Counted from the whole stretch's first letter, positions 1 through 63,864 are shown. The stretch is DNA of 63,864 nucleotides, filler included, from Kipferlia bialata (GCA_003568945.1; 4 parts of 4 records of this genome joined end to end with filler, not necessarily neighbours in it); one strand, 5' to 3'. Program-made: numbers and translations. Notes: generated by a model not told the origin, from the sequence alone.

Positions 1-55
1 GGGCCCCCCCCTTTTTTTTTTTCTTTCCCCCCCCCCCCCCCCCCCCCCACCCCAG

Positions 56-2549
56 CACCTCTTCCAGGCCCTGCAGCATGTGTGTCTTGTGCCTAAGGGG
101 TTCAAGCCCAGCCACCACAGGTTCGTGTATTGCATGTGCATGTTTCCACTCTGTATATTCATATCCCGACTCCATCCCACCCCAGGTTCTCCAGGGGCGG
201 CCGTACCGATGCCGGTGTCTCTGCTAGCGGACAGGTATAGATATGCTCTGTCGTCCTATCGACGGATGTCTCCCTCTCTGTCTCACCCCTAGGTGGTGGC
301 TCTCTGGGTCCGTGCTGCCTCTATGGAGGGTAGTGCCACTGTGAGAGGTGTCCAAAACATTCCCCAGGTTAGATATATATAGACATGTAAAGACATCCAT
401 GGCGATATATACATGAAGACATCGGCTTAGGTTTACTGTATGGTGTTGCATACCCTATGTTCCTATATATGTTCCTATACATGTGGCATATGCCCCTAAC
501 CCCTAGGACATGTACCTGTACAACAGGAACCCAAGGGACAGTGCACCCGAGGCACCCATGGAGAGAGAGCTCAACTACTGCAAGATGCTGAACTCAGGTA
601 CCGCTCTCTTCCATCCCTGATCTACCCTCTACCCCCCCTGCCTCTACCCCCCAGCTCTTCCTCAGTCTGTGGCAGTCAGGGCTTGGTCCCCAGTCCACGT
701 GTCCTTCCACTCCCGCTTCAATGCCACAGGCAGAAGCTACAGGTATGCAGTATATGTCCCTATCCAGTCAATATGCTGCTCTCCGCTATACATCCCGGCC
801 CACCCCCCAGATACCTGATCCCCGATGCTGCCCGTCTGGATGTGCCTGCCATGCAGAGAGCGGCACAGGACTTCCAGGGGGAGCACGACTTCACTAACTT
901 CTGCAAGGTGGGGATAGTATATATGCGTTGAATGAACTATGTCGTCGTCCCTTCGTCTCACCGCCAGGCTGACCTTGAGACATACTCCCACCACGACAGA
1001 GTGATGCGTACCGTATCGGTGACCAGGCAGCCTGACGCCTCAGTGGCAGTGGCGGTGCAGGTACAGTGTGTGTGTGTGTGTGATACTGTTTGTAAGAGCT
1101 GTTAGTATTATGACGATTGTCATTAGAGTGCAATCGGCAGCAGTCGTTTCATGGATGGATACTCTACGCCCCCGTCTTGCAAAGACCCCTGTCTCACCCC
1201 AGGGCACTGCCTTCCTCTACCACCAGGTGCGGTGCATGGTGGCCATTCTCATGAGGTATCGGTGTCATGAGTCTCTCTCTCTCTCTCTCCCTCTCACTGC
1301 CAGAGTTGGTTCCCACCTAGAGTCCGTATCGATCGTTCGCAGGATGCTCTCCAGAGAGCCTCCCTTCCAGGACAAGCCTACCTATGCCCCTGCATCGCCC
1401 TTCCCACTCTGTCTAGTGGGAGTCATGTACGTAGCTGCCCTCTCCCTCTCCCTCTCCCTCTGTCTCTCCCTCTTCCTCTGTCTCTTGTCTCACAGCAGGT
1501 ATCCTGAGAACTCATTCCGCTGGTGGGTCTCGCCACCCTTTGTGAGGTATGTGACTGTGTATCCCCTCTCTATTAGTGTAGACAGTGATTGGTGTGTACA
1601 GTAGAGTACCCTTGTGTATATTCACTGACCCCCCCCCCCCACCGCAGTGCCCCCCTGGCCTGTCACCTCCAGAGGGCAGCAGAGTACGAGGCCAGGGCAG
1701 CAGTCATGAGGGTGCTAGGTACCCGACACCCTACTCATACCCATGACCCATTTGCCCGTACTCACCCTAGCCTCGGACATTGTCGACGATTGCGATCAAG
1801 ACAGGTTCCGGGAGAGCGAGAGGGAGAGCGACCACCCTGACGAGGCGTGTCTGTGGAGCAGAAGCCCAGGTGGAGGAGACTAGTATATATATATACTGAT
1901 ATATAGTGATATTGAGCAGAAGCCCCGATGCGTAGCACTTGGCACTAGCGTCTCCCTACACCTCCACATATCATCCCTCACCCCCCCAGGCTTCCACCCC
2001 CTGACCCTGTCCTCAGCTAAGCCGAGGGGCCCTGGGAGGGTCACTCTGAGGGACACAGATGAGCACCGAGATGGGGCCGAGACGCTCAATGCCGAGGGGG
2101 ACTACCCCATGTACACGTACCCCGTCGACAGGGTGAGGCATCTGCATATCCCTCCCTCTCCCTACTTGTCACACATATATACACACTCACATACAGGTCA
2201 TGGCAGACATGCCGAGAGAGCCATCTATGAAGACTAGGCGGGAGCGGGCCAGTGTAAAGTTTGCGGATAGGTGAGATTGCAACATGATCCGTCTAATCAG
2301 TGTGCCTTCCTCTCCTCTATACAATCTACCCTCAGGCCTGCCTTCCAGCTACCCACCATGGAGCAGCCACTGAGAGAGACGGTCAGGAACAAGGACGGGG
2401 TGTGTGTGGAGCTGGGGTCAGACACTGCACTCCACGCTGAGGGTGTGGTTGATAGCCTAGAGTCCACCCTTGGGTGTAGACCAGACACAGACAAGGTAGA
2501 CGAACCAGACGCCAAGCGTCGCCCAGATTCGCAGGCTAGCGGTTCGTGA
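56..2549 (+). CDS. PUS3: tRNA pseudouridine synthase, TruA/Pus3(Deg1) family; multi-exon, 5'-partial
   Basis: Spliced exons give FSRGGRTDAGVSASGQV (TruA catalytic Asp motif, ~186-234), MQRAAQDFQGEHDFTNFCK and GTAFLYHQVRCMVAILM. Introns are GT...ccccag. The C-terminal exons and the stop at 2549 are less certain. Confidence 0.9.
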
Positions 2550-2806
2550 ATATATCGTTATGTTGTTTGGCTGGTGTTTTCGATGTCACAATGTGACAGG
2601 CTCCTCGATGTGTATTTATGGCGTCAAAAGGGTGTAGAGCTCTCTCTCAGAGGCGTTACAGTGTAAGCTCTATCTAGAGTGCTACCTCAGCCTGACGACT
2701 CCTACTATCCAGGACTCGGTCGAGGAGTGGTAGTAGAACGTACAACTGGTCTGAAGGGTATCTGACCCCTGCGGCTGGTGTGCGTGAGGACTAGAGAGAG
2801 CCAGAG

Positions 2807-5800
2807 ATGGATGACGGCATTGGATTCTTTGACGATGACTTCGGTGGGGAGCAGGAGTCCCCAGAGCTTGGCAGTGCAGGTGGGTGCCATGCAGGGGTAA
2901 TGTGTACGGTATACCTGTGAGGGACTCCGTAGAGTCAGTGGTGTGTTCAGTTCTCTTTCGGTGTGTCCAACACATAGTTGACGTCTCTTGTTGCTATGTG
3001 TATCTGATGGCATAATAGTGATACAGGGCGTGTCTTCATATCAGCATTATGCTGTATATATTGCGGAGAACTGTGTGTTAGGGGGAGAGGGGGGGGGGGG
3101 TGACTACGGTATATATATGTCACCAATCTCACTGTTGTGCCTGTCAGTCCCACTCATATCCCAGGACTAGGAGCCAACCACTTTGCCCCCTTGCAGCCTG
3201 CTCTGCCGCATAGTCATGTCAGTCAGGAACCAGTAAACCAGGCAGTGGCTCCTCCAGGTGTCTTGCTGTTGATGTGTCTCTACACAGTATCTACCCCAAC
3301 TGCCCTCCCACCCTTGCCGAGACCTTATCTCTGTCCTGTCCTCACCCCCAGTGTTCCATGAACCCACCCCCATCCCCCCTGGTTTCATAGCCACAGCCTC
3401 TGCCCACCATGTGGCCCCTCCGGCCCAATACACCCAGCTCGTGGTGCAACCTGCCCCCTCAGCAGACGATGGCTTCTTCAACGACCTTCCCCTCGAGGGG
3501 CAGGGTGCCGCATCTGACGCACAGGGTCAGGCAGAGGCGGATGCCTTCTTTGACTACGGTCTGCCTGACATGCCAGGGGCAGGGGGGGTGTCACATGGGT
3601 ATGAGGAGGACGAGGCCGGGTTCTTCGACCAGCCCCACCCAGAGGAGACGAGGGGAGGGGCAGAGCAGGGAGCGCCACTCCACGAGAGTGACCTGCTCCC
3701 TCAGCCCTCACAGACTGTCCCTGAGGGTGTGGAGGGAGGGAGTGCAGGTGCGGCCCAGGGCATGCTCTCTTCAGGCATGCCAGGAGAGATGCCTGGGGAG
3801 ATGGGTGGCAGTGGGGTGGACTTCTTCTCCGACCTCTCCCCTGACACCATGACCCAGGTGGAGGGGCAGGAGACAGAGGCAGAGGCAGAGGCAGAGGCAG
3901 AGGCAGAGGCAGAGGCAGTTGGTGTCCTTCCCACACCCTCCCCCGTCCTCACCTCAGTCTCTCTCCCTGAGAGAGAGAGGCCCCACCATGAGCCAACCCC
4001 AGTCTCTGTCTCTTCCACATCCTCCCTCTCCCGCACCCCTGTGGATCCCCTTGCAGGTGGCAGGCACAGTGTGGCCTCCTCGCCAGCAGACCTGGGGGGA
4101 GAGGGCGAGGAGAAGGGAGCCAGTGTAGCTCCCCCTCCCCCTAGCTATGCACCTCCCCCTCCGTCATACTCGGCCCCCCCACCCTCCTACGGCGCTGCCC
4201 CCCGGGCCACTGGATACACCCAGCGCCGCCCCTCTGCCACAGCCACCCCCCCAGGTACCTCAGGTGCCTTGGGTGCCCCCCCAGCCATGCCCCCCATGAT
4301 GCTGGGGGGTGCCATGCCTGGGCAGCTCGAGGCCCTCATCGTACCCACGCCAGGTGCGGTCTCTATCCAGTATCCCTTCTCGTTTCCGATACACTCTCAC
4401 TCTATACCCTCTACTGTCTCACTGTGTCTCTGACTCAGGTGGTGCCTTCCCTTCCCTCCCTTACGGAACACCAGAGTCAGAAGAGGGGAGAGAGAGAGAG
4501 AGAGGCATGAAGAGGGAAGCAAAGCTTGCCAGGGAGAGAGAAGCCGAGGCAGAGAGGGAGAGGGAGATGCAGCGCGCTCTGGAGCTTGAGCAAGAGAGAG
4601 AGAGACAGGCAGAGCTGGATAGAGAGAAGGAGAGAGAGGCTGAGAGGGAGAGGCAGGCAGCCAGGGAAAGACAGGCAGCCCTTGAGAGGGAGGAGCAGCT
4701 GTGTAGGGAGAGAGAAGCCGACAGGGAGAGGGAGAGAGAGAGAGAGGCCCTGCTTGAGAGGGAGAGAGAAGCCCAGAGAGAGAGAGAAGCCGAGATGGAG
4801 AGGGAGAGGCAGCGTCAGGTGGAGCTAGCAGCCGAGCAGGAGAGAGAGAGACTAGCGGAGCTTGAGAGAGAGAGGGAGAGGGAAGCTCAGCGTCAGCTAG
4901 ACCTGCAGAGAGAGAGGGAAAGAGAGGCTAGGCTAGCAGAGGAGAGATTGGAGGAGGAAAGAGCGGCTGAGAGAGAGAGAGAGAGACTTGCGGAGGAGGA
5001 AGCAGAGAGAAAGAGAGAGAGGGAGAGAGCTCTGGCTGAGCAGCGCGGTGTCAAGGTCGTTGGGAGTGAGTCTCCGACCCTGACCCCCCTCCCCCTCCCC
5101 CTTGTGTCCTCCTCCCGACCCTCAGACGTCCTAGCAGCCCTGGACAGAAGGGTGTCAGAGTGTGAGGACAGGGTGCGTGAGGTCCCACTCTACTGTAGTC
5201 AGTGTTCTATTGTAGTCAGTGTTCTATGGTAGTTAGTGTTCTATTGTAGTTAGTGTTCTTTCCCGAGATAGTTGTAACTGACCTTAGGGCGACCACGACA
5301 CCGCTGTGCTCTACAGTGCCCTGAGGCTCAGACTGGGCCTCAGCACGGGGTGCATAGTGGGGGATGGGCTAGACGCTACACAGAGCATGTGCGAGCTCCT
5401 CATCAGGTGCCACACAATAGTTGCATATATTGGTGGCTTGGATATAGCTCTGGTATTGATGGTTTGTATGTTGGTGTGGCTTCTGTTCCCAGAGTAATCT
5501 CCTGTCTCACCCATAGGACCTGGGAGGCAGGTGAGAGGGACGCCAGAGACAGAGAGAGAGAGCAGGCCGAGCGCATGGCTGGTGCATCCCCGCTCAGAAT
5601 AGGTGGGCAGTCTGTGACATATGGCATGAGTACAGTATGTGTTAGTCTCTCTCACCCCCAGCAGACATAGACACCATTGGTGGGTTTGGGTCTGTAGTGC
5701 AGCTGACCAGTGCCCTGACTAAGGTATATAGTGGTGGGTCATGCTCTATACATAGACGATCACCCCACCATATCATAACATACATCATATCCCTTTACCC

Positions 5801-8800
5801 ATACCCTTACCCCTCACTCCTAGGATGGTATTGAGCAGGCCTTCCAGGATGCCCTAGGTGCTGAGCGCTTCACCGCGGCATACCTTCTGGCCGCAGTGGC
5901 CAAGAGGACAGACTGGCAGGTGGGGTGGACACACACTACACGGGACGTGTTGGAATAGAGGAAGCTGGTGCAGAACAGAGGGTCCTTTTCTCTCTCTCTC
6001 ACCTTAGGCCCTAGTGACCGAGACCCTTCTGGGCGAGATCTCGGCCACGGCCCCGGCCCTATTCAAACTGATATCGGCATCCAACGAGAGGTGGGGAGGG
6101 GTGGTGCTTCAGTATTTCCATACTCAATTGCTCACCCCATTGTTCTTGCGTCCTCTCATCCCTAGGGAGCTGACCGATGACGCCGTGTCTGGGCCTGGTG
6201 CTGCGGCACACTGGATGCCCCTACTGGCCAGGTGGGTCTATATGTATTATAGTATAGCTTCCAATCTCCACTCTTCCCCCCTCCCCCCTCACCCAGACTC
6301 ATCTCTGCTGGAAAGAGAGACACTGACGACACCGATGACCCTGACCGTGCCCTGGCCCAGGAGGGACCGGGCATGGCGTCACCCCCCTCTCTCTTCTACT
6401 CGCCTGTCCTGGTGAGGCGCATGGTCCTACTGGCCTCCGCCCTCTACAACGTGAGTGACACACATGCCTCTCTCTCTTCCCTCTCTCTCACTGATACTTA
6501 CCCAGGTTGGTAGCATCGTCCCTTGTCATGCTGTCCTGGTGGTGGCTGGAATGGTCCCCTACGTAGGTATGGCCACCTGGGTCTGGTAGTCTCTGTCACT
6601 CTCCGTCTCTCCCTCCCTACCTGTTGTTCCTCACCCCCTAGGTGCCCCCTTCGACTTCGACATTGTGGGTCTGGGGGTGGGGACAGAGAGAGGCAGGGAC
6701 AGGGAGAGAGACAGGGAGTCCGAGGCAGACGTCTGGGGCTGGAGGGCAGTGGCCGCCAACCCAGCTGTCCTCGAGGTCACAGAGGTGCAGTTGTGTGAAT
6801 ATCCAGTGCATGTGTGTATGTGTACCCTTACCTCACTCTAGGTATATGAGTATGTCATGCAGCGTCACTTCATAGCTGCGGACCTGCTCGCTGGGGACGG
6901 GGAGAGAGAGGGACAGGCAGAGAGGGTGGCCGAGGCCCTCCCCTCAGTATGTCTGGGACCCATCCCATTCATACCCTCGGAGCTGGAAGGTTGGTGAGAT
7001 TGGAGGAGTGATTGTCACATACTCGTGTATGTTAGTGTCAGTATATCGTGCCTCTTACCCCAGGCTTCCCCTACCCCGCCACCCCGTCCCCCTCCCCCTC
7101 CAAGAGGAGTAGGGCAGAGAGAGAGAGAGAGTTTGGCATGGAGGGGGAGATGAGTGACGACGACTCTTTCCTGGACATGCTGGACGATGACGACCTAGGT
7201 GCGTATCTGTGCAGTACTCCATCCCCCACTCATCTGTGTGTCCCTCTCTCCATTGCTGATGCCCAGGCCTCGACCTCGATGGAGACGACGCCCTTCCCCC
7301 CCTGCCTCCCCCGCACGCATCCCTGTCCAGGCTGCCGTTCTTCCCATTCCTCGTCCCTTTCCAGGTAGATGCGTTATACACATGTCGCTACTGCTAGTTC
7401 ACTCACTTCGTTTCAGATGTCTCTGACCCTTTAGATGCAGCGCGTGGCCGGTACTCTTCCCCAGCGCACTGCTAGGGTGGGCGCCGTTGTCGCTGCCCCC
7501 CTGTCCCCTGCCTTCCACTTCAGCCCGGCCACCCCGGGTAGCAAGGCAGAGAGAGAGTGCCGGTCTGCCTATCTGGAGGCAGCCATCAAGAGGTGCGTGG
7601 TACTGTCTCGGATTCCCAAGTCGGTGGCGGAGACTGCTGAGAGGGAGAGAGAGAGAGACGGTCTCGACAGAGGGCAGGGCTATGCCCCCCTCCACGCCCA
7701 CTCCATGAGTCTGTCGAGGTCCCTGCCCATGGGTCTCTTCTGCCAGGTACCTCTCTCTCCATGTATGTTGACTTCCACCCCCACATACACTCATACCATC
7801 TGTCTCTGTCTGTCTCTGTCTGTCTCACCCCCTAGGCCTCTCTGGTACCTGTCGACCCCCTAGCTGCAGCTGCCTGGAACAGTCAGGGCAGGCAGGGCAT
7901 GGCACTCAGGAGGGACGGGCTCAGGGGGGGGTTGCTCTGTCACTGTGACAAGGTACTATGCTCTGTGCTATACTTCTCTTTGCAGCTACTCCATGCCATA
8001 GATCTGTCTCCTCTCTCCCTCTGACCCCAGTCTCTGTGGCTAGGCGACTCTGAAACCATGCGTGCTCTCCCCTCTGTGCTGAGTGTCCTATCCTCCTCTG
8101 CCTCAGACCGCAGTGGCCTCAGTGTGCATGTGCCCTCGGAGAGAGAGGCCCAGAAGGGGGTACTCAGGAGTGCCTCGTTCGGTGCCCTGCCCCAGCTGGT
8201 CAGGAAGAGCCAGAGCCAGAGCAGGTACGGCATGTGTCAGTTAGTATATGGACATTGAACCCCTAGGCTCTAAATGGATATATCTGACTCTAGGTCTGTG
8301 ATGGTTGGCACCCCCCCTCCCAGTGCCATTCCCTTCAGACAAGCAGCACGAGAGGGAGAGAGGGCGAGGGAGAGAGAGAGAGACGCCCAGGCCAGGCAGA
8401 ATGCTATGGTCCCAACCCAGTCAGGTACCGGGGCTAGTATACACAGCATGCATCTCATGGTCAAGGATGAATATATATTTGACTCTGTGTCCTGCAATTC
8501 TTCCACCCTCACCCCCAGTAACCGCCCCCGCCTCTGTGTTTGCGCCCTCTGTCCAGAGGCACAGGGAGGCAGACGGTGTCATACGTCCAGGGGTGTCTAA
8601 GAGACAGCCCCTGATGGGTGCCCCTGCCGGTGCAAGTGCAGGGGGGGCAGGGAGGGGCGGGCCCCTGATGCCTACATACCCTGTAACCCAGCAGCCTATG
8701 TCTATGCCTGTGCCTGTCGCCAGTGGGGCAAGGGCGCCCCTTGCAGCGGCACAGCCCTCCTACCAGGAGGTCCCCTCCCAGCCCCCTCAGCAGCAGAGAG

Positions 8801-11511
8801 GGCCCCTGGCCCCCATAGGGATACCCCAGGAGGGGACGGGCCCTGTGTACCAGGTGGAGCCAGACGGGTTCCACACCCCAGCTGGCACAGTGGCCCAAGT
8901 GATGAGGGGGGTGCCTCAGCCCCAGGGGGGGGCAGGACAAGTGCAGCCGGAGCAGGGACCCGTGCCCCTCCAGGGTATGGAGGCTCTGGGGACACAGGCC
9001 GTGCGGCACACAGAGGTGCGGGGCAGTGGGGCTGGTGCCATACCGGCCCCTGAGCCCCTGCAGCCAGTGTCTGCTGTGGCCACTGTGACTGCCCCTCCGC
9101 ATACTGCTGCCTCTGCCCTGGGGAGTGGGGGGCAGGAACCCGTCCCTACCCACCAGGCACCAGCCCAGGGAGGGAGTCTGTTTGGGATCTATGACGAGCA
9201 GCACATGGTGGAGGTCCCAGGCCGTGAGGAGAGAGACGTCGTTGCGGCATCTGAACCCCAGAGGGAGAGACAGCTGGAGCCCTCTGAGTCTCTGTTCTAC
9301 AGTGCCCCAGGCAGTGAGGCATACCCAGACAGCGACACCGGCCTGGCCCCTCTCAACCCACCCCTAGGGGGGGCAGAGAGAGAGGCCCCCGGGAAGGCAT
9401 ACGGTCACTGGGACAGAGACGAGGAGAGAGAGAGAGAGAGAGAGACTGACATGAGGGTGGTGGGCCGTGACAGTGACGTGTCCACCGTAGAGACCCCCCA
9501 GCCTCTGAGGCAGCACAGCAATGGGGGCCAGAGCCAGGCAGCGCCTCTTGGGAGGGGACTCGGCTACCAGTCTCCCCCTTCCCTCGACCGCCCTCTCACC
9601 ATATCACACCCCTCCCGCTCCGGGTCTCGCTCTATCCCCCATGCCACACTGAGTCAGGGCGTGACGGAGGACGAGCCCCTGGGGTCCTTTGAGGCTCCGA
9701 TGTACCCCTCCCACGGTGAGGCAGGGAGGGAGGGAGGAGTAGAGGGTGATGCACAGGCACATGCCGAGACAGTGCAGGAGCCCCCCTTCGACCCCCTGTC
9801 TCTCTCCGACATGCCACCCCCCATGGTGCCCATACACAGTGTGGGTGACACTGGTATGCACGGTGCCCAGGGTACACACCCAGGGGCAGGGGAGGACAAG
9901 GGCCCTCTCGCCCCCATCGGTATAGCCGAGACTGCCATGGGTGGAGGTACCTACGGTATGGGCCAGGAGCCTCCACAGCAGGAGTCCGAGCCAGAGAGTG
10001 GCGCCGCAGCCGAGGTGTCTGATGCCGCAGGGGTGCCCCTCCCGCCCACCATGCCCCCACCCATGCCTGTCCCCATGGGGGGTGCTATGATGGGATTCAC
10101 CCCCATGGGGATGGGGGCTGAGCCTGCCGACTCTGCCCCTGCCACTGCCACCACTGGTAGGAAGTACCCAGGACGCCCTGCATCACAGAGGTTAGTAGGG
10201 CAGTCATTATTATCCACGTTTCCCTCTCTTACCCTTCAGACGTAGTGCGCGCCCTAGCTCTGTCCCCACCCCCGGCCTGTCCAATCCCTTTGCCAACCCA
10301 TTTGGTGCCACAGCATTGGCCCAGCCACCCCTCTCCAACGGGGCCATGGGTGAGTGTGTGTTCATGTCTATTCACATATCTTCTTTCTATGGTAGGCCAT
10401 TGGTATCTGACCCCCAGCCGCACCCCTCGGCTTCCAGCCCCTCCAGTCCCTGCCCCTCCCTCCCTCCGGCATGCCCCAGACAGGACCTGCCACTACAGGT
10501 ACTCACCGTATCCACACTCTCACGATATCCAGCTATTCCCTATCCAGAGATGTCTGCCTCGAGTGTCTACTCATCGTGTCTCCCATGTCGTGCTGTCTCA
10601 CCTCCAGGCCCGTCCTACCCTAGCCATGGGATGCGGAGTGCTCCGTCTGCCCCTCAGGCGCGTCTCTCTCACTCTCTACAGTACATTAATATCAATATGT
10701 ATATATAAATTTATATGAACTCCTTCCCAACGAGCCTTCACCACTGATATTTGTGTTATTAGCAACTGCCTCTGACACGCAGAGTGCATTCCCCACCCCT
10801 AGAATGGATGTACATGCATCCAGTCATGGACAGGAAACGGGGGGAGAGAGAGAGGCTGACACCTCAGAGAGGACGGGACTAGACGAGACTAGCGAGACAG
10901 AGACAGAGAGAGAGAGAGAGAGAGAGGAGGAGAGGCAGAAGGAGTCAAAGCCCAAGAAGGAGTCCAGGGGCTGGTTTGGACGCAAGAAGAAGAAGGTGGG
11001 TGGTCACATCTATGTTATGATTGGTCGTCTCCCCATTGTATTGTTTTCAACTCTTTCACACACTCTCTCTTTCTCTCTCCCTCTCCCTCCCTCTCTCTCT
11101 CTCTCTCCCCCTATCTGTCTCCCACCCCAGAAGGGCAAGGAGGAGGATGATGCCACCGAGATGGACCTTGGCAAGGAGAACAAGTGAGTGTATCACATAC
11201 CCTGCCGTTGTCAGTGACACTTCATAGTCCCATGTCTATACTGTATCCCTCACTGCCAGGTTTGTGTATGACGAGGGACTGAAGAAGTGGGTGACCCTGG
11301 ATAAGAACGGAAAGCCCATCATCGAAAGAGAGCCCACTCCCCCTCCCCCTCCCCCGTCCTCCCACGGGTGAGTCCAATTCACTGGATTCTGTCACTCCCC
11401 CCCTTCCCTGTTTCTCACCCCAGGTCTGTGGCGTCCTCCGTCTCCAACACACCCTCCATGAGCACAGGCATGGCCGCACCCTCATACAGACGCTACCCCA
11501 ACATGCTGTGA
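2807..11511 (+). CDS. SEC16: Sec16-like COPII/ER exit-site scaffold; multi-exon, long Pro-rich and RE-rich regions
   Basis: Starts MDDGIGFFDDDFGG at 2807. It has large low-complexity exons (3352-4353, 4439-5172, 8518-10192) around a central helical region. The C-terminus reads ...SRGWFGRKKK...MDLGKENK/FVYDEGLKKWV...PPPPPP...YRRYPNML*, matching the conserved Sec16 C-terminal LGEENKFYYD-x-LKRWV motif. Confidence 0.75.
5195..5260. repeat. 17-bp intronic minisatellite (gtagtcagtgttctatt) x ~4
   Basis: Direct tandem units are visible in a Sec16 intron. Confidence 0.8.
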
Positions 11512-11648
11512 CATCACTACTGACAGTTGTGTGGAGAGTCCTGGGTTGGGGGTGGTACTTCCACTGGGTATATTTGAATAGAGTAGCTTTTAGTGTTAGA
11601 TGGTCGTCTGTGACAAGATGACTCGATAATCGAGTTTTTTACTCAATA

Positions 11649-12652
11649 ATGAGCAAAGGGTGGAACTTCCATCATGGTGACCATCATGACCTCTCCTCCG
11701 AGATGCTGATGGCACGGGTGGCTGAGGTCACTGAGACGGCCGTTGAGTCTGGGGCTCTAAAGTCTATTATGACCGAGACAGAGTCAGTAATAGGTGAGAA
11801 ATATAGTGACACTCTTTGCCACTCTCATGCACAGTGCTTCTTATATTGTGTTTTCTCGGCTCTTGTCGTAATTGCACTCCAAGTATTACATGAGAGTGAT
11901 GGTAGCTGTATGTATTTGTGGAATACTGTCTGAAACTCAGTCTTGCTTTCATTCACTCCCCACCCCCTCTCCCTCCCACTCTCTCTCTAACCGTCAGAGG
12001 AGGGTATTGAGTTTGAACTGCGCTCCATATCCTCTTATAGGCGTAAGAGTGCAGCCAAGAAGGCCAGGGACCCAGACTTTAACCCCTTCCTTCCCTTTGA
12101 GAGAGCTCTCTACGTGTGTGATGTCCCTGGGTCTACATCCACCCCAGACGGAGCAGAGACCCCATATGTGTGTGTACTGAACAAGTTCAACGTGGTGGAG
12201 CGGCATATGGTATGTGAGTGACATCCTCTTGTACTTGTTATCTATTTACCTCCCGGCTACCGTACTCCTTGTCTCTTGCCTACCTTGCAGCTCATCATCA
12301 CCCGTGCCTTTGAGTTGCAGACCCATGCCCTAACCCTGGGTGACTTCAGTGCCCTGGCCCATGTACTCAGAGAGGTAGGGAGTGGTGCATGTGGGTATAT
12401 ATATGCCACCCTGCCCTGCATCACTCACCCAAGGTCGATGGGCTGTGCTTCTACAACAGTGGGGCCGAGTCTGGGGCCAGCCAGAGACACAAACACATGC
12501 AGGTTTACTGATGTCCCTTACCTTATCCGGGTGCCGATCTCTATTCACCTCAGCTACTCCCGACGTCTGCCACTCCATTTGACACCCACTTCCAAGGGTT
12601 CAGAGATGACACACCCTCCAGGATACCAGGTTGGCAGTCATATGCTACTCTG

Positions 12653-12690
<38 letters not shown>

Positions 12691-13166
12691 TCAGTACTCA
12701 TTCCAGCGCTCGAGTTCGCCCATCTTGGGATGAATCTTCCGTACGACGAGTCTACACGACCTAGCGGGATTGCCTTGATGAGTGTCTATACGACACTTAT
12801 GGGGGGACTGGGTATAACTGTTGGGGCAGACGGGGAGAGCAGTGCGCCATACAACATGTTGGGTCAGTACATTTAATGTATGTGTATCCTCATCTGTATC
12901 ATCTGTGGGATCTGGGTTACAGTCTGCTTGAGCCTCTTCAGCGTGTTCCCCATGGCCTCTTCTGACACCCAGCTACCAGGCACTGGATGATGCTTGTCCC
13001 CCGGACGAGGGAGAGTGTGTGTGAACCTAATGACCTAGCTGGCGACACTGGTGTGTCACTCAATAGCCTTGCATTTGTGGGTAAACTATTGGTAAAGGAC
13101 AGGGCGCAGAAAGAGACACTACTAAGAGTTGGTCTCATGAAGGCACTGAGTAGTGTGACAGAATAG
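11649..13166 (+). CDS. ATP adenylyltransferase / Ap4A phosphorylase (APA1/APA2 family); multi-exon
   Basis: Exons encode AVESGALKSI, DFNPFLPFERALYV, CVLNKFNVVERH, LIITRAFELQT, LCFYNSGAESGASQRHKHMQ (HxHxQ), PYNML, WMMLVPRTRE and SLNSLAFVGKLLVKD. The stop is TAG at 13164-13166. Confidence 0.92.
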
Positions 13167-13897
13167 ACAAGTGACACATGTAACAACATATAGATAGACA
13201 TCACGCTGAAGGAATCCTCTCCCCATGTCCGCTGTTCGTTCTTATCATCACCAAACAACCATTTGCCACCATACTGCCATCCTATCCCACAGCTGCATGT
13301 GCAAGTCAAGGTAGGAGTCTACCCCATCATAGTCTAACACCAACAACACATCCCAATTGATTAAACAGACACATCGACTTAAAGAGCCAAAGGACCAGAC
13401 CCGAGCTCAGTGATCCTAAGGTGAGCGGATAAAACAGACAATAGTAGCTGAATGCGCTAAGTCTCAGACGAAAGTCGGTGATAGGCTCCACGTAGTTTAC
13501 TCATCGGNNNNNNNNNNNNNNNNNNNNNNNNNNNNNNNNNNNNNNNNNNNNNNNNNNNTCGGTCAGGATAAATTTGCTGGTTTCACATATTGGTCATCAA
13601 CGACAAAGCGCAACCCAGTAAACGACGAATCCACATACCTCTACTCATATTCCGGCAAAGAGAGATACAAGCAGTTGTCTCTCTTTCCTGCCTCTTCATC
13701 GCTACGTCAAAAACAATGTTTTTGACACAAACCAATGGAATCTCCGACAATTGTTCGGAGGACCCGATTTGGGGAATTCTGATAAACATTGTTTTTCGAG
13801 TGTGGGAGGAAATCCGGTTTTCTCGTTGCAAGAAAGTGATCACACGGCCAGCGGGCTCAAGTCAAAGCTAGGGTTCTGGCTCTTTTTGGACGGTAAA

Positions 13898-14033
13898 GTA
13901 AGTTGAGTGTGTTGTATGGTGTCGTACTGGTGGTCTGTGCGTTATTGACTGGAGGGTGAAGGAGGGCCATGCGTTTGGGGGGGTTTCGTTTGTTGTTGGT
14001 GCGTATAGAGGCTTATTTGTGATTTTACCCCAG
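13898..14033 (+). other. Putative 5'-UTR intron of RPL10
   Basis: GTAAGT donor at 13898 and ttttaccccag acceptor ending 7 nt before the ATG. A pyrimidine run (ctcttttt, ~13880) lies just upstream. Confidence 0.7.
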
Positions 14034-14040
14034 GTAAAAA

Positions 14041-14670
14041 ATGGCTCGTCGTCCCGCCTGTTGCTACCGCTACCAGAAGAACAAGCCCTACCCCAAGTCT
14101 CGCTTCTGTAGGGGAGTGCCCGACCCCAAGATCAGAATCTACGATCTTGGCAACAAGAAGGCTGATGTGTCTGAGATGCCCTACTGCTTCCACCTTTGCT
14201 CTGGAGAGAAGGAGCAGGTCTCCTCTGAGGCTCTTGAGGCTTGCCGTATCGCTTGCAACAAGTACATCACCAACCAGTCCGGCCGTGAGTCCTTCCACCT
14301 GAGGATCCGTGTCCACCCCTTCCACGTGCTTCGCATCAACAAGATGCTTTCCTGTGCTGGTGCCGATAGGCTCCAGACCGGTATGAGAGGTGCTTGGGGA
14401 AAGCCCCAGGGCACTTGCGCCCGTGTCGCCATCAACCAGCCCCTGATGTCCGTCCGCTGCAAGGAGTCCGCTCGCCCTCACTGCGCTGAGGCTCTTCGCC
14501 GTGCCAAGTACAAGATTCCCGGCCGTCAGTTCATCGTTGCTTCTGACAACTGGGGATTCACCAAGTGGACTCGTGAGGAGTACCAGGAGCTCGAGGAGGC
14601 TGGCAAGCTCAGGTCTGATGGAGTGATCGCCAAGCTCATCAGCAACAAGGGCAAGTTCCCCACCGCTTAA
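14041..14670 (+). CDS. RPL10: 60S ribosomal protein L10 (uL16)
   Basis: Intronless 209-aa [38 protein letters not shown]...[31 protein letters not shown]. Confidence 0.99.
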
Positions 14671-14872
14671 GCAGCTTAAGGAATAGATACTTGATGTTGA
14701 TTATTGATGTATTAGAATGGTACTAGGCCTAGTATATGTAGTTCGACTTTGCTTCCCTATGTATTGGTTTATTCGATAGAATACCAATGGCTGTTTGTCT
14801 GTGTCCACCGAAAGACATAAGGCTACTACTAGGCCTAGTAGCCCTCAGCTAAAGAATATTGTTTATTGCCAT

Positions 14873-16187
14873 CTAGTCTCTCCTAAGAGGCATGGTTTCC
14901 TTCACTATCTCCTGCCCGGGGCGCATGGTCCAGATCATCAGGGTGTCTCCTGTGGAAATCTCCCGCTCATCAGCTGCGCGGAAGGCGGCAGTCAGGACAC
15001 GCTTGGCCTCCTCTGCGGTAACAGGGTCCCTGGCCTTGAGCTCAGCATCAAGAACAGGCAGAACCAGGGACTCTCCGGCTCCAGATGCGGCGTATGGGGC
15101 CTTGAGTACACAGCCCACGGCATCATATGTGTATATGGCACAGGTGTTGTCCTGCCTGTTAGTCGCGTGGAAAGTGGGGCAGAAGCATAACTATATCGCA
15201 ACATCCAATTACACCGGACCCCCACCTTGGTATCGACTCCAGCCAGGATGTTGAAGGTGTAGAAGGGGAAGAACCGGCGGCTGAATTGTGAGTGTCACAG
15301 AACAAAGGACGTTGGTATCTATACTGTTTAGATACACATACTGTGTCAGTGCCAAGGTATGATTACGTACTTGTAGAGAGTGGTGGCCAAGAGCTGGGCG
15401 AAGGCAGCGACACCCATCTTGGTGCGTGCCTGGTACTCATACTCCTGAGGGTCAGTATCTCTCCAACAAGAGCCTGATAACAAAGACCCAAGAATAGAGG
15501 GGTATTCAGTAACAGCTCACACATAACTACTAAACTATACCTGCTGCCTGATTCCAAGCTCCTTCCTGAGCCCAATCATGTCAGCGTGCATGCCAGCTGA
15601 CATGAGTGGTCAGTGACACTAGGACACCAACAAAGAACAGAACAGACTCCCCAGTGCCATTACCATACTATAAACACATCTTGTACCTGTACCCATAACA
15701 ATGTTCTCGTTGAACTGTGACAGCTTGGGGATATCCCTGGAATGAGAACAGGTGAGATTCATCAGTGACACTATGTGACACCGGTATTGCTTATTGTACA
15801 CCCAACGCAGTGTTGAGTCATCTAAGCATTCCCTCTATCAAAGTTGTGCACCATACTTAAGTTGCAGTATCATTACTGATGTACCTATATGACTACAACC
15901 AGAGTCGCACTATACAGTGACCCACCTGTGGAGAATGTTGTATCCGTCGGACATACGGGTATCTCCAGCAATAAGCACGTAGTCAGGGCCAGCAATAGCC
16001 ACACATGTGCTGGAATAAGGTGATTAGGGGACACACAGAACGGATATACAAATACACAAAAGGAGTGATACCACTTCTACGGTCCATAGTGTTCGCAATA
16101 CCACACCAAAATACATTATTTTCACCAATAGAGGACGAAATAGTGCATCACTCACCCTCCGTTGTCCGTGTATGGACTGAAGGACAT
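14873..16187 (-). CDS. PSMB1: 20S proteasome subunit beta type-1 (beta6/Pre7); multi-exon
   Basis: N-terminus MSFSPYTDNGG. Further exons give IAGPDYVLIAGDTRMSDGYNILH, DIPKLSQFNENIVMG and RRFFPFYTFNILAGVD. The C-terminus is AAFRAADEREISTGD...ETMPLRRD*. Confidence 0.95.
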
Positions 16188-16324
16188 CTTCTTGTACGTT
16201 AGAGGGGTAAAGGGATGATCTCATCTCAGGAACCAAGAGTCTACACAAAAAAATATCCAAAGGGTACAATAGAGCAGTTGATCGCCACTGAGCGCCTATC
16301 TACTCTGCGGACAACAGCTGCAGG
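16188..16324. promoter_or_regulatory. Probable bidirectional promoter between PSMB1 and WDR92
   Basis: 137 bp separate two divergent ATGs. The call is inferred from arrangement only. Confidence 0.55.
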
Positions 16325-16887
16325 ATGAGTGCCCTATCCGATCCTCATGTCATTCAGCTGCACAGGAAGTCTGTGTCACATACGGTTTATGATTTGGCGT
16401 GGGTACGTGAATTGTTCATGCATGTATGACCCTGAATCGAGCACTCCAATATGCTCTCACCCCCCAGGTCCCTGTGTCTGGCAGACTCATAGAGGTCGGT
16501 ATCTCCCCTAGAGGCACAGGTGGGTGCCTGTGATGTGGTATTGCGCTGCACTGGTACCTGCGTGTACGAGAGTCTGATCTCCAGGTGTGCTCTCTATGTG
16601 GAAGCTGGATGAGAAGGACCTCAAGTGTGTGGCCGAGCACAACAAGGCAGCAGGTCTCAGGTGTGCATAGTGCTCCTTTCCCTCTTGGAACCACTCTCTG
16701 TAAGCTCAGTCCTTAACACATCAGGTGTTGCACCTTTGGGGGGAGCCTTCTGCCCAGGAGACATGTCTCTGCAGGAGACTTCGATGGTATATATATATGT
16801 ATATGTATATATATAATATATATGTATATAATGCTGGCACTCCCAGTGCATCAAGTTATTATTCTATTTCTCTGTCTCTCTCTCAGT

Positions 16888-16921
<34 letters not shown>

Positions 16922-18650
16922 TCTGTGTTACTCCCTGCCAGGCCGCCTTCTTGTCTGGGACATAGAGGACATGTCCCGGCCTGTGTACCACACCAAGGGA
17001 CACGAGGGCATCATCAACACCATCGATGCAGTGGGAGGCAGGTAGGGAACGTAGGCACTGCTCCAGACCTCAACAATCACTGCCACCCTTGTTGTTTCTC
17101 TCTCATATGGATGTGTATATTTGTATGTGAGTATCAGATGTGGGATCTGACCGCTAGGGACGCTAATGCTCTGGGTGCCCCTGAGATTGTGACGGGAGGT
17201 GCTGATGGAGTGGTCAATGTGTGGGACACCAGGTGCCCATACGATCTATCTGCCTCTGCCCCTCTCTCCATCTGATATCTATGTGTCTCTCTGATACTGA
17301 TGCCTCACATCTTTTCTTACATCAGACAGGCAGGGGACCCCGTGGCAACCCTCAAGCCCAGCGCTGACTCTATGGGAGAGAAGCAGGTGCGGTTGTGACC
17401 TGATCTGACCTGATCTGATCTGATCTGTCGTGGTCAGTCTCTCTGCCCACCATCATACCCTCGTCTATATGGTCTTACCCCCAGGGTGTGAAGCAGCGCC
17501 CCGACTGTTGGTGTGTGAGGTTTGGGGGATGCAACGGGAGTGACGGCCAGCGGACAGTGGCTGCCGGGTACGACAGTGGAGACCTCAAGCTGTGGGACCT
17601 CAGGGCGATGAAGGTGGGTATATATCTCATTGCCATGACGTTGGGGTGCCTAAGCTACACTCTCCCAGGGGTTGCTGTCCATCTCTTTCTCTCTCCCGTT
17701 ATGCATACTGGACTGGGACACAATGGATCACAGTTCTCGGGCTTTGCTTCCTACTTTGGGTGTAGTGTGAAGGCTACCCTCGTCTCACACTCAGGTGTCC
17801 TGGAGCCACCACTTTGACAACGGCATTGCCTCCCTTGACTTCGATAAGCAGGTAGGGTGTATTCATATAGTATATATGTATATATGTATATAGTATAGAA
17901 ACAGGTAGTATATACCTATAGAGTAAAGACGCAGGGTAGGGACTCAGTCTCGAAGACGGGTATCTCTTCCCCTCGCTGTGTCTCATCCTGTGTCATGGTG
18001 TCTATATCTATATGATATATATATATATATATCTATATGATACCGACACTGTCTCACCCCTCAGGAGGGTGAGCCCAATAAGCTTGTCCTTGGCACCCTG
18101 GAGGGCAGGATGATATCCCTCGACCTCCAGACACTCAACCCCACCACAGGGTACCCCTTCGTGTCCACAAAGGTACGGTGTATACGGTGTGCTGAAATGT
18201 GTAGATGCAGGGTGTACTCTGCTCTCTCTCTTGATCTAATTGCGAGATATCGAACGAGGGCAAGGGTAGCTCTGTGTGGGCCATCAAGCATGCCCCCAAC
18301 CACCCCAACCTGTGGCTGTCCAGCTGGGCGGGGAGGCTAGGTACACGGGGTGGCATATGCTCTGTCAAGTGTTGGTGTAGATACTCTCTCTCCCTCCCCC
18401 CACCCCAGGTGTCTTTGAGTACAAGTACCCGGAGCAGAGGTCCAGGACAGACCCCCAGGTGCTGTCTTCCCATCTCTCTCTCTCTCTCTCTCTCTCCTTC
18501 CTCTCACCCTCAGATGGGCAAGCAGGGGGTGGCTGGTACTGTCAACATGGTATCCGACTCAATCCTCAGTAGCCAGCCAGTCAACTCCATATCCTGGAAC
18601 AGGTGTGCACTCGCTACTCTATTCTCTCTTGAGTTTGATACATGAGTATG

Positions 18651-18697
<47 letters not shown>

Positions 18698-18790
18698 GCA
18701 CTCCCTCACCCCAGGGAGAAGGAGGGTCTGGTTGCATGGTCATGCTTCGACCAGACAGTCTGTGTGGGTATGGTCAACAACCTCGATTAG
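16325..18790 (+). CDS. WDR92: WD repeat protein 92 (DNAAF10/Monad), dynein assembly/R2TP cofactor; multi-exon
   Basis: Exons give MSALSDPHVIQLHRKSVSHTVYDLAW, VWDIEDMSRPVYHTKGHEGIINTIDAVGG, GAPEIVTGGADGVVNVWDTR, RPDCWCVRFG, VAAGYDSGDLKLWDLR, ILSSQPVNSISWN and EGLVAWSCFDQTVCVGMVNNLD*. Confidence 0.93.
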
Positions 18791-20035
18791 ATGCAGGGTT
18801 AACGGGATCTGTAATTCTCAGTTTTGTTCTAGTTTCGTGTCTTGTGCCTTTAGTGTATTTGTAGCAATAGATTGCGTTTATATAGACTGAAATTCTGCCC
18901 GTATCAGAGGTTTCAATACAGAATAGTAGGAATATGGGTATACCATCCTATTGGAGTGTCTCTATGGTATCAAGAAGAGGACAAATGTCTGGGATTTCTC
19001 AAGTAAGGCTCCGATCATACAGTAGAGGATATGAGACCCTTAGTGGCCCCCGACCAATCTGTCTGACGCCGAGCTTTGGTCCCAAGCCTTTGGAGCAAGG
19101 TGGCAGAGGTTAGCCATCTCAGAAGATCTACGACTCGGTTGACAATACTGAGCACTACAGACGGATGGTGTGCCTCTGGGGTACGTTGAGGAAAGCAGTG
19201 TCAAGTTGACACTGTCAACTGGAATGGTCCCATGTTGAGACTCTCAACTGAATGGTCTGTGACTTGAGGTCAGGAAACACTTAACGGGTAGAGATCTACA
19301 GACTGCATTCACCACTAGGGACACACTTCTCACCCCATCTATTGGTTATGAGCACAAAGCGTTCGATTCCATTTGATGGCGTTACGCGACACGTGGAATT
19401 AGTGGTCGCGCATGTTTGGGATAACTGAATAATTCAGCTTGAATTTGACGGCTTGTCCTGTCGCTATGTTGCATGAATCTTTAGTATATATATATGACAG
19501 TCCCATCATGGGACTCCTATGGAACAGGAGAATGGTATTTACCCGTCTCTTTGTCAAACATAATATAGGACATATGTTAGCACTCTTTAGGCATCCATAC
19601 ATATATTCAGTGCACCAGGAACTCCCTTTAAGGGAGTCCCTTATACGACCTGAATTTGTAGACTACTAATAGTAGTACACCTTCCTTATCACTGAGATCT
19701 ATCTGTAAGGATTCTCCGACCTCAATTTGTATATAGAACATGATCTAATGTGTCTGAGATAGCATGACCATCTTGATTCCGGCGGGTGAGACTAGGAAAC
19801 TTAGCTTAGCTAAGTTAGCTAGTCTCGTGTACATATGGAATGCTCGACCCCGACGACTAAGAGGGTCAAGACGTCACCGGCCAAACTGAGAACCAACTTT
19901 ACCAAGACTGCTATCACACAGTACATTCACCATGCATGAGTTCTCTCGGGGGAGTTCTGTGACGGAACCGTCAATTTCTATGACCTGCATGATGAAACAT
20001 AAAGAACAAGGGACGAAGGCATCTTTTCATTGGCC

Positions 20036-23000
20036 TTATCGATATATGCAACTAGACCTAGCGATGCCTTCAGAGACATGTATGTGAGAGTTGAAAGAGG
20101 TGAATACACTAGTATTCGATGTACACTCTACATAGGGTAGCCGTCCAGCAGACTCTTGGGCTCCTCTGGATCCGCCTGATGTTGAACACCAGAGCAGGGT
20201 ATAGAGCTGTACGGGTGTAGACACACCATACGGAAGAGCTGGGGGCATTGCCAATAATAATGACGAATCATAGAGAGGCTCCCCAGGGACATCACAGGAC
20301 TGGTAAACCTCGCTCATGATGATAGTGATACGAGAGAGAGAGAGAGTGGTGTCCCCAATAGCCATGTTATCGGCAGGGCTGCTCCCTCTGTCTGGTTGAC
20401 ACAGGTAGAGAGACTCAGTCTGTCCCTACATCGGTTCGGCGGATGCGTTCTATCTGACGCTCCCACGGGTCGCTAACGTGACACCACTGTATGTACCTAC
20501 AGTTACGTGACATAATGACATGCCACGATATACCATGTGTATGTGGCATTGACAGCGAAGTCCGACCTGCCCACAAGTGGCAGAGCCTCTGCAAACATCG
20601 AGGGTGACAGCACTCAACCACGCAGCCATCCCAGAGGACCATGCCTCCATTGGTGTATGGCTCCACTGGTGTATGCCTAGGTCTGTATCTCTGTCTATGC
20701 CTAGGACTGGTGGAAGGGCAGGGGCGGGTGGGCCTCTGGTATGGGTGCAGAGAGGGCCTTGGCAGCTCGAACATGCCTCAGTCTCTCCCGGTCCCTTGGG
20801 TGAGGCTGACAGTGATGGAAGAGAAGAAGCACCAGGTACCTATATACATCGTCCTCCAGGGCGTCGTTGGAGCTGACCAGCTTGGCGTAGAGAGTGAGCC
20901 ACTGCTCAGAGTCCTTGATGTGCTGGTCCCTGAGGGGTCAGAGAGAGAGAGGCTGGGAGAGACACGCACCGAGAGTGAGAGTGAGTATGGCCGCACCTGA
21001 ACCCTGCGAATGCCTCAGCCTCAGAGTGCAGTCTCTGGCTAGTCTTCTTGACGCGGTAGAGAGAGTGTGCGATCCAGCGGATATGGTCCCGTATGGCCTG
21101 GGATATGCGTGTGACTGTGCTACAGAGGGCAGCCTCGGTCTCAAACACCTAGGGGTAAGGGGGTAAAGAGAGAGGGGAGGACACACAATGAATTGGTTGC
21201 AGGGCCTGGTACCTCTATGGGAGGGAAGGAGAGCCCAAACGACACACTCTTGGGCGGGGACACCACTCGTTCTGTCTCTCTGTCCCTCTCCTTCTCCTTC
21301 TCCTTCTCTCTCTCTCTCTGCTCTGTGGCCCCAGGGGTAGAGTGCACAGTCACCATAGCCTGGCATGGGAAGAGAGGGAGGGGTATGTAACTCGACAACT
21401 AACACGGTACCCGAAATATACCTTTGGGAATAGGGGACCTCCCAGAATACGCCTCACCACCTGACCGATATCGAGGAGGGGGGGTGTCCCTAGGTCCTGG
21501 GGTCAGACACAAGAGGCCTCTAGACAATAGGCCAATGAAAGGAATTACCAAGAGTAAGGAATCACAATACTTTGGCAGAGATATGGCAGGATATGGCCCA
21601 TGTACCTCTCTGTCCTCTAGGATGTCGTCTATGAGGTCATAGCACTCATTGTACACCTCGCTCGCTGCTATGTCGGCATAGTAGTCGTCTATCTGACATG
21701 TGAGATGTACATATACAAATGTATATACAAACGAGAGATATGTACAGTGAAATAGGCAGTGACTCAAGTGACGAGAGACAAGGTGTACATAGGTGTGATA
21801 CCTCCTCTGTCGCTGCATCACAGACGTCGTCCACCCTGTCCTGCCCCCTTGCTGTCTCCAGGGCATGGACCAGGGCCGAGGTGGCCCTGAGTGAGGGAGG
21901 GGGGGGGGGGGGATATATGCACTATAATGTGTTAATGCATACAGCCTCGCCAAACGACATTGCATTGATACACAGGACACTTCAGATACTTCCTCTGCGG
22001 AAGAGTGTCAATGTGACAACAGACCCACCTGTATATCTGCAGCAGTGACGCATAGAGAGACGCAATCTGTGCTGGCTGCACGTTGTTGGGGTCCGAGAGT
22101 GAGATAGATGCCGCAGTCTCCTCACAAGAGTCGCGGCCATCCCTATCCCTATCCTTCCCGTCTCTCTCTCTCTCTCTCTCTCTCCGATTCCTGTTCCGCT
22201 GCCCTTGGGGCGTGGACCCGTCCCTCTCCTTCCCTGTGGCACTGCGGTTTCTCTTTGTGGGGGTGACTGACTCTCTCTCTGCTTTCCCGCTCTCCCTCTC
22301 TCTCTTGTGCTCCAGTATCCGCATGGCACTCAGCAGCCCATCCTGGGCAGTCTCTCCCCCTCTCCCCCTCTCACCCGCTCTCCCACTCACAGGAGAGTCC
22401 GACGGGTATCTCTCGGCCTCCTCTTCTCTCTCTCTCTCCTGGTCCTCTCTCTCCTGCTTTGCAATCACCTCCCGCACCTGCCTAGCGTGACGGGCCTTCT
22501 CTGGTGGTGAGACCGAGAGGTGTAGAGACAGGGAAAGAGGTAGGTACAGGGGACAAGGACCCAGTCCACTGACACAGGTGACACCACCCACCTGCTCTGA
22601 GTGCCCTCTGCAGAGCCACCACAGACCTGGTACCCACAGCTGGGCCACTGTCCCCATGAGTAGGGGCACTGGGGTGGGTGGGTGGGAGAGAGAGAGAGAG
22701 AGAAAGGATATATACAGAGAGACACGGTATCAGGAGGAACACATACCGAAGCTTAGCATTCCGGACGCGCTGTGCATATTGTAGGAGAAGCAGGGTCTGG
22801 GGAATGGATCTGGGGTGAGTAATGACGACATATATAGATAGGGGGGATATTTATATACATATATTAATATAGTTACAAAGAGAAAGCGCAGCCCGTGACA
22901 TGTGATATACCTAGCGCTTGGGGATATGGAGAGACAGAATGCCACTCTGGCGCCAGAGAGGAGTGCCGGGGCCAGGGCCTGGTATTAGAAAGCAAATAGT

Positions 23001-23612
23001 GGCGTATTCAATGAGTCCCTCTGGATACAAGTACACCACCACGCACCTTTGTGAGTGAGCTCTCTCTGACGGGGGTCCTCTTCCCACTGAGGCTGGACAG
23101 GACCCGGGACAGGGCGCTGAGCCCGTCGGAGTTGGCACGGCCACTGCCTAAGGGTAAGAGACAGGGAGAGACTGTGTGAGACGTGACGCCTGCAGAGAAC
23201 GCACCTAGCTCTGCAAGGACCAGCTCCCCCTCGCCCCCCTGGGGCCTGGCATACACCAGCAGGTGCCCTAGGGGTGGGGGTGTGGGCATGCGGGACCGGG
23301 ACATCGGACTCTTCCTGCAGGGTGAGACAATGTGTATGGGACAGAGCCCGGCAAACACTGAGGATGCACCCCTTCGCCTCCGGGTGCCCTACCTGAGGCT
23401 CGCCTCGTTCTCTGTCACGTGTCTGGCCACCAGCGTGTCTAGCCACCCGTCCAGAATGGACAGGGCCTGAGGTGGGAGATATATATGAGAGACATGACAC
23501 GGGAGATACAGACATGACCTGACATGACAGGATGCGCAGAGCACCCCATATTCAGTTCAGCCCCCCCCCCCCTCCACTATAAACTCAGATGCGTCCTACC
23601 TTACCCACCGTT
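20036..23612 (-). CDS. Hypothetical multi-exon protein, 5'-truncated at contig end
   Basis: A series of minus-strand exons with canonical splice sites, e.g. ILDGWLDTLVARHVTENEASLR, KARHARQVREVIAKQERE, IDDYYADIAASEVYNECYDLIDDILED and FETEAALCSTVTRISQAIRDHIRWIAHSL. No family was recognised and the 3' end is uncertain. Confidence 0.55.
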
Positions 23613-23732
23613 NNNNNNNNNNNNNNNNNNNNNNNNNNNNNNNNNNNNNNNNNNNNTTAATTAATTAANNNNNNNNNNNNNNNNNNNNNNNNNNNNNNNN
23701 NNNNNNNNNNNNTATATATATATATATATTAG

Positions 23733-26700
23733 AAGCTCTTACTGGCCATCCTCACAGCATGTGGAGTGCTGTCCTGCCTAGGTATGTATGTATATACATA
23801 TATATATATATTGTATTATGTGTTTGAATATATATATGTATGTGTCACGGCATGTTTTGTGCTATCCTGTCTAGGTATCTAATGCGTACTTATGTTTAAG
23901 TATGGACTCATATTCGAATCAATGGTCTCTCCTCCCCTGCTCTCTCTCACACACACTCTCTTACTCCGGTACACAGATTCTCTCTCCCTATATATATATA
24001 TGTTTACATATTGACAAGGAGTGTGGGTCTCATTCTTCAGGATATGCACGCCCCCCCCCTGACATCGTGTCTCAATATATGTGTGTGTATATGTGTAATC
24101 ATGTATGTATCATTTAATCTCATTCTTCAGGATGTGCCCTGCTCCCCTCCGACAACCTTGTTGCAGCCTGTGCCATCTACATTGTGGGACTGTTTGGGTT
24201 CCATGCCGCAAACATCTTCTACGGTATGTCTGGCAGTCACCTGCATACCATGTATATCTTGCTTTATATACACTATTACGGTGCATATATGTATTACACG
24301 CATATACTCCCTAGACTAGCCTCCTGCATTAACTATATATTATTCCAGACTCTTTTCTCCCCAGACCTGGCATTGTTTCTCTGTCTCTCTTTCTCTATAT
24401 GTATATATGAATACTATTCTATATACACTCTCACCCTTAGACTCCCTGCTCCCCGGCATTGTCTCGTCCAACGAACAGGCAGACACAGTGTCTGCCATGG
24501 GATTTGCGGCAGGTACATATATATAGTATATATAGTATATATAGTATATATAGTGTATATAGTATATATAGTGTATATAGTATATATAGTATATATAGTA
24601 TATACAATAATGTACATATTCTAATTGCTGTATACAAGTGAACAGGCAGACACAGTGTCAGCAATGGGATTCGCAGCAGGTGTGTAAGATTTAGCATATG
24701 TATGTATGACTTGTGTGGGTATATAGTATTGTGTTCCATGTCCCCACACACACATACACATAAACGCACTATGTATTTGTGTAATCTTCCTCTCTCCCTC
24801 TTATCTCTGACATTAGCCTCCATTTCCTAGTCTGCCATATTCTCTTTCTCTCATTCTGGCTATATATATATATATATATGTATAACCTCTCTCTCTCTCT
24901 CTCATCTCTAAGGCTACATTGGTGGTGGACTCCAGTTCTTGGTCCAGCACACTCACTCTCTCTCTCTCTATATATATATACATGTATATATATATCCCCT
25001 CTCTCTCTCATCTCTTAGGCTACATTGGTGGTGGCCTCCAGTTCCTGGTCTGTGTCTACCTCTCTCTCTCTCTCTATCTCTCTCCCTCTCTCTACATATA
25101 TATACTTACCAAAGGATACATTGGGGGTGGTCTGCAGTTCCTGGTCTGTGTCATCCTGTACCTGGTACTGGACAGCACTGTGCTAGCTGTCAAGGTATAC
25201 TTATATACCACTATACATACATATATACTATTATATATAGATATATATGCTATGTGTGTGTGTGTGTCTGTGTCATCCTGTACCTGGTGCTGGACAGCAC
25301 TGTACTCGCTGTGAAGGTATACTGTATTTATATATATATATATATATATGTGTGTCTCTGTGTAGTTTTTGATTACGAATAGTACTTATTGTGCTTACCC
25401 TAGATCTTTGCCTTCACTGCCAGTGTATATATGGTAATATGAATCAATATATATAAACATATGTGTATTCATATCATGTGTAGTACTAATTGCTAACCCT
25501 CTGATCTCCTTTGCCTTCACCGCTGTCTGGTGGACCATCTTCACCCTGCCCCTGCTGTTCAACGTGCCAGAGATAGGTATAACAAAGGATATATAATACT
25601 GTATATCCATTTCCATTGTTAGTTACTGAATTATTGTATACATATATGAGTGTATGTTCTCTTCACCCTGCCTCTACTGTTCAATGTACCTGAGATAGGT
25701 ATATATACACATGCATATGGGTAGAGAGCAATATATGTATGGCGGAGTGTATAAGTGTAACTGTATCTATAGTATGAGTTCACCCTGCCCCTGCTCTTCA
25801 ATGTACCTTAGATACTTGTCTCATGCTAGGCTCTGCCACAATGCCTGTGTCCATGGTGCCTACTATATACATCATTGTACATTAGGTATATCATTGTACC
25901 TGTCTCACTGTAGGCTCTGCCGATGTGCCTGTGTCTGTGCCTGACCGTGCAGAGGGAGAAGCAGAGGGTAGTGACAGCACAGAGGTGTATACAGTATGTA
26001 TATACTCTGATATGTATATACTCTGATATATATATACTCTGATATATATATATATATGATATGTATGATATATATGATCTGACCGTGTGGGGGGAGAGGG
26101 CAGTGGCAGCACAGAGGTAAAGAGGAGTCAGTCATAATTGTATATTGTATTCTTCATATTCTCTATTCTACACGTAGATATGTCTCAATAGTACTATTAT
26201 CACCCTTACTCCCGGTCACCAGAAGAGAAGCAGTCATAACCCATATACATGTATTTATGTATATAAATATGTATATATACTATATGTCCTATTAGTCTAC
26301 TAACCCAGGTCACCTCTGAGTCCAAGCAGTCCTTCTGGAGTGTGCTCAAGTTTTCACTGGTGGAGGTGGGGCATATCAGATATTTGTGCATAGATACGTG
26401 TATTCATTTAGTGACGGGTGCCCAAGTTCTCACTGGTGGAGGTGAGGCAGACTATGTATATCGAGTCCTTTTACCTTCTGACACTATATACATGTATTAA
26501 TTGTATCAGGAGTGTCCACAAGTTCTCACTGGTGGAGGTGGGTCTGTTAGTTGCTGTAGTGTTCGAATACATACATAAAATAATGAATTGTTCCAATAGT
26601 GATACATCCCATATATTTTTATATATCCTTCAATCAGGTCAAACTCGTCTACATTTATACATATATATACCAACACCAGGTTGTTGACACCTTCAAGCAG

Positions 26701-26994
26701 GTCAAGCTCCTGTCCAACTGTGCCTTGTTCCTATTGGCATACTTCCTGGTAAGCAGTGCTATACAGTGTGGTATAGTGTATAAAGCATATATAGTATGTA
26801 TATAGTTACTATTATACCTTTCTACATATGAATATGTTATATATCCAACTGTGCCCTGTTCCTGTTGGCATACTTCCTGGTATACACGCTATACCACATA
26901 CACTATCAGATATACTATATACATATATAGGATAAGTACTGCTTTCTATAGACTGTGCCCTGTTCCTGCTGGCATACTTCCTGGTGGGTGAATG

Positions 26995-27027
<33 letters not shown>

Positions 27028-29572
27028 TGTATACTACTTCACTCTATAATGTGCCCTGTTCCCATTCTTCCTGATGTGTGAATATGTATATATGAATATC
27101 TATTCTTTCCATTATGTGTGTCTTGTGCCAACAACCCCACTCCAGTGCACTGACGGTGCCGATACTATCATCTCCATGACCATTGACATTGGAATAGATA
27201 TATATATATATATATTAGATCTGCCCCTCAGCTCAGTACATTGACGGTGCCGATACCATCATCTCCATGGCCATCGACATCTATCTCTCTCTCTCTCTCT
27301 CTCTATCTCTTTCTAATTCCAGTACATAGACGGTGCCGATACCATCATCTCCATGGCCATTGACATTGGTATGAGCCTCGGGTTCCCAGCAGAGTCGCTG
27401 ATCATAGTGCTACTGATGGTAAGTATATACAAGATATTTGTATTTAGTATGTAACTGTATATGGCAGTATATCCAGCAGAGTCACTGATCATAGTGCTAC
27501 TGATGGTGAGTAAGTATAGATATATACAAATTATGGGTACTATATATATGTGTGTAGGTATAATATATGTGTTATTGTATGAGCCTCGGGTTCCCAGCAG
27601 AGTCTCTCATCATAGTGCTACTGATGGTGAGTAAGTATAGATAGATACACAATATGGGTACTATATACATATATGTATAGGCATAGTATAAGTGTATATA
27701 TATGTATGAGCCTCGGGTTCCCAGCTGCTCATGGTAAGTTTGTATTAATATTTACATGCACTGTGTGTTTCATGTTCACTATTGTGTTCACAATATACGG
27801 CCCTTCAAGCACAGTCTCTGGTCTCAGGAATTCATGGTTCTTTAGACACACTCTCTCTCCCCTCACCCAAGGTTCAGTTCATCGGCATGCCCATGACCCT
27901 GCTCTTCACTAAGGTACAGGAGTATGTATCATTTACTAGAATCATATTGATGCATCATACACAATATGGTTCACTAAGGTATTTGAGTATACTAATACAT
28001 GGCGATAGAAGGTATATTGCAGTAGCTACTAATTATATTGGATTCTGACCCATCAGCTTGTGTCCAAGATTGGTCCCAAGAAGGGTGTCATTCTGTGCTG
28101 TGCAGGATACCTTCTCGTGGTGGCACTAGGTACATGTATATATATATATATATATATATCACTTTATATATATATATATACGTAGATCTGGTACCGATAC
28201 CTTCTCGTGGTGGCACTAGGTACGTGTAGATACACTCCATATACTATATGCACTTATAGTAGTTTAGTATATATATATATATATATATAAATTCCATGCT
28301 TACTCAATATCCACTGTGCCAGCATGTCGACATCTAGGCCGCATACATTTACTGCTGTCTCACCCCCCAGGCACCTTCATATCCAATATATATAATATAT
28401 TAATATATGTCTGTGTGGGTGTGTTTATACAGGGCTCTGTTCTGGAAGTGTATATAAATGGATTGTTGTTAACATCCAGGCACCTTCATGTCCAAAGTTG
28501 TCTGGTTCTACTTTCATGATTTACTATTTGGACTACTACTTTTGTATTCTTTAGTAGTTCTGTTTGTTGTTAATATCCAGGCACCTTCATGTCCAATGTG
28601 GTCTGGTTCTACGTCCTGGGTGCATTGGTGGCATGTGTGCAGGGACCCATCCAGGTATGTATCTATATATATATAGTCTATATATATATATATATATATA
28701 GTCATGTAGATACATACATAAGTGCATACTCTTATGCTCTGGGTACACTGGTGGCATGTGTGCAGGGGCTCATCCAGGTGAGTACTATTACTACTACACA
28801 TACTATAGACAAGTGATAGAACTATTATTGATAACTATTTACATCGTCTATCTAGTAGTATTGCCTTTCTTTTCCTACAAATGGTTGGTTTGTTTGTTTT
28901 GCTATTTGTTTGGAAACACTGTTTTGTCAACAGCATTGTTTGGCTGGCTGTTCTCATCTCTAGGCCCTGTCCCGCTCCCTCTTCACAAGGCTGGTCCCAG
29001 CAGACTGCGAGGGAAGGTTCTTCGGTGAGTGTGTATACTACGTATATATACTCGTTATATACACTGGTGTTTCCTCTTAGGTTTACCTCAAAGTGCATCA
29101 CCACCTAGGAGTATTGAAGTCACAGGATTTGTGTATTGTATGTGGACTTTGTTACAGCCCCAGTATACCTACACTAGGACTCTACAACATCATTGGCAAG
29201 TTCTCCACCATCATTGGCCCCCTTCTCATCGGGGTCATCACCAGTGTCACTGGATCTACGCGGTTGAGCGTCGCGTCTCTCTCCATCCTCTTTATCGGGG
29301 GTGGCGGAGTGCTTCTTCTGGTAGACTTTGACGAGGGAGCCAAGCAGGCACTTGCATACCGCGTAGTTAGTCCAGGTACCTACTTGCGATTATACATATA
29401 CGTATTTATGTATATCCTTGTCTGTTCATCGCGTAGATTTCTGACATCAGGGATGAAGGGCAAGGAGGCTCAGAAGGAGGAGGAGGGAGAGGGAGAGAGA
29501 AGTAGTGTGGATGAGGGAGAGAGTGGTGATACCGCCCCAGTGGTTATCAGCACCAACGTGTATCTGACATGA
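23733..29572 (+). CDS. MFS transporter, UMF1/Atg22 (bacterial YxiO-like) family; many introns, 5'-partial
   Basis: Spliced exons give FGFHAANIFYDSLLPGIV...DTVSAMGFAAGYIGGG...FAFTAVWWTIFTLPLL...LFLLAYFLYIDGADTIISMA...VQFIGMP...KIGPKK...VQGPIQALSRSLFTRLVP...GRFFGLYNIIGKFSTIIGPLL. Confidence 0.9.
24517..24605. repeat. 9-bp intronic minisatellite (tatatatag)n
   Basis: About 9 tandem units in an MFS intron. Confidence 0.85.
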
Positions 29573-29786
29573 GCCTGAGAAGTACTCTGTTATACTAGTA
29601 AATGTGTCGTGTGTAACCTACCACTTACACTGTGTAACTAACGTTGGTAACACTACGTATGGGCTAGCATCCTGTCACAGGATTCCTGTGCGTCGGAGTA
29701 TTATTGTGAGAGTATACATGCTGACGCAGCCCCATAGACTTGTAGTGGTGAAGACCACTATCAGTCAGTGACCAACACAGTCTGGT

Positions 29787-30045
29787 TCAATGAAAAGAGG
29801 TCTCATGGGTGGGGCCCTTACATGCACTGTCTAGTCCAGTGACTGGAGTGCATGTATGGGCACCACCCATGGGACAAGGGTATATACTATATGGGGAGAT
29901 ATTTACATCCGTGTGGGACACTAAAAGTATATGTATATATATATATCCCTTTGGAGCTCCTTCACACCGATCCGGACACCAGAGCATACAGACAGCGTCA
30001 GGTGCACATAGTCCTTCACAGGTGTAGACCCAATCACCTAGTGCT
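29787..30045 (-). pseudogene. Cys-rich exon fragments (gene remnant or 3' end of a lost gene)
   Basis: ALGDWVYTCEGLCAPDAVCMLWCPDRCEGAPK and TCTPVTGLDSACKG are separated by an intron-like TA-rich spacer. No upstream exons were found. Confidence 0.35.
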
Positions 30046-30099
30046 TGAATAATGAATAACATGCAGGTAACAGTCGTCTGTTGTGCAAGGTAAACCAGA

Positions 30100-33000
30100 C
30101 CAAGAGACTAATCGTCACCCACAGATTGAGATGTCCAGTGTAATGAAAATGAACGTGGTAAACATTTCCCTCGTCTGTCCCAACAGGTAGGGACTGGTGG
30201 ACAGGCCAGCCAGCCCATGAAGTAAGCGGTGGATTCTGTCTAACGTCTGAGACAGCACTGTCAGTTGTATCAGTGTCACCCGTAGATTGAGAAGTCTAGT
30301 GATAACAAAGAGGACAGGGACCATTTCACCCGGTTGTCCCAACAGACAGGGACTGGTGAACAGGCAATGCAACCCATGAAGAAAACGGTGGATTGCGGTT
30401 CAGCAGCAGTATCCAAGACCTTCACTTTGCTTTTCGCTTTGCTCTAATCGAAGCAAGCCATGCGCGCTTGTGATGTCTAGTGTAGACGCTAGAGAGTGGA
30501 GCCACTTTCAAAAGAGGTCGGACACGACGATGCCAGCCAACACAGTAATGCTACATCTAAGGTCGGGTCCATAACCTCAATGTGTTGGAATCTGACATCA
30601 TATCACTTGGCCTTAGACACTGTATGGCAAGTTAGGTCAGGGTACACGCCGAGTTGTCAATGGTGACCAAGACGCACTCGACCTATTGTCACTGGTGGAC
30701 AGGGTGCCTCGTCTGGGACAGATAGGCAACTTGCCTATCATAGGCAAGACTCAGTGTCTCAGCATGAGACTCTCATGCAGTCCTCGAGGAGTCAGTAGCA
30801 GTTGCCAGGACATCCACGCTAATCGCGCAACACGTCAGACACTCCTGTGTTGTCAATGGTGATCACAGTGTACTGTAAACCCATGAGGCTCTGGCCCCTG
30901 CCGACACTGCCAAAGGAGACAAGAGGAGACTGGTCTCGGAGGCAGATACAGTCATCGAGTGTACTAGTCTGGCCTGGAAGTCACACTCAGTGTGACACTA
31001 AGGCAAGTGCATAACAAGTCGGAATACCCGCATGTAGAGATGCCAACACCAGTAAGGCTTGGCCCATGTGTTCAGTGACACACTAAACCAGAAGGACCAC
31101 TTTGCTAAACATATGTGCAACAAGTGGGACCAAAGGGACCTATGGAGGTCACTAGGCTTTATCTTACTCAATTGAGGTCATCATGTGACAGACAGGTAGC
31201 CCTATAGGGCTGTCCAATGCTGATACCTCATAGGGTCACTCCACTGTGTGGCTAGTTGACTCATACGTATCAGACTTGACGGCTTCGCCGATTGCAGTCA
31301 AGTGAACACATTCGCAATACCCCAACGTACGTCCCTGAAAGCAGAGTCTTGCATCTGACATGTTACACTCAATTTTTGTGGAGTTCGGTATCTTGCTGAC
31401 ATATGACACAAACAGACCTACATCAGGCAGCCTGATGGGGTTGTGGTCCAGTGAATAGAGACCCATGAACAACAGACTGTCCTAATTATTTCGGCAAACT
31501 CCGACAACGACATGTATAGGGGGAGAAGGCATGTATCATGGCAGGGCTGTTGTGACACCAACCGCTGTTGTCCAGTGCTTGTGCTTGTGTCTCGGTTGAT
31601 TCCACTAGAATCATAGTCAGTAGCCACTGAGGCATTGGGTATGGAGCCTATCGTCACGTACGAGGTAGTGGTCCAGTACTGCAGTGGACACAGCAGATGA
31701 CATGGCAGAAGACACAGACTGTCCCAAGAACGGACATACTAACACAGGCCACTAAAGACATAACAGGCCGACAGTGTGACGCCACTGCCATCGGGATGTC
31801 AGATGGCACTGTTCAAGGGACAAGACAACCCACTACTATCAGACAAATCTCTCCTCTACCCGCTCTCCCATTATCCCACTGCAGTGCAGTCAGAGAGACA
31901 CTTCCACTGTCTTCGTGCCACGAAGTTCGTGGGAAGCTTTGTTTCGACTGCGGCCAAGGTCTGGACTCTCATCCACCACAGACACAGGCCTCAGTAGCAC
32001 ACACCTTGGCCTGTGTGACTCTGAAGGGTACTCAGAGCATACCCCACTTGGAATTTCAATACCAACAGGGTACCAGCTGACAGAGCAGCCACCTGGGGTT
32101 GCCGTCAAGTGCAAAAGTCAGTCTACAGGTCAAACTTGCTCCAGATGCATCGGGGTATGAGTCCCACAGTACCACGTTGGAGTTGTTATCAGGAGACAAG
32201 ACCTACAATTGGCCACTTGGGATTGCCGTCAAGTGCACATCTTCGAGCGGAAGAAGAAGTTTGCTGAGCCACTTTCAAAAGAGGTCGGACACGAACATGT
32301 CAGCCAACACTGCAATGCTGCTGTCTCAGGTCGGCTCCAGAGCTTCCATGTTGTGTGTATCTGACACACACTAACACTCGCATTTAGCCATTGCGTGGAG
32401 AGTTAGGTCACGGTACACACCGGGTTGTCTATGGTGACTACCTCTCAGTCGTGTATTGTCTCTTGTGGGCAAACTGCCTCGTACGGCACAGATAGACATG
32501 GTGCAACCCAGCGACTCAAGACTCCCACGAGAGGTCTGAGACAGCACCGTCAGCTGCATCAGTGTCACCCGTAGATTGAGAAGTCTAGTGATGACAAAGA
32601 GGACAGAGACCATTTCCCTCGTCTGTCCCAACAGGTAGGGACTGGTGAACAGGCAATCCAACCCATGAAGAAAGCGGTGGATTCTGTCTGAATCATCCTG
32701 AGGTCCAGCAGCAGTTTCCAAGACCATCTCTAATCGAAGCAAGCCATGCGCCCTGGTGATGTCTAGTGTAGACGACATGACAGAGGACTACTTTCGAAAG
32801 AGATCGCCGACCTCAGGTTGGACACGTACATGTCAACCAACACCGCAATGCTGCATATAAAGTCGGGTCCATAGTCTCCATGTGTTGAAATCTGACATTG
32901 TATCAGTCTGCTATAGCCAATGCATGGCGAGTAAGGTCAGGGTACCCGCCAGGTTGTCTATGGTTACCAAGACGCAGTCGTCCTATTGACACTGGTGGTC

Positions 33001-34770
33001 AGGGTGCCTCGTCTGGGACAGAAAGGCAAGACTCAATGTCTCAGCCTGAGACTGTTAGGCAGTCCAAGAGGAGTCAGTAGTAGTTGCGACGACATCCACG
33101 CTAATCGCGCAACAAGTCACTCACTCCTGTGTTGTCAATGGTGATCAACGTAAGAAGAGTCACAGTGTGCCTTTCACAAGGTACATTAGCTGGGTTTATG
33201 AGCGGACACGTGTATCCTTTACATCACCCAGAACAGTCCTGAATCTCATGTCGAGTCCAGTGTTTCCATGTATGGGAAACCGCGCTGGCCAGCGAAAGTA
33301 GCCATTGCAGCAGTTTTCCACACTTTAGATAGATACACCCAATGTTCCTTGCAGAAACAGACAATGCGCCGCCAGTCCGGCCAAAGTGTCAATAGTCTGG
33401 GTGCTAGGAGTGGATCTCTTTAGAATGCCCTAGTCACCAGCATACATGGGTCAATGTGATCATCTGCACATCATTGCAGCCATGCCCTGTGACAAAAGAG
33501 TCTGCAGCCTCTTAACACTGGCCAGACCAAACTATTGGGTCTTGCCAATGTAGAAGGGTCCAGTGGCAATAAACAGGGAGCATCGCAAGACTTTCGTGGT
33601 TGTTTCTGTACAGGCGGAGACACATCCATCCCCGATGTCATTACCAAACCCGGTTGTCTATGGTGACTACCTCTTGTGGGCAGAATGCCTCGTACCACAC
33701 AGATAGACATGGTGCTACCCAGCGACTCAAGACTCCCAAGAGAGGTCTGAGACATCACTGTCAGTTGTATCAGTGTCACCCGTGGATTGAGAAGTCTAGT
33801 GATAACCAGGAGGACAGGGACCATTTCACCCGGTTGTCCCAACAGAACGTGCCAGGTGAACAGGCAATCAAACCCATAAAGAAAGCTGTGGATTCTGTCT
33901 GAATCATTCTGAGGTCCAGCAGCTGCTACTAAGGTATCCCAGCTAATCGAAGGTAGCAAGCCACGCGCGCTTGTGATGTCTAGTGAAGAGGACAGGACAG
34001 AGGACTACTTTCAAGAGAGGTCGCCGACCTCACGTTGGACACGTGCATGTCAACCAACACCACAATGCTGCTTCTATGGTGACCAAGACGCAGTCGACCT
34101 ATTGTCTCTTGTGGGCAGAGTGTCTCGTCTGGGACAGATAGGCAAGACTCAGTGTCATAGCCTGAGACCCTCTGACAGTCCACCAGGAGTCACTTGCAGT
34201 TGCGAAGACCTCAGCGCTAATCGACCAACATATCATCGGCTCCTGTGTTGTCAATGGGGATCAACGTAAGAGGAGTCACATTGCGGCTGTCACACGTTAC
34301 ATGAGCTGGGATAATGAGAAGACACGTACACCCTATAGATCACCCAGTTCAGTCCTGAATCTCACGTCGAGTCCAGAGTTTCCATGTATGGGAAACCGCG
34401 CTGGCCAGCGAAAGTAGCCGTTGCAGCAGTTCTCCACAGTTTAGATAGATACACCCAATGCTCCTTGCAGAGACAGACAATGCCCCGCCAGTCCGGCTAA
34501 AGTGTCAATAGTCTGGGTGCCAGGAGTTAATCTCTTTAGAATGCCCTAGTCACCAGCATACATGGGTCAACGTGATCACCTGCACATCACTGCAGCCACG
34601 ACCTGCGACAAAAGAGTCTGCAGTCTCTGCCTCTTAACACTGGCCACACCATACAATTGGGCCTCCCCAATGTAGAAGGGTCCAGTGGCAATGAACAGGG
34701 AGCATCGTAAGATTTTCGTGGTTGTCTCTGTACAGGCGATGACACATCCACCCCCGATGTCATTACCAAA
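30100..34770. repeat. Patchwork of degenerate 150-550 bp segmental duplications
   Basis: The block gacagcactgtcagttgtatcagtgtcacccg...ggtggattct recurs at ~30250, ~32540 and ~33750. The block cttgtgatgtctagtg...gtcaatggtgatca recurs at ~30467, ~32753 and ~33970. Segment ~33130-33648 is duplicated at ~34250-34770. Confidence 0.85.
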
Positions 34771-35980
34771 GAACCTCTACCCTCACTCTTAGTGTCTAGT
34801 TCATCAATGTCAAAGAGGGATGCTAGTGTCTCTGGAGAACACAACTAATCCTGGACAGGTATCCACCTCAGCCATGCTGTCATGAACATAGCAACAAGGT
34901 AATCCTCCTGATACGCGGGTATTGACCGACACTGGGCATGTGTGAGGCGAAAACCACGAGTTGTGACATTCGAGATGGACGAAGGTGATGTCACCACATG
35001 TGTAGAAGCCCACTCGTACCCCCACATAACTTGTCTGCCTACAGGCGGTGACATGACATGTCACATGTCCATCCCTGATGTTATGGTGGATTTACTCTCC
35101 ACCATATTGTGAAGTGGACCATACTCTAGCAGAAGATGGACGGTTGTGGGTGACACGGCCCGTCTCCAAGTCAAATGAGCACTACAGCAATACTGTGTTG
35201 GACCATGCGCTGCACTTTTCAGTATACTTTAGGAAACACAGGCCGTTGGATAGGCAACCGATCACAAGCTGCGGTGCCTTAAGGCAAAGGGCAGCAAGGG
35301 TCAGAGGCACAAGACACCGTCCATTCCAAGTATCTTGTCACTCTTAGCCACTCTCTCTATCACACTGCAAAGCCGATGACATTCTTCGATAGGGATGTTG
35401 CCAGTGAAACCGACGGCACCCTCAATGATTTTCCCAAAGACACAAGGCGGACCTGGAGAAACATGTGGGCGATAGAACGTGTAAAGAGTCACTCCTGATC
35501 ATCGCATGCCTCAACCAATACCAAAAAACTCGTGTCACTACCTCTCCAGCCTCCTTTCTAGGCATGGTGGGTCACGCCGACATGTGATGGACATTCGAAC
35601 TAGCAGCCACTCGGGGAGGATGTCTAGTGTGAACGTCACAGACCGGAAGAGGACTGTCCCAGACACACCGGAGTATGTGACACACCCCTACACACACAAG
35701 GTAGTAGGGCACAGCGGATGGCCTGGTCAGAAGAAACAATGCTATCCCGGGACGAACACACAGTGCTTGTGCTAGTGTGACACTAGCCTAGTGTCTCGGT
35801 TGATTCCGACTAGAATCATAGTCAGGGGCCACTGAGGTATTGGGTAGGGAACCTATCGTCACGTACGCGGTAGTGGTCCACTACCGTAGTGAACACACCG
35901 GGTGACATGGCACAAGGCACAGGATATCCCAAGTACGGACATACAAACACATGCTACTAAAGACATAACATGCCGACAGT
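31587..35980. repeat. Pair of ~190-bp diverged direct repeats (31587-31775 and 35792-35980)
   Basis: Both begin gtgtctcggttgattcc(g)actagaatcatagtcag and end actaaagacataaca(g/t)gccgacagt. Confidence 0.85.
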
Positions 35981-36294
35981 TCCCAAGGTCAGAGAACAGC
36001 AAGGACTACTAGTCGTTGACTAGAGTCAGAAGACAATGTCAACTCCCATACTCGTTCTGTCCCTTCGACACGGTTTCTGCCTCCCTAACAAGAGGGCAGA
36101 TTCTATGGAGGCAGTCGGTATGCAGAGAGGCAGTGGTGCGATAACGGCAATGTAGTCCAGTGGTAACATACAACATTGACGACTTCTTATCTGTCCCAAA
36201 GTCCCACGAGGAACCCCTGTAACACATGACGGTATTGGCATATCACAGTGTTGAACCCTGGTTGGATGTGATATGGACCCCAACCCAGTTATAT

Positions 36295-37680
36295 ACACAG
36301 GCCAGATCATCCTACCCTCCCAAGACACGGCAGCCGCTCATAAATGGAGCAGTGGACTACGTTGTTGACGTGTCTTTCTCTCTGGTCCAGAGACTCCTTG
36401 GATAATCTGCACACATGTCACTATATAGAGGTCTCTCACACTCTGTCAGGATGATTGACTCTCTAGGTACCATGTCCGAAAGTGCCACCGATTGCTGCCA
36501 AGTGGACATAATGAGAGGGGGGTACATTGCCCATGGGCGGGCGCATTTTATGTCGGGCACTCCACAGGTGAACAATCAACCAATAGTTGATGACATCAAC
36601 TTGATGTCAAGTGGAACATATGGGAACACCATATGACAAGAGGTGGGCACTCTTACACCTTATACCACCCTCCCAAGACAGGACGGCAGCCAATCAGACT
36701 CATTTGGTTGGGAACACCGGTTGTGACGTGGCTAAATCTCACTTGCAGCACATCATTCTCTGAATGATTGAGACTGATACCATATCCGATGGAGCCGCCG
36801 TTGGTTGCCAAGTGGAGAAAACAATCCGTGCCGAACTACTTCAGGTATTATTCGACGTGCTGGCTACCGATTCCCGCACAGATACCAGAGCCTCCACCAA
36901 CACAATAGCTGAACAGTCCCCAATGGTATTAGGCAGCAGCAGCCAGACCCAGGATACAGTGGCTCCTTCCAGTCTCATTGGGTCCACCGCACACCGTCCC
37001 TGCCTTGGCACTGTCCCTGTCGTCTAACAAGGGGAGAGGATATGTACGTACTCAGGCGGCATGCTGCCCGGTGGAGTTATAGCCAAGTCGATCGAGGGAC
37101 AAGAACCACATAGACCACTTGGGGTTGCTGTCAAGTGAAATGCATCTCGACTCCGGTCCACTATTATCGATATATCTGCCCTGAAAGGATCGCGAATAAG
37201 TGACAGTGAGTGTCAGAGCGGTAGCTGTTCATCTTCATCTTCATTGGGTCCCACCAAGACCCGCCCTACCTTCCTGCAAGGGGGCAGATGACATGCCACA
37301 ACGGTAGGGCTTTGTCAAGTGTTGAAACCGACGACATAGAGGTGTTACTTCCTCAAAGAGCCAACGGGAATGACGTATCGACAAATGTGGTGCATCAGTC
37401 CCACAAGACGGCTGAAACACGGCACGGATATCACACCGTTGAGAAACTAGGGCTGCGATACCCCATGCACTCTGGATCAGACACCCACTCCTAGACCAGA
37501 TCATACCAATACCACCCTCCCAAGACAGCATGGCAGCCATTCAATCGCATTTGGTTGGATTGGGAACACCCATCGTGACCAGTATATATCACTCGCAACA
37601 CATCGTTCATCCACCCTCTCACCGATTGATACTAGGTACCATATCCTATGGAGCCGCCGATTGTTGCCATATGGACACTC
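36295..37680. repeat. Three degenerate copies of a ~190-bp unit
   Basis: accctcccaagaca...ggcagcc followed by taccat(g/a)tcc...gcc(a/g)ccg(a/t)ttg(c/g/t)tgcca at ~36300, ~36660 and ~37500. Confidence 0.7.
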
Positions 37681-40144
37681 TCAAGGTCTTTCTATTGCCT
37701 TTGAGACGGAGCATCGTGTTCCTGGCACTCCTTTGGTGGACATACGTGACAACATCCTTACGGTCTTGAAGGTATTGGGGATATGTGACACCAAGGGCCT
37801 CCATCTTGCCTCTCCGTGCCGCACAAGAACACACCCATGTCCTGTCTCTTTCCAAGCCTATTTGGGTAACAGTACGCCCCTTAATTCCTAAGAGGAGGCA
37901 GATGGTATGCTAGGAGTGAAGCAGCAAGGAACTATGGTACGGCGTACGAGGGCAGCATGAAGAGAGATCGGCAATGACAGTATCCAACAGTCCCCAGGTC
38001 TCACGACCAGCGAAGACATGAGTTCTAACATGTATCCTCTTCCAGTTGCCACACTGCTGTCTCTGGTTCCACTGCATCACTACCTCTATGCAAGGCTAAG
38101 AAGGTCACTGGCAACTGAGAGGGTTGTTGTCCAGTGCAGGAATTATCAAGACCTCTATCAATCTCACCAGAGATTCTGGTTGGGTACATGATGGAAGGGC
38201 TGGAGGTGTAGAGGTCCTTCGAGGGATACGGACACCCAACCAACAACCCACCGTCACTGCTCGCGTCATCAGTCCTCGGATCAATGTATGTCGGTCATCG
38301 TGACACAGAAGGTAGGGGACTGGAGAAAGACATGGTGTCAGTAGCCCGACGCTCATATCGAGGTGGAATCCACATCAGTCTCTGGCCATCACTCTTCTGA
38401 TGTAGGTACCACACGCCCATGTGCGAGGGTGCCACTCGTTGGGGTTGTTGCCAAGTGGAGACCTCTGATACCGGTTGCACTTGCTCCAGGTGCATCGTGA
38501 TAAGAATCCCAATATGTAGGGCGATACATCATGTGGCGTAACAGGCGACATACACAATTCCCATCAGCTGGATCAGAAAGTTCCACTCGCCAGTGAGAGG
38601 GGATACTGCTTGGGGTTGTTGTCTGATGCAGGTAACAACGACCAGGAACATACCGCAATGTATATGGGGACCAGAGACACACTACTGGGGTTCTTAAGTG
38701 CCATGGTACCGAGAACGTCTGCTATGCAACAATGAGACAGATGGCAGAGGGGAAATATGGGACAGGGCTCTGTACAGATGTATATGCCACACTCAATCCT
38801 ATCCATCTCTGTGAGTATGTCATGCTGGAAGAGGGACTGGAATCCAAGCCGGGTCTGAGAGACAGATGACGGAGAGGAGTCTCTGTGACAGAGACGTCTG
38901 TAAGGTCCCACAGCACACTCCTACTGTTACTCCCTTTCCCTTAGGTTACGGCAACACAAACCCTTGCCACTCTGTTCCATCTCACATGACCCCGATAAGT
39001 GTTACCAGCGCCCGTAGGGTATCTAACCCACAAGAAAAGACTGCAAAGGATTGTGTAGTGGGCATACATGGGTCGCTTCTTACTGCACTTGACATCCAGG
39101 TCAAGAGTCCCATACCCTCTTGTCCACTAGTGTGAAAGGGTCTGGTGTGAGCTTCCATCGAATAGGACCTAGCATACACACGAGTATATATCAAATTAGT
39201 GGTAACTATGTATTTTGTTACCCAAATAGCTGAGTGTGCGTGCACATGTACACGAATGTACATACATAGCTAATGTGTCAGGGACACGTACCCATCGACC
39301 CTCCACAGACAGAGGGAGTGCTCAACACAATAAATAGGTCTAGAGGGTGTCTGACACTAGCGCACACGGATGTAGGTTGTGTAGTGGTCATTCCCATGGC
39401 ACATTTGTACTTGACACTCTGTGTTAGAGAGGTATAGAAGTAGGTACCAGAGTATTGACAGAGAACCAGACTTCTTCACTGTCCATCCCCCAAGTACACA
39501 CATAGAAAATACATACCTTCAGTACATTACAGACCACCAGACTAAGTAGTTGCTGTGACTTCTCATACAAACCAGGGGACACACACACTACATCACACAA
39601 CGGGGCCATATATCATCGATCCCCAGGCATTGGTGGTGTGTAATGGCGTGTAACCATGCTGTAGGTATTCAATGTGGCGTGCAGTGTCTGATAGAAGCGT
39701 CGTCTTTCATTGTCCCCAACCCAGACATCTGTATGTGACAAGGTCAGTGTGAAGGAACGATATGTCATGTCATAGGATAGGGAGAAGAAGGGTCTGTCAT
39801 CGAGGAAGAGAGACACCAGACGGACAGCAGCGTCGACACAACGCCTCTGTGGCATACATCTACAGGCCACATGCGATGTACAGGGGATGAGACACCGTGT
39901 TCCTAGGGCACCACCCCTATTGAGGGATGGCCCCGCTCAACGGCCCTAACTCCCTCCTGCAGCCCCTACTCCTCTTGTCCCCCAAGGGGTAGGTGGGAGC
40001 ATGTGCCTACTATTGAGTGATATATAGTAGTAGTAGTGCAAGGGACATACTATTAGGCATACAAGCAATATGAAAGGTATATATATGTGCTATCAACACA
40101 TATGGGTTCTATATAGTATAGTGTTATCAATTACGTGTACTATA

Positions 40145-63864: not shown

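What the first reader, a model, noticed from the sequence alone, without database searches (positions are those of the whole stretch)
23733..28780. Intronic half-exon copies that diverge mainly at synonymous sites (MFS gene)
Seen in sequence: nearly every exon has 1-3 partial copies in its flanking introns. The exon end at 24473-24512 and its copy at 24640-24679 differ by 4 changes, all synonymous (tct/tca, gcc/gca, ttt/ttc, gcg/gca). The 3' part of exon 25115-25194 and its copy at 25266-25317 differ by 4 changes, all synonymous. GYIGGGLQFLV acceptor copies at ~24913 and ~25019 are also synonymous variants, and SNCALFLLAYFL copies at ~26843 and ~26952 differ only in Leu codons. More copies lie at 27146-27730. 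A minority of copies are degraded (~24041, ~27146, ~27704). Established knowledge: neutral intronic copies should collect mostly non-synonymous changes. Inference: these copies were under coding selection even though they cannot be added into transmembrane helices. One explanation is recurrent recombination or deletion between the direct repeats, which swaps copies into the exon. Others are capture of pieces from diverged alleles, or an unusual RNA-processing route.
Basis: partly seen in the sequence, partly recalled or inferred. Interest (0 to 1): 0.9.

Follow-up and report, generated by a model that had tools for sequence, protein, structure and literature searches.

The report
Introns archive half-exons of old alleles
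In the protist Kipferlia bialata, many introns carry spliced-out half-copies of the neighbouring exon that differ from it mostly by silent changes, likely because faulty break repair between two different alleles left one allele's half-exon stranded in the intron, which would make these introns a record of past alleles and recombination.

Summary
Confirmed and wider than reported. The window is Kipferlia bialata. A nucleotide-level scan of five genes on three scaffolds found 51 exon copies in flanking introns (null 3 in 1695 pairs); 5' halves lie upstream, 3' halves downstream, none reversed. Differences from the exon: 84 silent, 30 replacement (pN/pS 0.11). The correct null (only the live exon selected) predicts 39-52% silent; none of 1800 simulations reached 74%. 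Independent DNA contigs hold exon plus copy in cis at ordinary depth; RNA contigs use the full exons. Silent divergence is uniform (about 0.23) and uncorrelated with replacement divergence, so it looks built in at birth. Best reading (0.55): junction-spanning tandem duplications made between diverged alleles, so each copy was a working exon half until captured. Weak points: no second allele or strain was seen, silent diversity near 0.2 is required, and the intron flanks of most copies do not align. The scan noted junction copies before in sea urchins; one had only 40% silent changes, the neutral level. Not found in print for Kipferlia in nine searches.

The parts
23733..29572 (+). Atg22/UMF1-like MFS transporter gene, 5'-truncated at the scaffold edge; 15 exons: 23733-23781, 24131-24223, 24441-24512, 25115-25194, 25504-25576, 25914-25984, 26309-26365, 26680-26748, 27323-27418, 27872-27913, 28057-28129, 28581-28654, 28964-29024, 29178-29375, 29451-29572
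   Evidence: One open frame; identical to P0001 [Kipferlia bialata] in the last long exon; PF11700, PF07690; two joints seen in RNA contigs
23845..23874 (+). 3' copy of exon 1 with GT; 4 silent, 2 replacement
24640..24679 (+). 3' copy of exon 3 with GT; 4 silent, 0 replacement; the RNA contig carries the exon's letters, not these
24915..24944 (+). outer 5' copy of exon 4 with AG; 4 silent
25021..25056 (+). inner 5' copy of exon 4 with AG; 3 silent; matches a 123-base DNA contig at depth 403
25266..25316 (+). 3' copy of exon 4 with GT; 4 silent; lies with the exon in one 286-base DNA contig at depth 404
25406..25420 (+). 5' copy of exon 5 (one codon deleted near its start, seen by eye); 1 silent
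25660..25698 (+). inner 3' copy of exon 5 with GT; 5 silent
25779..25814 (+). outer 3' copy of exon 5; 4 silent, one stop, donor lost
25830..25851 (+). 5' copy of exon 6 with AG; decayed, 4 replacement changes
26095..26116 (+). 3' copy of exon 6 with GT; 1 silent, 1 replacement
26418..26537 (+). two 3' copies of exon 7 (26418-26441, 26506-26537), both with GT; 3 silent, 3 replacement in all
26627..26646 (+). decayed 5' copy of exon 8; 1 silent, 1 replacement
26844..27066 (+). three 3' copies of exon 8 (26844-26879, 26952-26983, decayed 27050-27066); the first two differ only in Leu codons
27152..27280 (+). two 5' copies of exon 9 (27152-27195 partly decayed, 27237-27280 silent-only)
27473..27725 (+). 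three 3' copies of exon 9 (27473-27505, 27577-27626, 27704-27725 followed by a deletion); the tails of the first two align (11% mismatch)
28196..28219 (+). 3' copy of exon 11, identical over 24 bases, intron tail not alignable
28371..28511 (+). two 5' copies of exon 12 (28371-28387, 28480-28511) with AG
28739..28777 (+). 3' copy of exon 12 with GT; 2 silent, 2 replacement
48089..51620 (+). BUD13 gene on another scaffold with 11 copies of the same kind (junction-anchored ones: 19 silent, 3 replacement)
   Evidence: PF09736
57030..59918 (-). hydrolase-like gene (maspardin-like is a recalled label; no Pfam hit on two short exons) with 7 copies, 8 silent, 2 replacement
60431..62300 (+). phosphodiesterase-like gene end (recalled label; no Pfam hit on two short exons) with 7 copies, 5 silent, 7 replacement: no silent excess in this gene
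52114..53420 (+). unnamed gene with one 3' copy at 52451-52466

Best explanation
These are dead, spliced-out tandem duplications that span one exon-intron junction, and their two units likely came from different alleles, so each copy would have been a working exon half on another chromosome until it was captured. Shown: the geometry (5' halves upstream, 3' halves downstream), the reality of the copies in DNA, their exclusion from the assembled mRNA, and coding-like divergence. Inferred: a break in or near an exon is repaired against the homologous chromosome, pairing through exon sequence. One end is extended past the splice site (or the homolog is cut at an offset) and is then end-joined instead of re-annealed, leaving allele A's half-exon plus splice site in the intron beside allele B's working half. 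Only products that span a single junction and leave one intact exon survive. Later out-of-register exchange between a copy and an allelic exon adds or refreshes copies with the same breakpoint. Silent differences are then inherited allelic diversity (about 0.2); replacement changes are allelic diversity plus decay since capture.
For: Geometry: 30 of 32 downstream copies reach the exon's 3' end, 15 of 19 upstream copies its 5' end, none reversed. 84 silent: 30 replacement, codon positions 22/11/81; counting each site-allele once gives 68: 30. Silent counts fit one rate across copies (chi2 50.8, df 50) while replacement counts are overdispersed (p 0.002), and the two are not positively correlated (rho -0.24); codon-usage saturation would be 0.85, not 0.23. 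In four pairs with alignable flanks (two are copy-copy pairs): 10 silent and 1 replacement vs 9.8 replacements expected (P 6e-4). Changes private to an inner copy are 6 silent, 3 replacement, and two silent sites show three states. GT kept in 28 of 30, AG in 15 of 18, so little decay; copies leave a median of about 35 (3') or 50 (5') exon bases uncovered, as expected if exon homology is needed for pairing; each copy adds about 97 bases to the intron. Breakpoints are modestly enriched for dinucleotide repeats (27 of 48 vs 37.5%, p 0.006). Context from papers: metamonads lack NHEJ and the fornicates examined lack Rad51A and keep two Dmc1 paralogs (PMC8516963 section 8); Dmc1 tolerates mismatches (PMC6719624, PMC11514202, listing only); invasion-extension-end joining makes tandem duplications (PMC13031629 passages); inter-homolog end joining occurs at meiotic breaks (10.1101/2020.06.23.168138 passages); K. 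bialata is reported diploid (PMC5874029).
Against: No second allele or strain was seen: no half-depth variant contig of exon 4 among the 15 pieces listed (3 not shown, records filtered), no Kipferlia locus among 4 metagenome loci, no closer protein than the 66-85% paralog. The published assembly size equals the k-mer genome size, so that strain is not two diverged haplotypes; past outcrossing and later homozygosity must be assumed. Silent diversity near 0.2 is at the top of what I recall for any species. Simple capture predicts alignable intron tails, but only 2 of 48 exceed the 99th percentile of unrelated introns and 5 of 48 the 95th; fast intron turnover or older copies refreshed by conversion must be added. 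In the four alignable pairs silent divergence (10) exceeds the tail clock (4.4 expected). In the worm system the template was not the homolog. The PDE-like gene shows no silent excess (ratio 0.47). The score threshold can compress dispersion and bias the pS-pN correlation downward.
Confidence: 0.55

Rival explanations
1. Selection on copies in cis through swapping: deletion or crossover between the direct repeats promotes a copy into the exon often enough that replacement changes in copies are purged.
For: Repeats lie 84-300 bases apart in direct orientation; splice dinucleotides are kept; same-side copies share breakpoints within 4 bases in 8 of 13 families (null 4.4, p 0.03), as expected from unequal exchange.
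Against: Inference: a copy lost at rate r gains at most about 2u/r silent divergence, so 0.23 needs r near 9u; purging needs Ne*r well above 1, i.e. diversity of 0.5 or more. With such diversity allele capture already gives the pattern. It also predicts silent divergence that varies with age, but silent counts are homogeneous.
Confidence: 0.13
2. Copies are sister-templated snapshots that barely change, while silent sites of the live exon turn over 6-8 times faster than neutral, for example by exon-limited gene conversion among alleles or exon-specific mutation.
For: Simulation reproduces 74% silent when the exon's silent rate is 6-8 fold higher. 14 changes shared by all copies against the exon are all silent, and outer-only changes are 12 silent, 4 replacement.
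Against: Young sister copies should keep near-identical intron tails (simulated 5% divergence always above the 99th percentile) but 46 of 48 do not. Inner-only changes are still mostly silent (6 of 9). No strongly one-way mutation signature (silent GC>AT 36, AT>GC 23).
Confidence: 0.13
3. Copies are used at RNA level by an unusual route, so translation keeps them intact.
For: It would directly explain coding-like conservation. K. bialata has a reduced spliceosome and no snRNA candidates were found (PMC6679479 passages). One intron here ends in TG.
Against: RNA contigs match the full exons with 0 other letters over 25113-25193, 25503-25573 and 25911-25985 and carry the exon form of exon 3; 0 of 48 copies offer a GT/AG pair for seamless substitution; 21 of 51 copies carry replacement or stop changes. 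Contigs at depth 6-8 cannot exclude minor forms.
Confidence: 0.06
4. Ordinary neutral decay with only the live exon under selection, plus detection or mutation bias (the reading given to a sea-urchin case by this scan).
Against: 12 settings of kappa 1-8, GC mutability 1-3 and two age models, run through the same segment trimming, gave 39-52% silent; 0 of 1800 runs reached 73.7%. Detection was by nucleotide score, blind to frame. The simulation treats copies as independent; unique site counting still gives 69% silent.
Confidence: 0.05
5. Assembly chimera of alleles or paralogs.
For: Short-read assembly of a diploid with microsatellite-rich introns; the DNA run may be the source of the window.
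Against: A separate assembly of run X1 holds 98% of 596 sampled 31-mers; one 286-base contig carries exon 4 and its 3' copy at the window's spacing at depth 404, like the other listed contigs (369-498); the paralog differs in residues where the copies match this gene. Copies begin mid-exon, not at shared repeats. Only two of 51 copies were checked this way.
Confidence: 0.03
6. Former whole-exon duplicates used as mutually exclusive exons, recently truncated.
Against: No full-length copy (largest covers 78% of its exon) and 0 of 51 copies in the reversed arrangement that random truncation should also give.
Confidence: 0.03

Closest known systems
Junction-spanning tandem repeats with silent pseudo-splice sites, e.g. 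human F7 intron 7 37-bp VNTR (PMC1557585, abstract read)
   Same: A repeat unit spans the exon-intron boundary; the downstream donor copies stay unused and the first donor is chosen.
   Different: Here units are not a homogeneous minisatellite: tails mostly do not align, both donor and acceptor sides occur, 28 of 45 introns in five genes are affected, and the exon parts diverge like coding sequence.
Intron gain by tandem genomic duplication (PMC3265369, PMC4974935; search listing only)
   Same: Tandem duplication of exon sequence inside a gene.
   Different: There an AG|GT inside the duplicate creates a new intron; here no new intron forms and 0 of 48 copies have the needed sites.
Tandem duplications by strand invasion, extension and theta-mediated end joining (PMC13031629 passages; BRCA1/HELQ papers seen only in its reference list)
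   Same: Same proposed steps and head-to-tail product.
   Different: Those are tens to hundreds of kb and both copies come from one parent; here units are about 100 bases and the template would be a diverged homolog.
Inter-homolog end joining and duplications at meiotic double cuts (10.1101/2020.06.23.168138 passages)
   Same: Offset breaks on two chromatids or homologs can be joined to give duplications or haplotype switches.
   Different: Rare events in mouse, mostly without ATM; not shown to accumulate at exon junctions.
Decaying exon-junction copies in a sea urchin gene (scan note e1-9861148, unchecked)
   Same: Many short dead junction copies.
   Different: 40% silent there, matching the one-sided null; 74% here.

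Membership tests
Junction-spanning tandem duplication (pseudo-splice-site copies) | Same strand, in the flanking intron, anchored at the exon end facing that intron, with the splice dinucleotide | tested here: met
   30/32 and 15/19 anchored, none reversed; GT 28/30, AG 15/18
Junction-spanning tandem duplication (pseudo-splice-site copies) | Copies are left out of the mature mRNA | tested here: met
   RNA contigs over exons 3-6 only; minor forms not visible
Junction-spanning tandem duplication (pseudo-splice-site copies) | Intron part of the unit is duplicated too | tested here: inconclusive
   Clear in 2 of 48 exon-copy and 2 of 13 copy-copy comparisons; weak overall excess over background, p<0.001
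Neutral pseudo-exon fragments | Copy-vs-exon pN/pS near 0.5 | tested here: not met
   0.11; simulations
Intron gain by tandem duplication | AG|GT in the duplicate used to splice out one unit | tested here: not met
   0 of 48; RNA joints use the original sites
Mutually exclusive tandem exons | Full-length second exon with both splice sites | tested here: not met
   Largest copy 78% of its exon
Inter-homolog (allele-capturing) duplication | Copy-specific letters occur in working alleles of the population | not testable with these tools
   No second strain found; contigs showed no second allele of exon 4
Inter-homolog (allele-capturing) duplication | Silent divergence present from birth, independent of decay | tested here: met
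   Homogeneous pS, overdispersed pN, rho -0.24; the threshold may contribute
Theta-mediated end joining products | Microhomology or templated inserts at the junction; pol theta present | tested here: inconclusive
   Dinucleotide repeats at 27 of 48 breakpoints; donor templates unknown; pol theta in K. bialata not checked
Atg22/UMF1 MFS transporter (host gene) | PF11700 above its cut-off | tested here: met
   132 bits vs 24.1

The most novel reading that the evidence does not exclude
The half-exon copies are kept translatable in cis because the cell uses them: as a standing library of interchangeable exon halves swapped into the gene by frequent homology-guided DNA exchange in this Rad51-less lineage, or stitched in at RNA level by its reduced spliceosome in a minority of transcripts.
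Probability: 0.12. Interest if true: 0.92.

Novelty: new variant of a known kind. Interest (0 to 1): 0.66.

Why it matters
Junction-spanning duplicates are known, but copies that are dead yet diverge like coding sequence, in most introns of some genes and almost none of others (28 of 45 vs 1 of 44), need an explanation. If they are captured alleles, one genome holds a readable sample of past alleles. That would give indirect evidence of outcrossing and of very high silent diversity in a free-living relative of Giardia. It would also show a route of intron growth (about 97 bases per event) tied to a repair system reported to lack NHEJ and Rad51. The claim is directly testable with the public assembly and one more isolate. 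The copies also mislead gene prediction: the deposited protein P0001 lacks exons 4 and 5.

Tried and rejected
No whole genome was held, so all counts come from one window. Only 24615-25985 was laid with runs X1 and X2; contigs only, much of it uncovered, so 49 of 51 copies were not checked against contigs beyond the 31-mer share. No holder is on record as RNA; X2 is a guess supported by its spliced joints. Metagenome scan with P0001: 4 loci, 30-43% identity, none Kipferlia. Protein searches: only the paralog P0002 is close. Paralog as donor: rejected, the copies encode this gene's residues. Lost mid-exon introns as the origin of the halves: unsupported, the paralog's DNA runs unbroken through exon-4 bases 25113-25166. 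One insertion of a whole exon splitting the old one: 5' and 3' copies meet within 4 bases in 5 of 9 two-sided exons (null 1.2-2.7, p 0.002-0.06), but 18 exons have copies on one side only; kept as a hint. Outer copies always older: mixed. Copies seen only by protein similarity or by eye (about 24041, 24345, 24818, 26215, 27969) were left out of all counts, as were the repeat-rich minus-strand region 44400-46900 (no reliable model) and a gene near 53700-54350. Pfam gave nothing for 5 of 6 short exons. Literature searches gave no description of such copies in Kipferlia; subscription journals are mostly missing and supplements were not opened. PMC12895298 passages give large Ne but often low diversity for protists, which does not help the high-diversity assumption. 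Scan look-ups by place and by a second word set were empty.
Full report
Identity. The last long exon of the gene matches P0001, named by its source as an autophagy-related protein 22-like protein of Kipferlia bialata. The window is a string of scaffolds joined by N spacers; the piece 23713-47288 is 23,576 bases, the contig length given for P0001. The gene is an Atg22/UMF1-type MFS transporter. Apart from a paralog (P0002, 66% over the aligned length), the 118 other listed hits are 38-49% identical and the named ones are bacterial or UMF1-family. Fifteen exons joined by coordinates give one open frame.

Observation. I built exon models by hand for five genes on three scaffolds and searched each exon against introns by nucleotide score only. 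At score 12 or more there were 51 same-strand hits in 90 flanking exon-intron pairs, against 3 in 1695 pairs with other genes' introns and 7 in 430 non-flanking pairs of the same gene. Downstream copies reach the exon's 3' end in 30 of 32 cases, upstream copies its 5' end in 15 of 19; the other six are internal remnants and none is reversed. The splice dinucleotide is kept in 28 of 30 and 15 of 18; copies cover 16-78% of the exon; intron length rises about 97 bases per copy. Three genes on the first scaffold, modelled roughly and not frame-checked, have a hit in 1 of 44 introns, against 28 of 45 in the five genes. The five were chosen because they showed repeats, so this contrast shows patchiness, not a genome rate.

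Real DNA, spliced out. Run X1 holds 98% of 596 sampled words and run X2 13%, about the share expected for exons alone by my estimate. On 24615-25985, one 286-base DNA contig carries exon 4 with no difference and, at the window's spacing, a second piece with 4 differences that corresponds to the copy at 25266. A 123-base contig fits the copy at 25021. Their depths (404, 403) match the other listed contigs (369-498), so these are not half-depth alleles joined by the assembler. X1 may be the window's source, so this is an independent assembly, not an independent sample. RNA contigs carry the exon form of exon 3, match exons 4, 5 and 6 without a difference, and join 25193 to 25503 and 25573 to 25911, skipping the copies.

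The silent excess. Copies differ from their exons at 84 silent and 30 replacement positions: pS 0.231, pN 0.026, ratio 0.11; by codon position 22, 11, 81. The right null is one-sided: the copy is free and the exon takes only silent changes, which predicts 54-61% replacement. The observed 26% has p 1e-9 to 1e-14. Simulations through the same segment trimming, with transition bias up to 8 and threefold GC mutability, gave 39-52% silent and 0 of 1800 runs reached 74%. Counting each site-allele once gives 68: 30. The excess holds in the MFS gene, BUD13 and the hydrolase-like gene, but not in the PDE-like gene (5: 7). An earlier scan note on a sea urchin found 43 of 107 silent, the null level (not checked).

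What the pattern says. Silent counts fit a single rate across all 51 copies (chi2 50.8, df 50), replacement counts do not (p 0.002), and the two are not positively correlated (rho -0.24, p 0.08); saturation would be 0.85. An ageing clock would move both together, so silent differences look present from the start; the score threshold may add to this. Four pairs have alignable intron flanks (4.5-15% mismatch), two of them copy against copy. Their coding parts differ at 10 silent and 1 replacement site, where 9.8 replacements were expected. Changes private to an inner copy, which a simple serial duplication would make neutral, are 6 silent and 3 replacement. Against a simple story: the flanks of 43 of 48 copies are no more like the real intron than the 95th percentile of unrelated introns, even for copies identical over 24-29 exon bases.

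Mechanism. Shown: junction-spanning head-to-tail geometry, death, coding-like divergence. Inferred: two lineages can both stay under coding selection only if each sat in the working position, that is on different chromosomes. The simplest route is repair of a break against the homolog, pairing through exon sequence, with extension past the splice site (or an offset cut) and end joining. These steps are known to make tandem duplications, though from one parent, in worms (PMC13031629, passages), and inter-homolog joining occurs at mouse hotspots (10.1101/2020.06.23.168138, passages). Metamonads lack NHEJ and the fornicates examined replaced Rad51A by two Dmc1 paralogs (PMC8516963, passages and section 8); Dmc1 tolerates mismatches (listings only). 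Copies leave at least 11 (mostly 25 or more) bases of the exon's 5' part or at least 30 of its 3' part uncovered, as pairing would need, though selection against long decoys could do the same. Shared breakpoints among same-side copies (8 of 13 within 4 bases) and alignable neighbouring tails point to later out-of-register exchange. That first donors win over identical downstream ones is shown for human F7 (PMC1557585, abstract); how the upstream acceptor copies are ignored here is not known.

Costs of this reading. It needs allelic silent diversity near 0.2, faster turnover of introns than of silent sites, and past outcrossing. The published assembly equals the k-mer genome size, with two k-mer peaks (PMC5874029, parts 1-3 of 6), and I saw no second allele or strain. 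I give it 0.55. Swap-driven selection in cis needs the same or higher diversity by my own estimate (0.13). Fast silent turnover of the live exon fits the ratio but not the tails (0.13). RNA use is contradicted for the major form and by 0 of 48 usable splice pairs (0.06).

Novelty. Junction-spanning copies are a known kind; their density here and the silent excess beyond the one-sided null were not found in nine searches, nor in the passages read of PMC5874029 and PMC6679479. Supplements were not opened. The labels maspardin-like, PDE-like and those of the three control genes are recalled working names. Verdict: real, a new variant of a known kind, mechanism plausible but unproven; interest 0.66.

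Noticed in passing
window 25195-25503: The intron before exon 5 ends in TG, not AG, in the assembly, and the RNA contig joins there; the dead 5' copy near 25404 has a canonical AG. The deposited protein P0001 skips exons 4-5, probably for this reason.
   Followed up: partly
window 23733-29572; loci L001-L004: The MFS gene's nearest listed relatives are bacterial UMF1-type transporters at about 40%, intronless in the four loci fetched: probably a laterally acquired gene that gained at least 14 introns; the paralog shares at least one intron position. No tree was built.
   Followed up: partly
window 44400-46900 (minus strand): A region with several acceptor-anchored and donor-anchored repeats of the same look, including three copies of one acceptor-side segment, for which I could not build a reliable gene model.
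   Followed up: no
window 30100-44100: Long gene-poor stretch of decayed 0.2-0.7 kb direct repeats at 72-87% identity, possibly an old repeat or transposon array.
   Followed up: no
window 1-23612 vs 23713-62400: Copy-free genes have short introns (median 75 bases, 50% GC); copy-rich genes have longer, AT- and microsatellite-rich introns (median 207, 42% GC), and even their copy-free introns are longer (median 112).
   Followed up: partly
window, breakpoints of copies: 5' copies are often followed by CT runs and 3' copies preceded by GA, GT or TA runs, a strand-symmetric look.
   Followed up: partly
window 53879-53912 and 53978-54011: A further acceptor-side copy in a gene that was left out of the counts.
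   Followed up: no
window 14041-14670: An intronless coding region that reads like ribosomal protein L10 (recalled label) amid intron-rich genes.
   Followed up: no
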